This document shows, piece after piece, positions 1 to 64,000 of a DNA stretch of 64,000 nucleotides (position 1 is its first letter; every line of letters starts with the position of its first letter). Where the stretch lies: positions 1 to 64,000 of the IMG/VR virus record IMGVR_UViG_2558860984_000001; one strand, written 5' to 3'. This DNA comes from a virus (lineage: Duplodnaviria; Caudoviricetes). Under the pieces are notes generated by a model, which did not search any database, was not told the origin of the DNA, and saw nothing but the letters and a program-made list of their open reading frames with translations. The translations under genes and the position numbers were made by a program.

Positions 1-1248
1 ATGGCGAGCATCGTGCCCCGCCCCAAGAAGGACGGGACCACCTACCAGATCAAGTGGCGCCAGGACGGCACCTGGCAGACCGAGAACTTCGCCGACGAGG
101 ACAGTGCGAAGGAGTTCCGGCGCATCGTCGAGGCGCACGGCAATCGCTGGCCCCCCGGTTGGGTCCGCGGCAAGGGCTTTGTCCAGGAGCCATCGCACCC
201 CGACGACGTGCCCTTCACCAAATGGGCCGAGCGGTACATTCAGCGCCTGAACAAGGTCGATGACCGCACCCGCAGCGACTATCTCCGCGAACTGCGCCTG
301 CACCTCTCCCTCCTCCGGCACACCGACCTGCACGGCAACGTCAGCCCGGCGACCATCTGCAACATCACGCAGGACGACGTCAACGACTGGGTGCGGCGGG
401 AGATGGAAGGCGAACGGAACCCGGCGAAGTCAGGGAAGTGGCGGCGCCGGCCCGCGAGTCCCAAGAGCATCGCCAACAGGCACGGGCTGCTGTACTCCAT
501 CGTGCAGGCCGCGGTCGACACGGAGCCGCCGTTGCGATCCTCCAACTGCTGCAAGCGCACCGACCTCCCCCGAGTCGACGAACACACCGCCGAAGAGATG
601 GTGTTCCTGGAGCACGACGAGTACCAGCTCATCCATGACCGATTCACCAACGACGCCGCGCGGGACCTGGCCGATCTCCTCGTCGGCACGGGCCTGCGCT
701 GGTCGGAGGCGACCGCGCTGCAGGTGCGCGACCTGAACCGCCGTACGCGGACGATCAGTGTGCAGCGGGCGTGGAAGCAGGCCGAGGGGGGTGCCGTCGA
801 GCCGTTCTTCCTCGGGCCGCCGAAGACGAAGCAGGCGAGGCGTCAGGTCCGCCTGTCCCCGTCGCTGTTCCAGATGCTCTTGCGCCTCCAGGAAGGCAAG
901 GCGCCGGAGGACCCCCTGTTCCTTACGTCGTCCGGCGCGGTGTGGCGGCACTGGAACTTCCAGTCGAACTTCTGGACGCCGGCCATCGAGGCTGCCACGG
1001 GGGCTGGGTTGACGAAGCGCCCGCGGATCCATGACCTGCGGCACACGCAGGCGTCTTGGTTGATCGCCGCGCGGATCACGCCGAAGGCGATTCAGGAGCG
1101 CCTCGGCCACAAGTCGATCATCACGACGATGGACCGGTACGGGCATCTGCTCCGAGAGGCGGACGACGAGATCGCCGCCGCAGTCGAGGACGCCATGGCG
1201 CCCCCGGATGCAGGAGGCAACGTCGTGCGGATGCCTGCCAGCTCATAG
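1..1248 (+). CDS. int: Tyrosine integrase
   Basis: TGLRWSE (catalytic R), PKTK, HDLRH, LGHKSIITTMDRY (H, Y) motifs. Confidence 0.95.
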   Translation: MASIVPRPKKDGTTYQIKWRQDGTWQTENFADEDSAKEFRRIVEAHGNRWPPGWVRGKGFVQEPSHPDDVPFTKWAERYIQRLNKVDDRTRSDYLRELRLHLSLLRHTDLHGNVSPATICNITQDDVNDWVRREMEGERNPAKSGKWRRRPASPKSIANRHGLLYSIVQAAVDTEPPLRSSNCCKRTDLPRVDEHTAEEMVFLEHDEYQLIHDRFTNDAARDLADLLVGTGLRWSEATALQVRDLNRRTRTISVQRAWKQAEGGAVEPFFLGPPKTKQARRQVRLSPSLFQMLLRLQEGKAPEDPLFLTSSGAVWRHWNFQSNFWTPAIEAATGAGLTKRPRIHDLRHTQASWLIAARITPKAIQERLGHKSIITTMDRYGHLLREADDEIAAAVEDAMAPPDAGGNVVRMPASS

Positions 1249-2154
1249 CAGGCACAGGTCGACGCGCGGGATCGGCTTGAGGTTGATGTCGAGGCGTAGC
1301 AGCCCGTCGCAGGACTCATCGGGCGGGGGGCTGGTTTCGTCTGGTGGCGTTGTGCCGCCGGCGTCGTCGCCTCCCGGGGTGTCCCCGTCGTCCCCTGCGC
1401 CTGTGTCCTCGCTGGGTTCGCTGATGCTGGTGCCGTCTCCTCCGCTGGCGGTCCCGGGCGTGGTGCTCTCTGCCGGCGGCGTGCTGCTGGCGGCGGGAGG
1501 GGAGGTGCGGCTCATCGGCTCTGCCGGCGGCGTGCTGCTGGCGGCGGGAGGGGAGGTGCGGCTCATCGGCCCTGCCGCCGGCGGGGCCGGGGTGGTCGTT
1601 GGGCTCGGAACGGGGGCGCCGCGGTGGTTGTCGGTGCCAGCGCGGATGTCCTTCGGCGAGCTGGACGGCGTTGGGCCGGGGCCTGCGCTGCCCGGCGCTG
1701 AGGGCGGGGGTGATGCGGCGCTGACGGGCGGGTCGTCGTCGGCTCGGGTGCTGTCAGAGCCGGTGGGGACAGCAGCGAAAGCGACTGCCGCCGCGGCGGT
1801 CAGTGCCCCAGCGGCAACCACGGGCCGTGCGCGAGCTGGCTTCCACAGGTGCTTGCGGATCCAGGCTGCTGCCGCACCGAGCAGTGCGCCGATGGGCGCA
1901 GCGAGCGGCGGGACGATGTAGAAGCGGCGGCGGCGTTCCTCGGGCGACTCCTCGACGTCGCCTTCGTCGTCGAGTTCGTCGAGCTGTCGTCCGTACTCGG
2001 CGCGGGCGACAGCGACGCGTAACGCGCTGAGGTCACGGCGTGTGTCGATCCAGCGCCGACGCATGACCCAGAGCCCTGCGTAGGTGCCTGCCAGGAGTAC
2101 GGCGATCGCCCCCAGGATGGCCGCGATGAGAAGTTCGTACACGTGCTCCCTCAC
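1243..2154 (-). CDS. Membrane protein with Pro/Ser/Thr-rich extracellular region; contains a TTA codon
   Basis: Hydrophobic segments, low-complexity tail, C-terminal Cys pair; in-frame TTA at 2020-2022. Confidence 0.65.
   Translation of the reverse strand: MREHVYELLIAAILGAIAVLLAGTYAGLWVMRRRWIDTRRDLSALRVAVARAEYGRQLDELDDEGDVEESPEERRRRFYIVPPLAAPIGALLGAAAAWIRKHLWKPARARPVVAAGALTAAAAVAFAAVPTGSDSTRADDDPPVSAASPPPSAPGSAGPGPTPSSSPKDIRAGTDNHRGAPVPSPTTTPAPPAAGPMSRTSPPAASSTPPAEPMSRTSPPAASSTPPAESTTPGTASGGDGTSISEPSEDTGAGDDGDTPGGDDAGGTTPPDETSPPPDESCDGLLRLDINLKPIPRVDLCLL
1468..1569. repeat. 2 x 51-bp perfect tandem repeat (17-aa repeat PMSRTSPPAASSTPPAE)
   Basis: Units begin at 1468 and 1519. Confidence 0.9.
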
Positions 2155-2276
2155 GGATGATGCTATGTGTGCTGGTGTTGCTACCCCATGTGGTTGGGGT
2201 GGTTGTGCAAATATGCATCGGGTGTGGCTGGTTGGCCACCCCTGAGCAGAGATTGATTGCTCTTGGCACCTATTTT

Positions 2277-2747
2277 CTAGGCGTGGCGACGCCCCTCGGG
2301 GGCGCCCGGCGCCTTGCGTCCTCGGCGTTGTCGCCGCTCAAGCTCGTGGCGCAGGAATTCCTCCTGCTCCTCCGGGGTGAGGGTGTTCAGTGCGGTGTCC
2401 AGGATGCGAATGCGGGGGTCGCTGGGGTCCAGCGCGCCGTGCTGCGGCTGTGAGGCGTCGGTGAGCATCTGCCGCAGCTCCTTGGCGGCGTCCGCGCGGC
2501 CGTCTGTCTCTAGCTGTTCGGGGGTGACGCCGACGGTCAGGGCCATGCGGGCGACGGTCTCGGCCGGTGCGTCGCGTACGGGGATGGGGGTGCCGCTCAC
2601 CATCTGGTAGCCGCTGGTGATCTGGCGCCAGCGGGCGTCGCTGATTCCCGCGAGGTCGGCTGCTTTGCGGGCGGACAGCTTGGAGCGCTTCAGGGCGGCG
2701 GTGATCCGCTGGCCCTCTGGGGATGGAGAGGGTCGTCGCTCGCTCAT
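2277..2747 (-). CDS. XRE-type HTH immunity repressor (CI-like)
   Basis: LSARKAADLAGISDARWRQI HTH; divergent from a Cro-like gene. Confidence 0.8.
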   Translation of the reverse strand: MSERRPSPSPEGQRITAALKRSKLSARKAADLAGISDARWRQITSGYQMVSGTPIPVRDAPAETVARMALTVGVTPEQLETDGRADAAKELRQMLTDASQPQHGALDPSDPRIRILDTALNTLTPEEQEEFLRHELERRQRRGRKAPGAPEGRRHA

Positions 2748-2760
2748 AGGCAAACCTTCG

Positions 2761-2886
2761 CACAACTACGCGCACCGGGCCAGAGTCGCCGGGGCGTGGG
2801 TGCTTGATCTCCGGCATCCCGATCCACCTACTCGCAGTACGCGCGTACTTCTTGCACTACGCATAACTACGCGCTAATGTCCTGGC
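2761..2886. promoter_or_regulatory. Lysis/lysogeny switch region: rightward promoter and operators
   Basis: TTGCAC(2852)-N17-TAATGT(2875) with ATG 6 nt later (leaderless-type); ACTACGC at 2765, 2856, 2866; palindrome AGTACGCGCGTACT at 2836-2849. Confidence 0.7.
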
Positions 2887-3210
2887 ATGGCAGAAGTAAC
2901 ACGCAAGAAGAGGACGCGCCGAAGGATCAAGCGCCCGCTCCATCACGCGCCGTCTGCCGTCACCTACGCCCGCGAGAAGGCCAGACTCACAAAGAGGGAA
3001 CTGGCCGCACTCGTCGGCATCTCCCCGCAGCTCATGGGCGAGATTGAATCCGGGTGGCGGAACTGCACCCCCGAGAACCTCGCCAAGATGGCCGAGGCCC
3101 TGAACTGCCCCCTTGTCGTCTTGGAGGCCAAGCGCCAGGCCGTCCCCACACCAATCGCGCCCGCGCCAGCACCCTCTGCTCCTGCGCAGGTCACTGGAGA
3201 CGCGGCATGA
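2887..3210 (+). CDS. XRE HTH protein (Cro-like)
   Basis: LTKRELAALVGISPQLMGEIESG motif. Confidence 0.85.
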   Translation: MAEVTRKKRTRRRIKRPLHHAPSAVTYAREKARLTKRELAALVGISPQLMGEIESGWRNCTPENLAKMAEALNCPLVVLEAKRQAVPTPIAPAPAPSAPAQVTGDAA

Positions 3211-3626
3211 GCACGTTCCCCGCCGCGAACTCGCTCTACGCGCGTACTTCGCACCAAGTGAGTGCGGAGGACCCGGGCCTGCGCGCCCAGGTCACTGCCC
3301 TGACGCAGCAGGTCACCGCGCTGACCCAGGCCATGACGGGCCTGCTGGCCACGGTCGAAGAACTGCGGGAGGCCAAGCCTCGACGCCGCCTCTACGACTA
3401 CGACGAAGCAGCAGCCGAGCTGCGCGTACACCCGAAGTGGCTGAAGAACCGGATCAAAACCCTGCCGCGCGTGAAGGCGGGGCGGGACGTGTTCTTCACC
3501 GACGACGACCTGGACCAGATCCTCGCGCGCTTGCACGTGTCGCCGGAGCGGGCGTCTGCGGTCCGTACGGGCGGTGCCGCGCCGCCGTCGAAGCTCACCC
3601 CGCTGCCAGGCCGGCGTGCCGGCTGA
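3207..3626 (+). CDS. Excisionase-like HTH protein with N-terminal coiled coil
   Basis: YDYDEAAAELRVHPKWLK...KAGRDVFFTDDDL; ATGA overlap with the upstream gene. Confidence 0.7.
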   Translation: MSTFPAANSLYARTSHQVSAEDPGLRAQVTALTQQVTALTQAMTGLLATVEELREAKPRRRLYDYDEAAAELRVHPKWLKNRIKTLPRVKAGRDVFFTDDDLDQILARLHVSPERASAVRTGGAAPPSKLTPLPGRRAG

Positions 3627-3717
3627 GCAGATGAAGACGGGGCCGCCGGATGCGACCCGGCGACCCCCACGACTCACCCCACTTCCACGCCTCTACCAGC
3701 AGAAAGCGAGGCTCACC

Positions 3718-4065
3718 GTGAGCTACCAGAGTACCCATCGAGAGAAGCTGATGGCCGCGTTGTCGGCCGCCGAGCAGCTCGTCGCCGAATCCCCGCACGA
3801 GCCGTACGGCGTACACGTCACCGGCGCCGTCCCCCGGTTCGGCGGCGAGGTCGGCGTCGACCTTCACTTCGGCGCGGACCCGGAGGGAGTCACCGCGCTG
3901 AGCGTGTTCGGCGGCGTCGTCGCCGAGCGGGACGGCACGACGCGCGACGGGGAGAGGTTCCACGAGACGACGTGCCTCGGCCGGTTCGCCGAGGTGCCGT
4001 TCTGGGCCTGGACGCGCACCGAGGTCGAGGAGGCCGAGTCCGAGCAGGGTCCGGTGGCGGCATGA
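3718..4065 (+). CDS. Hypothetical phage protein
   Basis: GC3-biased ORF in the operon. Confidence 0.55.
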   Translation: MSYQSTHREKLMAALSAAEQLVAESPHEPYGVHVTGAVPRFGGEVGVDLHFGADPEGVTALSVFGGVVAERDGTTRDGERFHETTCLGRFAEVPFWAWTRTEVEEAESEQGPVAA

Positions 4066-5252
4066 AGAGCCCGACGCGTGCTGTGAATGCGCTGGCCGCC
4101 CTTATCCACCGGGCGCAGCAGAACGGTGTGAAGACGCCGGTGGGAATCGCCGTCGCGATTGATGCGGCACGGATGGTGATGTCGCCGGAGACGGCGGCCG
4201 AGCTGGACCGGCTGCGGAAGCGTGTCGCCGAGCTGGAGGCCGCACGGCCGGTGCTGTACCTCGCCGAGTACGAGGGTGCCGAACCGGAGCTGTGGACCAC
4301 CATCGAGGCCGCACGGGATGCCTGTGAGGACCTGATCGGGGCGGACCTCACGCCCGGCGGTGAGCAGGGCTGGGACTGGGTCGAGCGGGACGGCGGGGTC
4401 TGGCAGCAGGTCTGGACGCGGTCGCTGGACGACATGCCGCTGTCGGATGCGCCGGGCCGGGTGACGCCGGTGCGGGTGCAGGGCGGCGACGTGGATCATC
4501 CGGTCGCGTTGGGGGAGCCGGCAGCCGAGCACGAGCGGGTCCGGGTCGAGCGAGACCGGTACCGCATCGCCTGGGGGATGGCGCGCACTCGCGCGCTGTC
4601 CGCTGGCGGCGCCGCTGACCGGTACGCCGCCCACGCCCGCGAAGGGCGAGAGGCCCTGCAGCACATGCTGTTCGCCGTACTCGGGGCGCAGCTTTCCCGC
4701 ACCGCTGCGCAGAGGGAGGCCGCCGCGCTGCGGGGTCGGGTGACGGAGCTGGAGCAGGTCGAGACCAGGCTCCGGCGGCTGCTGCCGACCGAGCCGTGCC
4801 CCCGGGAGGGCACGCCGGTCGAGCTGGCGCGGGAGTGGGCGTGGCACGAGGTGTGGGAGCTGGTCGCCGGGGTGCTCGGCGTGACGCTGCCGTACGAACG
4901 ACCGGCGGCCGAGGCCGGGAAGGTCACCCGCGTCGCCGCGGGCGGGATCACTCGGGCCGACGAGCAGGACGCCGCTGGGTTGACCGTGTACCGGGCGGAG
5001 TTCGAGCACGCGATCACCCCGCTGGAGACCTACACCAGCCGGGCCGCCGCTCGAAAGCACTGCGAGACCGAGGCCCGCGAGGAAGAGGGGCGCGAGCGCA
5101 CCAACTTCGACCTGATGTGGGAGACCGACCCGGACGACGACGAAGTCGAGGAGCTGTGGGTCGGCACCGGTCCGGACGACGCGGAGCGCACCGGCTACCT
5201 GGTCCGCGCCCGCGCGATCGCCACCGAGTACGACCCGGAGGCGAGCGCGTGA
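4062..5252 (+). CDS. Hypothetical phage protein with coiled coils
   Basis: ATGA coupling; internally duplicated segment (YLAEYEG..AARDACE / YRAEFEH..AARKHCE). Confidence 0.65.
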   Translation: MKSPTRAVNALAALIHRAQQNGVKTPVGIAVAIDAARMVMSPETAAELDRLRKRVAELEAARPVLYLAEYEGAEPELWTTIEAARDACEDLIGADLTPGGEQGWDWVERDGGVWQQVWTRSLDDMPLSDAPGRVTPVRVQGGDVDHPVALGEPAAEHERVRVERDRYRIAWGMARTRALSAGGAADRYAAHAREGREALQHMLFAVLGAQLSRTAAQREAAALRGRVTELEQVETRLRRLLPTEPCPREGTPVELAREWAWHEVWELVAGVLGVTLPYERPAAEAGKVTRVAAGGITRADEQDAAGLTVYRAEFEHAITPLETYTSRAAARKHCETEAREEEGRERTNFDLMWETDPDDDEVEELWVGTGPDDAERTGYLVRARAIATEYDPEASA

Positions 5253-5644
5253 TGGACCCCAACATCCCTGCGCCGGAGCTGAGCGAGCGGGACCGCGCGC
5301 TGCTGACCGCTGCCGCGGAGGGCCTGTCCGCCGTGCAGACGGCCTCCCGCCTGCGTCTCTCCTCGGGCTACGTCCACCACTTGCACGGCGACATCGTCCG
5401 CGCGTTGGGCGCGCGTACGTGGACGCAGGCGGTCGCGCTCGCCGTGGCCGCGGGGCTGATCACTGTGGCGCCTGGCGGTGACCTGCCCGCCATCGGAGTC
5501 GCGTGTCCCCGATGTGGGTCTCTCCCCGGTGCGCTGTGCACATCGCACGGCGGTACCCGCGAGCGCCGCTACGACGTCCATCAGGCCCGCACCGCCGTAT
5601 GGCGGGCTGAGCAGCAGCGGCAGGAGCGGGGTGACGACTCGTGA
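5252..5644 (+). CDS. LuxR-type HTH plus phage Zn-finger protein
   Basis: LSERDRALL..AAEGLS..TASRLRLS; CPRC..PG..C..H. Confidence 0.7.
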   Translation: MDPNIPAPELSERDRALLTAAAEGLSAVQTASRLRLSSGYVHHLHGDIVRALGARTWTQAVALAVAAGLITVAPGGDLPAIGVACPRCGSLPGALCTSHGGTRERRYDVHQARTAVWRAEQQRQERGDDS

Positions 5645-5937
5645 TCGTCTTCGGCGCGGTTGTCGTAGCCGTCGCTGCTCTAGCCGTCGTGAAGTTGTGT
5701 GTCGACTGGGTGACGGGTGGTGGATTGCCGCCCGTCCACCAGCTGCCCGAGAAGCCGCTCCGGACGGCGGCCGAGACCAGCGCGTCCGCTCGCGGTGAGT
5801 CGACGGCCGAGGGGTGCGCACACAGGTACCACTACTTCGGGTCGCTGGGTCGGCGGTGCGTGCGCTGCACCAAGCCAGCTCCGGAGGACACCGCGTTCAT
5901 CTGGCCGGAGCAGCCGAGGGGCGGTGGTGCCGGATGA
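5641..5937 (+). CDS. Small membrane protein with C-terminal Cys motif
   Basis: N-terminal TM segment, CAH..CVRC. Confidence 0.5.
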   Translation: MIVFGAVVVAVAALAVVKLCVDWVTGGGLPPVHQLPEKPLRTAAETSASARGESTAEGCAHRYHYFGSLGRRCVRCTKPAPEDTAFIWPEQPRGGGAG

Positions 5938-6122
5938 CCAGCCGTGAACGGTCCCTGTGCCCGCCCTGCCAGCGCGGGGACTGCGACGAGTGCATGGCTG
6001 CTGACCACCCCGGCATGCCGGACCTGTACGCCTGCGCCGCCGGGCACAAGCAGTGCCCGCGGTCGAGCGGCCCCGTCGGGCTGGGGGACGACTACGGCAT
6101 CCCGGGCGGTGATGCCGGATGA
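5934..6122 (+). CDS. Small Cys-rich protein
   Basis: CPPC..CDEC..CAAGH..C; coupled start. Confidence 0.45.
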   Translation: MTSRERSLCPPCQRGDCDECMAADHPGMPDLYACAAGHKQCPRSSGPVGLGDDYGIPGGDAG

Positions 6123-6228
6123 CGACCGCCGTGCTGGCCGGGGCCGACCGGGCCCCGGCCAGCCGGAGGGCCACCCCACAGGCCCCGCTCACCCTCGCCG
6201 CCCCCCCCTCCTCGTCAGGAGCATCCGC

Positions 6229-6708
6229 ATGGACTTCAACACCGCCTACGCCCTCGCCATCGCCGAGATCACCCCGCAGCCCTGGGACTACACGGACCCG
6301 GACGGCACAACCCTCAGGGTCATCCCCGCCGGGCTGCCCTCGTCGCCCGGCTACGCCGAGGTCATGATCCGCATCACGACCCGCGGCGCCACCGGAGTGT
6401 ACGAGGGACTCAGCACGACCTACCTCACCCGCGGCGCGGCCGAGATCGGCGTCACGACCACGGACATGCCCCGTCTGATCGCCTCGCTCACCGAGCAGAC
6501 CGTCCTCGAACACGGGGAATGGGGAGACGTCCTCACCCTGGCCCCGGAGACGGACCGGGTGCGGGTGGAGATCACCGATACCCATTGCCACGACGGCGAG
6601 CGGGTGACGCTCACCGAGACGATGCACCTGCCGGAGAAGCAGCGGATGCCGCTGGTATCCGCGCTGCGGCGCGCCGCGGACGTCGCCAGTGGCTGTGAGG
6701 AGGAGTGA
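6229..6708 (+). CDS. Hypothetical phage protein
   Basis: AGGAG RBS upstream; GC3 bias. Confidence 0.6.
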   Translation: MDFNTAYALAIAEITPQPWDYTDPDGTTLRVIPAGLPSSPGYAEVMIRITTRGATGVYEGLSTTYLTRGAAEIGVTTTDMPRLIASLTEQTVLEHGEWGDVLTLAPETDRVRVEITDTHCHDGERVTLTETMHLPEKQRMPLVSALRRAADVASGCEEE

Positions 6709-7760
6709 CCACCACCGTCGTGCAGGCCGGGGCTTCGGCCCCGGCCGCCGGCCGGAGGGTCACCCCCACCGGCCGCCTCATCCTCGACCACACCGCCGAC
6801 CGCGCCACCTGGCTCGACGCCCGCCGCCGCGGCATCGGCAGCTCGGACCTGCCCGCCGTGATGAACCTGTCCGGCTTCAAGACCCCGCTGCACGTCTACC
6901 ACGACAAGCGCGGCGAGATCCCGCACGACGAAGAGTTCAGCGAGCCCGCGCACTACGGCAACCTCTTCGAGGACCCCCTCGCCCGCGACTGGGCCCGCCG
7001 GAAGCGCACCGTCGTCGAGCGCGTCGGGCTGATCGCCAACGTGGACGAGCCGTGGCAGATGTGCACCCTCGACCGGCTGTGCACCGAGTGCCCCCTCGAC
7101 CGCACCCAGCGTTCGCTGTGCGCCCTTGAGGTGAAGTGCCGCAACGCGTTCGTCGCCCGCCTGTGGCGCAACGGGCCGCCGGACGACGTCCTCGCCCAGG
7201 TCCTCTGGCAGATCCTCGTCACAGGCCTCGACCACATCCACGTGATGTGCCTGATCGGCGGCAACGACCCCCGGCTGTACACCGTGCGCCGGGAGGAACA
7301 CACCAAGCTCGTCGCCTACCTGCACGCCGAGGCCGCCCGGCTGTGGCACGAGCACATCGTCCCGGGCCGTGCGCCGGCCCTCACCGGCGAGGAGCCGCCG
7401 GACGCGCTGCTGGAGCTGTACGAGCGGCTGCACCCCGAGCGCTCCGGCGCGGTCGTCATGGACCGCGACCTCGACGCGCAGGACGCGGTCGCCGACTACC
7501 TCGACGCCGTCGCCGACAAGGCGGAGGCCGAGCAGCGCCGCAAGGCCGCGTACGCGCGGATGCTCGACCGGCTCGGCGGCGCGCAGGCCGCGCACGTCCG
7601 TGACCGGGTCTTCTACTCCGTCGAGCAGTCCTTGCAGCGCTCCGCGGACCTGGACCGGCTGCTGGAGGAGTTCCCCGACGCCTACGCCGCGTGCGTCACT
7701 GACAAGGCGCACGACCGCCTGAACATCCCGCAGTACGTGCGCAAGGAGCACACCTCATGA
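6705..7760 (+). CDS. YqaJ-like viral recombinase exonuclease
   Basis: WLDARRRGIGSSD, GNLFE, TLDR, LEVKC, QVLWQ. Confidence 0.9.
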   Translation: MTTTVVQAGASAPAAGRRVTPTGRLILDHTADRATWLDARRRGIGSSDLPAVMNLSGFKTPLHVYHDKRGEIPHDEEFSEPAHYGNLFEDPLARDWARRKRTVVERVGLIANVDEPWQMCTLDRLCTECPLDRTQRSLCALEVKCRNAFVARLWRNGPPDDVLAQVLWQILVTGLDHIHVMCLIGGNDPRLYTVRREEHTKLVAYLHAEAARLWHEHIVPGRAPALTGEEPPDALLELYERLHPERSGAVVMDRDLDAQDAVADYLDAVADKAEAEQRRKAAYARMLDRLGGAQAAHVRDRVFYSVEQSLQRSADLDRLLEEFPDAYAACVTDKAHDRLNIPQYVRKEHTS

Positions 7761-8566
7761 CGTCCCTGACCGAGCGTGCCGAGCAGCACGCCAACGGCGC
7801 CGCGACCCCGGCGGAGGCCCCCACCTACACCGCGCCGGACGCCGGCGAGCCTGTCGGCTACGAGATCGACATGGACCCGGTGGAGGAGGCCGACTACCCC
7901 AACCCGGCGATGGTGCCGGTGCACGTGGCGTGGCTGCGGGTGCGCCGCGACGTGGGCACGGTGGGCAAGAGCGACAAGCACGTCGAGACCGACTACAAGA
8001 GCAAGAAGCAGAAGGTCAAGTACCACTTCCGCGGCGTCGACTCCGCGCTGAACGCCTTCGGCCCGGCCACGCTGCGGCACGGCATCACCGTCGCCGCGGT
8101 CGACATGACCACCACCTACCGCGACACCAAATCGTCCCGCGGCACCCCGATGCGGGAATGCACGGTCGTCGTCACCTGGCAGATCATCGGCCCGATGGGC
8201 GACAGCCTGCCGCTGCTTAAGTCGGCCGGCGAGTCGCTGGACTCCGGCGACAAGGGCACCGCCAAGGCACAGAGCTTGGCCTTGCGGGCGCTGCTGTTCA
8301 ACACCGGCATGATCCCCACCGGCGAGCAGGAGCCGGAGGCCGCGCACGTCGAGCGCGGCGAGGCGCCGACGCGCTCGGCGAACGACTACCGCGACGAGAT
8401 CATCAACCCGAAGACGTCGACCGGCCGGCTGGAGCAGATCGGCTACGAGCTGCGCCAGGCGAACATCCTGCACGCCCTCGTGACGAACGAGAACGGCGAT
8501 GAGGAGACCCTCGACGCCCTCGGGATGCGGCACTACACCGAGCGCACCGCGGGCGGTGGCGCCTGA
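7757..8566 (+). CDS. ERF-family single-strand annealing protein
   Basis: KYHFRGVD, GESLDSGDKGTAKAQSLA; adjacent to YqaJ. Confidence 0.85.
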   Translation: MTSLTERAEQHANGAATPAEAPTYTAPDAGEPVGYEIDMDPVEEADYPNPAMVPVHVAWLRVRRDVGTVGKSDKHVETDYKSKKQKVKYHFRGVDSALNAFGPATLRHGITVAAVDMTTTYRDTKSSRGTPMRECTVVVTWQIIGPMGDSLPLLKSAGESLDSGDKGTAKAQSLALRALLFNTGMIPTGEQEPEAAHVERGEAPTRSANDYRDEIINPKTSTGRLEQIGYELRQANILHALVTNENGDEETLDALGMRHYTERTAGGGA

Positions 8567-9276
8567 TGTGGCACACCGGCCGCCTGTGCGGCTTCGACCT
8601 GGAGACCACCGCCCCGGACCCCGAGACCGCGCGCATCGTCTCCGCCTGCGTCGTCCAGTGCGGCGGCGACGAGCCCACGCAGTCCGCTGTGTGGCTGTCC
8701 GACGTCGACGGCGAGACCATCCCCCACGAGGCCGAGAAGGTCCACGGCATCACCACCGGCATCGCCCACACCCAGGGCCAGCCGCTCGCCGAAGTCGTGC
8801 AGGAGATCCTCGCCGCCCTCACGCAGGTCGTCCTCTCCGGCATCCCCGTCGTGGCCATGAACGCCCGCTACGACTTCACCGTCCTTGACCGCGAGGCCCG
8901 CCGCTTCGGGCACCCGCCGCTGACGGGCACCGCCGCGGGCCTGGTCGTCGTCGACCCGTTCGTCCTGGACAAGCACGTCGACACCTACCGGCGCGGCTCC
9001 CGCAAGCTCGTCGACCTCTGCGCCCACTACGACGTGCCCATCGGTGACGCGCACTCGGCGGACGCCGACGCCATCGCCGCGTGCCGGGTCGCCTGGCGGA
9101 TCGGCCAGCAGCACCCGCGGCTGGCCGCGATGACGCCGACGGAGCTGCACACGGCGCAGGTGGGATGGGCCGCGGAGCAGGCGGCCTCGCTTCAGGAGTA
9201 CTTCCGGAAGAAGGACCCGGCCGCGGTCGTCGAGCCGGCGTGGCCGTTCGTGCCCGTCGCGGGGGTGGGCGTCTGA
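8566..9276 (+). CDS. DEDDh 3'-5' exonuclease (DnaQ-like)
   Basis: FDLETT, VHGIT, NARYD, AHSADADA. Confidence 0.92.
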   Translation: MWHTGRLCGFDLETTAPDPETARIVSACVVQCGGDEPTQSAVWLSDVDGETIPHEAEKVHGITTGIAHTQGQPLAEVVQEILAALTQVVLSGIPVVAMNARYDFTVLDREARRFGHPPLTGTAAGLVVVDPFVLDKHVDTYRRGSRKLVDLCAHYDVPIGDAHSADADAIAACRVAWRIGQQHPRLAAMTPTELHTAQVGWAAEQAASLQEYFRKKDPAAVVEPAWPFVPVAGVGV

Positions 9277-9737
9277 TGTTCGGACGCAAGCGCCGCCAGC
9301 TCGCCGAGGAGCGGAAGCGGCGCCTACAGGTGCAGGAGCAGCTCGCCGCGGCCAAGGACGACGCCCGCGCGCACCTCGGCGCCGCCGTACGGACCGCGCA
9401 GCGGAACAGGCTGCTGCGTGAGCAGCTCGACGAGCAGCGCCTCGCCGAGGACATCGCCACGGAGGCTGCGTACGCCCGGCAGCTGGAGGAGCGGCTCGAA
9501 CGCGCGCTGCGTGCCGTGGGCCGCTACCTGGCCGCGCTGTGGCAGATGGACGCCGACGCCGACACCGTCGTCCGTGAACTCGCGCGGGTGAAGGCTCTGC
9601 TGCGCCGCGCGGACGAGGACCGCCGCGCCCTGCACGCCCGGCTGACGCAGCTGCAGAACGCGAACGACGCGCTGAGCCGCGAGGCCGTTGACCGCGCCGG
9701 GACGCTCACGCCGCGGAAGGCGGTGAGCACCCCGTGA
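9276..9737 (+). CDS. Coiled-coil hypothetical protein
   Basis: Coupled start; heptad-rich sequence. Confidence 0.6.
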   Translation: MFGRKRRQLAEERKRRLQVQEQLAAAKDDARAHLGAAVRTAQRNRLLREQLDEQRLAEDIATEAAYARQLEERLERALRAVGRYLAALWQMDADADTVVRELARVKALLRRADEDRRALHARLTQLQNANDALSREAVDRAGTLTPRKAVSTP

Positions 9738-10018
9738 CCCACCCGCAGGCTGGAAAGACCGTCACCGTCGTCCCGGCCGCCGCCGTATTCGGCCACGCCG
9801 ACTGCACCCCGTTCGACTACCGCATCGAGGACTGGAACGACCGCGTCTTCGGCCAGTCCTGGCAGGTCATGGCGGCCCATCCCGCGTCCCTCGGCTATGC
9901 CGTGCGCGGCGCCGTTGCTGGGCTGCCGACCGACAACGAAGTCGTCTACGGCAAGGACGACTACGGCCTAGGCCATCTCGTGCACGTCTCCGAGATCAGC
10001 GACGGGGGTGTGTCATGA
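9734..10018 (+). CDS. Hypothetical phage protein
   Basis: YRIEDWNDRVFG..VVYGK..GLGHLVHVSE, a motif recurring in phage proteins. Confidence 0.65.
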   Translation: MTHPQAGKTVTVVPAAAVFGHADCTPFDYRIEDWNDRVFGQSWQVMAAHPASLGYAVRGAVAGLPTDNEVVYGKDDYGLGHLVHVSEISDGGVS

Positions 10019-10323
10019 CGCCGATCATCGTCGTCGCGCTCCTCGCCGTCGCCGCGGTCCTGCTCTGGGCCTGGCGGGTGCGGCTCGATGCTGTCCTCGG
10101 CCGCCGCCGCGTCGCCGCGGCCCACCTCAAGTCGTCTGCTGCCGCGGGCCACGCGGGGAGCGTCCGCGGCAGCAGCGCCCCCGCCCGCCGGCCCGCGCCG
10201 CTGATCAACCCCCACGCAGTGGTGCGGATGCGAGTCGACCAGGACCCGAACCACCTCGCCACCTGCCAAACGCTCTGGAACCTCCCCGACGCATACGAGC
10301 CCCGGGGAGGCGGTCATGCCTGA
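10015..10323 (+). CDS. Small membrane protein
   Basis: N-terminal TM; coupled start. Confidence 0.55.
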   Translation: MTPIIVVALLAVAAVLLWAWRVRLDAVLGRRRVAAAHLKSSAAAGHAGSVRGSSAPARRPAPLINPHAVVRMRVDQDPNHLATCQTLWNLPDAYEPRGGGHA

Positions 10324-10510
10324 ACGGATCCGCCAGGTCGCCACTGCCCGCGAGGTCACCGACCAGGAGCGGCGTGACGCCTCCCGCACAGTGGCGCGTA
10401 TGGCCCGCGACTATGAGGACCTCCACCACCTGCTCGACGTGCTCGGCCTCACCCGGCTGTTCGACAGGCTCGGTGAGCCGCCGCACGACACGAGCTGGGA
10501 GAGCCGATGA
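10316..10510 (+). CDS. Hypothetical protein
   Basis: GGAGG RBS; coupled to neighbours. Confidence 0.55.
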   Translation: MPERIRQVATAREVTDQERRDASRTVARMARDYEDLHHLLDVLGLTRLFDRLGEPPHDTSWESR

Positions 10511-11037
10511 CTCCCCGCCCTCTGCTCCTCCTCGACGTGGACGGCCCGCTCAACCCCTACGGCGTCCGCGACCTGACCGACGTCCGCGACTACGAGATGC
10601 ACTGGATGCGGCCCGATTCATGGACCGAGCCCGGTGACCTGCTCGTATGGCTCAACCCTGCGCACGGCCCCGCGCTGCTCGCGCTGCCGTACGACCTGGT
10701 ATGGGCCACCACCTGGGAGGCGGAGGCCGGCGAGTGGATCGCGCCCCAGATCGGGCTTCCGACCGACCTGCCGTACATCAAGTGGCCGGAGAAGTGGGCG
10801 GCCCGCAGCGACTGCACGTACTGGAAGACCCACGACATCGTGCGCTGGGCAGACGGCCGTCCGTTCGCGTGGGTTGACGACGAGATCGACGAGGCGGACC
10901 GCGAGTACGTCGCCGAGCACCACGACGGGCCTGCCTGCCTGCACTACGTCGACCCGAGCAGGGGACTGACCGCTGAGGACTTCGAGTACCTGACTGCTTG
11001 GGCAGACCGACTCGCGGCGGGGGAGGTGGGCCGGTGA
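10507..11037 (+). CDS. HAD-superfamily protein (phage type)
   Basis: LLLDVDGPLN, WATTW, WK, WVDD. Confidence 0.88.
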   Translation: MTPRPLLLLDVDGPLNPYGVRDLTDVRDYEMHWMRPDSWTEPGDLLVWLNPAHGPALLALPYDLVWATTWEAEAGEWIAPQIGLPTDLPYIKWPEKWAARSDCTYWKTHDIVRWADGRPFAWVDDEIDEADREYVAEHHDGPACLHYVDPSRGLTAEDFEYLTAWADRLAAGEVGR

Positions 11038-11387
11038 CCCTCACCGATGACCAGCTCGACGACCTCATCACGGCCCTCGGGCTACGCCCCGGTCGTGGTT
11101 CCCGCGCACCAGCCGTCTGCGGCACCCTGCCCGGCTACCGCCGGCACCTGAGCCTTGCCGAGGAGCCATGCGCCGAGTGTCGCGAGGCGCGAGCCAAGGA
11201 GCAGCGGGACCGCTACCGCGGCGGGGCGAAGAACCCGGAGTCGCTGCCGCCGATCGACCACGGCACTGCGAAGGGGGCCAAGCAGCACTGGTACCGCAAG
11301 GTGCCGATCTGTGAGCCCTGCCGTGCGGCGGAGCGGGAGCAGCAGCGACAGCGGTACGCCGCCCGGAAAGATGGCGGTGCCGAGTGA
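11034..11387 (+). CDS. Protein with two C/H-GT..Y/A..H..C..C Zn-like motifs
   Basis: CGTLPGYRRH..PCAEC and HGTAKGAKQH..ICEPC. Confidence 0.6.
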   Translation: MTLTDDQLDDLITALGLRPGRGSRAPAVCGTLPGYRRHLSLAEEPCAECREARAKEQRDRYRGGAKNPESLPPIDHGTAKGAKQHWYRKVPICEPCRAAEREQQRQRYAARKDGGAE

Positions 11388-11932
11388 CCTCCCCTGCCAC
11401 CACGCCGAGCCTGGCGCAGGCCACCCCTGGGCTGGGCCGCCAGTCTGTCAGCCCCGACCTCACCATCGTCGTCCGAGATCACCGCCCTGCCCCGCAGGGC
11501 TCAAAGCGACACGTCGGCAACGGGCGCATAGTCGAGCAGTCCAAGCGCGTCGCACCCTGGCGCGCGGCCGTCCACGCCGCCGCCGCGGGCGCGATGACGA
11601 GCCGTCACATCCGGCGCTACGGCGGGCGGCCCGCCAGCTGGCCGCAGCCGCTCGACGGCCCGCTGTCGGTGGAAGTCGTCTTCACCGTCCGCAAGCCGAC
11701 GTCCGCGCCGAAGACCCGCACGACGTGGCCGACGACGCGCGATAGCGGCGACATCGACAAGCTGCTCCGCTCGACGTTCGACGCGCTCGGCACCGCGCGC
11801 GCGATCTCGGATGACTCCCGGATCGTCGAGGTCGCCGCCCGGAAGGTCCACCCCAGCGAGGGCCTGGACGCGCTCGACGAGCCGGGCGCCGTGATCCGGA
11901 TCTGGCAGCTCGGCGAGGCGGTGGACCGATGA
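11384..11932 (+). CDS. rusA: RusA-family Holliday junction resolvase
   Basis: PAPQGSKR, DIDKLLRSTFDAL, DDSRIV. Confidence 0.9.
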   Translation: MTSPATTPSLAQATPGLGRQSVSPDLTIVVRDHRPAPQGSKRHVGNGRIVEQSKRVAPWRAAVHAAAAGAMTSRHIRRYGGRPASWPQPLDGPLSVEVVFTVRKPTSAPKTRTTWPTTRDSGDIDKLLRSTFDALGTARAISDDSRIVEVAARKVHPSEGLDALDEPGAVIRIWQLGEAVDR

Positions 11933-12237
11933 AGCCGCCGTTCCCGTACTACGGCGCGAAGGGCCGCCTCGCCCCGTGGATCGCCGGGCTGATGCCCGAG
12001 CACCTCGCGCTCGCCGAGACCCTCCACACCTGCACCGCGACCGTCCTCCTGTCCGGCTACCCCTCGCCGCTGTACGACGATCTGTACGCGGACTGGTGGC
12101 GCGCCGAGATGACCGTGCAGCGGCCGGCCAGCAACCGGCGCGGGCACACGGGCCCAGACGGCGTGGAGGTCGTGTGGTCGAACCAGCCGCTCGCCGCAGT
12201 ACGGCAGGGCGACCTCTTCGAGGCGGTGAGCACGTGA
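11929..12237 (+). pseudogene. Internally deleted Dam/D12-class adenine MTase remnant (in frame)
   Basis: N-terminus PFPYYGAKGRLAPWI joined directly to C-terminus VLLSGY..LYDDLY..EVVWSN; the SAM-binding and DPPY motifs are absent. Confidence 0.8.
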
Positions 12238-13016
12238 CGGCGCCGTGGATGTCCGATGCGGCGTGCCGAGATGAGGACCCCGACATCTTCTTCCCGGAGA
12301 AGGGCGGCACGAGCGAGGCCAAGGAGGTCTGCCGCGCCTGCCCGGTCTCTGGCCAGTGCACGGAGTTCGCCGCCGCGATCGGAGCGACCGCCGGCGTGTG
12401 GGGCGGCCGTCTCGTGAAGACCACGCGCGCCGCAGGTAGCCAGTCTCTTTTGCAGCGTGAGATTCAGCAGCGAGACGAGATCATCCTCCGCTTGGCCAGC
12501 TCCCGCAGCGCTCCGACGGACACCGAAATCGCTGCGCGGGCCGGCTGCGACGCCCGCACTGTCCAGCGGGTCCGTGCCCGCCACGACATCTCCAGGAAGG
12601 AAGGACGCGCAGTGAACAGCTTCGTTATGCCTGACCGTGGCTGGCGCGCCCGCGCGGCCTGCCGTGATGAGGACCCCGAGCTGTTCTTCCCGCCATCGGG
12701 CGCCCCTGCCAACGATCCGTGGGTCACGGAAGCGAAGCGCGTCTGCGCGGGCTGCCCCGTGATGACCGAGTGCCTGATCTACGCCATCGAGAACCGGGAC
12801 CAAGGCGTGTGGGGCGGCACGACGGATGAGGAGCGTCGGAGGGAGCTGAAGAGGCGGGGGCGGATCAAGGCCCGCGGGCGCGGTGGCGGGCGTAAGCCGG
12901 CCCCGTGTGGCACCGACGCTGCGTACCGGCGGCACATCGCGAAGGGCGAGTGGGTCGATGATCTGTGTGCGCAGACGCGGGAGCGGGGCGGGCGCGGGGC
13001 GGAGGCGCCCCGGTGA
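12234..13016 (+). CDS. Double-WhiB protein (WhiB-HTH-WhiB)
   Basis: Two AAC..D.E/DFFP..C..CPV..C..GVWGG domains in one frame. Confidence 0.85.
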   Translation: MTAPWMSDAACRDEDPDIFFPEKGGTSEAKEVCRACPVSGQCTEFAAAIGATAGVWGGRLVKTTRAAGSQSLLQREIQQRDEIILRLASSRSAPTDTEIAARAGCDARTVQRVRARHDISRKEGRAVNSFVMPDRGWRARAACRDEDPELFFPPSGAPANDPWVTEAKRVCAGCPVMTECLIYAIENRDQGVWGGTTDEERRRELKRRGRIKARGRGGGRKPAPCGTDAAYRRHIAKGEWVDDLCAQTRERGGRGAEAPR

Positions 13017-13231
13017 CCGTCCTGACCCCGCGCCAGCATCGCCTGTGGGAGTTGCTCCGCGACCGCGAGCGGGTGACGAGCAGCGACGTGGAGGCCGTCT
13101 GCCGTCGGCTCGGCGCGCCGAAGACACGCACCGCCCGCGCGGACCGCGAAGCCCTGTGCCGCGCCGGACTCCTCATCCCGCAAGGGGACGACGACCGCCG
13201 GTGGTACCGGCCGGCCGGAGCCCTGCTGTGA
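13013..13231 (+). CDS. Small winged-HTH-like protein
   Basis: RTARADREALCRAGLL..G..RRWY. Confidence 0.5.
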   Translation: MTVLTPRQHRLWELLRDRERVTSSDVEAVCRRLGAPKTRTARADREALCRAGLLIPQGDDDRRWYRPAGALL

Positions 13232-13467
13232 CCGCCGAGACTGCGGCTGGCCCCTGGCCCCCTGCCGAGCTGCCCGGCATCCACGTCGTTTTCGGCCAGT
13301 GGAGCCGTACTGCGGGCTGGTTGGTCGTCCCGAGCGCGGACTTCCGCTGTCGGTGCGGCTTCACCGACGCCGCTGGCGGCGACGCCGTGCGCGCGTTCGT
13401 CGCCACGATCCGCCGCGCCCACGCTGCGGAATGCCCACTCCAGAACCGAGGAGACACACCAGCATGA
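13228..13467 (+). CDS. Hypothetical protein
   Basis: CRCG..H...C; coupled start. Confidence 0.5.
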   Translation: MTAETAAGPWPPAELPGIHVVFGQWSRTAGWLVVPSADFRCRCGFTDAAGGDAVRAFVATIRRAHAAECPLQNRGDTPA

Positions 13468-13889
13468 CCACGCGCTCGTACACCGACGACGACCTCCGCG
13501 CCGAGGCCGCCCGCCAGCACCGCGACCTCATCGAGGACCCCGACTTCATGGGCATCGGCGAGCAGATGGAGGACACCCTCATCGACTCGACCGTGGTGGA
13601 GCCCGACCACGACGACACTGGCACGACCTGGGACGAACTCGACGACGACGATTACGACGCCGCGCAGCGCACCATTGACGAGCTGCTCCGCGGCGCCGCC
13701 GACACCTCCGACTGGGCCATCAACCTCGGCGCCGACAAGCTGCAGCCCGGACGGCAGTACATCGACGTCAGTGAAGGCGCGGGCCGCCTGCACATCGCGT
13801 TCCGGTCCGATCTGAGCGACGAGCAGCGCACCGAGTTCGCCCGCAACATCGCCGCCATCCTCGGCGAGCAGATCGTGGACGGGCTCTGA
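13464..13889 (+). CDS. Acidic hypothetical protein
   Basis: GAGGAG RBS; GC3 bias. Confidence 0.65.
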   Translation: MTTRSYTDDDLRAEAARQHRDLIEDPDFMGIGEQMEDTLIDSTVVEPDHDDTGTTWDELDDDDYDAAQRTIDELLRGAADTSDWAINLGADKLQPGRQYIDVSEGAGRLHIAFRSDLSDEQRTEFARNIAAILGEQIVDGL

Positions 13890-14345
13890 TTGGACCGGGA
13901 GCAGCTTTACCAGCACACGACTACCGCCATCAGCCGCGCCATGGACGGCGATACCGGCGGCGCCGCCTCCGCCCTGATCAAGATCGGCCAGGGCGGCGAC
14001 CACTTCGACGTCTACGGCGCGTGCTGCGCCTTCGCCGAGATCGGCAAGGCCGCCTTGACGAAGCTGCACGGCGACCAGGCCGCGGACCTCAGCCGCGGCG
14101 ACATGTGGGCCATGCAGATCCTCAAGCCCGGCGAGAACGATCCGTGCGAGACGTTCGCTACCCGCTTCATCGTCGCCTACGCGAACGGCGACAAGGACGG
14201 CACCTTCGCGCTGTTCCGGGCCGCGCTGGAGGCCGACGGCGGGCAGTACGTCGAATCGGTCTGCGCACTGCTGGCCACGGCCGTCAGCCTCGCCCACACC
14301 GCCGTGCAGCAGACCGGAAGGCCAGACGGAGAGGTCGAGCCGTGA
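13890..14345 (+). CDS. Hypothetical protein
   Basis: GC3 bias; abuts the upstream stop. Confidence 0.6.
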   Translation: MDREQLYQHTTTAISRAMDGDTGGAASALIKIGQGGDHFDVYGACCAFAEIGKAALTKLHGDQAADLSRGDMWAMQILKPGENDPCETFATRFIVAYANGDKDGTFALFRAALEADGGQYVESVCALLATAVSLAHTAVQQTGRPDGEVEP

Positions 14346-14629
14346 TCATCGTCGACGACGCCCGCCGCAAGGGCGGCGCACCCCAGCTCGGCGCGAGTCG
14401 GGCAGGGGAGCGCGGCCCGTTCGGTGTCCGCCCGGACCCCGAAGACCCCGACGACACCGAACCAGCCCCGGACACCGCTGGAGGAGAACCCCGGTGACCC
14501 GCCGCCGCGCCCGCCGGCGCCGCTCGGTGTGGGAGGCCGTGGGCGACGCCTTCGCCGGGCTCGTGGAGATCTTCACCCGCTGAACAGCACGACCGCCCCG
14601 TACGCGGCGGGGCCGGAAGGAGGAGCGTG

Positions 14630-15073
14630 TCAGGACTCGGCGCGCTGGCGCTGCACCTCTTCGAGGGGCTGCCCCGTCCAGGATGCGATTTCCGCGTCCG
14701 GTGCTTGATCGGCCCACTCCTCAAGGGCTTCGGCCAGGCTCGGCGGAAGGCCGTCGGACGAAGGCTCGGTGAACGATTCGTCGTTCAGGATCTGATCGAT
14801 GTGGAACCATGTTTCTTCCGGGTCAATCCGAGTCAGCGTCTCGCCGTAATCATCAAATGTCCCGTGCCCGCTGGTCAGTACTTCACGAGTGCGCCAGTCC
14901 GTGACCTCCCAGGGGCATCTTCCATCGTCGTCGTATCCACCGGTCTGACCGCCGTCGACAATCCGATACCCCTGGGATTCGAGTTCGGCGATGCGTTGCT
15001 GTCGCTGAGCGTTGTCTCCCGCCCTGGCGGCCAGCACTCGCCGTACGTAGTCCTTCGTCAGTTGATCGCTCAC
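14630..15073 (-). CDS. Hypothetical protein, partner of the Phd-like gene
   Basis: GGAG upstream; co-oriented directly after the Phd-like gene. Confidence 0.6.
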   Translation of the reverse strand: MSDQLTKDYVRRVLAARAGDNAQRQQRIAELESQGYRIVDGGQTGGYDDDGRCPWEVTDWRTREVLTSGHGTFDDYGETLTRIDPEETWFHIDQILNDESFTEPSSDGLPPSLAEALEEWADQAPDAEIASWTGQPLEEVQRQRAES

Positions 15074-15088
15074 TGGGACTCTCCGGGA

Positions 15089-15295
15089 TCAGTCTTCTTG
15101 TGCGGCGACGCGGTTCTCTCCGAGCGCTTCCATGGCTCGCTCGTAGAGGTCGAACGGGACGATCACGGCCGCTTCTTTCCCGCGGTTCATGAGGATCGTG
15201 GGCTCGCCTGCGTATCGGGCGCGGGCGATCACCTCGCCGAGGACGTTGCGGGCCTCGGCGATCTTCGCCCTGTGCTCGATACGGGAGTTCGGCAT
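15089..15295 (-). CDS. Phd/YefM-family antitoxin-like protein
   Basis: IAEARNVLGEVIARARYAGEPTILMNRGKEAAVIVP. Confidence 0.85.
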   Translation of the reverse strand: MPNSRIEHRAKIAEARNVLGEVIARARYAGEPTILMNRGKEAAVIVPFDLYERAMEALGENRVAAQED

Positions 15296-15441
15296 GCCCA
15301 CAGCGTAGCGAACTTGCGGCTTCGCACAAGGCAGCGTATTCGCTTTCTTAGCTATGATGGTCACGTAATGGTTCGACTGGAGCCGCCCTGAACAGGGGCT
15401 TTAACCGTCATGCCCTGATCAGCACGAACGAAGGACCACCC

Positions 15442-16614
15442 ATGGCGCGCGGACACGGCCGGATCCTGTCCTCTATCTGGGAGGACCAGGACTTCCTGGC
15501 GCTCACGCAGCAGCAGCAGCGGCTCTATCTCTTCCTCATCTCGCAGCCCAACCTCAACCACGCTGGGCTGCTCCCCCTGACCTTGCGCCGCTGGGCACGG
15601 AAGGCATCTGGACTCACCCCTGCCGAACTGCAGGAGCACCTGGCCGACCTCGCCGACACCGGGTTCATCGTGCTGGACGAGGACACCGAGGAACTGCTGA
15701 TCCGCTCATTCGTCCGCAACGACGGCGTGTGGAAACAGCCCAAGGTGATGGGCGCCATGGTGTCCGGCGCGCTGGAGATGGAGTCCAGGGCATTGCGGAG
15801 GGCGCTCCTGGAGGAGATGAACCGCATCCCGCTCGACGAGCTGAGCGACGAGCCGGCCAAGATGCGCGGCGGGGCGGGGCCTTCAATCCGGCAGCAGGTA
15901 CGGGAGCACATCGAGACCCTTCGCACGGCCTTCCGGGAGCCCACGCCGACCCCTCCGGCAGGGACGTCGGAACCCCCTTCGGAAACCCCCTCGGGAACCC
16001 CTTCCGAACCCCCCTCCGATAGCCCTACCCAGGGGGATCGGAAAGGCTCTACGCGCGCGGGCGCGGGCGCGCATGACGCGCAGGGGCGCGGGCGCGCGTC
16101 ACGCGCGCGTTCCCCTGCCCCTACCCCTGTCCCCTACCCCACAAAGAACTTCTCGTCCGGGAACGCTCACACCCCCGGCCCCGGCGATGCCGAGGCGGCA
16201 CAGCCGCCCGACGACGAACCCACACCGCCCCCAGCCCGCGAGGACGTCGAACTCATCTGCGTCACGCTCGCCGACGCCATCGAGGCCAACGGCAGCAAAC
16301 GCCCCACCATCACCAAACGCTGGCGCACCGAAGCCCGCCTCCTCTTCGACAAGGACGGACGCACCGTCAACCAGGTACTCAACGCCATCGCCTGGTGCCA
16401 AGCAGACCCCTTCTGGCGCTCCAACGTCCTGTCGATGCCCAAGCTCCGCGAGCGGTACGACCAGCTCCGCCTCGCCGCACAACGCTCCCCACAGCGCCAG
16501 CCCTCCAACGTCGTCGCACTCACCTCCGGCCAGCCATTGCCAGGCACCGACACCACCGTCGCCGGCTGGGCCGCCGTTGCCGAACAACTCCGCCAGGAAG
16601 GAGACACCGCATGA
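15442..16614 (+). CDS. Phage replication initiator (replisome organiser-like)
   Basis: IWEDQDF..LYLFLISQP N-terminus; DPFWRSNVLSMPKLRERYDQL C-terminus; internal iterons. Confidence 0.8.
   Translation: MARGHGRILSSIWEDQDFLALTQQQQRLYLFLISQPNLNHAGLLPLTLRRWARKASGLTPAELQEHLADLADTGFIVLDEDTEELLIRSFVRNDGVWKQPKVMGAMVSGALEMESRALRRALLEEMNRIPLDELSDEPAKMRGGAGPSIRQQVREHIETLRTAFREPTPTPPAGTSEPPSETPSGTPSEPPSDSPTQGDRKGSTRAGAGAHDAQGRGRASRARSPAPTPVPYPTKNFSSGNAHTPGPGDAEAAQPPDDEPTPPPAREDVELICVTLADAIEANGSKRPTITKRWRTEARLLFDKDGRTVNQVLNAIAWCQADPFWRSNVLSMPKLRERYDQLRLAAQRSPQRQPSNVVALTSGQPLPGTDTTVAGWAAVAEQLRQEGDTA
15967..16026 (+). repeat. Five tandem 12-bp iterons, putative ori within rep
   Basis: TCGGAACCCCCT, TCGGAAACCCCC, TCGGGAACCCCT, TCCGAACCCCCC, TCCGATAGCCCT. 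Confidence 0.7.
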
Positions 16615-17321
16615 ACGCCAACGAAGCCGCCGAACTCCTCGGGCACGCCGCGGCGTTCGACAACCGCAAGCCCTCTGCCTACGCCGCCATCGCCTGGGCC
16701 GCCGCCCTCCACGATGTACCGCTGGACACCGACGCGAAGGCCGCGGTCGCCGCGTATTACACGACCCCGCCGAGGGACCCCGACGCCACGCTGTGGATCC
16801 TCCCGCACCACGTCCGCACCCTCCGCACCAAGATCCGCAATGCCAGGCTGGAGAACTTCCGCTACGAGCCCGTCGGCGACGAGACCACCGGCGAGTACCT
16901 CGTCCGCTACCGCGGCCAGCTCGCCGCCATCGCCTCCGGTCGCATCCCGGCGCCGACCGACCCGCCAGCGCTGGAAGGTGGACCACACCCACACGTGGCC
17001 CACGCGCTCAAGGACGTCGGCCGCCCCGTACCGGACGACGACGCCACCGAGCTGCTGGAGGCGGTGCGCCGCTCCGGGCCTCTCGGCGTCGCGTGCCCGC
17101 TTCCCGCCTGCCGCGCCGCCGTCGGCCGCCCGTGCAAGATCCCGGGCGGCTCCGAGCAGCAGCCCCTCGGCCGGCTACGGGCGAAGCCACACCGCGCACG
17201 GATCCGCGCCGCGCAGGGAATCGCCGCCCCGTCGCCGGAGCAGCGCGCCGCCCAGGAGCAGCGCGTCCGCGCGATGGCCGCTCGGCACCTTGCCCGCCTC
17301 GCCGAGGACGGAGCCGCGTGA
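16611..17321 (+). CDS. Replication partner (helicase loader/inhibitor-like) with C-terminal Zn finger
   Basis: EAAELLG.AAAFDNR..AWAAAL..AVAAYY; CP..ACRA.VGRPC..H. Confidence 0.6.
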   Translation: MNANEAAELLGHAAAFDNRKPSAYAAIAWAAALHDVPLDTDAKAAVAAYYTTPPRDPDATLWILPHHVRTLRTKIRNARLENFRYEPVGDETTGEYLVRYRGQLAAIASGRIPAPTDPPALEGGPHPHVAHALKDVGRPVPDDDATELLEAVRRSGPLGVACPLPACRAAVGRPCKIPGGSEQQPLGRLRAKPHRARIRAAQGIAAPSPEQRAAQEQRVRAMAARHLARLAEDGAA

Positions 17322-17521
17322 CCGCCCGCCGCTGCGCCGGATGCGGCCGGCCACTACCCACCAGCACCGGCCCGTACGGACCCATCTGCGCCCAACGCCT
17401 CGGACTCACCACGACCCGGCGCGCAGTCGCCCAGCCCACCGCCCGGCCCACACCCGCGGCGTCCCCGGGCCAAGCCGAACTGCCCCTGACCGAGCACCAG
17501 CCCGACACGCCCTCCGCCTAA
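17318..17521 (+). CDS. Small Zn-ribbon protein (DUF6011-like)
   Basis: CAGCGRPL..YGPICA. Confidence 0.55.
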   Translation: MTARRCAGCGRPLPTSTGPYGPICAQRLGLTTTRRAVAQPTARPTPAASPGQAELPLTEHQPDTPSA

Positions 17522-17563
17522 CCCCCCACCGACACCACACAACCAACACGACAGGAGATCACC

Positions 17564-18049
17564 ATGGGAATGTCCGCGTACGGCATCGTTGCGTACGGCT
17601 ACGACCTCGGCGGTGACGAGAGCCGCTGGAGGGTCCGCGAGGCTGGCGAGTACGGCGAGCTGCCCGACCTCGACTGGTACGACCCCGAGGGCGACGACGA
17701 CGGCGATTTTGAGAGCGCCGCCCACCGGCATCTCCGCGCCGAGATCGCAGGGTTCACCGAGCAGTGGATGCCCGGCAGCGACGGCTACTTCGACCGGGTG
17801 CGGGCCGCGGACGCCCGCGTTGCTGTCCGGGTTGAGTCGTACGGCCACCACGATTTCCCGCAGTTTCTGCTCGTCACGACGGTAATCCGCGTGCATTGGG
17901 GCGAGACGAAGGAGCTGGACTTCGCCGCGCTGGCGGCCGAACCCGACGCCCACGGCTGGGACGTCACGCTGTCAACCGCCCTGCGCGCCCTTGGCCTCAC
18001 CCCCACCCAGGAGCAACCCCGCTGGCTCCTCTGCTCCAGCTACGGCTGA
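17564..18049 (+). CDS. Hypothetical phage protein
   Basis: AGGAG RBS; AYGYDLG motif. Confidence 0.7.
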   Translation: MGMSAYGIVAYGYDLGGDESRWRVREAGEYGELPDLDWYDPEGDDDGDFESAAHRHLRAEIAGFTEQWMPGSDGYFDRVRAADARVAVRVESYGHHDFPQFLLVTTVIRVHWGETKELDFAALAAEPDAHGWDVTLSTALRALGLTPTQEQPRWLLCSSYG

Positions 18050-18164
18050 CCTACTGCCGGCCGGAAGGGGCGACGGCCCGGCTCGCCCTGCGACGGCCAG
18101 ACCGACCTGACCCACGTCCGACCGACCCAACCGGACACAACCACACCAACCGGAGTTCACACCC

Positions 18165-18797
18165 ATGAGCATCAACATGCGCAAGGGAGACCAGCCGGTC
18201 ACCCTCACCAAGAACACCACCATCCACGCCCGCGTCATGTGGCCACCGAAGACCGACTACGACCTCGGCGCCGAAGTCGTGTACCGCGACGGCCGCACCG
18301 AGTCCATCGCCGCGTTCCCGGCGAAGGGCATCACGGCCCGGCTGTCCACCACCGACGGCGCCGTCCGCCACCTCGGCGACGTCAAGCGCTCCGGCGCCGC
18401 GATGGCCGAGGAGGTCATCGAGGTCACCCTCAACGACGGCATCGTCGCGGTGGTGCCGTGGGCGTACAGCGCCCAGTCCAACGGCGCCGGCTCCTTCCAC
18501 CGCTACCGGGTGTCCATGGAGGTCGACAACGGCCAGGGCGAGTCCGTGCGGATCGACTCCGTCGCTGCCAGCCGGAACCCCGTTGTGTACACCTGCGTCC
18601 CTGGCGTGATCGAGAACACCGCGGCCGGCGTGCGTGTCCACGCGCTGGAGTTGTACTCCGGGATGGGATCGGAGAATCGCCCGAAGGTCGAACTCACTGC
18701 CGCCGGTGGCAAGAGCCTTCTCGGGAAGCGCAAGGCGGCGACCGCCGGCGACATCGAGGTCCTGATGGACCGCGGCCCGAAGAACCGGTTCAAGTGA
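18165..18797 (+). CDS. Possible TerD/TerA-like stress protein
   Basis: INMRKG..V.L.K, W...DYDLGA, HLGD; family call is tentative. Confidence 0.5.
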   Translation: MSINMRKGDQPVTLTKNTTIHARVMWPPKTDYDLGAEVVYRDGRTESIAAFPAKGITARLSTTDGAVRHLGDVKRSGAAMAEEVIEVTLNDGIVAVVPWAYSAQSNGAGSFHRYRVSMEVDNGQGESVRIDSVAASRNPVVYTCVPGVIENTAAGVRVHALELYSGMGSENRPKVELTAAGGKSLLGKRKAATAGDIEVLMDRGPKNRFK

Positions 18798-19132
18798 GGG
18801 CCCGCACCGCCGCACCGGCGGCCCTCATTGCCTCCGTCCTCCTGGCTGGCTGCGGCTCCGAGGAGCTGCACGGCACCGTCACGGAGAAGGAACACAAGCC
18901 AGCCGCCTCGTCATGGCGGACCGTGCCGGAGACCCGCGAGAAGTGCAGCACTTCCACGCGCCGCGCTGGCAAGACGACCCGTCGGGTGCGCTCCTGCAAG
19001 ACGATCCAGATCGGCACGAAGCGGGTGCGGGAGACCAAGCCCGAGTGCTGGGAGATCGAACTCGACGGCGACCGCGATGTGTGCGTCGACCGCGAACGGT
19101 TCGAGCGCACGGAAGTGGGCGACAGGTGGTGA
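18794..19132 (+). CDS. Putative lipoprotein
   Basis: Lipobox LLAGC; GTVTEKEH..EVGD. Confidence 0.65.
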   Translation: MRARTAAPAALIASVLLAGCGSEELHGTVTEKEHKPAASSWRTVPETREKCSTSTRRAGKTTRRVRSCKTIQIGTKRVRETKPECWEIELDGDRDVCVDRERFERTEVGDRW

Positions 19133-19202
19133 ACCCGCCGCCATGAGCCCTCTCCTGCCCCAGCTGCCACCGCCGCCGCTTCCCACCCAGCCCGGAGTAC
19201 CG

Positions 19203-20213
19203 ATGACCACCCGCGCCTTCACCACCACCGAACTCGCGCGCCTCAACGTCCCGCCTGACAGCCCCGACGATGTCGCGTACAGCGATGCACTGCTCGCCGA
19301 CGAGTTCGTCACCACGCTGAAGTACTCGCAGCAGCGCCGCTGCGTCTTCCGCACCGACGACGACCGCACGTACGCCGTCACCTACGAGACCGACGTCGAC
19401 AGCGGCGACTACGAGCACGGCCCCGGCCCGGAGAACCACGGCTGGTACGGCGAGACGGTTGAGGCCGTCGAGGTCGAGCAGCGGGCCGTCGCCGAGCAGC
19501 GGTGGGTGCCGGTAGATGAGCAGTCGGCCGACCGCGCGCACCCGGTTCCCGCCGGCCCGGCGCGCAAGTTGACCACCGTCCCGTTCCACGTCATCGCTGT
19601 CGACCTCGACGGCGGTCAGCTCGACTGCTGCGACGACGACCCCGTACACGCCTGGGTCAGCGTCACCGCCTGGAGCGGGCGCCGCGCCGTCCTCGTCCAG
19701 GGCACCCAGTTCGCGACCGCGGCCGGCTGCGCGCCCGAGGACCTGCCCGGGAGGTTTTTCCTCGCCGAACTCGACCTGCACAACCCGCCGCCGTTCGAGG
19801 CCGAGCCGGGCGAGCGGATCGACTTCCCGGGCCTGCGGCCGGCCCCGGACCCGCCCGCCGAGTGGATGGGAGCAGGGCTGCGGCAGACCGCGGGCGGGCC
19901 GGTGGGCGCGGCGGTGAGCGCGGCGGCCGCCGAGGAGCTGCGCGCCGCAGCGCAGAAGCTCCGGGAGTCCGCCGAGCGGTCGAGACGCGGGACCGGCCCT
20001 GCCATGCGATCCGCCATCCAGGACGGCACGCGCGACCTGTTCGGTCAGCCTGTCCGCGATCCAGCCGTGATGCACCCGGGCGTGGCGCTGGCGCTCGCCG
20101 CGTGGCTGGAGCCGGTCGCTCAGCGGGTGGAGCGGATTCCCGGGCACGCTGAGGACGAGCCCGAGGCGCGCGCCGCCCTCGCGGTGGCGCGGGCGATCGG
20201 AGGCGGCCAGTGA
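19203..20213 (+). CDS. Hypothetical multi-module phage protein
   Basis: GGAG RBS; GC3 bias. Confidence 0.55.
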   Translation: MTTRAFTTTELARLNVPPDSPDDVAYSDALLADEFVTTLKYSQQRRCVFRTDDDRTYAVTYETDVDSGDYEHGPGPENHGWYGETVEAVEVEQRAVAEQRWVPVDEQSADRAHPVPAGPARKLTTVPFHVIAVDLDGGQLDCCDDDPVHAWVSVTAWSGRRAVLVQGTQFATAAGCAPEDLPGRFFLAELDLHNPPPFEAEPGERIDFPGLRPAPDPPAEWMGAGLRQTAGGPVGAAVSAAAAEELRAAAQKLRESAERSRRGTGPAMRSAIQDGTRDLFGQPVRDPAVMHPGVALALAAWLEPVAQRVERIPGHAEDEPEARAALAVARAIGGGQ

Positions 20214-20548
20214 GTGCCGGGCGCCGCATGGTGTGCGGCAACGACCCCCGCGCCCAGCTCACCCCCGGCGACCGTCAGACCGTCGCCGACTTCCAGGTGT
20301 GGCTCAAGGCCAAGTCCGACGGCACCCGCGACGACATCCTCCGCGCCGCCGCCGAGCAACTGCGCCCCGTGCCCGGCGCCGTGGCCGTCCAGCTCCCGCC
20401 GGCCGCGGCCGACGCCCTCGCCGATCTCCTCGATATGTGCGCGGACGCCCGCGGCCGGTTCCCGTACGAGGTGTTCATCGTCGCCCTCCGCCTCCTCGAC
20501 GCCACCGAGAGTCGCCCCCGGGACAGCGGGCCGGGGGCAGAGCGGTGA
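20210..20548 (+). CDS. Hypothetical protein
   Basis: Coupled GTGA start. Confidence 0.55.
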   Translation: MSAGRRMVCGNDPRAQLTPGDRQTVADFQVWLKAKSDGTRDDILRAAAEQLRPVPGAVAVQLPPAAADALADLLDMCADARGRFPYEVFIVALRLLDATESRPRDSGPGAER

Positions 20549-21024
20549 CCGGCTTCCGCCGCGGCCCGGCGGCTGAAGGGCGGTGCCCGTTCTGCGAGAT
20601 CGTCGCCAGCCGCGCCCCCGCGACCATCGTCCGCGAGTGGCCCGACGCGCTCGCGATCCTCCCGCTTCGGCCCGTCGTCGAGGGCCACACCCTCGTCATC
20701 TCCCGCGCACACGTCACCGACTTCGTAGTCGACCCCGTCGTGACCGCCACCACCGCGAACCGCGCCGCAGAACTCGCCAGCGACTACCCGGCCGGTTCCA
20801 TGAACCTGATCACCTCGCGCGGTCGGGCCGCCACGCAGACCGTCTTCCACCTGCATCTGCACCTGGTTCCGCGCGCCGAGAGGGACGGCCTGCTGCTCCC
20901 GTGGACCCCCGGGACGGCCTCAGACGCCCCAGGAGCCCCAAACTCCCGTCCGGACGACGCCAGACACCCGGAAGAGGATCACAGGCCCACAGGCGGCCGT
21001 ACAGCGCGCGGGAGGACGCCTTGA
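20545..21024 (+). CDS. HIT-family nucleotide hydrolase
   Basis: CPFC, GHTLVI, QTVFHLHLHLVPR. Confidence 0.9.
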   Translation: MTGFRRGPAAEGRCPFCEIVASRAPATIVREWPDALAILPLRPVVEGHTLVISRAHVTDFVVDPVVTATTANRAAELASDYPAGSMNLITSRGRAATQTVFHLHLHLVPRAERDGLLLPWTPGTASDAPGAPNSRPDDARHPEEDHRPTGGRTARGRTP

Positions 21025-21278
21025 GCGCCCCGTCCTGGTGGTGGTTCGCCTCCCCAATCGTCATCGCGTACGCCAGCATCGGCGCGCACCGCGTTGTCAT
21101 CGCGGTCCGGCGGCGCCGCCGAGCCCGGCCGTACCCGCCTGCCGCAGTGCCGCCGCCGCGCACCGTCGTCCCGCAGCAGCGCAGGCCAGGTGAGCCGTGA
21201 CCACCGCTGTGCTGCTTGCCGCGCTCCTGATCAGCCTCGCCATCCCCAGACACCAACCGCTCGACGAAGGACCCGACC

Positions 21279-23042
21279 TTGACCAGCACCACCGCCCTCG
21301 ACACCGACCCGCCCGAGCGCCCCGAATCTCCCGGCGCCGGCCGCGTCGCGACTCGTATCGAGCAGCAGCTCGCCGCCGCCCAAGCACCCGTCGCCGAGGC
21401 ACTCGTCCGCATGACGGCCGAGCTGCGGCGCGTCGCTGACGCCCTCCAACCCACCCCCGCCTGCGGAGCCGGCAGCGACGCTCCCAACGCCCTCGGAAAC
21501 GAACGCTGCACCCTCGACGCCGGCCACCCCGGGCGCCACGGCGACGGCCTGACCTCATGGCCGAACCGAGCCGACGAGGGCACCTGGACCGCGGGGGCCG
21601 AGGTCGCGTGCTGCTGCATCTGCGGCATCGCCACCACCGGCACCCACCGCGGCGCGCCGTTCTGCTCGGACTGCGCCGACTGCGGATGCAACCAAAACCC
21701 CTGCGTGCGCCTCGGCAGCAACGACCCCGCGGTGTCGGCCACCCCCGCCGACTGTGGCCCGGAGAGCGCCGAGCAGCACACCTACGCGAGCGACTGTGAA
21801 GCGGCGCCCGAGCCTGACGCCTGCCCCACGCCAGAGACGCACAACTGGGGCTGCGCGTGCACGACCATCCACGCCTGCCCGCCCGACGGCTCCGGGCTGA
21901 CGCCGTGCTGCGGCTGGCCGCCGTCCGAACTCCTCGCCGACCGGATGATCGACGAGCCAGCCCGCGTCACCTGTCGCCCCGCCCCGCCCGTCGGCGCGCT
22001 GCGCGACCAGCTCGCCGAGGCGCTGATGCGCTCGTATGCGAAGCAGATGAAGCTGCGGGAGAAGGCCCGGAGCCGCGGCGAACTCGCCGCCCGTCGACAG
22101 GCGAAGATCCTCTACTTCGAGTCCGAGCTGCGCCGCGCCCGCGACCTCCACGCCGACACCGAGTGCCGCCTTCGGGACGAACTCACCGCGGCCGTAGAAC
22201 GCGCCGAAACTGCCGAGACGCAGCTGCAGCAGAGCCGCGGCGGGACAACGCGCCTGGAGCCGGCGACGGAAAACGAACTGCGCGCGGAACTCACGGCCGC
22301 GCTCCTCGAAGAGCACCAGCACCGGGCCGACCAGCAGATCGTCGCCGCGCCGGAAGATCACTGCGCCGCGCTCGCCCACGCCGTCATGCCCATTGTGAGG
22401 TTCGCCCTCGACGCCTGGCACCAGGAGCACAAGCGCGCCAACCAAGCTGAACACGAAGCCACCGACGCGCACGCCGGCCGACAGCGAGCCGGGCAGGAGA
22501 CCGACTCGGTATACCGCGAACGCGCCCACCTCATCGCGCTCCTCGCCGCCCTCTACCCGGCCGTGATGACCCACGTCCCTGACGCCGACGAGGACGGCTG
22601 GGGCCTGGTCTTCCTCGACCTGCCCACCGGGCAGGCGTCCTGGCACATCGCGCCCCGTGACGCCGACCTGGTGCAGCACGTCGAGCTGGTCGGTCAGGAC
22701 GACCCGCGCGCTCAGTGGGACGGGCACGCCACGGAGGAGAAGTACGACCGCATCCGCGCCTACGCGCGCATGCGTGCCGCCGAGGGAGAGTGGCCGTTCG
22801 CCGACCGCCAGGCCGAGCAGCAGCGCCAGCTCACCGCCGCGGTCCCCGGCGCGGTGCCGGTCCTCCGCCGCGCCCTGGAGCAGCTCCCCGAGACCTGCCG
22901 CTACCACGGCGACCAGCTCGACCCCGACCACACCCGCGCGCTCTACCGCAGCGAGGCGTGCTGCGACACCGGCATCCCTGCCCTGCGCCGCCGCCGCGCC
23001 TTCGAGGCCCTGGCGTCGCTCACCACCACGAAAGAGTCCTGA
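21279..23042 (+). CDS. Large Cys-rich mosaic protein with a WDGH-type module
   Basis: Several Cys clusters, coiled coil, LPTGQASWH..WDGHATEEKY. Confidence 0.6.
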   Translation: MTSTTALDTDPPERPESPGAGRVATRIEQQLAAAQAPVAEALVRMTAELRRVADALQPTPACGAGSDAPNALGNERCTLDAGHPGRHGDGLTSWPNRADEGTWTAGAEVACCCICGIATTGTHRGAPFCSDCADCGCNQNPCVRLGSNDPAVSATPADCGPESAEQHTYASDCEAAPEPDACPTPETHNWGCACTTIHACPPDGSGLTPCCGWPPSELLADRMIDEPARVTCRPAPPVGALRDQLAEALMRSYAKQMKLREKARSRGELAARRQAKILYFESELRRARDLHADTECRLRDELTAAVERAETAETQLQQSRGGTTRLEPATENELRAELTAALLEEHQHRADQQIVAAPEDHCAALAHAVMPIVRFALDAWHQEHKRANQAEHEATDAHAGRQRAGQETDSVYRERAHLIALLAALYPAVMTHVPDADEDGWGLVFLDLPTGQASWHIAPRDADLVQHVELVGQDDPRAQWDGHATEEKYDRIRAYARMRAAEGEWPFADRQAEQQRQLTAAVPGAVPVLRRALEQLPETCRYHGDQLDPDHTRALYRSEACCDTGIPALRRRRAFEALASLTTTKES

Positions 23043-23045
23043 CTC

Positions 23046-23348
23046 ATGCCCAAGTTTCGCAAGAAGCCCGTCGAGATCCATGCCGTGCAGTACGGCCTCG
23101 CCGAGTACGCCGACAACCCGTGGGAGATCCGCGACGGCGAGTTCCCGCAGTGGCTGCAAGATGCGGCGCGCAGCGGCGCCATCGTGCCGGAGTTCCGCAG
23201 TGAGGACTACTGGTACCTGAAGATCAAGACGCTCGAAGGCGACATGTGCGTCGCCCCGGACGACTGGATCATCCGGGGTGTCCAGGGCGAGCTGTACCCC
23301 TGCAAGCCCGACATCTTCGCCGCCACGTACGAGCCGGCGGAGGACTGA
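23046..23348 (+). CDS. Conserved phage protein (KKPV..TLEG..YPCKPDIF family)
   Basis: Motifs as named. Confidence 0.8.
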   Translation: MPKFRKKPVEIHAVQYGLAEYADNPWEIRDGEFPQWLQDAARSGAIVPEFRSEDYWYLKIKTLEGDMCVAPDDWIIRGVQGELYPCKPDIFAATYEPAED

Positions 23349-23350
23349 CC

Positions 23351-23416
23351 ATGCGGATCTTCATGGACACGGAGTTCCACGAGGACGGTCACACCGTCGA
23401 CCTCAAAGGGCGCTGA
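23351..23416 (+). pseudogene. 5' remnant of an Rv2179c/DUF5051-like 3'-5' exoribonuclease
   Basis: MRIFMDTEFHEDGHTVDL followed by an early stop. Confidence 0.6.
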
Positions 23417-23419
23417 CGC

Positions 23420-23884
23420 ATGACCGCAGCAGCAGCTCGTTTCGCCGCCGTCTACGCGGCCCTCACCGCCTCCCACGAACTCGCCGACCACTGGGTACAA
23501 CGGGACACCGACGCCGTCGCCAAGGGCAAGCCTGGCGCCGAGGGCGCCCGCGCCTGCGCAATCCACGTCGCGACGTACACCGCCACCCAGGCCGCCGCGC
23601 TCACCGTAGTGAACCGTGTGTGCGGCCTTCGCCTGGCGCCCGTACGGGCTGCTGCCGCGCTCGCCGTGTCGGCGGTCACGCACTACGTGGCGGACCGGCA
23701 GGGAGGGCACTGGCGAGACGAGAACCCCCGCGGCGTTGTCCGCCTCGCCGCATCGACGGGCCACGCCGGATGGCTGAAGCGCGACCCCAACGCCGGCTAT
23801 CTGATGGACCAGTCCTGGCACAAGGCGTGGATCGCTGTCGCCGCGCTCATCGCCGCGAACACCCCGAAGGAGACACGACCGTGA
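23420..23884 (+). CDS. DUF3307-like membrane protein
   Basis: HELADHWVQ, HVATY, THYVAD, DQSWH. Confidence 0.7.
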   Translation: MTAAAARFAAVYAALTASHELADHWVQRDTDAVAKGKPGAEGARACAIHVATYTATQAAALTVVNRVCGLRLAPVRAAAALAVSAVTHYVADRQGGHWRDENPRGVVRLAASTGHAGWLKRDPNAGYLMDQSWHKAWIAVAALIAANTPKETRP

Positions 23885-24117
23885 ACGAGAAGACGCCGAC
23901 CCCCGCGGTCGGCCAGGTGTGGGCCGACAACGATCCCCGCAGCGCCAGCCGTCGCGTGCAGATCGTCGAGATCGACAGCACACACGCTGTCGTCGAGCTG
24001 TACGCCCCGAGGCAGCACGAGCGCGAGGCCGGCCGCCGAACCCGCATCCGGTTGGACCGCTTCCGGCCGACGAGCACCGGCTACCGGTACGTCGGGACCG
24101 CTGGAGGTGCCCGGTGA
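23881..24117 (+). CDS. Small phage protein
   Basis: VGQVWADNDPR..RF.PTSTGY. Confidence 0.65.
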   Translation: MNEKTPTPAVGQVWADNDPRSASRRVQIVEIDSTHAVVELYAPRQHEREAGRRTRIRLDRFRPTSTGYRYVGTAGGAR

Positions 24118-24542
24118 GCGACGAGACCGCCTACGTCGTCATGCTCGGCGGCCGGCCCCTCGCCGCGGCCACTACCCTCGACGCCGCGAAGGACGACGCC
24201 GAGGAAGCGGAGGTCGAGTACCGCACCGGCGAGACGCGCTGGGACGAGCACCGTCCCGGCGAGTGGCGGCTGATGCGTCGCGCCGAGGGCCGTGGCCGGT
24301 TCTCGTGGTCGCAGTACTGGGTGGCCGAGGTGCCGAACCTCGCCGCGGTGGCCGCGCCGGCCGACGTCGGCCAGGCGGACGCCCGTGCTGCCGCGCTCGC
24401 CGAGGCGTCCGCGGCGGCCCGCGGTGAGTACCTGACGGACTCGACCGGCACACCCGAGGACAAGGCGTACCAGCAGGCGGTCGGAGACGTCATCTGCGCC
24501 ATCGACAAGCTGCGCGACGCGCCAGGGGGTCGCCGTGGTTAA
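24114..24542 (+). CDS. Hypothetical protein
   Basis: GGAGG RBS; coupled start. Confidence 0.6.
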   Translation: MSDETAYVVMLGGRPLAAATTLDAAKDDAEEAEVEYRTGETRWDEHRPGEWRLMRRAEGRGRFSWSQYWVAEVPNLAAVAAPADVGQADARAAALAEASAAARGEYLTDSTGTPEDKAYQQAVGDVICAIDKLRDAPGGRRG

Positions 24543-24841
24543 TGGGCACGAGCCGTACGAGGTGCGTGCCACCCCGGGCTGGCCGCCGGTCGCTATCCCT
24601 GGCCGGCCGGGCTGGTGGCGCCACTGCGGCCCGAACGGTGAGCAGATGGACGCGCCCACGAAGGACCGCGACGCCGCTCTCCGGACAGCACCCACGAAGG
24701 AGCACTGATCCATTCGCAAGGCGGGCGGACTACTGCCGCACATTGCCTACGTCTCGCCGCCGGGATTTTGCGCGCCGTACGCCGCTTGTAATCCGACAAC
24801 ACTGCAATGTCCTTGCAGTATGGGAGAATTGAGGCACTCAA

Positions 24842-24900
24842 GACCCCGGCGGGTGCGCGAACACCCCCGGGGCATGGCCGACTGGTTAGGAGTCGACATG
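24842..24900 (+). promoter_or_regulatory. Structured leader: CGCGAA-loop hairpin plus RBS-sequestering hairpin (copy 1)
   Basis: CCCCGG..GGTG-CGCGAA-CACC..CCGGGG; CATGGCCGACT pairs with AGTCGACATG; near-identical copy at 45329. Confidence 0.6.
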
Positions 24901-25728
24901 GAGCAGCTTAGTTTGGGCTACCCGGATACGCGCGTGGCCCCTTCTATTTTGCCAGAACCCCTCCGTATAGACCTCCCTGAGGCACTACCCGGGCGGCACC
25001 AGCCCGTCGTGTACTTCGTACGGAATGGGACGCGGATCAAGATCGGGTTCACTGTCAACCTCGTATCACGGCTTGCCGGGCTCGGTCTCCGCCGCGAGAA
25101 CGTCGCTCTGCTCCTGGAAGGCGGGAGGCACGTCGAGGGGAAACTGCACCAGCGATTCGCCGAGACCCGCGTCAGCAACACCGAGTGGTTCCAAACCAGC
25201 TCAGACCTGCTTGACTACATCGCACGGCGCTCAACGGAGCCCGCCGCTGGCGTACTCACAGGTGCCCTGGCCCCCACACGGTCAGCGGCGCCAGCCAGGA
25301 CGACCGTTCTCACCCCCGAGCAACGCCCCTCGGCGACGGTCGGCGTCATCGCCCCCGAGATCGCCGAGAAGTATGACCGGAGCCTCCACGCCGTCACCAA
25401 GGACTGGACCCGCCGCCCCGGCTGGCCACCTACGATCGGCAAGAGGGGCCGGTACAAGGAGTACGACGCCCAGGCCGTCGACACCTTCGTCCGCGACCAC
25501 GTCCTGCGCCGCGCCGTCGAACTGGACGTCGGCCGCCTCTACACCGCCGCCGAGCTGGAGGCGGCCGGCGCCGGTATCACCGCCGGGACGATCCGTGCGG
25601 ATCGATCCCGTGGGCGCTGGCCCGAGCCGGACGACCGCACGCACGGCGTCGACCGCTGGCGCGGTGATACCGCCGCCCGCGCGCTCGCCTCCCGCCGCGG
25701 CTACCACCGCGCCGAACGCGGTGACTAA
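24898..25728 (+). CDS. GIY-YIG (T5orf172-like) domain plus C-terminal HTH-like repeats
   Basis: VYFVR..IKIGFT..E..LHQRF..EWF. Confidence 0.8.
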   Translation: MEQLSLGYPDTRVAPSILPEPLRIDLPEALPGRHQPVVYFVRNGTRIKIGFTVNLVSRLAGLGLRRENVALLLEGGRHVEGKLHQRFAETRVSNTEWFQTSSDLLDYIARRSTEPAAGVLTGALAPTRSAAPARTTVLTPEQRPSATVGVIAPEIAEKYDRSLHAVTKDWTRRPGWPPTIGKRGRYKEYDAQAVDTFVRDHVLRRAVELDVGRLYTAAELEAAGAGITAGTIRADRSRGRWPEPDDRTHGVDRWRGDTAARALASRRGYHRAERGD

Positions 25729-25833
25729 CACACAGTGGACCGAACGAGCGTTCCCATCGCATGATCGTTACACGGTGCGCCGACTCGCTCACGACCGCCG
25801 TGCATGCGACCTGCACCGGGAAAGGGCCCCACG

Positions 25834-26580
25834 ATGCCCATGCCCACGTGGACGCTGCAACGCGGCGACGCGCTGACCGCCCTGCACACCCTCCCCACCG
25901 GATCGGTTGACGCCGTCATCACTGACCCGCCGTACAACTCCGGCGGCACCAGCCCCGCCTCCCGGACCGCCAGGACCGCACGCAAGAAGTACGTCAGCAC
26001 CGACGCACGACACGACCTGCCGGATTTCGATGGCGACACCCGCGACCAGCGCGGCTACCTCGCCTGGATGACCCTCGTCCTCGGCCAGTGCCTGCGCATT
26101 GCCCGGACCGGCGCCCCGCTGCTCGTCTTCACCGACTTCCGCCAGCTCCCGGTCACGTCCGACGCGCTGCAGGCCGCAGGCTGGACCTGGCGCGGCATCG
26201 TGCCGTGGCACAAGCCCATCAGCCGGCCGTACCGCGGAGGCTTCCGGCGCGAGTGCGAATACGTGCTGTGGGCCACCAACGGGCCCGTCGACGCTGCCCG
26301 TAACCCGGTCTTCCTTCCCGGTCTGTACAGCGCCTCTCAGCCGCGAGGAAGCCGCCGGCACCACATCACCCAGAAGCCCGACGAGCTGATGACCGAGCTG
26401 GTGCGCATCTGCTGCCCTGAGGGCACCGTGATGGACCCGTTCGCCGGCTCCGGCTCCACCGGAGTCGCTGCCCTGCGCTCCGGGCGTTCGTTCGTCGGCG
26501 TCGAGCTGTCCGAGGTCATCGCGGACAGGGCCCGTGCCCGCCTCGATGACGTGGCGCCTGCGGCTTCAGTCGGCGGGTAG
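25834..26580 (+). CDS. DNA methyltransferase, N4-C/N6-A beta class
   Basis: TDPPY, HITQKP, DPFAGSGST. Confidence 0.92.
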   Translation: MPMPTWTLQRGDALTALHTLPTGSVDAVITDPPYNSGGTSPASRTARTARKKYVSTDARHDLPDFDGDTRDQRGYLAWMTLVLGQCLRIARTGAPLLVFTDFRQLPVTSDALQAAGWTWRGIVPWHKPISRPYRGGFRRECEYVLWATNGPVDAARNPVFLPGLYSASQPRGSRRHHITQKPDELMTELVRICCPEGTVMDPFAGSGSTGVAALRSGRSFVGVELSEVIADRARARLDDVAPAASVGG

Positions 26581-26647
26581 CCGGCGCGCGATCGGGCTGG
26601 CGATGTCCCGCGCCGCCCAGCCCGCAAGCCCGTGGGCGGTGAGGACT

Positions 26648-27121
26648 CTAGGTGTTTCGTGGGCTGGTCGGGTAGACGTCGTGGTCCGGATCCCACCACA
26701 CGACGTGGAAGATGTTCCGCTCAAGGAAGCCATAGAGACGCTGTGTGCCTGTGAACTGGAGACGGTGGATCTTCGTCAAGTCGTCCCGTCGAACCGCCGT
26801 CAGGCGCGCCAGCGCCTCCTTGCACAGACCACTGGGCAGGTCGTACTCCTTGAAGAGCCTCCGGGACGTGCGCAACTCGTTCACCGTCATCGACTCGCAG
26901 TCGGACAGCTTGCGCAGCACCTCGCATAAGACTTCGGACTCCATCCGGTCGAAGCCCCAGCGGCTCTCGTGGTCGACGTGGGCGAAGCGCCAGCAAATCC
27001 GCTGGTCAGAGGTATCCGACCCGGGAAGCAGGACGGACGGGTCGCCCGTCTGCTTGCCCTCGGGCATCGGCGCGTGGGGGACTGTGAGCTTGTCCTTCCT
27101 CGACTTCTTCCCTTTGCCCAC
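26648..27121 (-). CDS. Putative toxin partner of Panacea (RelE-like RNase suspected)
   Basis: Abuts the Panacea gene; RLQFTGTQRLYG..FHVVWWDPDH. Confidence 0.6.
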   Translation of the reverse strand: MGKGKKSRKDKLTVPHAPMPEGKQTGDPSVLLPGSDTSDQRICWRFAHVDHESRWGFDRMESEVLCEVLRKLSDCESMTVNELRTSRRLFKEYDLPSGLCKEALARLTAVRRDDLTKIHRLQFTGTQRLYGFLERNIFHVVWWDPDHDVYPTSPRNT

Positions 27122-27574
27122 TTACCCCTCGCGTTCAACCAGGGCGCCGAAGAAGTCCGCGATCTCCTCATCGCGCAGTTCCTCGTTGCTGCGCTGAAGG
27201 TCAGCGACGTTGGCCCGCTGGCGGGCATCCAGCCAGGGGCCTGGCTGGTGCGTCATCGCCGACAGTTCGTGCGCCGTGTAGGCATCGAAGGACTTGAGGA
27301 TCATGTCGACGGACTCCCGCTCGCCGTCGTCGAGGGCCGCAGGGTCGCCCTCGATGGAGTCCTTGTCGAGGCGGAAGCGCCCCCGGTGCTGGTCGTACAA
27401 CTCGTAGACCACTGGCCCGTTGGCCCAAGCCTCGAAGCGCTCGGGGAACAGTTGGCGGTCCTCCCAGGCGAGGTGGTAGCCGTAGGCGAAGTAGCAGAGC
27501 TTCTGCAGCTTCATGGCCGACATCGGGGCAGCTTTGGCCAGTATGTAGGCGGCAACATCCTGCACGCTTGGCAT
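27122..27574 (-). CDS. Panacea/DUF4065 (SocA-like) antitoxin
   Basis: DVAAYIL, MKLQKLCYFA, FEAWANGPV, LSAMTH..PW. Confidence 0.9.
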   Translation of the reverse strand: MPSVQDVAAYILAKAAPMSAMKLQKLCYFAYGYHLAWEDRQLFPERFEAWANGPVVYELYDQHRGRFRLDKDSIEGDPAALDDGERESVDMILKSFDAYTAHELSAMTHQPGPWLDARQRANVADLQRSNEELRDEEIADFFGALVEREG

Positions 27575-27871
27575 GTTGATCCCCTTCTGTGTCTCTCCTC
27601 TGCACCGTAACGAGCGGCCGGCGCGATGGTCTCGGATAGCCGAGGGACATGAAGAGACTTCCCCCTGTCAGACCCAGCCTATCGGGGGGGTGCTGCGGCG
27701 GTAAGGGGGCAGGTTCGCCCCGAAAACAACTGATCTACGCCATCGCTCGGCGGGGTACACAGCGAGGGCTTCGCTCGCGCGTTCGAGGCTCTGGCGAGTC
27801 CGACGGCGTTGGCCGTGCAGCGGTGCAGGCATGCATGGGGCAGGGGCCTCGGGCGGTGCCCGTCCGGCAGC

Positions 27872-29212
27872 CTACGCGGTCAGGCTCGTGGCGACGCGTT
27901 CGCGGAAATCGTTCACGGCGGCAGGCGCCTCGGGGCGGGTCATGCTGGTGGCCAGGGCGCGTAGTGGTCCGGCGGCGCGGTGGGAACTGATCTCCTCGGC
28001 CAGGTCGAGCGCCTGGTGTCCGGTGGCGCAGGCGCGTTCGATTTCGTTCTGACGCCATTGGGCGTCGGCTCGGCGGGCGAGGAACAGACAGTGGGTGCGT
28101 ACCCGGTTGGCGGGGAAGAGACCGGCGGTTTCGATGAACGTTTCCTCGGCCCGGCCGGGCTGGTTGAGGTCCAGGTGGGTAGAGGCACGGGCGCCGAGGA
28201 GTTCGGAGCGGTCGAACCAGTAGACCCACTCGGGGTCGCCGCCGGGGGCCTGGTCGGCGGTGTCGAGGAGTTCGGCGGCCCGGTCGAGGTCGGCGAATGC
28301 GGCGGAGTCGTTTTGGTGGGCGCGCGCCCGGGCGCGGCGGGAGAGCAGCATGGCTTCGACGCGCGGGGTGGTCCGTCCACGGGCGGCGGCCAGCGCCGCA
28401 GCGGCCATGGCTTCGGCGTCGGCTGGCCGGTCGGTGTTGTTGGCGGCGATGGACCAGAACGCCAGGATGTGGCTGCCGAGGACGGGGTCGCCGGAGGCGT
28501 GGGCGGAGCGCAGCGCGGCGTGGAACATGCCGTCGGCGCACTCGTTGTTGATGTCGAAGTCCGCCCAGGCGTGGATGCGGGCCAGGTCTGCTGCGGCAGC
28601 GTGGAGCCGGGAGCCGTGGGCGTCGCTGTAGGAGCGGTCTTTCAGCAGCTGGACAACGAGTTCGAGAGCGGCGGCGGTCTCGGTGAGGAGCTGGCCGCCG
28701 CCGTCGAGGTCATCAGCGCGTCGGAGCTGGCGGACGCGTTCTTCGACGTGGTCGACCGCGGCTTCGCCGATGCGGCGGGCGTGGGTGATTTGGCCGGCGG
28801 CGGCCGGGTCGGCGGTCAGCCACGCCCACAGCGATGCGGTGAGGGTGGTGCCGGTGAGGAGCGTGAAGTGGCGGCGGTCCATGGTGATGATCTCCCTCCC
28901 GGACACTTCGGCAAGCGCCTGGATGGCGCCGGATGCGTCCCAGGTGTGGCGGGTGGGTTGCTGAAGCGGGTCCAGGCCCAGCCAGCGGGGCCAGGGGTGC
29001 CGGTCCACTGCTTCTCCTGGTATGTCCAGCAACTCGGCGATGAGGCGCCGGGTGACCAGGTCGGGGCAGCGGCCGGCCTCCCAGCGGTAGACGCCGTCCT
29101 TGCCGGTGCCCACCGGCAGGCCACGGCGGGCGCCCAGTTCCCGTAAGCGCCGGGCGAATTCGGGTGGCGTCCAGCCGCGTACCTGGCGCGCCCGGGTCAG
29201 CGGATGTGCCAT
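27872..29212 (-). CDS. XRE-HTH plus TPR-like helical-repeat regulator
   Basis: GGAGG RBS; RGWT..VYRWEAGRCP HTH; MDRRHF segment; Ala-rich helical repeats; TTA at codon 23. Confidence 0.85.
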   Translation of the reverse strand: MAHPLTRARQVRGWTPPEFARRLRELGARRGLPVGTGKDGVYRWEAGRCPDLVTRRLIAELLDIPGEAVDRHPWPRWLGLDPLQQPTRHTWDASGAIQALAEVSGREIITMDRRHFTLLTGTTLTASLWAWLTADPAAAGQITHARRIGEAAVDHVEERVRQLRRADDLDGGGQLLTETAAALELVVQLLKDRSYSDAHGSRLHAAAADLARIHAWADFDINNECADGMFHAALRSAHASGDPVLGSHILAFWSIAANNTDRPADAEAMAAAALAAARGRTTPRVEAMLLSRRARARAHQNDSAAFADLDRAAELLDTADQAPGGDPEWVYWFDRSELLGARASTHLDLNQPGRAEETFIETAGLFPANRVRTHCLFLARRADAQWRQNEIERACATGHQALDLAEEISSHRAAGPLRALATSMTRPEAPAAVNDFRERVATSLTA

Positions 29213-29290
29213 CAGCCCTCCCTGCGGCGTCGGCGCCGGGGCGAACACGTCGACGGTAGCGGCCTGGCCTGACCGGGCGGAACAGTGCCG

Positions 29291-29325
29291 CCGGGTGCTC
29301 TTGGGGTGCTCTTGGGAGCACCCGG
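29291..29325. promoter_or_regulatory. Putative operator between the regulator and the lasso operon
   Basis: Inverted repeat CCGGGTGCTC/GAGCACCCGG plus direct repeat GGGTGCTCTTGG x2 with an 11-bp period. Confidence 0.55.
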
Positions 29326-29463
29326 ACCGCACCCGGTGTCCTGCTTCCCCCGCTCCGGGTGGTCGGAGACGGTGGTGGACATGCCCCGCCGCGACCCTCC
29401 CGGCCGGATGCCGGGAACCCACAGGCAAGCGGCGAAGACCCCCCTCACCTGGGAGGCAATCAG

Positions 29464-29640
29464 ATGATGGACGACGAGCAGACCCCCGTCACCACCCAGC
29501 CCGCCGCCGCGGACAACGCCGTCACCGAGCCGGGCAGCGGCGGCTTCGACCCGCAGATCAGCACCCACCCGGTGGCCGCGCTCACCCTGGGCCGTCAGAC
29601 GTTCAACGACTCGGACAAGTCGAACTATTTCGAGGGCTGA
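29464..29640 (+). CDS. Lasso peptide precursor (58 aa); predicted core GRQTFNDSDKSNYFEG
   Basis: GGAGG RBS 7 nt upstream; leader ..FDPQISTHPVAALTL with Thr at -2, Gly1, Asp7/Asp9; directly upstream of the cyclase. Confidence 0.85.
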   Translation: MMDDEQTPVTTQPAAADNAVTEPGSGGFDPQISTHPVAALTLGRQTFNDSDKSNYFEG

Positions 29641-29663
29641 CAGCCGGGACATCACCGAGTAAC

Positions 29664-29699
29664 CCCGGGGGCCGGCCGCTGCGGCGGGCGGCCCCCGGG
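29664..29699 (+). terminator. GC-rich hairpin after the precursor gene (attenuator/stabiliser)
   Basis: CCCGGGGGCCG / CGGCCCCCGGG arms. Confidence 0.55.
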
Positions 29700-29721
29700 C
29701 GCACGTCGCGGGAGGCGGCAG

Positions 29722-31470
29722 ATGGAACGGGAGTGGATAGCCGGCGGCACCGCCGCCGGGAACGGAACAGCCGTTGAAGGGCTCGACGGTGTGCGCCGGT
29801 CGCCGGCCGCGCGAGCCTGCGCGGCCGGGGAAGGGCCAGTCTGCCTCGCGGTAGTCGGCGACTGTCCGGTCACCGAACAGGAACTCCGCAGCGCCCTGCC
29901 GGCCGTGCAGGCGGGCCGGTGGGCCGAACTGACCCGGTGGCCCGGCTCGTACTGGGTGCTCGCAGCCAGCGGAGGACAGCAGTTCGTGTGCGGAGACCTC
30001 GCCGGCGTCCGCGCCGTCTACTACACGGCGCACGAGGAGGGGACGGCGTGGGCGACCGAGCCGGGCCTGCTCGGCCGCCCCCTCGTCCCAGACCTGCCGC
30101 ACGTGGCGGCGCGGCTGACGGCCGGGGAACACCACTGGCCGCACCGCAGCCCGTACGAGCGGGTCCGGCAGGTGCCGGGCGGGTCCGGGATGCTCGTGAC
30201 GCCCGGCGCGCCCCCGCAGCTCGTCGACGTCCGCCAGGTCGAGCCGGTCGGCGAACTCCGCGAGGGCGCTGAGGAGTTCGGCCGCGCGCTCACCGACGCC
30301 GTCGAGCACCGCGTGCGCGCGGCCGGCTCGGTGGTGGGGGCGGACCTCTCCGGCGGACTGGACTCCTCCGCGGCCGTCATCCTCGCCGCCGCGGCCGGTG
30401 AGGTGCACGCGGTGACGTACACCGACGGCTACACCAGCGCCGAGGACGCCGCGTACGCCGCCCGCACCGCCGAGCACACCGGCGTGCGCCACACGATCGC
30501 CGCCGGCGGCCTGACGCACCTTCCCTTCGGATTCGCGCCAGGGCAGCCGGTGTCCGCGGAGCCGGTCCCGGACGCCGCGATCTACGCCATGGACGCCGCG
30601 TACCTGAAGCCGGTGCGCGGCCTGCCGCTGCACCTGACGGGGCACGGCGGGGACATCGTCCTCGACGCCTCCAGCTCGTGCTGGGTGCGCCTGGTGCAGG
30701 ACGGCGGGTGGCGAGAGGCCCGCCGCCAGGTCGTGGCGGTCGCCCGTCTCCGCAACACCGACCCCGGGCCCTACTGGAAGGCGTTGAAGGAGACCGCGCG
30801 CCTGGGCCGTTCCAGATCCCTGCGCCGAGCGGCCGACGCCCTAGAGCGCGGGCCCGTGACCGCGGACCCGGCCGCGGCGGGCTGGTCGTGGTGCCGCCTG
30901 GGGGCCGCAGCGTCGTGGCTGACGGGGGAGGGCCGCCAGCAGGTCGCCGTGCAGCTGCGGCAAGCTGCCGCTGACCGGCAGCCGGAACTGGCCGACGAGT
31001 TCGAGCAGTGGGCCGCCCTCCGCTCTGCCGGCGCATCCGCCCGTGGCTGGGCCCCGTACGCCGCGGCTCTCGGCGTGACCCCGGTGTACCCGTACCTCGA
31101 CAACGAGGTCGTCCGCGCCGCGTTCGCCGTCCCGGCGCTCGCCCGCCGCGGGGTGATCACGTACAAGCCGCTGCTGCCCGCCGCGCTGCCGCAGTTGCCC
31201 CGGTGGCTGACCTCCCGGCGCTCGAAGGGCTCGTTCACCCCGCAGCGCATCGCCGGCCTCGCCCGCCACCGCGCCCGTCTCGACGAGCTGATCACGGCGA
31301 GTCCGCTCGTCGCCGCAGGGCTGATCGACGCCGCGGCCGTGAGCGCATCGCTCGCCCAGGCGGCCCGCGGCCAGAGCGCCACGGACATCGCCGACCTGCA
31401 CCAGCTGCTCGTCACCTGCTGGTGGCTCACCGGCCAGCCGGCGGCCGCGGGGAAGGAGGCGCTGTGCTGA
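29722..31470 (+). CDS. Lasso macrolactam cyclase (asparagine synthase-like, C protein)
   Basis: GDLAG.R.VYY, DLSGGLDSS, LTGHGGD, PYLDNEV, YKPLL, RRSKG. Confidence 0.93.
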   Translation: MEREWIAGGTAAGNGTAVEGLDGVRRSPAARACAAGEGPVCLAVVGDCPVTEQELRSALPAVQAGRWAELTRWPGSYWVLAASGGQQFVCGDLAGVRAVYYTAHEEGTAWATEPGLLGRPLVPDLPHVAARLTAGEHHWPHRSPYERVRQVPGGSGMLVTPGAPPQLVDVRQVEPVGELREGAEEFGRALTDAVEHRVRAAGSVVGADLSGGLDSSAAVILAAAAGEVHAVTYTDGYTSAEDAAYAARTAEHTGVRHTIAAGGLTHLPFGFAPGQPVSAEPVPDAAIYAMDAAYLKPVRGLPLHLTGHGGDIVLDASSSCWVRLVQDGGWREARRQVVAVARLRNTDPGPYWKALKETARLGRSRSLRRAADALERGPVTADPAAAGWSWCRLGAAASWLTGEGRQQVAVQLRQAAADRQPELADEFEQWAALRSAGASARGWAPYAAALGVTPVYPYLDNEVVRAAFAVPALARRGVITYKPLLPAALPQLPRWLTSRRSKGSFTPQRIAGLARHRARLDELITASPLVAAGLIDAAAVSASLAQAARGQSATDIADLHQLLVTCWWLTGQPAAAGKEALC

Positions 31471-31757
31471 CCCCCGCACCGCACATCCGCTACGCCACCG
31501 CCCAGCACGGCACCGCGGTCCTCGACATCCGGCACGGGACGTGGATCATGCTCGGCCCTCACGCCTCGCAGGTCTGGCGTGCGGTCACCGCCCGCGGCGG
31601 CACGGACGGGCTCGCCGACGAGATCGCCGTTCCCACCGGCCAGGACCCGGCCGCGGTCGACGGGCACATCACCGAGTTCGTCACCGAGCTGGTCGACGCT
31701 GGCGTACTCGTCGACGCCGACCGCCCGGCCCCGCGCAGACGGAGGTGGTGGCGGTGA
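31464..31757 (+). CDS. Lasso RRE / PqqD-family B1 protein
   Basis: GTAVLDIRHG.W..L...ASQVW..FVTELVDAGVL. Confidence 0.88.
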   Translation: MLTPAPHIRYATAQHGTAVLDIRHGTWIMLGPHASQVWRAVTARGGTDGLADEIAVPTGQDPAAVDGHITEFVTELVDAGVLVDADRPAPRRRRWWR

Positions 31758-32170
31758 CGGTCATGGTTCCCGGCGCCCGGCCCACCGCGACCCGCAGCGA
31801 CCGGATCGTCGCGGCCGCCGCGCTCGTCCTCTCCCTGGCGCTGGGCCAGCTGCCGCTGCGCTGGCGGATCGCCGCCGTGCGGCTGGTGCGCGGCCTGCCG
31901 CACGCCCGCCTGGCCCGTCTCGAAGCCTTGCACGCCGCCGTCCTCGCCGTGGCCCCCGTGTGGTGGCCGGGCCGCATCGCCTGCCTGGAGACCAGCCTCG
32001 CCACCGTCATCGCGGCCGCCATGACCGGCCGCCGGGCCCACTGGGTGCTCGGCGCCCGGTTCCTGCCCGACGGCGCGCACGCCTGGGCCGAAGTCCCCGA
32101 AGGCGCTGTGGGCCGGGACGAGGGCGACGCCGTGGACCGGCCGTGGCTGCCCGTCCTCACCGTGCCGTAG
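31754..32170 (+). CDS. Lasso leader peptidase B2 (transglutaminase-like)
   Basis: ACLETSLA (Cys) and AHAWAE (His). Confidence 0.88.
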   Translation: MTVMVPGARPTATRSDRIVAAAALVLSLALGQLPLRWRIAAVRLVRGLPHARLARLEALHAAVLAVAPVWWPGRIACLETSLATVIAAAMTGRRAHWVLGARFLPDGAHAWAEVPEGAVGRDEGDAVDRPWLPVLTVP

Positions 32171-32280
32171 CCCGCGGAACCGCCGCGGCCCCGAGGGGCG
32201 GTGCAGCCCCCCGCCACCCCCCGGGGCCTGACTCACCCGAACGGGTGAATGACGGGGCGCATGGCTGACGACGGTGGGCC

Positions 32281-34239
32281 GTGACCGGCAGCGATCCGCA
32301 AGACCCGGAACAAATCCGTTGTCCGGCTCAGGGCCCGGCCGCCTTGATGGGGGCCGTGACTACCTCCGCATCCCCGCCGGCGGCCGCCGGCGCGGGCCAG
32401 CCGCCCGTGATGCGCCTGGCCTCCGACCCGCACCTCACCTCGAACGTCACCATGTCCACGTGGGCGATAGCACGCCGCCTGCCCCGCACGCTCGCCGCCG
32501 CGGCACGCCTCGCGTGGCGCACCGACCGCCGCGCGGCCCTGGCCCTGCTCGGCTGCCAGATCGGCGCCGCCGTCCTCACCGCGACCGCCCTCGCAGCCAC
32601 CACCCGCGTGCTGGCCGCGGTGTTCACCGGCGGCGACATCGCCGCCGGGCTGCGCGACAACCTGACGGCAGTCCTCATCCTCACCGCCGCCGGGGGCGGC
32701 CGCTACCTCCTCGACGCCGCCGCCCGCGCCGCCGCGGCCCAGCTCGCGCCGAAGGCCGTACGCGAAGCCGACCTCGCGGTCATCACCGCCGCCACCGCCG
32801 CCGAGCTGGTCGCCTACGAGGACCCCGCCTTCGAAGACGCCCACGCCGCCGCCTCCGACGGGGCGGACAAGACCGGCGACCTCATCGTCGAAGGCCAGCT
32901 GCTGACGTCCGCCGCCGCCCAGCTCGCCGCCGCCGCGACGGTCGTCACCGTGCTGCACCCGGTGCTGCTGCCGCTCCTCGTCGCATCCGTCATCCCCTGT
33001 GCGTGGGGCGCCGTACGCGGCGCGCGCATCGAGCACGCCGCGCACCACCGCAACCTCGGCGACTCCCGGCTGCGCAGCGTCTTCCGCTCCTACACCACCG
33101 AGCGGAACACCGCCGACGAAGTGCGCGCCGGCACGATGGCCGGATTCCTCACCCGGCAGTACCGGATCGTGTCCGGCCGCCTGGAGGCCGAGCAGCTCGC
33201 CGCCACCCGGCAGGCCCTGCTCGTGCAGGGCGCTGGCGACGCCCTCACCGCCGTCGGGACCCTCGCCACCTGGACCACGCTCGTGCTCCTGGTGTCCGCC
33301 GGCCGCATGGAACTCGCCGCCGCCGGGACCGCCGCGCTCGCCGTGCGGGCTTCCGGCGCCGCGCTCACCACGACGGTCTGGGCCGGCGCCCGGCTGTTCC
33401 GCACCTCACTGTCCCTCGACGACTGGACCCGGTTCCTTGCCGTGGCCGAGGAGTGGACCGCCCGCCGCGGCACTGCCGCCGTCGCAGACGACGGCCCGCA
33501 CATCATCGCCGCCCACGGCGTCTCCTTCACCTACCCCGGCGCCGCCCGGCCCGCGCTCGACGACATCGACCTCGACCTCAAGCGCGGCGAAGTCATCGCC
33601 CTCGTCGGCGAGAACGGCGCAGGCAAAAGCACCCTCGCCCGCATCCTCACCGGCCTGTACCTCCCCACCACCGGCACCGTGCGATGGGACGGCGTCGACC
33701 TCGCGGAAGCGGACCCCGCCACCGTGCTGTCCAAGGTCGCGCTCGTCCCCCAGGACTACACCCGGTGGCCGCTGGCCGCCCGCGAGAACATCACCCTCGG
33801 TCAGCCCCGCCCCGAAGGCGACACCGCCGTGCACGCCGCTGCCGAAGCCGCCGGCGCCGACAGTGTCATCGCCGACCTGCCGAACGGTCTGGGTACCTCC
33901 CTGGCTCGCTCCTGGTGGGGCGGCCACGACCTGTCCGGCGGGCAGTGGCAACGCATCGCCGTCGCGCGAGCCTTCCACCGCGACGCACCCGTTCTCGTCA
34001 TGGACGAGCCCACCGCAGCGCTCGACGCCCGCGCAGAGCACCGCATCTACACCCGACTCAAGGCGCTGGCCGCCGGCCGCGCCGCCGTCTTCATCACCCA
34101 TCGGCTCGCCAACACCCGCCTCGCCGACCGCATCATCGTCCTGGACCACGGCCGCGTATCCGAAGCGGGAACCTACGACGAGCTGATGGACCAGGCCGGG
34201 GACTTTGCAGAGATGGTGAAGCTCCAGGAGGACAGGTAG
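32281..34239 (+). CDS. ABC exporter (TMD + NBD)
   Basis: GENGAGKST, LSGGQWQR, VMDEP, ITHR; exact start uncertain. Confidence 0.93.
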   Translation: MTGSDPQDPEQIRCPAQGPAALMGAVTTSASPPAAAGAGQPPVMRLASDPHLTSNVTMSTWAIARRLPRTLAAAARLAWRTDRRAALALLGCQIGAAVLTATALAATTRVLAAVFTGGDIAAGLRDNLTAVLILTAAGGGRYLLDAAARAAAAQLAPKAVREADLAVITAATAAELVAYEDPAFEDAHAAASDGADKTGDLIVEGQLLTSAAAQLAAAATVVTVLHPVLLPLLVASVIPCAWGAVRGARIEHAAHHRNLGDSRLRSVFRSYTTERNTADEVRAGTMAGFLTRQYRIVSGRLEAEQLAATRQALLVQGAGDALTAVGTLATWTTLVLLVSAGRMELAAAGTAALAVRASGAALTTTVWAGARLFRTSLSLDDWTRFLAVAEEWTARRGTAAVADDGPHIIAAHGVSFTYPGAARPALDDIDLDLKRGEVIALVGENGAGKSTLARILTGLYLPTTGTVRWDGVDLAEADPATVLSKVALVPQDYTRWPLAARENITLGQPRPEGDTAVHAAAEAAGADSVIADLPNGLGTSLARSWWGGHDLSGGQWQRIAVARAFHRDAPVLVMDEPTAALDARAEHRIYTRLKALAAGRAAVFITHRLANTRLADRIIVLDHGRVSEAGTYDELMDQAGDFAEMVKLQEDR

Positions 34240-34454
34240 CCCTTCGTCCGCGCATGGGCCCGCCATGAGCATGCCGCGCGTGTCGACGGGCTGGCTGGCT
34301 CAGAACGCCGCTTCCGTGGTGGCCACGGGGTGGCAGCTTGGACAGCGGCTGATGTGCGGGCTGCCGCCGCGGTCTGTCTCGACCTGCCGTGTCGACTCCT
34401 CGCACGCGCCGCACCACGGCGCGGTCGGCGTCCTCTGGGCTGGGTGTTGCTTCT

Positions 34455-34495
34455 CCCTAGAAAGGTGTCACAATAGGTGTGACACCTTTCTAGGG
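34455..34495. promoter_or_regulatory. Perfect 18-bp inverted repeat with 5-nt spacer
   Basis: CCCTAGAAAGGTGTCACA-ATAGG-TGTGACACCTTTCTAGGG, just before the ATG at 34502. Confidence 0.8.
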
Positions 34496-34501
34496 GGGCT
34501 A

Positions 34502-35431
34502 ATGCCGACCGATGACCTGATCACCCGCATTCCTGACGACGCCACCCGTATCCGCACCCACCTGGGGTGGTACGTGGAACCGGTCAGTGCCCGCCGCGCC
34601 ATGGAGCGCTACCCCGGTATCCGGCTGAACCCGGTGACCTGCGAAAGCGGACCCGTCCTACTCCACGTCAGCAACGTGGACCGCAACCGCCTGATGGGCT
34701 TGGCCCCCGGCCGCCTCAAGGTGTGGTCGGACGGCCTCCTCACCACCCGCGAGCTTCACCTTCCCGCCGATATCCACCCGGTTCCCGCCGATATCCTCCC
34801 GGACAGACAGGCTGCAGAGGACTGGTGCGCTCAATATGAAGCTTTCACCGCCACCGAGCGCCTGCTGAACCGGATCAAACGCGCCGCCAACGACGAGCTG
34901 ACGCCGCGGCTGTGGATGCCCTGGCGGGACGCCACCGGCTGGAACGAAGAGGAGACGGACCGGCGCACCACACGGCGCGCGCTGGCCGCCGATATCCAGG
35001 CAATCCGCCGACTGACCCTCATCCGCCACACAGTCGACCAGGCCGACGGCACGCCAGCCACCGTCTGGGAGGTCGTCTTCCTGGTGAAGGCGGTTGAGGG
35101 CGCCGCTGAGCACGGCATCCGCTTCGGCCAGCGCCGGTGGCTCTTCACCGAGGAAACCCGTGCACGCGCCCGCCTGGCGGACCTGGACACCGACGTCCCT
35201 CCGCTGGTCACCATGGCAGAAAGCGCCGCGCTGCTGAACACCACCCGGGACGCGCTCGCCCAGGCCCACTCCCGCGCCAAGCAGCGGCACCACGAGAACC
35301 CCTTCTTGTACGACCTGCCGCCGGTGCCCCTGGTGACCACCGGGCGCACCAACTGGTACGAGCCGCACGAACTCGCCACCTTCTGGCGACAGCGTCCCGG
35401 CCACGGGCCCGGACGCGGCCACACCTCCTAA
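34502..35431 (+). CDS. Hypothetical protein with C-terminal AlpA/Xis-like HTH
   Basis: VTMAESAALLNTTRDAL..P.P...GRTNWY. Confidence 0.6.
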   Translation: MPTDDLITRIPDDATRIRTHLGWYVEPVSARRAMERYPGIRLNPVTCESGPVLLHVSNVDRNRLMGLAPGRLKVWSDGLLTTRELHLPADIHPVPADILPDRQAAEDWCAQYEAFTATERLLNRIKRAANDELTPRLWMPWRDATGWNEEETDRRTTRRALAADIQAIRRLTLIRHTVDQADGTPATVWEVVFLVKAVEGAAEHGIRFGQRRWLFTEETRARARLADLDTDVPPLVTMAESAALLNTTRDALAQAHSRAKQRHHENPFLYDLPPVPLVTTGRTNWYEPHELATFWRQRPGHGPGRGHTS

Positions 35432-35818
35432 CTCTGGGACGAAGCGAATTACATGGGGGCCGTCGTGCTCGTCGCCACGCGCGGCCGGGGCCGGGGCCGG
35501 CACCACGGTGGCCTGCGGCTCGTGGTCGAGGTCATGCTGCGCCTGGTCCTCCACGTCCGGCCCGTGGTCGACGTCGCCGCGCTGGAGGTCGAGGATGCGG
35601 CGGCAGCGGTCGAGGATCCGTTCCGGCCGGCCGTCCGCGCGGCGCAGCTCGGGGTGGCCGGCGGCGGCCTCTTGGCGGTCCGGCTCGACGGCGGCGACGG
35701 CGTCGTGCTCCTCGGGCGCCGCCGGCGGCGGAGGGCTCCCGTCGTGAGGTGAACGTCTGGGACCCGGGTGGCGGGATGGGCATTGGTGCACCGGTCTCCC
35801 TGCTGGGGGCCATACTCA

Positions 35819-37099
35819 TCAGCAGTTGATGATCATGTTGCTGCCGCTGCTGTACTCCTTCATCAGCGCCGTGTCGACGAACTGGTCGGTGTAGAGCCTG
35901 CGGGCAGCCGGCTCGCCCATGTTCTCGATGGCGGCCAGGACCAGCCCCGGGTCTGCGGCGGCGGCTGAGCGGAGATCGATCACCTCTTCATGGGTCAGCT
36001 GCTCGACGTCGATGGTGTCGTTCTCGCCGTGCACGGTGGCGTATCCGTTGCTGGCGATCTGCTGGGCCAGTTCGGTCCGGGCCTGCCGGAATGCCTCGTT
36101 GGGCTCGGTCGGTGCGGCAGGCGGACGCCTATGGGTGCGGCGGCGCAGCTCGGCGGTGATGAAGGCGGCAGGGCGGGCCGGGCGCCAGCCCAGCCACCAC
36201 GAGGTGAGTTCGGCGGCGATGTCGTGGGCGTCGAGACCGCGGTCGATGAGGGGGCGGAACGCGAACGCGAGGCGCCGCAGGCCCTCGTGCTGCGTCCAGC
36301 CGACGAGCGGACGCACCCGGCGGGCCACGGCGATGTCCCGGGCTACCTGAACCGGTGACCGGCGTGGCCTGCTCGGGGTGGTCAAGGGGGGTGTTGTGCG
36401 GCGCCGCGCGTGCGCGGTGTCTTTCAACCCACCTCCCAACTGATCTCTACGGATACTGGGGTGAGTACTACGAGAATGGGGCTCACGACCCTGTGAACTG
36501 GTGCTTCCCGCAGCCGAGTTGGTCACGGGCCGGGCCGCGGCCGTGCGGGCATCCCGCGCTGCACGAGCGGCGCGGACGGCTCGTTCCCGGCCGGCCTGGG
36601 TGACGCCGACGACCCGCGCGTCGTAGCCGGTGCCGGACAGCCGGTTGCCCATCGCCTCGTCGAACACGGGCGGGATCACCGCGGCGTACACCGTCGCCGT
36701 GCCGGCGTACTTCCGGCCGGGCAGGTGCAGGTTCGCGCGGGAGCCGTGCCGCCACCACGCCAGCGCACCAAGCTCACGAAGCACCCGGACGTGCCGCTTC
36801 ACCGTCGCCCGGGACACGTCGAGGCGCGCTGCGGTGCCGTCGAGGTCGTACAGCACCAGGCCACGCCGGTAGTCCATCCGGCGCGCCAGATCCGCGGCCA
36901 CCGCCGCCGTGGTGGCGTTGGCACGCGGGTGCAGCCCGGCACCGAGCAGACAGCCGACGACACGCAGCCACGGGCGTGGCTCCACGCGGCGCGAACGGGT
37001 GGCCGCAGCCTCCTGGAGCGGGCGAGGCACCAAGGGCTGGGGGGTTTTGAGGCAGGGGGTATCTGCGCAGCACGAAGCCGCGCCCAGGCGGTGGCGCAA
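35819..37099 (-). CDS. wHTH protein, possibly a plasmid-type replication initiator
   Basis: TAARLDVSRATVKRHVRVLRELGAL; function inferred. Confidence 0.6.
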   Translation of the reverse strand: MRHRLGAASCCADTPCLKTPQPLVPRPLQEAAATRSRRVEPRPWLRVVGCLLGAGLHPRANATTAAVAADLARRMDYRRGLVLYDLDGTAARLDVSRATVKRHVRVLRELGALAWWRHGSRANLHLPGRKYAGTATVYAAVIPPVFDEAMGNRLSGTGYDARVVGVTQAGRERAVRAARAARDARTAAARPVTNSAAGSTSSQGREPHSRSTHPSIRRDQLGGGLKDTAHARRRTTPPLTTPSRPRRSPVQVARDIAVARRVRPLVGWTQHEGLRRLAFAFRPLIDRGLDAHDIAAELTSWWLGWRPARPAAFITAELRRRTHRRPPAAPTEPNEAFRQARTELAQQIASNGYATVHGENDTIDVEQLTHEEVIDLRSAAAADPGLVLAAIENMGEPAARRLYTDQFVDTALMKEYSSGSNMIINC

Positions 37100-37181
37100 G
37101 GTGAGAGCTGTCTCCCGGGATCAGGCGGGCGGGCCCATGCCTGCGGCGCGTGGTCCGCCCGTAACGTTCAGGCGGCCGGCA

Positions 37182-37619
37182 CTATCCGGCGTTGAGCACG
37201 AGCGGCGCAGCGGGGAATGCTGGGATGGCGGGTACGGCCTGGCGGTACGACGGGACGAGGCAGGGCGCCTCGGGCTGGATCACGAAGCTGCTGTCGATCT
37301 CGTCGGCGACGTCATCGAGCATGGCGTGCAGGTCACCACGCACGTACGGGTCCGGCTCCAGCTCGGCGCGGCGGCGGCCATCGGCCAGGGCCTGCCGCAG
37401 AAGAGCGGCCTGGTCTGCCTCAGTCAGGTATGGCTCGGCGGCCCGAGCAGCGAGGTCGACAAGGTCGAGCATCCGGTAGCGAGCCGACGGCAGCGGCTCC
37501 AGCAGCGCATCGGCGCGCAGGTCAGCCAGGACCTCCCGCACCCGCGCGGTGCGCTCCTCGACCGACATGGTGACGCGAGTCTCACTGGTGACCATGGACA
37601 GGCCAGCGGTACCGTGCAT
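37182..37619 (-). CDS. Hypothetical protein
   Basis: GC3-biased ORF co-oriented with its neighbours. Confidence 0.55.
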   Translation of the reverse strand: MHGTAGLSMVTSETRVTMSVEERTARVREVLADLRADALLEPLPSARYRMLDLVDLAARAAEPYLTEADQAALLRQALADGRRRAELEPDPYVRGDLHAMLDDVADEIDSSFVIQPEAPCLVPSYRQAVPAIPAFPAAPLVLNAG

Positions 37620-37718
37620 GACGAGATCTCACTCTCTTGCGATGGTGGGTTTCTTGATCAGCGAGGTGCGAACTCGCTGGTTCTTCGGCCGGGCGGCTCC
37701 TACACCGCTCGGCCGTTC

Positions 37719-38045
37719 TCATTCGGCCGGCTTCTGGGCGGCCTTCTTCCTCGGGCGCTTACTGCCCGACCCGGAGTACCCCCGCTCGATGTCCTGCACG
37801 GTCCCAATCGAGACCCCGAGGCTCGCGGCGATCTCTCGGTACGTCACCTTCTTCGCCCGCAGGTCCAGAACCACCTTCCGACGCTGCTCCTTCAGGCGTT
37901 TGGTGCGCTCCGTCTGATCACGGAGGAGTCGGCTGATGACCTGCGCCTTTTCTAGTGACTCGTCCATCGCTTCGACGGCATCCAGAGCATCAAAGACACG
38001 TTGCGCCTCCTCCTCGATCGGCCCCTTTGGCTCCTGCTCGGCCAT
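37719..38045 (-). CDS. Small HTH repressor
   Basis: TYREIAASLGVSIGTVQDIERG; AAGGA upstream. Confidence 0.8.
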   Translation of the reverse strand: MAEQEPKGPIEEEAQRVFDALDAVEAMDESLEKAQVISRLLRDQTERTKRLKEQRRKVVLDLRAKKVTYREIAASLGVSIGTVQDIERGYSGSGSKRPRKKAAQKPAE

Positions 38046-38070
38046 CCCGTTCCTTCGGATCGGGCGTGCC

Positions 38071-38113
38071 GCTTGACTCTGATTATGGGGGTCCCATAAA
38101 TTGGGAGTCAAGC
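38071..38113. promoter_or_regulatory. Overlapping divergent promoters with a central palindromic operator
   Basis: TTGACT on both strands, each with an 18-nt spacer to TAAATT or CATAAT; operator TTATGGG-GGT-CCCATAA. Confidence 0.7.
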
Positions 38114-38133
38114 AGCAACGCTGCTCAGCACAA

Positions 38134-38280
38134 AGCCCCGGCTCGCGGTCGGACGCGGCGCCGGGGCTGCTGAAAGCGGCAGGGCCCGGTGGTCGGACAC
38201 CGGACCCAGCCTCAACCCCGGACCACGGTCGGACGTGGGCCGGGCCAGCCAACCGCCTGAGCTACCAGGAGGCTGACCAG
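38134..38280 (+). other. Structured leader: three hairpins with an identical GGTCGGAC apex plus an RBS-sequestering hairpin
   Basis: GGTCGGAC at 38147, 38191, 38227, each within a different complementary stem. Confidence 0.7.
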
Positions 38281-38735
38281 TGAGTCATCTTTCCACCCGA
38301 ACCCCACGACGTGTACCAGGCCGCGCCATGTCGCCCGCCGGGCGCCGCACCTTCCGCCACCACCACCTCACCACCGCGGCCAACACCGCCCGCGCCCTCG
38401 CCTACCGCGTCCTCTCCGGCACCATCGCCACCCGCGTCGACAACGGCGACCTCATCCGCACCGGCGACGCCCTCGCCCGCTTCGGCGGCGACCAGCTCCC
38501 CGACGGACAGCAGTCCTGGTACGGCCGCCACGTCGCCCGCGCCTACCGCAACACCCACGGCCACGACCCGGTCCGGTGCTGGCTCCAGCACCACACCACC
38601 GGCAGGTGGATCCACGTCTACGTGTACGACCCCGAGGACACCGCGCTCCTCGCCGGGCTCCGGTCCTACAAGGGCACCCAGCACCTCGCCGACGCGATCA
38701 GCGCCAGCAACACGACCTGGGCGGTGGCCGCCTGA
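38280..38735 (+). CDS. Hypothetical protein, first gene of the spread-like operon
   Basis: AGGAGG RBS. Confidence 0.65.
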   Translation: MSHLSTRTPRRVPGRAMSPAGRRTFRHHHLTTAANTARALAYRVLSGTIATRVDNGDLIRTGDALARFGGDQLPDGQQSWYGRHVARAYRNTHGHDPVRCWLQHHTTGRWIHVYVYDPEDTALLAGLRSYKGTQHLADAISASNTTWAVAA

Positions 38736-38919
38736 TGGCCGCGCAGGACTCCGACTGGACCGAGAAGCCGGTCATCCCGACGATTCCCCGCCCCCGGCCG
38801 CCGCAGGACCGGCGCCTGGTCGCTGTCGGCGTCGTCCGCCGCTGCCGTGGCCGCGTCCTGCACCTGACTGCCACCGCGGCCGGGGCCACCGGCCGCATCC
38901 AGCAGCAGGGAGGCGGCCG

Positions 38920-39066
38920 GTGAGCGACAACACCCCCAAGACCCGTCCGTGCCACTCCTGCGGCGGCCGGGGAGTGACCGTTGAGGACACCAGCAGCGAC
39001 GGAGTCGCCCGCCAGCACTCGAAGACGTGCACCGCCTGCAACGGATCCGGGCAGGTCCCCGCATGA
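38920..39066 (+). CDS. Mini DnaJ-type Zn-finger protein
   Basis: CHSCGGRG..CTACNGSG; GGAGG RBS. Confidence 0.65.
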   Translation: MSDNTPKTRPCHSCGGRGVTVEDTSSDGVARQHSKTCTACNGSGQVPA

Positions 39067-39221
39067 GCAGGGAGATCACCGTCACCCAGCTCTGCCAGCC
39101 CTGCCAGGGACGCGGCCAGGTCAAGGACACCAAGGTCGAGATCCGCGGCGGCCGGCCGGTCGAGAGCACCGGCTGGCAGAACTGCACCGCGTGCGGCGGC
39201 TCTGGGCGGGTGCCCGCGTGA
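39063..39221 (+). CDS. Mini DnaJ-type Zn-finger protein (paralogue)
   Basis: CQPCQGRG..CTACGGSG. Confidence 0.65.
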   Translation: MSREITVTQLCQPCQGRGQVKDTKVEIRGGRPVESTGWQNCTACGGSGRVPA

Positions 39222-39426
39222 TCGCCCGGCTGCTGGCGGTCGGCGATGAGCCGGAGCCCCGCCACGAAGACAACGAGGACGACCAGGACCCCGGCCACCC
39301 TCACCCGCACACCACGCGCGGCCGGGCTTCCTGACCCCTACTTCTCGCCCGTGCCCGGGGCGTACGGGCCCTCAGCGGCTCTACGTCTCGGGCACCGGCC
39401 ACCGACTCTCCCGGAGACACACCCCC

Positions 39427-39693
39427 ATGCACACCCACTCCGAACGCGCCGCACGGGCCGCCCGCGAGCTGCTGACCACCTGCGCCCGCCAGCTCGCCCA
39501 CAACCGCCCCGAATGGCAGCTCAACCCCACCCGCTGGAACGAGTGGCAGGCCCGGATCACCGACCGGCACCCCGCCATCGGCACCGCCATGAACACCCAC
39601 CTGGCCAGCATCACGATCACGCCCGGCATGACCCGCGGCGCCCTCGCCACCCACATCACCCGCGCCCTGTACCCGGAAGGCGGCACCCGGTGA
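39427..39693 (+). CDS. Hypothetical protein
   Basis: GGAG upstream; GC3 bias. Confidence 0.55.
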   Translation: MHTHSERAARAARELLTTCARQLAHNRPEWQLNPTRWNEWQARITDRHPAIGTAMNTHLASITITPGMTRGALATHITRALYPEGGTR

Positions 39694-40142
39694 CCACCGA
39701 CCCAACCTCCAGCCCCGCGACCCCGATCGACATGCTCGACGCCGCCGCCGACGCCGTACGCGCCTTCAACCACGCCACCGCCAAGACCGGTCCCGGCTGG
39801 CAGACCCCCGCCGACACCTACGACGCCCTCGGCGCTCTCGCCGACATCGCCCACCGCCTCACCCAAGCCATCACCCAGGCCACCAGCCCCACCAGCCACG
39901 CGCTCCGCGACGACCGCCTTCGAGCCGCCGCCGGTATCGACCCAGACTCCATCGCCCGCCAGGCCATCGCCAGCCTCGACAACGCCATCATCCACGCCAC
40001 ACGCCTCACCACCGCTCTGCGCATCGGGCACAGCCTCACCGCCACCCTCGGCGCCACCGAGACCGCACCCGCCGAGCCCACCGCCAAGGAGCGCCCCCAC
40101 GACAGCGGCGCGTGCCGCCGCTGCGGCCAGGGCGGCCAATGA
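39690..40142 (+). CDS. Hypothetical protein
   Basis: AADAVRAFNHAT..P.DTY..LG.L motif; coupled start. Confidence 0.6.
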   Translation: MTTDPTSSPATPIDMLDAAADAVRAFNHATAKTGPGWQTPADTYDALGALADIAHRLTQAITQATSPTSHALRDDRLRAAAGIDPDSIARQAIASLDNAIIHATRLTTALRIGHSLTATLGATETAPAEPTAKERPHDSGACRRCGQGGQ

Positions 40143-40381
40143 GCGTGTTCTCCCGGCTGCGCCCGGGGCGCGGCCCCGACGACAAGGGCTCCGCCCGATA
40201 CCTGTCCGCCAGCGTCGCTGCCGAGCGGCAGACGCAGAGCCGGAGGGACACCCGGAGGACCCGCCGCGGCGGCGACACGATGGGCCGCGGCTCCCGCAAC
40301 CCCGGCAGCGACGGCGAGGAATTCCGCCTCCGAGACCGCGGTGACGCCAAACCCCGCCGCCGCGGCTGGCTCCGCGGCTGA
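40139..40381 (+). CDS. Small basic hypothetical protein
   Basis: Coupled start. Confidence 0.5.
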   Translation: MSVFSRLRPGRGPDDKGSARYLSASVAAERQTQSRRDTRRTRRGGDTMGRGSRNPGSDGEEFRLRDRGDAKPRRRGWLRG

Positions 40382-40462
40382 CTACCCACACCACGCCCTG
40401 CCGCCTGCCACCCCACCACACAGACGGCAGGGCCCACCTCTACCCAGAGAGACACCACGTCC

Positions 40463-41338
40463 ATGAAGACCCGCACCGTCCGCCGCAAGCAGCTCGTCCC
40501 GCACACCGTCGACGGGCACACCGAATACGTCCTCGACGAGTACAAAGTCGACGTGCCGCTGCCGCCCCGTGACTGGGACAGCGTCGTCCGCGCCGGCGTC
40601 ACCGTCATCGCCTGCACGCTCGTCACCGTCTCGCTCGTCTGGACAACCGCGAGCATCGGCGACCTCCTCTCCTTGGCCACGATCCCCGCTGTCGCCTACG
40701 CCGCCGGCGTCGCTTTCGACCTGAGCTGGATCATGTGCATGGGCGTCGAGTGGCTCCTGCGCTTCGAGCCGAAGCGCGCCGCTGTCGCCCGTCGGGCCGG
40801 GTGGCTCGCGCTCACGATCTCCATGGCCGCCGTCGCTACCCACGGCACCATCGTCGGGCAGTGGCCTGTCGGCGCCGCCGGCGCCGCGGTCGCCCTGCTC
40901 GCCAAGGGCTGCTGGACCCTCGTCATGCGCACGCAGGCCCGCCCTCTCGACTCCCGTACCGCTCAGTGGGTCGCCAAGCGCCGCGCCGAGGTCGACGGCC
41001 AGCTCGCCATGATCCCGGTCCGTCGCGAGCTGCTGCGCGGGCAGCAGCTCGTCGAGGCCGAGCGCCAGGCCCTCGCTGCGGACTCCGAGGCTCCGTCCGG
41101 GTCCATGGGATCCGCCGGATCCGGATATCCGGACCCGTCCGCTGCCAGTCCGGACCTGCCCGGAGAGCCCTCCCCGGACAGGTCGCTGACCACCAAGGAC
41201 GCAGTCCGGATCGTCTGGGACGAAGGGATCCGCAACAAGGACGACGCCGTCCGCGCCGTCGCCGACCGCACCGGCCGCCCCGTCTCCCCGGACACCGTCC
41301 GCCGCTACCTGGACCAGCTGAAGGCGACCGCCTCATGA
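40463..41338 (+). CDS. SpdB-like 4-TM membrane protein with C-terminal HTH-like segment
   Basis: Four hydrophobic helices, coiled coil, repeat-rich linker, VSPDTVRRYL. Confidence 0.65.
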   Translation: MKTRTVRRKQLVPHTVDGHTEYVLDEYKVDVPLPPRDWDSVVRAGVTVIACTLVTVSLVWTTASIGDLLSLATIPAVAYAAGVAFDLSWIMCMGVEWLLRFEPKRAAVARRAGWLALTISMAAVATHGTIVGQWPVGAAGAAVALLAKGCWTLVMRTQARPLDSRTAQWVAKRRAEVDGQLAMIPVRRELLRGQQLVEAERQALAADSEAPSGSMGSAGSGYPDPSAASPDLPGEPSPDRSLTTKDAVRIVWDEGIRNKDDAVRAVADRTGRPVSPDTVRRYLDQLKATAS

Positions 41339-41493
41339 ACGCCACCTACCTCGTGCTCCTCGCCGCCGTAACCACAACTGGCATGACCGTCGGCCCGAAC
41401 CTCCGGCACCCCGGGATCCGCCTGACCGTCGGCATGGTCACCGCCGTTGCGCTGCTCCTCCTGGCCGCCGAGCTGCTGCGGGAGGCCGTCTGA
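41335..41493 (+). CDS. Small 2-TM protein
   Basis: Hydrophobic; coupled start. Confidence 0.55.
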   Translation: MNATYLVLLAAVTTTGMTVGPNLRHPGIRLTVGMVTAVALLLLAAELLREAV

Positions 41494-42203
41494 TGTCCTC
41501 CGGTGATCTGCTCGTGCTGCTGCTCCTCGCCGCCCTGACGTACGCCCTCCACCGCCGCCGCACAGCCACCGGCCCCGGGGCGTCCGCCACCGACCGCGCC
41601 CGCCGGTTACGCACCTGGCCCGTGCGCCTCGCCGAACTGCTCGGCGTACGCACCGTCGCCGGCCAGCAGGCCCACCGGTACGCCGCCGGCGCCGCAGGAG
41701 AGCGCGCGGTCGCCGCCGCGCTCCGCCCCCTTGAGCGCCAGGGATGGACGCTGTTGCACGACCGGGCCCTGCCCGCCGGCCGCGCGAACCTCGACCTCCT
41801 CGCGATCTCCCCGCGCGGCACTGTCGCCGTCGTCGACGCCAAGAAGTGGTCCGCCCGCCTCCCTGTCACCGTGGCCGGCGGCCGGCTCGTCCACGGCCGC
41901 CACGATGTCACCGCGCGCCTGGACGGTCTCCGCCACGAAGCCGCCGTCGTCACCCAGCACCTCGGCGTCCGGGCCCGCGCGGTCGTCGTCCTCGACGGCC
42001 CCGCCCTCCACGACCACCTCGGGCGCGCAGCCGCGTTCGTAGTCCTCGACGGCATCACCCTCACGACCCGCGCAAATGCCGTGCAGGTCCTCGCCCACCT
42101 CGACAACCAGAACCCGGCTCGCCGATCCCCGCAGGCCGCGCGCCAGCTCGCCGCGCGGGCCGCCGACCTGTTCCCGCCCCACACCGCCAGGAGGCCGCGG
42201 TGA
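41493..42203 (+). CDS. NERD-domain nuclease-like protein with N-terminal TM; contains a TTA codon
   Basis: GAAGERAV, LHDR, NLDLLAI, VVDAKKW; TTA at 41607-41609. Confidence 0.85.
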   Translation: MSSGDLLVLLLLAALTYALHRRRTATGPGASATDRARRLRTWPVRLAELLGVRTVAGQQAHRYAAGAAGERAVAAALRPLERQGWTLLHDRALPAGRANLDLLAISPRGTVAVVDAKKWSARLPVTVAGGRLVHGRHDVTARLDGLRHEAAVVTQHLGVRARAVVVLDGPALHDHLGRAAAFVVLDGITLTTRANAVQVLAHLDNQNPARRSPQAARQLAARAADLFPPHTARRPR

Positions 42204-43132
42204 GCGACCACACCGCCCCCGGCCCCGACGAGCTGGCCGTACGCGCCCGCCTCGCCGCCGCCCTCGGCCACAACACCGCGCCCCGGGACACCGAGCCCGC
42301 GGACACCCGGGACACCGGGGCGCGCCGGCCGTGGTGGCGCCGCGCCCGCCGCCGCCCAGAGACCACGCCGGACACGTCGACGGACACCGCGGTGGATTCC
42401 GCGGAACCGGACCAGGATCCGGCGGACCCGGGCCCGGATCCCCGTCCGGACACGGCGGATCGGGATCCGCGCGTACGGCGCCTACGCGCCGACTGGTGGC
42501 GCCTGGCCAGCCCGGACACCGATCCGGATCCGTCCGAAGCCACCCCGGACAGCATCCCGGAAACCCCGGACCGCGGGCCGGACATGCGTAAGGACAGCCC
42601 GGACGCTCCGGACGATCCGGATCCGGCGGACGTCGACGACCACGACGACCACGACGACCACGAGGCCGCCGTCGACGAGGACCAGGACGACGAGCCCGCG
42701 GCCGGCCCGCTGCAGCCGCGGCGCCGCGGGCTCGACTGGAACCCGCCCCCGGCGCCGAACGTGCGCCAGTCCGCCGCGGAGTGGTGGCGCGGATTCTCCG
42801 TCGCCAACGAGTTCCTGCTCCTCAACGGCTCCGCCGTCGCCGCCGGCACCTGGGGCGCCGGCCTGTTCACCGGCGACTGGAGCACCGGTATCCCGCAGCT
42901 CACCCTCACTGCCATGCACGACGCCGCGGCCGAGTCGACCAGCACCTCCACGCCACTGATCCTCGGCGGGCTCATCGTCCTAGGCTCCGCCATCGCCGGA
43001 GCCGCCGCCGCCGGGTTCGCTCTGCGCGTCGTCGGCGCCTCACCGAGCCTCGCTCGCTTCGTGCACTGGGCGCTGGTCCGCGTGCCCGTCGCCTCCACCA
43101 TCACCGGCCTCTGCCTCTACACGACCCCCTGA
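42200..43132 (+). CDS. Membrane protein with Asp/Pro repeat-rich N-terminal region
   Basis: CCGGA-rich repeats; C-terminal TM helices. Confidence 0.65.
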   Translation: MSDHTAPGPDELAVRARLAAALGHNTAPRDTEPADTRDTGARRPWWRRARRRPETTPDTSTDTAVDSAEPDQDPADPGPDPRPDTADRDPRVRRLRADWWRLASPDTDPDPSEATPDSIPETPDRGPDMRKDSPDAPDDPDPADVDDHDDHDDHEAAVDEDQDDEPAAGPLQPRRRGLDWNPPPAPNVRQSAAEWWRGFSVANEFLLLNGSAVAAGTWGAGLFTGDWSTGIPQLTLTAMHDAAAESTSTSTPLILGGLIVLGSAIAGAAAAGFALRVVGASPSLARFVHWALVRVPVASTITGLCLYTTP

Positions 43133-43143
43133 AGAGAGGATCC

Positions 43144-43590
43144 ATGTCTCACACGATCACCACGGCAGCCGGCGAACTGACCACCGCCGTCGGGCCCGTA
43201 TCCGCGACCGGCCTGGCGCTGCTGACCGGGACCATGCTCGTCCTCGGCGTCGCCGGCAAGGGCAAGAAGCGGCTCGCCTCCGGGCCTGCCCAGCTCGTCG
43301 GCGTCGTCACGGAGCTGGCGTTCCTGCGCTCCGGCGCCCCGTTCGCCGACATCGGCGTGGCGTTCCAGTCCATCGCCCAGGGCATCGCCTCGAACCCGGA
43401 CCTCGGCGCGCCCGGGATGGGCGCCGTGTGCCTGCTGTTCATCATCCTGAGCCTGTTCGCCCGGATCGTACCCGTCACCGGCGCGCTCCTCGGGCTCGTC
43501 CTCGGCGGCGCCATGGAGGCCGCCAACGGATCCATCTGGAACGCGCTGGTGGGACTGCTGTCCATCCCGCTCGGGTTCCTGGCGGTCTGA
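43144..43590 (+). CDS. Multi-TM membrane protein
   Basis: GAGGA RBS; highly hydrophobic. Confidence 0.7.
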   Translation: MSHTITTAAGELTTAVGPVSATGLALLTGTMLVLGVAGKGKKRLASGPAQLVGVVTELAFLRSGAPFADIGVAFQSIAQGIASNPDLGAPGMGAVCLLFIILSLFARIVPVTGALLGLVLGGAMEAANGSIWNALVGLLSIPLGFLAV

Positions 43591-43591
43591 C

Positions 43592-44455
43592 ATGGGCGCG
43601 TGGAGGCAGACATTCAGCGTGCTGCGGGGAGCGCACCGGCTGGCGCCGGTGCTGGTGCGCTCCACCCGCGTCGTGGTCGTGGCCGCGGCTGGCGTGATCC
43701 GGGGACCGAAGAAGGGCAGCAGCTCCGGCGGGGAGACCTTCGGGCGGCTGCTGGCTGTGTGCGTAGTCGGATACCTGCTGGTGTACCTGACCAGCGGCCG
43801 GGTGTGGCTCTGGTACGTCTACGGCGCGCTGTGGCTGCTCGGCTGCCTGGTCCTGGCCGCCGTACGGCAGGACTTGCCCGAGGTGCTGGCTGCCCCTGAT
43901 GAGCCGCGGGAACACCGATCCCTAGGGGCCCGCCTACGCACCGCGCTGCGCCGCAGCGAAGCTGAGGAGCCGGAATACTCCCCCAAAGTCGATCTTGAAA
44001 AATCGGCAGGGGAGGAGGAGCACACACCTTCCCCGGAGGAGACAGCCGACCGCATCGCCCGCACCGTGATCAAGGCCGTGGCTGATGCAGAAGCACGCGG
44101 ATACCGAGGCATCCACGTCGCTGAACTCCTAGGCATCCTGACCGCTGAAGAACTCCCCGACTTCCGCGAAGTCAACCCCCTTCGGAAGTGGCTGGAGGAA
44201 TCGCACTTTCCCGTCAGCCGGAACCTGAAAGTGGGCGGGAAAGGGCCCACCTGGGGAGTACGCGCCGACGCCCTTTCAGGCGCTCTCGGAATGCCCCTGA
44301 ACGAGGCCCTGGAGACCCTCAGCGCCCCCACCGCCGAGGGGGCACTCGCCATCCCTGCGCCGGCCGCCTGCCCGGCACCCCGCGAGGGCACCCCCGCGGT
44401 CCCCGCAGCACCCTCCGCCGCCGACCCGCAGGAGGTGCCCCAGCGCGGCACCTGA
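43592..44455 (+). CDS. 2-TM protein with a C-terminal TraB-like wHTH and no ATPase
   Basis: GIHVAELL..LRKWLEE..PV...LKVGG..TWGVRADAL; no Walker motifs; the TraB resemblance is by eye. Confidence 0.55.
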   Translation: MGAWRQTFSVLRGAHRLAPVLVRSTRVVVVAAAGVIRGPKKGSSSGGETFGRLLAVCVVGYLLVYLTSGRVWLWYVYGALWLLGCLVLAAVRQDLPEVLAAPDEPREHRSLGARLRTALRRSEAEEPEYSPKVDLEKSAGEEEHTPSPEETADRIARTVIKAVADAEARGYRGIHVAELLGILTAEELPDFREVNPLRKWLEESHFPVSRNLKVGGKGPTWGVRADALSGALGMPLNEALETLSAPTAEGALAIPAPAACPAPREGTPAVPAAPSAADPQEVPQRGT

Positions 44456-44529
44456 AGGCCGTTCCCAACCCCACTTCCGACCCCGCCGCGTGACCGCCCC
44501 TGGAGGCGGTTGACACCCAGGTCAGCGCC

Positions 44530-44585
44530 CATCTACCGGGCCCATCTGCCCGACATCTGCCAGGCATCTACCACCCCCATCTACC
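44530..44585 (+). repeat. Five 8-bp direct repeats CATCT(A/G)CC, clt-like
   Basis: Copies at 44530, 44543, 44554, 44565, 44578 (periods 13, 11, 11, 13). Confidence 0.8.
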
Positions 44586-44689
44586 CGAGGCCGGCCGCCA
44601 TCCGAGAGGGGCTGTCGACCCCGGACCAGCCCCAGCCGCCGCCAGATCCCGCTACCGTCTCTCCTGACAGGCAGACCGGGAGGGACCTC

Positions 44690-44929
44690 ATGGCCTGGCG
44701 ATACGAATGCGACGACTGCCCCTGGCGCTCCACCTGGGGGGACCGCTTCGACGCCGAGCGCATCCAAGGGCAGCACTGGCGCGACGCACACAGCGGAAAG
44801 CCCTCCGCGCACGAACGATTCGTGCGGGACAACGCCAGCAGGGCCATCGAAAGCCCTCAGCAGATGATTTTCGTCGCGGCAGTAATCGCCCTGGCATTCC
44901 TCTACGCCATCTGGGAGAAACTCACCTGA
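44690..44929 (+). CDS. Small CxxC..H...H Zn-finger protein with C-terminal TM
   Basis: GGAGG RBS; CDDC..H...H. Confidence 0.65.
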   Translation: MAWRYECDDCPWRSTWGDRFDAERIQGQHWRDAHSGKPSAHERFVRDNASRAIESPQQMIFVAAVIALAFLYAIWEKLT

Positions 44930-44967
44930 CCCAGAGCCTGATTCAGCACCCGAGTCCGGCGAGCTGC

Positions 44968-45234
44968 CTACTCGGCAGCCTGACCGCCGGCGCCGCGTTC
45001 CTCCGTTCGTGTGACGAACGTGCCCTTCCCACGCACGGTGACGACCAGGCCGCGCGCACGCAACTCCTCGACCGCGCGGCGGGCCGTTGGTCGGGCCACC
45101 CCGAACTCCTCGCAGATGGCCGCCTCGGACGGGATACGGCGCCGTGGCGGGTACGTGCCGTCCTCGATCCGGGCCGCGAGTACGGCAGCGATCTGCTCGA
45201 ACAGCGGCTCCGGTCCGTCGAGGTCAATGGTCAC
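44968..45234 (-). CDS. GntR-family wHTH-only regulator (Kor/TraR-like)
   Basis: IPSEAAICEEFGVARPTARRAV..GKGTFV. Confidence 0.9.
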   Translation of the reverse strand: MTIDLDGPEPLFEQIAAVLAARIEDGTYPPRRRIPSEAAICEEFGVARPTARRAVEELRARGLVVTVRGKGTFVTRTEERGAGGQAAE

Positions 45235-45328
45235 ATTTTGACCGTAGGCGTCCTACGACGATGCTTCTCGTCATGTAACGCCAGGTGACGTCACGTGACA
45301 AGTCCGGCTAAGGTCGGTGGACAGCAAG

Positions 45329-45388
45329 GACCCCGGCGGTGCGCGAACACCCCGGGGTACGGACTTCCTGACAGGAGCAGGAGCCATG
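45329..45388 (+). promoter_or_regulatory. Structured leader, copy 2 of the CGCGAA-loop hairpin plus RBS hairpin
   Basis: GACCCCGGCGGTGCGCGAACACCCCGGGG, then GGACTTCCTG pairing with CAGGAGCC. Confidence 0.6.
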
Positions 45389-45640
45389 AGCCACGCTACC
45401 GACCCCGTGCAGAGCAGCACCACCGGAAGAACCCGCCGAGCGCAGATCGGCGACAAGGTCCACGACCCGGCCGCCGGCCGCACGGGGATCGTGACGAACA
45501 TCGACCGCGCCGACGTGCACCTTCTACGCCCCGAGTACGGCGGCGGACTCATCGGCAGCGGCGAATGGGAAGCCACCGACCCCACGGCGCTCACGGTGCT
45601 CCAGACCGCGGCCGACCGTGCCAGGGAGGAACTCCCGTGA
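45386..45640 (+). CDS. Small hypothetical protein
   Basis: AGGAG RBS; GD.V.D...GR.G.V..LRP..GG..EW. Confidence 0.65.
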   Translation: MSHATDPVQSSTTGRTRRAQIGDKVHDPAAGRTGIVTNIDRADVHLLRPEYGGGLIGSGEWEATDPTALTVLQTAADRAREELP

Positions 45641-45852
45641 CCATGGGCCGCCACGCTGACGCTCCCCCAGGGCCGCGGGGAGCGCCTGGCGCTGCTGGTC
45701 CTCGCCAGCGTCCTCCTCGGGCTACTCCACTGATCTCAGATAGTCAGAAACGGTCAGTACGCGACATCTGTCCTCGACCACGCATACCGCCCAGTAGCCT
45801 GCCCGCGCACCGATCGCCGACGCCGACCGTGATCACCAACCAAGGGGGGCCC

Positions 45853-46617
45853 ATGACCAAGCTGCTCGGCATCGCCATCGCCGCCACCGCACTGCTCACC
45901 GCCTGCAGCAGCAACGACGACAGCGACACCAACGACAAGCCCAGCCGCACCGCAACCGCCGACGCCCAAGACGCGAAGAGCGGAGCAGACACCGGCGACC
46001 TCGCCACCACAGTCGAGACCTACATCAACAGCCTCTTCAACGGCCACGCCGCCGACGTCTACGACACCGTCTCCCAACGCTGCGTCCCCGCCGTCGGCGA
46101 CCGGGAGACCTTCGCCGAGAGCTGGGAGGACGCCGCCAGCTACGGCGACTTGAAAGCCGGAAACGTCGAGGCCACCGTCGACGGAGACTCCGGCCGCGCG
46201 TCCTACACCGTCGGCAACAGGGACAGCCTGACCCGCACCCGGCAGCAGTGGACCATGGAGGACGGCGCCTGGCGCTGGGACGCCTGCCCCACCACCGAAT
46301 CCGGCACGCCGTCGCCGGTCTCCCAAGACGTCACCATCACCCAGGCCGGCGTCGAGGACCACGAACTGTGGGGCGCCGGCACCTACGTCGTGCACTACGA
46401 GATCACCAACCACGGCACGGCCGACGCCTCGTACTTCGCGCAGCTCGCGTTCCTCGACGCCGACGGCGACCAGCTCGGCACCACCGGCATCACCGCCGAC
46501 AACCTCGGCCCCGGCAAGACCAAGGCCGGCGAAACGCGACCCTTGGAGCCAGAGATCGAGAACGGGCCCTTGGGCGCCGTCACGTCCGTGCAGGTCACCC
46601 AGGTAGAGCTGACCTGA
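45853..46617 (+). CDS. Lipoprotein
   Basis: Lipobox LLTAC; C-terminal ITN..ASY..FLDADG. Confidence 0.8.
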   Translation: MTKLLGIAIAATALLTACSSNDDSDTNDKPSRTATADAQDAKSGADTGDLATTVETYINSLFNGHAADVYDTVSQRCVPAVGDRETFAESWEDAASYGDLKAGNVEATVDGDSGRASYTVGNRDSLTRTRQQWTMEDGAWRWDACPTTESGTPSPVSQDVTITQAGVEDHELWGAGTYVVHYEITNHGTADASYFAQLAFLDADGDQLGTTGITADNLGPGKTKAGETRPLEPEIENGPLGAVTSVQVTQVELT

Positions 46618-46724
46618 CCCGGACGACCCCGAGACGAGGCTCCGCTTCCTGCCCACCGCGCAACTCCCGGGAAGCGGGGCCTCTCACTGCACGCCCCCAG
46701 CCAACGGTAGGAGAGGATCAGTGC

Positions 46725-47147
46725 ATGACGGCGGATGACCTGATCGGCTTCCTGCGAGCGCGACTGGACGAGGACGAAGAATCGGCGAAGGCGTGTGGGG
46801 GAGCACCGTGGTCCGCCGAGGTCCAAGGCATGGTCCACGTCAGCTCGAAGGCAATTCGGGACGAGAAGTGGAAGTTCGGACGCCTCGGCTACGTCGCCAC
46901 AGTCGAGCACGACTGGGACGGGGAGCACATCGTCCGCCACGACCCGGCGCGGGTGCTCAACGAGATCGCCGCCAAGCGGGAGATCATCGAGCAGCACATG
47001 CCAGTAGGCGATGGCACCGTGTGCCTGTCGTACTGCCACACCCGGGCCCCCGGCGAAGCGCAGACCTGGCCGTGCCTCACGCTGCGCCTTCTGGCCATGC
47101 CGTATTCGGGCCACGAGGAGTTCCACGAAGAGTGGCGCCCCCGGTAG
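46725..47147 (+). CDS. DUF6221-like protein
   Basis: FLRARLDEDE, HIVRHDPARVL.E..AKR, TLRLLA.PY..H...EEWRP. Confidence 0.8.
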   Translation: MTADDLIGFLRARLDEDEESAKACGGAPWSAEVQGMVHVSSKAIRDEKWKFGRLGYVATVEHDWDGEHIVRHDPARVLNEIAAKREIIEQHMPVGDGTVCLSYCHTRAPGEAQTWPCLTLRLLAMPYSGHEEFHEEWRPR

Positions 47148-47280
47148 GTGTATCGCACAGAGGCGCCTGGCGTCATCGACTACCAGCGACCGCCGCCGGG
47201 TAGCGTACGAGCTGGTCTGAGCCGTAGTGGATCCAGACCATGGAGGACGCGCGCCGCAGCCGCTGGGTAGGGCGCCCGGT

Positions 47281-47547
47281 TCAGTCGTTGATCGACTTCA
47301 CGGTTGGCCGCCTCTTGGGGGGGACGCCGTACTCCCGGGCGATGTTGCGGATGGTCTGCTCGGTGTAGGGGGTGTGGGCGGCGAACCTGCCCTGACTCAG
47401 GCCGGACTGGGCGAGTTCCTCGGCGAGGACTTTCTGGTAGGCGCGGCGCTTCTTGTCTGCCTCATCGGCGGCATCGTTCATCTCCTTCTCGGCGTCCGTC
47501 ATCCGCTTCGGTGGCGTCCACTCGGGTTGGCGCTGCTTCGCGGTCAT
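47281..47547 (-). CDS. Small HTH regulator
   Basis: LSQGRFAAHTPYTEQTIRNIAREYGV. Confidence 0.7.
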   Translation of the reverse strand: MTAKQRQPEWTPPKRMTDAEKEMNDAADEADKKRRAYQKVLAEELAQSGLSQGRFAAHTPYTEQTIRNIAREYGVPPKRRPTVKSIND

Positions 47548-47841
47548 GCGACGAGTATCCCTCAAGCGTGGTTTGGAAAACGCACTACGCCGCGACCTGG
47601 AGCACGGCCAGATGCTCGACCGCCTCGCGGAGTGTATGAGCCGGGCCAGCCCGCGCATCGAGCTGATGCTTCGCAGTTCGCACTCGTGCACCGACCTGGC
47701 GATGAGAGGCACCTACCGCCGGCCATTCGGGCGCCGTCCGCCGGTGGACCGGCGGTGTCGAGTAGACCGGTCGGCGCCCCGTCCACCGCGAGGAGGACGG
47801 GGCGCCTCCGCGTAGAGGGGCACAATCCCGCCAAACACCTC

Positions 47842-47880
47842 TTCCAAAACTGCTTTTCCAAAGTTCATTTTGGATAGGAT
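47842..47880 (+). promoter_or_regulatory. Operator/promoter family A, copy 1
   Basis: TTCCAAA-N7-TTCCAAA-N6-TTTGGATAGGAT. Confidence 0.75.
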
Positions 47881-47917
47881 GTGATTGCACATCACATTCA
47901 AACCAGAAAGGACCGAG

Positions 47918-48793
47918 ATGTCACAAGGTGTTGAGTACGCGAAGGGGCTTGCTGCTACCTCCGCTCTGGCCTCCGCCGCGTACCAGCTGGGCGAGATCGT
48001 GGCCGAGGCGGGCCCGCGCGCCGAGGTCGCCGCACCGGCGATCCACTGCTTCGGGTCGACCGCCGACGCCCAGGACGCGACCGACAGCGACGAGCTGGTC
48101 GACGGCGACGTGCTCGTGGTTCCGTCCGAGGGCATCGTCGCGATTCTCAAGCTGGCCTGGCCCGCGGCCCTGACGGCCGCGCACGGCGAGCTGCACAGGC
48201 CCGTCGAGACGTACGCGGCCGGCGACCGCTTCGTGGGCTCCGACGGCGCGACGCGCACCGTCGACCGCACCGAGCACGGACGCGACGGGCGCCTGTGGCT
48301 GCGCACCGCCGAGGGCTCTGCCTGGCGCGCGGACCGCTGCGAGAAGGTCGACGTCTCCCGCGTCGATGAGGCCCGCAGGGCGGCGCGGCAGGCGGTTGCC
48401 ACGCTGCGGAACCCGACGTCGACCGCGGGCGACGAGGCCGCGGGCGCGATCAGCGAGCTGGGCGAGGCCCTGCGCTACCTCGCGCAGGCGTCCCCCGGCG
48501 CGCTCGACGAGCTGAGCGCCGAGTGCACGCGCCCGATCACCGCCGAGCTGCCCCGGCTCGACGTCGTACCGAGCGACATCGTCCACATGCTCGGCGTGCG
48601 GCTTCACGTCCTCGACACCGGTGTGCAACACGCCGCCGGCGAGAAGCCGCGCTGGTGGGCCGACGTGATCGGCGTCGACGAGGCGGACCGCCGCGCGACG
48701 TACCGGGCGCCGTGGCGCACCTCCATCGCCGTCGAGTACGCGACGTGGGACCTGCTGACCGTCGAACGCCTTTCCCCGCAGCAGCCGTTCTGA
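47918..48793 (+). CDS. Hypothetical protein
   Basis: GAAAGGA RBS. Confidence 0.7.
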   Translation: MSQGVEYAKGLAATSALASAAYQLGEIVAEAGPRAEVAAPAIHCFGSTADAQDATDSDELVDGDVLVVPSEGIVAILKLAWPAALTAAHGELHRPVETYAAGDRFVGSDGATRTVDRTEHGRDGRLWLRTAEGSAWRADRCEKVDVSRVDEARRAARQAVATLRNPTSTAGDEAAGAISELGEALRYLAQASPGALDELSAECTRPITAELPRLDVVPSDIVHMLGVRLHVLDTGVQHAAGEKPRWWADVIGVDEADRRATYRAPWRTSIAVEYATWDLLTVERLSPQQPF

Positions 48794-48825
48794 CCTGCAC
48801 CGACCGACAGGAGAGGAAGATCAGC

Positions 48826-49329
48826 ATGTACAAGGTCACCATCGAGCACCCCGGCATCGACGACGAGCGGCTGTACACCTGCAAGAACGGCGGAGAGCTG
48901 CGCAACCTCGTCTACGACGTGCACCGGGCACAGAACCAGGAGATCACCGACCACGGCCAGGCCATCGTCGACGTCGGAGAACTGCGCGACCGCGCGGACA
49001 TCGAGGGCGTCGGCGTGCTCGACGTCGGCGCCGTGAAGGTCCGGGTCGAGCCCGCCGAACACGGCGACGGGGCGTGCGAGGGGCACGAGAGCCCGTACGC
49101 CGGACTCGGCGAGTCCGTGATGTGCGACGGGTCGTGCATCGTGCGCCCGCGCTTCGACCGCCAGGTGCAGATCGATCTTGCCTTGGCGCTCGACGACGCC
49201 GAGCTGGACGCCACGGGCGGGTGCAGCGCGTGCGGGCTGGAGGCCGGGCAGATGTGCGTCGGCTGCGGCCGGTGCAACTGCGAGGGGCACGAGGGTTGCG
49301 AGCGGCCGGCGGCCGAGCCTGCGCGGTAG
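48826..49329 (+). CDS. Hypothetical protein with Cys-rich C-terminus
   Basis: CEGHES..CDGSC; CSACG..CVGCGRCNC. Confidence 0.7.
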   Translation: MYKVTIEHPGIDDERLYTCKNGGELRNLVYDVHRAQNQEITDHGQAIVDVGELRDRADIEGVGVLDVGAVKVRVEPAEHGDGACEGHESPYAGLGESVMCDGSCIVRPRFDRQVQIDLALALDDAELDATGGCSACGLEAGQMCVGCGRCNCEGHEGCERPAAEPAR

Positions 49330-49343
49330 GCCGCCGGCCAGTT

Positions 49344-49385
49344 CAGGACGCCCTGTCCTCCCTGGTGGGGGGGCAGGGCGTCCTG
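49344..49385 (+). terminator. Putative terminator hairpin
   Basis: CAGGACGCCCTG / CAGGGCGTCCTG arms. Confidence 0.6.
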
Positions 49386-49466
49386 CTGTCCGCAGGGGGT
49401 GCCCGGCGGTTGTCCGGGATCCATGTCCAGCGTTCCGCTCTTTACCAATTTTTTACACACTCCAGT

Positions 49467-49505
49467 TTCCAAAGAGTATTTTCCAAAATTATCTTTGGAT
49501 AGGAT
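49467..49505 (+). promoter_or_regulatory. Operator/promoter family A, copy 2
   Basis: TTCCAAA-N7-TTCCAAA-N6-TTTGGATAGGAT. Confidence 0.75.
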
Positions 49506-49549
49506 TTCGAATGTAACACCCCACCACAAAGCAATGCGAAAGGGACCGG

Positions 49550-49900
49550 ATGAGTGCCACGGACACCACCACCGAACCGGCCAGGTGCCGGAAGTGCCAC
49601 CGGCCCCTGCGCAACACGAGCCCGGACGGACTCGGGCCGAAGTGCCGCCGGAACGTACGACGCGCGAACCGCGAGAACCGCGCCCGCTACCAGGGCTGGC
49701 AGGTCACCAAGGCCGCAGAGGCGTTGGAACTCGGCGCGGTCGTGCCGCTCCGCAAGACCAGCCGCACCCGCGTGTTCCTCGTCGTCAGCGACGACGGCAC
49801 CGAGATCTACCGGGCCGCGGCCTCCGGCCAATGCAACTGCCCGGCCGGCCTGCGCGGCATCCGCTGCTACCACGGCGCGGCGGCAGCCGCCGCGGCCTGA
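49550..49900 (+). CDS. DUF6011-like Zn ribbon plus SWIM-like finger
   Basis: CRKCHRPL..GLGPKC; CNCPAG..CYH. Confidence 0.7.
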   Translation: MSATDTTTEPARCRKCHRPLRNTSPDGLGPKCRRNVRRANRENRARYQGWQVTKAAEALELGAVVPLRKTSRTRVFLVVSDDGTEIYRAAASGQCNCPAGLRGIRCYHGAAAAAAA

Positions 49901-49926
49901 CCGAACTTCCAGGGAGGGACAGCACC

Positions 49927-50583
49927 ATGAACGGCCACACGAAGGCAGCCACCCGCGCCCGCCTCCTCGCCAAGCTGATCCGGGGCCGCGCCGACGGCCA
50001 CCCCCGGCGGCGCCGCGCGCTGCTCACCGCCGCCCGCCACCTGCACGACGTCACCGCGAACCTCCTCGACGCCGACACCGACACCGACGGCATTCCGCAG
50101 GACGCCGACGCCTCGATCAGCGCCGCGTACCGCGCGCTGACGACCACCGGCACCGACGTGCCCCTCACGCTCCTGCACTACGTCACCGACCCGGTCACCG
50201 GCGCCCGCACGGAGCTGCCCGAGCTGGACCTGATCCACCCAGAGTTCCGCTACCGGGCACGCGAACTGCGCGCCCGCCACCTGTACGTCATCGAGATGGG
50301 CCACCTCGACAGCCGCGACGAAGACGTGGTCCTCGCCGCGCTCGGCGCACTGTGCGACCTGCACCGCGAATGGGACCAGCTCACCGAGGACGCCCGCGAC
50401 GAGCTGCGACGCGACCGCACCCGGCCCGTCATCTACCGCACCCAAGACGGCCTGCGCACCGCCGAGCACCTGCGCGGCCACCTGACCGTGCGCGACGGCA
50501 CCCGCGTCATCGCCTCCCTCGACGTGCCCGAGCACACCGCGCCCGGCGACATCTGGCAGCTCATCAACCAGGCCGCGGCCTGA
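49927..50583 (+). CDS. Hypothetical protein
   Basis: GGAGG RBS; GC3 bias. Confidence 0.65.
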   Translation: MNGHTKAATRARLLAKLIRGRADGHPRRRRALLTAARHLHDVTANLLDADTDTDGIPQDADASISAAYRALTTTGTDVPLTLLHYVTDPVTGARTELPELDLIHPEFRYRARELRARHLYVIEMGHLDSRDEDVVLAALGALCDLHREWDQLTEDARDELRRDRTRPVIYRTQDGLRTAEHLRGHLTVRDGTRVIASLDVPEHTAPGDIWQLINQAAA

Positions 50584-50651
50584 ACCCGATGGAAGGGGGG
50601 CCACGACGCACGCAGTGTTCCGCCCACACCGAGAAGAGAACGGAAGCTGAC

Positions 50652-51548
50652 ATGCCCATCTATCTGCGAGCACCTGAGGCGCCGGCCGGCGGCCCCGACG
50701 GGAAGGGCTGGAACCGCCTGAGCCTCAACGCTCACCTCGGCCTTCCGGCCCAGTGCGCACTGCGCCCCCGACGCTGGGGCGCGCTCCTGGAGTCCCAGGA
50801 CACACGCCGGGCTCGATGGGGCGGTTTCGGTCCCTGCGTGAACGGCGGGAGTTGCGACGAGTGCCCTGTCACGAAGGCACTGGACGAGCGGTGCACGGTC
50901 GTACCGGTGAACGCGCCGCGGGTTCTGGTGCGGATCGAGCCGATCTTCGCGTCCGACACGCTGTTCGGCGGCCCGGACGGGTACAAGCTGTGGGTCACGA
51001 CCGGGCCCGAAGACCAGAACTACCGCAATGGCCCGCCCTGGACCTGGGAAGACGCTGTGCGCGTCCGCGGCTGGGAACTGGGCCGTCCGTACCTGGACGA
51101 GCACGGTGTGGGCTTCTGGCTGGAACGCACGGCGCGCGTCCCCGCCCTCGGCTGCGTCATCACCAGCCGCCCTCGCTCCTCCTCTACCCGGCACGCGTTC
51201 CGGGTGGCCGGCTGCGGCGTCGCCCTCCTCCACTGCGCCGGCGGGTGCAGCCACGACACCGAGCTGCTGAACGCCATCTCGCATGCCTGCCCCGGCCCGG
51301 ACGGTGCCAACGAGGAGCGCGTACCGGTCCGATGGACGCAGGCGCCGGAGATGACGCCACCGCCCACCGGCCGCTTCCGGGTCCACGTCGACGTGCGCCC
51401 CATGAGCGTCGTGATCAGCGTCGTGGAGAGCGACCGGCGCGAACGGGCCCGACTGACGCTCACCGGTTCCGGGTGGACGGCTGAGCGTGTGCGAGCAGCC
51501 GGCGAGGCACTCTGCACGCTGGCGGTCCCGGCCCCGGCGACCGCATGA
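50652..51548 (+). CDS. Hypothetical Cys/Trp-rich protein
   Basis: Long ORF coupled to the next gene. Confidence 0.6.
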   Translation: MPIYLRAPEAPAGGPDGKGWNRLSLNAHLGLPAQCALRPRRWGALLESQDTRRARWGGFGPCVNGGSCDECPVTKALDERCTVVPVNAPRVLVRIEPIFASDTLFGGPDGYKLWVTTGPEDQNYRNGPPWTWEDAVRVRGWELGRPYLDEHGVGFWLERTARVPALGCVITSRPRSSSTRHAFRVAGCGVALLHCAGGCSHDTELLNAISHACPGPDGANEERVPVRWTQAPEMTPPPTGRFRVHVDVRPMSVVISVVESDRRERARLTLTGSGWTAERVRAAGEALCTLAVPAPATA

Positions 51549-51997
51549 ACGCGACCGGACACGCCCGGGCATGTCCCGGGGCGTGTCCGGGCGTCGCCGG
51601 ACCCGAGCGGCACGACGGCGAGAAGCCGTACACGTTCGTGGTGAACGAGTGCAGCACCGAGAAGGCGTGGGCCGCGGTACTCGCGTGGTTCATGGTCGAT
51701 ATGGAGACCGTCGATGCGCACGTGGTCGCCGGCGACTCCTGCGAGGGTGTCCCCGAGCCTGAGTGCGGCTACTTCTGGATCGACTTGCGGGCGGAGTTCG
51801 AGCGGCGGAAAGCCTTCGAAGATTCGGCCAGCCAGGCGGCGGAGGCGGTCGAATCGCTACGCGCACAAACCGAGCACATGGTGCGCGACGGTGATGTGCT
51901 CCCCAGCCACCAGACCGCATACGACACGGCGTTGGGTGATGCCGCGTACGCCGCGTGGCCGCTGGTGGTGTCGATGGCCGAGAACGCCGACCGGTGA
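51545..51997 (+). CDS. Hypothetical protein
   Basis: ATGA coupling. Confidence 0.55.
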   Translation: MNATGHARACPGACPGVAGPERHDGEKPYTFVVNECSTEKAWAAVLAWFMVDMETVDAHVVAGDSCEGVPEPECGYFWIDLRAEFERRKAFEDSASQAAEAVESLRAQTEHMVRDGDVLPSHQTAYDTALGDAAYAAWPLVVSMAENADR

Positions 51998-52052
51998 TCA
52001 GCGACAACGGCGGGACGTGCCCCGCACGGCAACGTGCGGGGCTGCCGTGCAT

Positions 52053-52340
52053 TCAGGCGCCGGGCTTGACCGTGCGGCGAGGGCCGCGCTGCCGTGAGTG
52101 GCCCTGGATGATGTCGCTGACCCGCTGGGGCTTGCAGTTGAGGTGCTCGGCGATCTCGTCGCGGCTGTGCGTGGCGCGCAGTTCGGCGACGACGCGGCTC
52201 CGGTGGGTCTTCAGCCAGCGCTGCAGGTCGGGGATCGCCTCCAGCGCCCGGGTCAGAGAGGCGGCCTGGGAGAGCGTCGGTTCGCCCTCGACCAGGCGGG
52301 CGATGTCGGCGAACTGCTGGGGAGGCTTGTCGTGATCCAT
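52053..52340 (-). CDS. Small HTH repressor (similar to 37719-38045)
   Basis: SRDEIAEHLNCKPQRVSDII. Confidence 0.75.
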   Translation of the reverse strand: MDHDKPPQQFADIARLVEGEPTLSQAASLTRALEAIPDLQRWLKTHRSRVVAELRATHSRDEIAEHLNCKPQRVSDIIQGHSRQRGPRRTVKPGA

Positions 52341-52350
52341 AAACCCAGGG

Positions 52351-52366
52351 TAGTGGGTCCCCAATA
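52351..52366. promoter_or_regulatory. Operator family B, degenerate copy
   Basis: TAGTGGGTCCCCAATA (2 mismatches to TATTGGGTACCCAATA), 10 nt upstream of the HTH start. Confidence 0.65.
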
Positions 52367-52434
52367 GCCTTGACGATCAGCATCTGAGTCGTGTTTTCGC
52401 AGGTCAATGGACCGATATTCCGTCGCGATCCAGG

Positions 52435-52473
52435 TTCCAAAATGTAGTTTCCAAAGTCGATTTATGGAATGAT
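52435..52473 (+). promoter_or_regulatory. Operator/promoter family A, copy 3
   Basis: TTCCAAA-N7-TTCCAAA-N6-TTATGGAATGAT. Confidence 0.7.
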
Positions 52474-52511
52474 TTAAGTAGTTCAACCAAACCACCCTGA
52501 AAGGACACGAG

Positions 52512-52778
52512 ATGGACGCCGTGATAGCTGAAGTGCTCACCAAGGCCGGAACGGCGACCAACTGGACGCAAACCAACCTCGGCGCGATCACCGAGGTCAG
52601 CCACGGCGGCTACACCTGGACGGTGAACCTGCCGCCCGACACGGGCGAGGTCCCCCCCAAGGCGCGTGTCACCGGCCGGCTCGGCTACGGCGGCACCGAA
52701 CACCTGGACGTGGAAGCCACCTACGGCCAGACGATCGCCATCGTCGACTCCGTCATGGCGTCCCGGCGCCTGCACTGA
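52512..52778 (+). CDS. Hypothetical protein
   Basis: GAAAGGA RBS. Confidence 0.7.
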   Translation: MDAVIAEVLTKAGTATNWTQTNLGAITEVSHGGYTWTVNLPPDTGEVPPKARVTGRLGYGGTEHLDVEATYGQTIAIVDSVMASRRLH

Positions 52779-52811
52779 CCTCCCCGCCCCTATCTCCTGG
52801 AAGGAATCCAC

Positions 52812-53480
52812 ATGGACGCCGCAACCGCCCTCAAGCACCTCACCTACTACGCCGAGATCCGCATCGAGGCCGACGAGAAGGCGCGCACCGCGCTGGCCGC
52901 CGCGCTCGCGAACACGCCTGCCACCGAACTGACTACTCAGATCGAACGCGCACTCAGGTCATCCGCGATCGCGAAGCCCTGGCGCCAGCTCATGCAGGCC
53001 GTGGAGCGCTACGGCGTGCGCGAGGGCCTGCTTAGGCAGCAAGGCGAGGCGCTGAACGCCCTGCTCTCCTACGGGATGGGCATGAGCACCTGCATGGTCG
53101 CCAACGCCGCGCGCCTGGCCGAGGAGGACGGACTGCGGCGCTTCCTCGGCCAGATCGACACGATCGAGATCGCTGAGGACGACGCCCCGGCCCCTGAGCC
53201 CGAGCCCACTCCTAAGCCGACCATGACCAGGGCCGCCAAGGCGACCCCGGCGCAGAAGCGGACCCTCACCGCTATCAAGGAAGCCGGTGTCGTCCTCAGT
53301 GAGCGCAGCGCCAGCGAGGGTCCGCGCGTGACGGTCAACTTGGGCCACGTGGCTCCGCGCCGGGACATGGTGGAGGCGGTCATCACCAAAGGCTGGGCGG
53401 CCCGTGACACCTCGACCTCACTGTTCAACGGGCAGGCCGTGACCCTCACCGCGGCCGGCGAGGCGATCCTCACGAGCTGA
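52812..53480 (+). CDS. Hypothetical protein with possible C-terminal wHTH
   Basis: AAGGA RBS; TPAQKRTL..LTAAGEA. Confidence 0.65.
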   Translation: MDAATALKHLTYYAEIRIEADEKARTALAAALANTPATELTTQIERALRSSAIAKPWRQLMQAVERYGVREGLLRQQGEALNALLSYGMGMSTCMVANAARLAEEDGLRRFLGQIDTIEIAEDDAPAPEPEPTPKPTMTRAAKATPAQKRTLTAIKEAGVVLSERSASEGPRVTVNLGHVAPRRDMVEAVITKGWAARDTSTSLFNGQAVTLTAAGEAILTS

Positions 53481-53545
53481 CCGGCAGCACGCCGGGAGGG
53501 GGCATCGGCCCTCTCAACCCCCCCACACCCCAAGGAGGTCCCCCC

Positions 53546-53995
53546 ATGCCCCACCGGCAGCTCACCCCCGACCAGGCCCAGCAGCTCGGCGAGGCCACCG
53601 GCAAGATCGCCGCACTCGCGGCGAAGGCCCTCCACCACACGTGGCCGCACCTGGACTTGGAGGCCCTCGTCGCGCTGTTCACCCGGGACAGCGCCCTGGA
53701 GATGATCGCCGCCACCTACCTCGCCGGGATTGACCGTGGCCGCACGCCGGGCGAAGCGGCCGGCGACGCAGGCACCGCCCTGATCCGCGTATGGGCGGAT
53801 GCGCGGCTGGCCGCCCGCGCCCAGCTCGACGCGCAGCGCGCGGACGACCCGGCCGCCGAACCGCGCGTCGTCTGCGGCTGCGGCATCTCCGTCCACGACA
53901 ACGACGACGCGCGCCAAGGGCACGCGGATTACTGGCACTCCGAGGCGATCCCCGCCGTGTGGGGACCGCCGGTGATCCCCGGTCGGGCCGTCTGA
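53546..53995 (+). CDS. Hypothetical protein
   Basis: AAGGAGG RBS. Confidence 0.65.
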   Translation: MPHRQLTPDQAQQLGEATGKIAALAAKALHHTWPHLDLEALVALFTRDSALEMIAATYLAGIDRGRTPGEAAGDAGTALIRVWADARLAARAQLDAQRADDPAAEPRVVCGCGISVHDNDDARQGHADYWHSEAIPAVWGPPVIPGRAV

Positions 53996-54032
53996 CCGGC
54001 GGCCCGCCATCCAATAGAGAGGAGGTCGCCGC

Positions 54033-55460
54033 ATGGCGACCATCACGATCACGCACAGCCGAGCCGAGGGAACCCTGATCGAGGGCTCCGTGAAGGGAGA
54101 CGGCGTCTGGGAGGTCGTCCGGCAGCACCGGTTCCGCTCGTCCCGCATGGTCGGCCTTTACCTGCCGCACTCCCGCGACCGCGAGGCCGACACGTGGCGG
54201 ATCAACAGGGCGAAGGCCGCGCTGGAGGCGGCCGGGCACGCCGTGACCGTCGAGATCGACGAGGAGACGCGGAGGACCTTCGCCGAGGCCGAAGCCGGCC
54301 GCGTCGAGCGCGCCGAGGGCCGCGCCGAGCGGTTCAGCGGCTACGCCGACAACGCGGCCCGGTCCTCGGACGCCCGCCGCAAGAAGGCCGACGACATCTC
54401 AAGGCGCTTCGAGTTCGGGCAGCCGATCCTGGTGGGGCACCACAGTGAGAGGCGTGCCCGCAGGGATCAGGAGCGCATCCACGACAACATGCACCGGTCG
54501 TTCGAGGACGCGGACCGTGCCGGGCACTTCCAGAACCGGGTGGACGCGGCCGAGCGGTACGAGGAGCACCGCAACAACCCGTACCGGACGATGCGGCGCC
54601 TGGAGAAGCTGCGCGCCGAACTGCGGGCCGAGCAGCGCCGCCACGGCTGCGCCGACGGCACGGAGCACCCGGTGTCCGACCGGCATGCGCGGGCGGTCCG
54701 TGACCTGACGGAGGAGATCGAGTATTGGGAGGAGCTGATCGCCAAGGTCGAAGCGGACGGCGTGAAGATCTGGCGGCCCGACGACTTCGCCCCCGGGGAC
54801 TTCGCGCTGCTCCGCGGTGACTGGTACCAGGTGGCCCGGGTCAACCCCAAGACGCTGTCGATCGCGTGGAACCTGCGGCTGGTGCCGACGCCGGTGATGA
54901 CGCTGGAGGACGCCACGGATGAGGACGGGCGGGTCGGGACGCATACCGCCGACTACAGCAACGTACGCGCACGCTGCCCCGAGGAGGCGATGCGCACCTT
55001 CCTCGCCGACGGCAAGGTGCCCGGCACCCGGTCGGCCAGCGCGGCGTCGGCGGCGGCCCCGGCAGAGGACATCCGCCGGGAGCAGGCCGAGGCGAAGAAG
55101 GCCAGGCCGAAGGCGAAGAAGAAGCGCAGCGACCCGAGGATCCCGAAGCGTCTGCAGGTGAGGTGCAAGGTCGGCGACGGTGAGGCCACGCTGACGTGGC
55201 TGAACGGCAACAGCCAGCCGCACCCCGACCACGAGCCGGAGACACTCACCGCCCCCGAGGGGGAGAAGTACCGCCGGGCAACGTGGTCGCGGAACCTGCG
55301 GGCGCAGGTGGACGAGCTGCTGGCCGAGCGTGGGTACGTACGCACCGGAGAGTTCATGCCCCGCCGAGACGGGACCGGGGTCGCCACGATCGAGCCGGCC
55401 CCGGCCAAGGACGAGGAGCCGAAGCAGGAGGAGCTGGTGTGGTCCTCCGACGCCGAGTAG
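54033..55460 (+). CDS. DUF3560-domain protein
   Basis: GQPILVGHHSERRARRD signature. Confidence 0.85.
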   Translation: MATITITHSRAEGTLIEGSVKGDGVWEVVRQHRFRSSRMVGLYLPHSRDREADTWRINRAKAALEAAGHAVTVEIDEETRRTFAEAEAGRVERAEGRAERFSGYADNAARSSDARRKKADDISRRFEFGQPILVGHHSERRARRDQERIHDNMHRSFEDADRAGHFQNRVDAAERYEEHRNNPYRTMRRLEKLRAELRAEQRRHGCADGTEHPVSDRHARAVRDLTEEIEYWEELIAKVEADGVKIWRPDDFAPGDFALLRGDWYQVARVNPKTLSIAWNLRLVPTPVMTLEDATDEDGRVGTHTADYSNVRARCPEEAMRTFLADGKVPGTRSASAASAAAPAEDIRREQAEAKKARPKAKKKRSDPRIPKRLQVRCKVGDGEATLTWLNGNSQPHPDHEPETLTAPEGEKYRRATWSRNLRAQVDELLAERGYVRTGEFMPRRDGTGVATIEPAPAKDEEPKQEELVWSSDAE

Positions 55461-55513
55461 GCATCTGACCTGCGAAAATACGTGGATTTTCGCGGATCAC
55501 CAACTGTACGGGG

Positions 55514-55529
55514 TATTGGGTACCCAATA
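55514..55529. promoter_or_regulatory. Operator family B, perfect palindrome
   Basis: TATTGGGTACCCAATA. Confidence 0.8.
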
Positions 55530-55619
55530 GTATTGATCTTGTTCACCTCCTCCCAACACCGGCTGGGAGGAGGCGGGACTCGCGACCCAACCGCTCCTCA
55601 AGCCCGAGAGGAACAGACG

Positions 55620-56795
55620 ATGACCACCAAGACCGACACCCCGAAGAAGCCCGCAAGGCGCAAGGCGCCCACGAAGAAGACCGCGAGCGCTACCGCTCCG
55701 GCCCGAGCCCAGAAGGACCCTGAGCCGGCGGAGGTCAGCAAGCGCCGCGAGGTGGTCGCCGAGGAGGCAGCGAAGGCGGCCGAGCAGGTGCGCACCGTGC
55801 TGAAGCGCGTCCCGGTCGACCGGATCGACCGCGACCCGAACCAACCGCGCGAGCACTTCGACGAGGCCAAGCTGAACGAGCTGGCCGGCTCCCTGCGCCG
55901 GATCGGTCAGCAGCAGCCGATCAGCGTTCGGTACCACCGGGGCACGCGCCGGTACACGCTCATCATGGGCGAGCGCCGCTGGCGGGCGGCGAAGATCGCC
56001 GGTCTGACCGAGCTGGACGCCGTCGTGCAGCACGGCATCAACGACGGCGACCGCTCGACGCTGATGCGGGCCGTCGCCGAGAACGTCGGCCGCGCCGACA
56101 TGACCGCCATGGAAGAGGCCAAGGCGTTCCAGCGGCTCATCACTGACGACGGCTACACGCTCGACGAGGTCGCCGAGGGTGTCGGCCGCTCGGCCGCGTA
56201 CGTCAAGTGGCGGATCGACCTGCTGGACCTGTGCCCGACCGCCCAGGAGGCCATGAGCAAGGGCCACCTGCCGCCTGCGCTGGCCTGGTACGTGGCCAAG
56301 CTGTCGACCCACAACCAGAACCGGTTCCTCGCGAAGTACCTCGGCGGGGCGTTCCCCACCACGCGCGACGCCGAGGCATTCGTCAACGCGTGCCGGACCG
56401 AGGAGGAGCGGCGACAGTCGCAGGGCAGCTTCTTCGTCCTCGCGGATGAGGCGGAGAAGCCCGCGGCGCGGTCTGGTTCGCAGGACGCGCTTCCGGGCGC
56501 GCACGACCTGCCGGAGGAGGAGCGCGAGCGGATCACCGCGGACCGTACGCGGCTCATCAAGCGCGTCGAGAAGCTGCACACGGCCGGGGAGATCCTGTCG
56601 GAGCTGGTTGCCGCGGACCCCGACGAGCTGGCCGTGCTCCTCGCGGGCGCCGCCGGCGGCGTCGCCGGTTACCAGCAGCGCATCGAGCACCTGCGGGACC
56701 TGACGACCAAGGCGATCAAGAACCTGCGGGACGCGAAGGCCATCGCCGCCGTCCGCGCGGACGGCATCGAGATCAACCCCGACGCCGCGGCCTGA
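55620..56795 (+). CDS. ParB/Spo0J-family protein
   Basis: NQPREHF, GQQQPI, GERRWRA, ENVGR.D, HTH. Confidence 0.92.
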   Translation: MTTKTDTPKKPARRKAPTKKTASATAPARAQKDPEPAEVSKRREVVAEEAAKAAEQVRTVLKRVPVDRIDRDPNQPREHFDEAKLNELAGSLRRIGQQQPISVRYHRGTRRYTLIMGERRWRAAKIAGLTELDAVVQHGINDGDRSTLMRAVAENVGRADMTAMEEAKAFQRLITDDGYTLDEVAEGVGRSAAYVKWRIDLLDLCPTAQEAMSKGHLPPALAWYVAKLSTHNQNRFLAKYLGGAFPTTRDAEAFVNACRTEEERRQSQGSFFVLADEAEKPAARSGSQDALPGAHDLPEEERERITADRTRLIKRVEKLHTAGEILSELVAADPDELAVLLAGAAGGVAGYQQRIEHLRDLTTKAIKNLRDAKAIAAVRADGIEINPDAAA

Positions 56796-56861
56796 CGCTC
56801 TGCCGGCCGGGGCGGCTCGACATCGCCCCGGCCCGACCCGCTCTCTGCACCTGGAGGTGCC

Positions 56862-57692
56862 ATGCAGTTCCCGCCCGACGTGCTGCGCGTGCTCACCGAC
56901 CCGCGCACGATCATCCGAGACGACAAGGTCGCTGTGCCGTTCGAGATCGACCGGCCGGTGTACGAGCAGATGAACAAGGTGCTGAAGGAGATGGGCGGCG
57001 CCTGGGACGGCCGGAAAGCCGTACGCGCGCACGTCTTCCCGTACCGCATTGAGGAGTTCATGCGGCAGTGCCTCGCGGCCGGCGAGTACCCGACCCGAAC
57101 CGAGCAGGGCTGGTTCCCGACCCCGCCGAGCCTGGTCATGCAGGTCTGCGACCTGGCAGGGATCTCCGCCGGTATGACCGTGCTGGAGCCCTCGGCCGGG
57201 GCGGGAGCGCTGACCGCCGAGATCGCCCGGCGCGGCGCGGTGGTGGACGCTGTCGAGCTGGACGAGCGGCGTGCGGAGGTCCTGCGCTCCCAGAATGACG
57301 CGCGGACCGTGACGCGCGCCAACTTCCTCGACCTGGACCCGCTGGACCTCGCCGAGCCGTACGACCGGATCGTGATGAACCCGCCGTTCTCCGGAGGGCT
57401 CGACCACATCCGGCACGCGGTGGGATTCATGGCCGACGACGGGATTCTCGTCTCGGTCATGTCCAACGGACTGATGTGGTGGAGCGACAGGGAGACCGTT
57501 GCGTTCCGTGAGCTGGTCGACGAGGTCGGCGGCGATATCCAGCCCTTGCCGGACGACACGTTCGCGGTGTGCGGGAAGGAGGGGGTTCGTACGTGCCTGC
57601 TGTTCCTGCCGGGCTACGCGGGCAGCCGCCTACCGACGTACGACTGGCTGATGCGGCAGCCGCGGCAGCTCGACCTGTTCGGCGCCGCGTGA
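56862..57692 (+). CDS. Class I SAM MTase, likely DNA N6-adenine (gamma-type motif order)
   Basis: FPTP, VLEPSAGAG, MNPPF. Confidence 0.88.
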   Translation: MQFPPDVLRVLTDPRTIIRDDKVAVPFEIDRPVYEQMNKVLKEMGGAWDGRKAVRAHVFPYRIEEFMRQCLAAGEYPTRTEQGWFPTPPSLVMQVCDLAGISAGMTVLEPSAGAGALTAEIARRGAVVDAVELDERRAEVLRSQNDARTVTRANFLDLDPLDLAEPYDRIVMNPPFSGGLDHIRHAVGFMADDGILVSVMSNGLMWWSDRETVAFRELVDEVGGDIQPLPDDTFAVCGKEGVRTCLLFLPGYAGSRLPTYDWLMRQPRQLDLFGAA

Positions 57693-57728
57693 TTGCCGGA
57701 ACTTCAGGGGCTGTTCCGCTGATCGACA

Positions 57729-57744
57729 TATTGGGTACCCAATA
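57729..57744. promoter_or_regulatory. Operator family B, perfect palindrome
   Basis: TATTGGGTACCCAATA followed by G.ATTGATC, as at 55514. Confidence 0.8.
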
Positions 57745-57818
57745 GAATTGATCGCGGAATATGGCTACACCCCCGGCCCGCCCGGGCCGGGGGAGCGCAA
57801 CGAGAAGGCGAGAGCAGC

Positions 57819-58247
57819 GTGATCCAACAGATCAAGTTGGCGACCTGCACGTATCAGGAATTCACCCCCACCATGGGCACCCCCGTGCGCACCACCGCGG
57901 GTCACCCGCGATTCCCCCTCACCTACCAGCTCGGCGGCATCGCGCGCTCCGTGACGCCCACACGGGATCTGCTGAAGATCGAAGCCGAGGACGCGTACGA
58001 GTGGGCGTACCGGCGGCTGCTGGCCGCGCGGGGACTCGACACGATCCGCGAGGAACTGACGGCCATCGCCGGAGTGAACGACCTCGACAGTCCGCTGGTC
58101 CTGCTGTGCTTCGACAAGCTCAGCAAGCCCGGCAACTGGTGCCACCGCACCATGTTCGCCCGCTGGTGGACCGAGGAGACCGGCGAGCCGGTGCCCGAGC
58201 TGGGCGCCTCGCCCGCGCCGAGGTCGGCGCCCCCATCCCTGTTCTGA
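57819..58247 (+). CDS. DUF488-like protein
   Basis: LVLLCFD..WCHR..ARW. Confidence 0.75.
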   Translation: MIQQIKLATCTYQEFTPTMGTPVRTTAGHPRFPLTYQLGGIARSVTPTRDLLKIEAEDAYEWAYRRLLAARGLDTIREELTAIAGVNDLDSPLVLLCFDKLSKPGNWCHRTMFARWWTEETGEPVPELGASPAPRSAPPSLF

Positions 58248-58325
58248 CGACGACATTCGACCCCCGGGGCGGGCTGGCACGGACAGTGCCAGACCCGCCC
58301 CGACCCATGAGCGAAGGAGGAGACC

Positions 58326-58760
58326 GTGCACCGCGTCATGGTCAGCAACAACGACAAGGACAAGTACCCGGCGTACGTCGACCCGCGAGAGTGGGACGGC
58401 GACGGCTGGGTGAAGCCGTACTTCGACCTGGACACCGTGCGAAAGCTGGCCGCGAACACCCAGTCCGCCGCTGCGGAGTTCGGACATGGCTCGATCGACA
58501 CCGTGCACGTCGTCGACGGCGACGCGAACGGCAACCCGCCCGCCCTGGTCGTTGTCGTGACCTGGATGGACGTCGACTCCAAGGGCATCGACGAGGCCAC
58601 CACGATCGTCGAGCCGATCCGCCACCCCGAGCACGACGGCCAGGACGACGACGAAGACGACGGCGAACGGCTCTGGCCGGTCGGCGGCTTCCGCTGGCGC
58701 TGGTACGCGATCGCCCCCGACGGCATCCACCCGCAGATCCCGTACGAGCCCGAGCAGTAG
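58326..58760 (+). CDS. Hypothetical protein (paralogue of the N-domain of the next gene)
   Basis: AAGGAGG RBS; YPAYVDP..GWVKPYF..GGFRWRWY. Confidence 0.7.
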   Translation: MHRVMVSNNDKDKYPAYVDPREWDGDGWVKPYFDLDTVRKLAANTQSAAAEFGHGSIDTVHVVDGDANGNPPALVVVVTWMDVDSKGIDEATTIVEPIRHPEHDGQDDDEDDGERLWPVGGFRWRWYAIAPDGIHPQIPYEPEQ

Positions 58761-58774
58761 CAGCCGGGCCACCA

Positions 58775-58820
58775 CCGGGCGGGCGCGGGCCGGGAATCCC
58801 CGCCCGCCCGGCAGCAGCGA
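58775..58820 (+). repeat. Intergenic hairpin repeat, copy 1
   Basis: 37 nt identical to 59996-60032, followed by CAGCAGCGA. Confidence 0.85.
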
Positions 58821-58846
58821 CAAACCTCACCCCAAGGAGAACAGCG

Positions 58847-59929
58847 ATGGCTGTGATCGACACCTACGTGTGCGTGGACGACGTGCACCTTTACCCGGCC
58901 CTGGTGGACCCCACCGATCGGTGGAACGGCTGGGTCAACCCCGGCTTCACCATCGACGCTGCGCGCCAACTCGCCGCGCACACCGAAGAGATGGCCGAGA
59001 AGTACGGCCGCGACTGCACCGACCAGATCCACGTCATCGAGGGCGGCCCCGTCCCCGTCGTGCTGCACATCCGGTGGATGTACCTCGCCGACGAGCCCGC
59101 TACCGCCGCGAACGTCATCAAGCCCGATGAGGACGGCCTGTACTGGATCGGCGGCTACGAGTGGACCTGGTACATCGTCGAGGAGGGCCCGACGCTGTTC
59201 CACAGTAAGAACACCGCCTTCAACGCCTGGCGCGAGATGCTCGACGCCACCGCCCGCCGCATCGGCGAAGTCGTGCGCACCCAGATGCCCGACGCGCTCG
59301 CCGCGCTCGTCGACCTCCACGGCCCCGGACACATCCGGGCCATCGCCGCCTCCGCGAGCGGAACCGGCTGGCCGACCTACGACGAGCATGACGGCCAGGA
59401 CGGCTGCGGACCGTTCGACAGCGAGACGCTGGGCGAAGCCGACGAACTGATGCGCAAGGCCCTCGGCTTCCGCCGCGACCCGATCATGCTGGAAATGGGC
59501 GGCTGGCGCCGCGCCCGCGACATCGCCCCGGGCATGCACCGCATCGTGTTCGCGCCGCAGGATGCCGAACCGGCCGGCGACGGCCCGCTGGAGGAAGCCC
59601 GCGAGCGGTTCACCGAAGCCCGGCGGCAGCTCATGACCGACTGCGTGCCGAGTCTCGCCGCCACCTGCCGCGAGGCAGTTCCCGACGCAACCGGTGTCGT
59701 CGCCTCGCTCACCGACCCCGTTCGGCTGCTGTGGTTCGCGACTGCCGACGAGGGAGTTCGGACGTGGGCCATCAGCATCCCCGCCGACAAGACGCAGGCC
59801 GTCATCGACCGGCTGATGGACATCTTCGCGTACGGGCCGACCGCTGAAGACCTGGTCGCGTGCGGCTGGAAGCCGGTCAGCGGCGAAGAGGACATCGACG
59901 CGCACCTGCTGGTGCTCCCCTCCGCGTAA
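58847..59929 (+). CDS. Hypothetical multi-domain protein
   Basis: AAGGAG RBS; YPALVDP..GWVNPGF..GGYEWTWY. Confidence 0.7.
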   Translation: MAVIDTYVCVDDVHLYPALVDPTDRWNGWVNPGFTIDAARQLAAHTEEMAEKYGRDCTDQIHVIEGGPVPVVLHIRWMYLADEPATAANVIKPDEDGLYWIGGYEWTWYIVEEGPTLFHSKNTAFNAWREMLDATARRIGEVVRTQMPDALAALVDLHGPGHIRAIAASASGTGWPTYDEHDGQDGCGPFDSETLGEADELMRKALGFRRDPIMLEMGGWRRARDIAPGMHRIVFAPQDAEPAGDGPLEEARERFTEARRQLMTDCVPSLAATCREAVPDATGVVASLTDPVRLLWFATADEGVRTWAISIPADKTQAVIDRLMDIFAYGPTAEDLVACGWKPVSGEEDIDAHLLVLPSA

Positions 59930-59995
59930 CCGCCTGTCTGCCCTCACCGGGGCGGCCTTCGTGCCGCCCCGGCCTTACCCCTGCCTTGCCACATC

Positions 59996-60045
59996 CCGGG
60001 CGGGCGCGGGCCGGGAATCCCCGCCCGCCCGGACGCCAGCAGCGA
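59996..60045 (+). repeat. Intergenic hairpin repeat, copy 2
   Basis: CCGGGCGGGCGCGGGCCGGGAATCCCCGCCCGCCCGG..CAGCAGCGA. Confidence 0.85.
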
Positions 60046-60075
60046 TCACCCCTACCCAGGAAGGCCCACACAGGA

Positions 60076-61794
60076 ATGGCTTACCGGCACGACGGCTCCG
60101 ACCTCACCGTTCAGGACTGGTTCTGCGGAGCTGGAGGCTCCAGTCAGGCGGCCGAGAAGGTGCCTGGTCTCCGGGTGTGCTTCGCGGCGAACCACTGGAA
60201 ACAGGCGATCAAGTCCCACATGTTCAACTTCCCCGGCATCGCGCACTACACGGGGGACATCCGCCGCGCCCCGGTGTGGTCCTGGCCGGTCGCTGACCTG
60301 CACTGGGGATCTCCGGAGTGCACGAACTGGTCCATGGCGAAGGGCCAGAAGCGCAGCTTCGCGAAGGCCGTGCAGGGCGACCTGCTGGAGCTGTACGCGG
60401 ACGAGGAAGCGGACAAGTTCCGCACGGCCGGCGACGGCGACCCGGACGGCCCGACGAAGGAAGAGAAGGAATCGCGGGCGCTGATGGAGGAGGTGCCGCT
60501 CTACCTCCGCGGGGTGCAAGAACGCGGCGGGCTCGTGAAGGCGGGCGTCGTCGAGAACGTGATCGACGTCCGTGACTGGGCGGAATGGGACCGGTGGCGC
60601 GCCGAGTTCCACAAGCTCGGCTACCACACCAGGCTGATCGCGCTGAACTCGATGCACGCCGACCCGCGCAGCGTGGACCGCGCCCCGCAGAGCCGAGACC
60701 GGCTGTACCTGGCGTACTGGCACCGCAGCCTCGGACGGACACCGAACTGGGACAAGTGGCTCAGGCCGCGGGCACGCTGCATGGCGTGCGACGAAGTCGT
60801 GGCCGCCGAGCAGGTGTTCCGGAAGCCGGGCCAGGACATGGGCCGCTACCGGCAGGCGTACGACTACCGGTGCCCGCGGAAACACTGCCGGGCCATCGTG
60901 GAACCGAAGACGCTGCCCGCGGCCGCGGCGATCGACTGGACCATCAAGGGCACGCCGATCGGCAGCCGCCCCAAGAGCAAGGACTGCCCCGAGGGCCTGG
61001 CCCCGGCGACGATGGCCCGCATCCGGGCCGGCGTCGCCAAGTTCTGGCCGCAGCCCGACGCCGTCGACGAATGCGACGGGCAGGGCGCGCTGTTCGACGA
61101 CCACGGCGAAGCGGCGCCCGCCGGGGGAGCCCCGCCGCTCCTCGTGCCGACCGGCGGCACCTGGCGCACCGGCGCGAGCAGCGTGGACGTCCCGATGCCC
61201 ACGCGGACCACGACCGAAGGCGACGCGCTGACGGTCCCGCCGCTGCTGATCCCGTGCGAGGGAAGGGACGGCAAGCGGGCCATGCCGCTGGATGAGCCGC
61301 TGCGCACCCAGACGACGCGATCGGAAACCGCCATCGCTTACGCCCCGTTCGTGGTGCCCATGCGCGGGGGCGGCGACAAGGAGAAGGCCCGGGACATCCG
61401 GCAGCCGCTCCACACCGTGACCGCCGGCGGCAACCACCACGGCCTCGTGACCCCGCCGCTGCTGGTGCCGTACTACGGCAACGGACAGGCCCGCACCACG
61501 AACGAGCCGATCGGCGCCCTGCCCACCCGCGACCGCTACGCGCTGCTGGAGAACGGCGAGTACGACGTCTCCAAGATCCTCTTCAGGATGCTGCAGCCGA
61601 GTGAGATCGGCCGGGCCATGGCGTTCGCGGCCAACTATCGCGTCCTCGGCACCAAGCGGCAGCAGGTCAAGCAGTACGGGAATGCGGTGACCCCTCCGGC
61701 GGCCGAGGTGCTGCTGTGCGCGCTCGTCGAGTGCATCACCGGCGAGGACATCGACCGGTACGCCGACCCGAACCGCATGGCACTGGTCGCCTGA
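60076..61794 (+). CDS. C5-cytosine DNA methyltransferase
   Basis: FCGAGG, SPEC, ENV, QSRDR, YGNAV. Confidence 0.93.
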   Translation: MAYRHDGSDLTVQDWFCGAGGSSQAAEKVPGLRVCFAANHWKQAIKSHMFNFPGIAHYTGDIRRAPVWSWPVADLHWGSPECTNWSMAKGQKRSFAKAVQGDLLELYADEEADKFRTAGDGDPDGPTKEEKESRALMEEVPLYLRGVQERGGLVKAGVVENVIDVRDWAEWDRWRAEFHKLGYHTRLIALNSMHADPRSVDRAPQSRDRLYLAYWHRSLGRTPNWDKWLRPRARCMACDEVVAAEQVFRKPGQDMGRYRQAYDYRCPRKHCRAIVEPKTLPAAAAIDWTIKGTPIGSRPKSKDCPEGLAPATMARIRAGVAKFWPQPDAVDECDGQGALFDDHGEAAPAGGAPPLLVPTGGTWRTGASSVDVPMPTRTTTEGDALTVPPLLIPCEGRDGKRAMPLDEPLRTQTTRSETAIAYAPFVVPMRGGGDKEKARDIRQPLHTVTAGGNHHGLVTPPLLVPYYGNGQARTTNEPIGALPTRDRYALLENGEYDVSKILFRMLQPSEIGRAMAFAANYRVLGTKRQQVKQYGNAVTPPAAEVLLCALVECITGEDIDRYADPNRMALVA

Positions 61795-61807
61795 CCTGCG
61801 CATGTGT

Positions 61808-61860
61808 GCGGCCGACGGGCGAAAGCCTGGGAATCCCGTCGGCCGCGCGCCCAGCAGCGA
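61808..61860 (+). repeat. Intergenic hairpin repeat, divergent copy 3
   Basis: Different stem (GCGGCCGACGGG/CCCGTCGGCCGC) with the same C(C/T)GGGAATCCC and CAGCAGCGA. Confidence 0.65.
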
Positions 61861-62098
61861 TGGGCCTCACGACCCGACCAGGCGTCGCCCACCGTACCCG
61901 CCCCGGCGCAGCTCCGGCCGCCGCACCAGCCCCTCGGCGCCCCCGCCCGCCTGACCTGCCCCGGACAGAGGGACACACGCCTCCCTCAGCCCTCCACCCC
62001 CTGACGGTCCACCTCCCCCCAAGCGGTAGCCCCGCGGCCGTCACAGCCCCGGCCACCGCCTCCCTGCCCCAGATCCGGGCCAATCCGAAAGCCCCGAG

Positions 62099-63046
62099 AT
62101 GACCACCGGACAACTCGCCTTCGAACTCCCCGGCCTCGATGACGCCGGCCCCGACCTCGCCTCGTACCGGTGGCTGCTGGCGAACATCAGCGGCGGCAAG
62201 GACTCGATGGCGATGCTCCACGAACTCGTCCGCCAGGCCGACGCCGCCGGCGTCCCCCGCGACCGCATCGTCTGCGTGCACGCCGACCTCGTCCGCGCCG
62301 AGTGGGAAGGCGTCCGCGAACTCGCCGCCGCGCCCGCCGCCGCGTACGGCCTGCGGTTCGAGGTCGTGGCACGCATCGGCCTCGACCTGATCGACCGCAT
62401 CGCCGAGCGCGGCATGTTCCCCGACGCATCGAACCGCTGGTGCACGAGCGACTTCAAGCGAGGCCCCGTCCGGCGCCTGATGACCGCCCTCGTCCGCGAA
62501 GCCGAAGCCGCCGGACACCTCTGCCGAGTCCGCATCCTCAACGTGATGGGCCTGCGCGCCGACGAGTCACCGGCCCGCCGCCGACTGCGCGCCTTCTCCC
62601 ACGACGGCGCCCTCACCTGCCCCTGCCCAGACTGCCTTTCCCGCCGTGCCGCGCTGGAGAGCGCCGAACGACGCGGCGTACCCTGCCCGAAGCACAAGAA
62701 GCCCGGCCACGGCGCGTCGAACACACTGCGGCACGTCGACACCTGGCACCCCGTGCACTCCTGGTCGACCAGAGACGTGTGGGCGGCCGTCGAGCGGTCC
62801 GGCCTCCGCCCGCACCCCGCCTACGCCAACGGCATGCCCCGCCTGTCGTGTTCGTTCTGCGTTCTAGCGTCGCGGCCGGCGCTCGTGCGCGCCGCGCAGC
62901 TCCGGCCCGAACTGGCCGCCGAGTACGCCACCATCGAGAAGCGAATCGGCCACCGCTTCAGGAACGACGTGTCGATGGCAGAGATCATCGACGAGGCTGC
63001 TGAGGCATCGTCCGAGGTCACAGCAATTCCCTGCTGGACAGGGTGA
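62099..63046 (+). CDS. PAPS-reductase-family (PP-loop) protein
   Basis: SGGKDS, RWCTSDFK, GLRADES..RR, RLSCSFC. Confidence 0.9.
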   Translation: MTTGQLAFELPGLDDAGPDLASYRWLLANISGGKDSMAMLHELVRQADAAGVPRDRIVCVHADLVRAEWEGVRELAAAPAAAYGLRFEVVARIGLDLIDRIAERGMFPDASNRWCTSDFKRGPVRRLMTALVREAEAAGHLCRVRILNVMGLRADESPARRRLRAFSHDGALTCPCPDCLSRRAALESAERRGVPCPKHKKPGHGASNTLRHVDTWHPVHSWSTRDVWAAVERSGLRPHPAYANGMPRLSCSFCVLASRPALVRAAQLRPELAAEYATIEKRIGHRFRNDVSMAEIIDEAAEASSEVTAIPCWTG

Positions 63047-63210
63047 TCACCAATCGTGTGTATCATCCAAGATGCGATCGGCCGTCCTGTGCAGCGGCGC
63101 GGCCGACGCAGGCGCCGGTGGTCGCAACGCAGCACGATCGCCTTCCGGGCGATAGGTCCAGGTGCAAACCCTGGCCGGCGCTCTCCCCACACCCTTCCAG
63201 GGGGCGCGCC

Positions 63211-64000
63211 ATGTTCCACGGATCAATCCCCGCCCCCCTCCGCTCGATCATCTACGAGCACGCCGGCGCCTGGCCCGAGACCGACATCTACATCGGCTGC
63301 AGCGGGAACTTCACCATCGAGCGCGTCCTGCACTCCCGATTCGGCAACACGCGACCGGTGCACGGCAACGACATCACCGCCTACTCGTGCGCGCTCGGCT
63401 GGTTCCTCGCTGGGGAGGACCTGCCGTACGAGCTGCGCGAGGAGTACGAAGACGAGCTGGGGTGGGTAGCCCCCTACCTGGAGGACCGCACCGACCGGCT
63501 CGCCACCCTGATGCTCGGCACCCGCTTCCTCCAGTACGTCGGCAAGGAAGGCACCTACTACCGGCGGATGCTCGACGCCACCCGCGATCAATGGCCGCGG
63601 ATGCACGAGAAGACCGCGGCGAAGCTCCACGCACTGGAGACCCGCCTCGGCAGCTTCTACGCCGGCGACGTCCGCACGTACCTCAGCGAAGAGGTCCCCG
63701 AGCGTGCCCCGGTCGTCATGTTCCCGCCGTTCTACTGCCTGTCGCCCGAGCACCGGCTACTCACCGCGGATCTGCGATGGGTGCCCTGCGGCGACCTGCG
63801 GGCCGGTGACCGCCTCCTCGCCTTCGATGAAGAGACGCCCAAGGGCTCCACGCACCGGCGACTTCGCTGGTCACAGATCGTCCGTTCGGAGCCCGCCATG
63901 AAGGAGTGCGTGCGGGTCATCCTGGAGGACGGAACCGACATCGTGTGCACTGCGGACCACCCGTGGCTCGCCGACCGGCACAACCGGCCGAGCAGAACAC
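63211..64000 (+). CDS. Adenine-MTase-like protein interrupted by an intein (3' end beyond window; not in the ORF track)
   Basis: MFHGSIP.., IYIGCSGNF (motif I-like), HGND, GDV, FPPFY (motif IV-like); open to the window end. Confidence 0.75.
   Translation, partial: MFHGSIPAPLRSIIYEHAGAWPETDIYIGCSGNFTIERVLHSRFGNTRPVHGNDITAYSCALGWFLAGEDLPYELREEYEDELGWVAPYLEDRTDRLATLMLGTRFLQYVGKEGTYYRRMLDATRDQWPRMHEKTAAKLHALETRLGSFYAGDVRTYLSEEVPERAPVVMFPPFYCLSPEHRLLTADLRWVPCGDLRAGDRLLAFDEETPKGSTHRRLRWSQIVRSEPAMKECVRVILEDGTDIVCTADHPWLADRHNRPSRT
63736..64000 (+). mobile_element. Intein (Hint) N-terminal part
   Basis: Block A CLSPEHRLLTAD..GDLRAGDRL and block B IVCTADHPW. Confidence 0.85.

Follow-up and report, generated by a model that had tools for sequence, protein, structure and literature searches.

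A conserved internal start codon in an NsdA-family regulator beside a lasso peptide cluster probably yields a second product lacking the DNA-binding domain

In the case of the Tn5 transposase and its inhibitor, a truncated form opposes the full-length form. The same is described for the LAP and LIP isoforms of C/EBPbeta (PMC6572810), and in both systems one mRNA gives rise to a full-length DNA-binding protein and to a form that is shortened at its N-terminus but still has the interaction domain. C/EBPbeta is eukaryotic and makes use of leaky scanning, and for the bacterial regulator described here an opposing action is hypothesised. In Escherichia coli, an internal start at a domain boundary of arcB gives a second protein, detected by Ribo-RET and western blot (10.1101/520783); the criteria of that study (a threshold for the anti-SD duplex and a start within 15 nt) resemble those that we used for the regulator. 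ArcB/ArcB-C and the regulator likewise have in common an SD-like sequence and an in-frame start at the domain boundary, conserved across species. However, ArcB-C is known at the protein level and the short form of the regulator is predicted from sequence; furthermore, unlike ArcB, the regulator would lose its DNA-binding domain in the short form, and a TTA codon is found in its long form only.

The dependence of TTA-containing genes on the bldA tRNA is established for Streptomyces, and this control is usually viewed as an on/off gate on a regulator. The bldA-controlled pathway regulators resemble the present one in having a rare, position-conserved and early TTA in a cluster-situated regulator; unlike in the usual bldA targets, the TTA is found here in just one of two predicted products, so that bldA would shift the ratio of the isoforms rather than switch the gene on. 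In architecture, the regulator has in common with the NsdA/NsdB family (NF053720, NF050130, NF050135) an N-terminal helical domain and a TPR-like domain. We think that this gene, a cluster-situated NsdA-family regulator of a divergent lasso operon, most likely has two in-frame products, both translated from a single mRNA, i.e. that it probably makes both the full DNA-binding protein and a shorter form without the DNA-binding part.

The regulator is encoded on the minus strand of the window (the whole stretch of 64,000 nucleotides analysed, part of a 113.6-kb record). Its full-length CDS (27872..29212) specifies 446 aa, in which an HTH-like domain of five helices at the N-terminus is joined by a linker to a TPR superhelix; the 446-codon frame runs from the ATG at 29212 to the stop at 27872-27874. 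The SD of this start, AGGGAGGG (29216..29223, minus strand), is followed by CTG and then by the ATG. Its duplex has a dG of -11.4 in the window and of -9.4 to -11.5 in 10 of 12 homologues, and an SD precedes the aligned start in most of the full-length homologues checked, the starts assumed for L005 (dG -2.7) and L022 (+0.2) having none. A longer ORF from a TTG at 29428 (518 aa) was rejected, since the ATG at 29212 has the conserved SD and fits the N-termini of the homologues; that the extension would cross a conserved repeat array (see below) also counts against it.

The protein matches the NCBIfam model NF053720 with 314 bits (cut-off 75), residues 3-439 falling on profile positions 1-432. 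It is itself neither NsdA nor NsdB: it scores 83.9 bits against the 830 of the equivalog model of NsdA proper (NF050130) and 53.6 bits against the 700 of the NsdB model, and it is about 25-28% identical to the NsdA orthologues L048-L052. The family is large, with 10-17 matches in each of the five Streptomyces genomes searched (E <= 1e-10); the subfamily of the regulator is rare (at E <= 1e-80, it occurs in 10 of the 401 Streptomyces genomes sampled), and a lasso cluster is its frequent neighbour. A further search of the genus, with another genome at its centre, covered an identical sample and added no loci. All relatives found are from Streptomyces, one orthologue lying on a plasmid of S. antimycoticus (NZ_CP108859), and a scan of viral contigs with the homologue alignment returned no relative. 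Pfam gave no family at E <= 1 for the full-length protein, and thus no HTH model; homologues bear the source name "XRE family transcriptional regulator", and a distant one (P0112) has PF01381/PF13560. The AlphaFold2 model (mean pLDDT 90.3) has five short helices in residues 4-71, TPR structural matches cover residues 125-446, and the sole stretch with a pLDDT below 50, residues 108-123, contains M111.

The link to a lasso cluster, already made in the original prediction, holds: precursor, cyclase, B protein and transporter lie divergent from the regulator, all on the plus strand. They are a precursor peptide of 58 aa (29464..29640; …ALTL/GRQTFNDSDKSNYFEG), with Thr at -2 and a core beginning with Gly1 (…ALTL/GRQTFNDSDK…), an asparagine synthase-like cyclase (29722..31470; Asn_synthase, PF00733, E 2.8e-24), a transglutaminase-like B protein (31541..32170; Transglut_core3, PF13471, E 2.3e-10) and an ABC transporter (32281..34239; ABC_tran, PF00005, E 1.3e-30). 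The closest cluster carries a lasso cluster annotation. The divergent layout is common to nine homologous loci, cyclase homologues adjoining the regulator in L001-L005, L021, L027, L028 and L063, and the precursors of the orthologous loci end in …TLG-x(7-9)-DDTEYW/F or DDTQYW.

The divergent intergenic region holds two further conserved elements. About 40 nt upstream of the ATG, a candidate -10 element, TACCGT (29253..29258, minus strand), lies within the motif GCTACCGTC, which is found upstream of the gene in the window and in L001-L004, L007 and L021, and as GCTAGCGTC in L022 and L023. The Streptomyces -10 pattern is TAnnnT, and on this pattern we infer that TACCGT is the -10 element of the regulator promoter. 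A scan for sigma-70 type promoters over 27700-29700 found nothing, such a scan being uninformative for Streptomyces promoters. The second element is an operator-like array with an 11-bp period (29291..29336), made of two GGGTGCTC repeats, then GAGCACCC and a degenerate CCGCACCC; it contains a direct repeat (D1) and an inverted repeat (I2). Exact copies of GAGCACC were sought in 12 homologue upstream regions, of which seven have two, three have one and L027 and L028 have none. The regulator presumably binds this array.

Within the gene, codons GGG-AGG-GAG (Gly108 Arg109 Glu110) form the sequence GGGAGGGAG (28892..28900, minus strand), and an in-frame ATG, codon 111 (28880..28882, minus strand), opens the peptide MDRRHF. 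The ATG at 28882 with a strong SD 9 nt upstream, as had been predicted, is thus present; the spacer is 12 nt, i.e. long, if it is counted from the GGAGG core. The duplex has a dG of -12.3 kcal/mol and equals or exceeds in strength the SD of the gene's own start (all duplex calculations were made with an assumed anti-SD sequence). It takes up the only AGG/AGA among the 51 Arg codons of the gene and the only GGG among its 29 Gly codons. Synonymous shuffles reached the observed SD in 1 of 2000 trials for the window, 0/2000 for L001, 1/2000 for L004 and for L006, 3/2000 for L007, 7/2000 for L028 and 15/2000 for L027. In the chance background, made of 81 GC3-filtered ORFs of the 113.6-kb record, a duplex as strong as -12.3 precedes 3 of 555 internal in-frame ATG/GTG and 2 of 193 ATG, ATG111 included. 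By itself, the internal SD of the window, at 1 in 100 to 1 in 200 per codon, would therefore not be remarkable; the finding exceeds chance because this SD is conserved at the nucleotide level. Local mRNA folding at the site is only mildly weaker than in the rest of the gene (8-88% of folding windows being as weak or weaker).

Across 16 homologues (40-100% identity) aligned by codons, no other conserved anti-SD site in the gene is as strong as the one just upstream of M111, which has a median minimum dG of -9.4 and 15 of 16 sequences at or below -6, against a median of -6.7 for the runner-up. When 13 further sequences are added to these 16, an in-frame ATG or GTG is present at the internal site in all 29 that cover the region (again 40-100% identity), and the dG is at or below -8 in 19 of them, against 43 of the 555 internal ATG/GTG of the record. 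These sequences are related, and the counts are not independent events. The SD is weak (dG above -8) in the other 10, which include two lasso-linked orthologues, L002 (-6.3; 271/2000 shuffles) and L005 (-5.8; 455/2000), as well as L030, L032 and L045, a pseudogene that has a stop at codon 99 and is frameshifted further on. Among the other loci found, L025 carries a TGA, L008 and L009 are fragments, and L029, apparently a paralogue with split HTH and TPR parts, was excluded because the gene is frameshifted and its downstream frame lacks a start.

Different clades encode the SD by different residues: SGRE by GGGAGGGAG, SRRD by AGGAGGGAC with the Met moved by two codons, WRE by TGGAGGGAA with a GTG start, VGSD by GGGAGC, LRSGR by GAGGAGC, TRGA by AAGGGG and AGGS by GCAGGAGGT. 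Where the start residue is Val, its codon is GTG in 10 of 10 cases, and in 32 of 149 for the other Val codons of those genes. In favour of an internal start, 76 of the 82 full-length proteins in which the RR motif was located have a Met or Val no more than 7 residues ahead of it (chance expectation 0.33). A hydrophobic Met, Val or Ile 2-3 residues before this motif is a family-wide protein feature, even without an SD, so that the Met alone proves nothing. The NsdA orthologues provide a negative control, since they retain a Met at the equivalent place and, unlike the regulator, have no SD there (dG -0.9 to -2.5 in 5 of 5). The site of the regulator thus has what would be expected of a functional in-frame internal start, namely a conserved SD-like site with an in-frame start and less synonymous variation. 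The original prediction had proposed the conservation of the SD at synonymous positions as a check; the alignment, the shuffles and the GTG bias all indicate that it is conserved and under selection, and they show, for the homologues compared, that throughout the subfamily selection on the nucleotide sequence maintains the internal SD and start.

Selection at this site might nevertheless serve something other than initiation. The purine-rich patch of rare codons, GGG AGG GAG, could be a programmed slow-down at the domain boundary, acting by anti-SD pausing or by the use of a rare tRNA-Arg(CCU), so that the HTH folds before the TPR domain emerges and only the full-length protein is made. The patch is indeed placed, in the structural model, exactly at the linker between the two domains, and rare AGG/AGA recurs at the second Arg of the RR motif, often beside the GGG AGG GAG patch (CGC AGG in 12 of 12 metagenome sequences showing the RR motif, and in L002, L003 and L005), this second AGG having no explanation by SD function. 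However, a pause needs no in-frame start 4-12 nt downstream, and yet all 29 sequences have one; it does not need GTG for Val, which is the codon in every one of the 10 cases against 21% elsewhere; and the position of the Met moves together with the SD in L004, L002 and L031, as it would for a start. Anti-SD pausing inside genes is, moreover, disputed. We therefore regard a slow-down with a single product as unlikely.

It could also be argued that the internal SD and start are a functionless leftover from an ancient fusion of an HTH gene to a TPR gene with its own translation start, preserved by shared ancestry and codon inertia. The element does sit at the junction of the two domains, TPR-only database entries exist, and the relatedness of the compared sequences means that our counts overstate the number of independent events. 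Yet at 40-55% protein identity synonymous sites should be mostly randomised, and the SD persists; it reappears in new codon and amino-acid guises across clades, and the rare AGG has been kept in genes where AGG/AGA account for only 46 of the 703 Arg codons. The SD was lost, or was never present, in NsdA proper and in most paralogues, which shows that it decays when it is not maintained. A mere remnant thus appears quite improbable to us, and the use of the internal site as a start remains our preferred reading.

The predicted short isoform (27872..28882, minus strand) would have 336 aa and consist of the TPR domain without the HTH (NF053720 profile positions 106-432). Several database entries, 335-343 aa long, have their first residue at the internal start or no more than a few codons away, but we did not take them as proof of stand-alone truncated genes. 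In L062, PGAP calls the internal GTG as the start (GGGAGG, 7 nt, GTG) despite an in-frame HTH upstream; this HTH being intact, the short entry reflects the annotator's choice of a start site. L006 is truly without the HTH and retains just weak remnants of it (E 0.13). None of the papers that a literature search brought up deals with an internal start or with isoforms in the NsdA family.

The in-frame TTA announced at codon 23 (Leu) is present at 29144..29146 on the minus strand. It had been placed in the HTH region, which is borne out in so far as it falls within helix 16-29 of the predicted five-helix N-terminal domain, a domain in which Pfam finds no HTH. TTA is scarce in the 113.6-kb record (7 of 25,670 codons and 7 of 2,107 Leu codons), whose sole tRNA is a tRNA-Gly. 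Eight sequences (the window, L001, L002, L003, L004, L009, L024 and L026) share this TTA in one alignment column, other homologues have a TTA at three further N-terminal columns, and in homologues with at least 53% identity every TTA lies within codons 1-26, upstream of the internal start. There is no TTA in L007 and L028, and in L027, L035 and L042 it lies downstream of the internal start. TTA codons generally cluster towards the 5' ends of genes, so that this position gives the isoform idea weak support. A literature search combining NsdA, "TTA codon" and Streptomyces found no paper, and bldA is mentioned in none of the papers that came up together with the C/EBPbeta article.

The original prediction also held that the short form escapes bldA control. 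It is free of TTA, as this requires, but the internal start is also found without an upstream TTA in several clades and paralogues (L007, L028, L031-L040, L015, L016, L062), which argues against bldA control as the primary purpose of the short form. As its distribution indicates, the internal start far exceeds the TTA in age and in spread, and the latter looks like a layer added in the closer homologues (53% identity or more).

One may ask whether the short product stays in the cell. Its predicted N-terminus, M-D-R-R-x-F and then some 20 uncharged residues, is similar to a twin-arginine (Tat) signal, and it could be that the internal start is used but that the product is exported via a Tat-like signal, the TPR domain acting outside (for instance by binding the secreted lasso peptide) and the long form remaining inside. 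Across 65 homologues, R113 and R114 hardly vary, and many of 49 paralogues have the motif D-[VMI]-x-R-R-x-F-L ahead of a run of 13-27 uncharged residues. In the family member L062, the short form comes close to the Pfam TAT_signal model (PF10518; 21.3 bits, gathering 22.7) and to TIGR01409 (14.9 bits, cut-off 16.7), but is under both curated cut-offs, and the short form of the window gave no hit to either model at E <= 10. Furthermore, the TPR superhelix begins in the model with the helices from residue 125 onwards, which align as such to solved TPR proteins; L124, T125, L128, W131, D135 and P136 are nearly invariant, unlike in a typical signal peptide, and NCBIfam names the NsdA-family proteins DNA-binding regulators. 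We consider export highly improbable.

A more daring version, in which a single gene would give both an intracellular transcription factor, TTA-gated and acting on DNA, and a Tat-exported TPR receptor or decoy that meets the lasso peptide, is in our opinion just as improbable. If it were true, such a two-compartment design could be general in a large family of Streptomyces regulators, given that NsdA-family paralogues repeatedly show the RR motif and that several subfamilies also have the internal SD and start.

A peptide-binding role would recall the RRNPP regulators (NprR, Rap, AimR), which have a similar layout, with an HTH followed by a TPR superhelix and a ribosomal peptide gene adjoining the regulator. 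Residues 125-446 of the model match the fold of Rap of phage Phi3T (Z 18.6, rmsd 5.1, 281 aligned), AimR (Z 17.9, rmsd 4.2, 254 aligned) and NprR (Z 17.2, rmsd 6.4, 279 aligned), but generic TPR proteins match as high or higher (APPBP2, Z 21.8), helical repeats raising Z by their arrangement alone. The RRNPP regulators have no match with the regulator at the sequence level, and the peptide encoded beside it is the precursor of a lasso peptide rather than a secreted signalling oligopeptide.

Returning to two intracellular products of one mRNA, we suggest the following scenario. The 446-aa form from ATG 29212 would carry the DNA-binding domain and bind the GGGTGCTC/GAGCACCC repeat array between the two promoters; as its translation must pass the TTA at codon 23, we infer that it depends on the bldA tRNA. 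Ribosomes would also initiate in vivo at ATG 28882, which has its own SD exactly at the domain boundary, to give the TTA-free, TPR-only form of 336 aa. Unable to bind DNA, this form may alter the output by joining oligomers of the long form via the TPR domain or, alternatively, by competing for a ligand of that domain, and the ratio of long to short form would rise once the bldA tRNA becomes available.

If this is true, the TTA gates one of two products, a rare tRNA sets the ratio between a DNA-binding and a non-binding form, and this ratio would be a simple developmental timer for a peptide natural product. Hidden second products may be common in the NsdA family, since other subfamilies also have the internal start and there are many members per genome. 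Annotation pipelines already differ on the start that they call for such genes. There is also a practical side for those who try to activate silent lasso clusters by recoding the TTA or by overexpressing the regulator, as the same gene may also yield an antagonist.

The regulator gene is read on the minus strand from ATG 29212 to 27872, a frame of 446 codons. According to the original prediction, it carries a TTA at codon 23 and an in-frame internal ATG behind a strong Shine-Dalgarno (SD) sequence, and this reading is correct: the TTA lies at 29146-29144, the ATG of codon 111 (M111) at 28882-28880, and GGGAGGGAG at 28900-28892, about 9 nt 5' of that ATG, all on the minus strand. From end to end the protein fits the NCBIfam model of NsdA-family TPR-like regulators (314 bits, cut-off 75), and it scores far under the cut-offs of the NCBIfam NsdA and NsdB models; a Pfam search with it matched no family. 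A longer frame from TTG 29428 was rejected, because ATG 29212 is preceded by an SD of its own (AGGGAGGG, followed by CTG and the ATG) and an SD precedes the aligned start in most full-length homologues. The subfamily is uncommon: of 401 Streptomyces genomes sampled, 10 have a member (E <= 1e-80).

Taken in this one sequence, the internal SD could be due to chance, since 3 of the 555 internal in-frame ATG or GTG codons of the record (81 ORFs) follow a duplex of -12.3 kcal/mol or better with what we take to be the anti-SD sequence. The original prediction proposed looking for its conservation at synonymous positions, and both the SD and an ATG or GTG turn out to be kept across homologues (handles L001 to L103 denote homologous or paralogous sequences found by our searches), with signs of selection at those positions. 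When 16 homologues (40-100% identity) were aligned by codon, no other conserved anti-SD site in the gene was as strong as the one directly 5' of M111, which has a median minimum duplex energy (dG) of -9.4, with 15 of 16 sequences at -6 or below; for the second-best site the median is -6.7. An in-frame ATG or GTG occupies the internal-start position in all 29 covering sequences, which are related and do not count as independent events (16 homologues plus 13 metagenome sequences; not counted are L042, in which this region is missing, and L041, a duplicate of L040). At the internal SD, dG is -8 or below in 19 of these 29 sequences, which share ancestry, versus 43 of 555 in the record background.

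The same SD is written in different ways: as GGG AGG GAG in the window-like clade (residues S-G-R-E), AGG AGG GAC in L004 (S-R-R-D, with the Met two codons earlier), TGG AGG GAA followed by GTG in L021 (W-R-E), GGG AGC/AGT in L022, L023 and L036 (V-G-S-D), GAGGAGC in L027 and L028 (L-R-S-G-R), AAGGGG in L024 and L037 (T-R-G-A), and GCA GGA GGT/GGC in L035, L039 and L040 (A-G-G-S; 50-54% identity). Such a pattern would be expected from selection on the RNA, not on the protein. In the window, the SD holds the sole AGG/AGA among the gene's 51 Arg codons and the sole GGG among its 29 Gly codons. When synonymous codons were permuted within each gene (2000 trials), the observed SD strength was reached once in the window, L004 and L006, never in L001, and 3, 7 and 15 times in L007, L028 and L027, respectively; the SD is not unusual by this measure in L002 (271/2000), L005 (455/2000) and L021 (163/2000). 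The internal SD is at least as strong as that of the gene's own start in the window, L001, L003, L004 and L007. Where the start residue is Val, it is encoded by GTG in 10 of 10 sequences, GTG making up 32 of 149 other Val codons of those genes. Finally, a Met or Val lies at most seven residues ahead of the RR motif (R113-R114 in the window) in 76 of 82 full-length proteins from a protein search in which RR could be located (chance expectation 0.33); in several of the six remaining proteins the search pattern had placed RR wrongly.

The second Arg of this motif is often a rare AGG (L002, L003, L005, L030-L040, L046), and CGC AGG occurs in 12 of the 12 metagenome homologues showing the motif, the window having CGC CGC (28868-28873). 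This recurrent AGG lies outside the SD function and may reflect some feature of the RNA or of rare-codon use. A site of translational pausing, or a patch of rare codons, at the linker would explain it but leaves both the obligatory start codon and the GTG bias unexplained.

Within the family, all five NsdA orthologues (L048-L052) keep a Met three residues before RR and lack the SD (dG -0.9 to -2.5). Among 49 paralogues surveyed in five genomes, six (L016, L070, L015, L084, L101, L075) combine a dG of -8.7 or better with an ATG or GTG placed two codons ahead of RR, and L103 has a TTG in place of ATG/GTG; the majority of the 49 have no internal SD/start element. Thus the protein sequence of the family does not by itself produce the element, which is not universal either but is kept in some subfamilies. 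That it is a relic of gene fusion is contradicted by its persistence under changed codons and by the fact that NsdA proper has lost it. Two copies, L006/L014 (S. specialis) and L025, lack the HTH part, homology beginning only a few codons 5' of the internal SD; in L006 a frame of 356 codons is intact and weak traces of the HTH region remain upstream, whereas L025 has an in-frame TGA. L062 (NZ_CP109461.1, 8714-9988), an NsdA-family gene with only 23% identity to the regulator of the window, belongs to the lasso cluster that most resembles the window's own (80.7% DNA identity), where it lies 3' of the ABC transporter instead of diverging from the precursor. PGAP annotates it as a 334-aa TPR protein from an internal GTG, with GGGAGG 7 nt ahead; an in-frame HTH-coding stretch lies upstream, unannotated, behind an ATG without SD.

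An AlphaFold2 model of the regulator (65 homologues) has a mean pLDDT of 90.3, residues 108-123 being the sole stretch below 50, and residues 125-446 align with solved TPR proteins at Z values of up to 21.8. For Rap, AimR, NprR and MalT domain III, Z is 17-18.6. Such values are common for helical repeats and thus indicate a TPR superhelix and nothing more specific. The low-pLDDT stretch and the TPR fold from 125 onward place M111 at the domain junction, so that the short product would comprise the entire TPR domain, preceded by a short flexible segment. Many NsdA-family paralogues (L015-L103) have at this junction a twin-arginine-like motif, D-[VMI]-x-R-R-x-F-L plus 13-27 uncharged residues, as has NsdA proper (…MLARRGFLGTSLA…); the window's counterpart is at 28835-28876 (residues 113-126). 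One could imagine a short form exported by Tat, given that RR-x-F and the uncharged stretch are family-wide and that L062 falls just under the Pfam TAT_signal and TIGR01409 cut-offs; however, a Tat-signal search of the window's short form gave no match, and residues from 125 on are modelled within the TPR fold.

The codon-23 column is TTA in the window, L001, L002, L003, L004, L009, L024 and L026; other TTA codons fall in the columns of window residues 4 (L005), 5 (L001, L022, L023) and 26 (L021, L026). Every TTA of homologues with at least 53% identity lies within codons 1-26. More distant homologues have TTA at codons 79 (L030), 81 (L033) and 45 (L036), or 3' of the internal start (L027, L035, L042), and many sequences have none. 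This dissolving pattern indicates that the internal start is older and wider than the TTA, which appears to be a layer added in the closer homologues (at least 53% identity), including most lasso-linked ones; for these homologues, a link to bldA, the Streptomyces tRNA that decodes TTA, is plausible.

Between regulator and precursor, an operator-like array with an 11-bp period (29291-29336) consists of two direct GGGTGCTC repeats, then an inverted GAGCACCC and a degenerate CCGCACCC. GAGCACC occurs in 10 of 12 homologue upstream regions (twice in seven, once in three) and is absent upstream of L027 and L028 (40% identity). About 40 nt 5' of the regulator start, the motif GCTACCGTC(G/A) at 29251-29260 is also visible upstream in L001-L004, L007 and L021, and as GCTAGCGTC in L022 and L023; it includes TACCGT, which fits the -10 pattern TAnnnT.

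The divergent lasso cluster comprises a 58-aa precursor (29464-29640, …ALTL/GRQTFNDSDKSNYFEG), an asparagine-synthase-like cyclase, a transglutaminase-like B protein and an ABC transporter. A cyclase homologue adjoins the regulator in L001-L005, L021, L027, L028 and L063 (an S. antimycoticus plasmid copy); among L001-L005, the regulator shows 65-79% identity, their cyclases just 31-37% to the cyclase of the window. The precursors beside orthologous regulators (L001-L005, L021, L063, window) form a family with the conserved leader …Y-T/V-P-A-V-V-T-E-L-G-T-V-T-G-A-T-L and an acidic aromatic tail (DDTEYW/F or DDTQYW), those found in L001-L005, L021 and L063 sharing …TLG-x(7-9)-DDTEYW/F or DDTQYW; L003 has two precursor genes, and the window's core, GRQTFNDSDKSNYFEG, diverges most. 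Past the ABC transporter lie an ORF of 426 aa (35819-37099, minus strand; weak HTH_20 match, no clear family) and one of 388 aa (34265-35431, plus strand; no family match), neither of which resembles the regulator by BLASTP. Near the regulator are a T5orf172/MUG113 protein (24820-25728), a DNA methylase (25804-26580) and a SocA/Panacea antitoxin-like protein (27122-27574). The window has a G+C content of about 70%, its 113.6-kb source record carries a single tRNA-Gly, all nine relatives from a genome-contig search are Streptomyces, and the nearest DNA matches to regulator and cluster lie on large Streptomyces plasmids. The record, though labelled a virus, may be a plasmid or other mobile element rather than a phage.

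On comparative evidence, an SD and a start at the domain boundary are maintained at the nucleotide level, and a conserved TTA lies in the stretch unique to the predicted long form. In E. coli arcB, a conserved SD-like sequence and an in-frame start at a domain boundary give rise to ArcB-C (10.1101/520783), a verified precedent for the use of both starts. The predicted existence of two isoforms is strongly supported by the comparisons among homologues. Both starts would be used; the long form would require the bldA tRNA and may bind the repeat array at 29291-29336, and the short form could alter output through TPR-mediated association or competition for a ligand. What would be combined here are in-frame internal initiation and TTA control.
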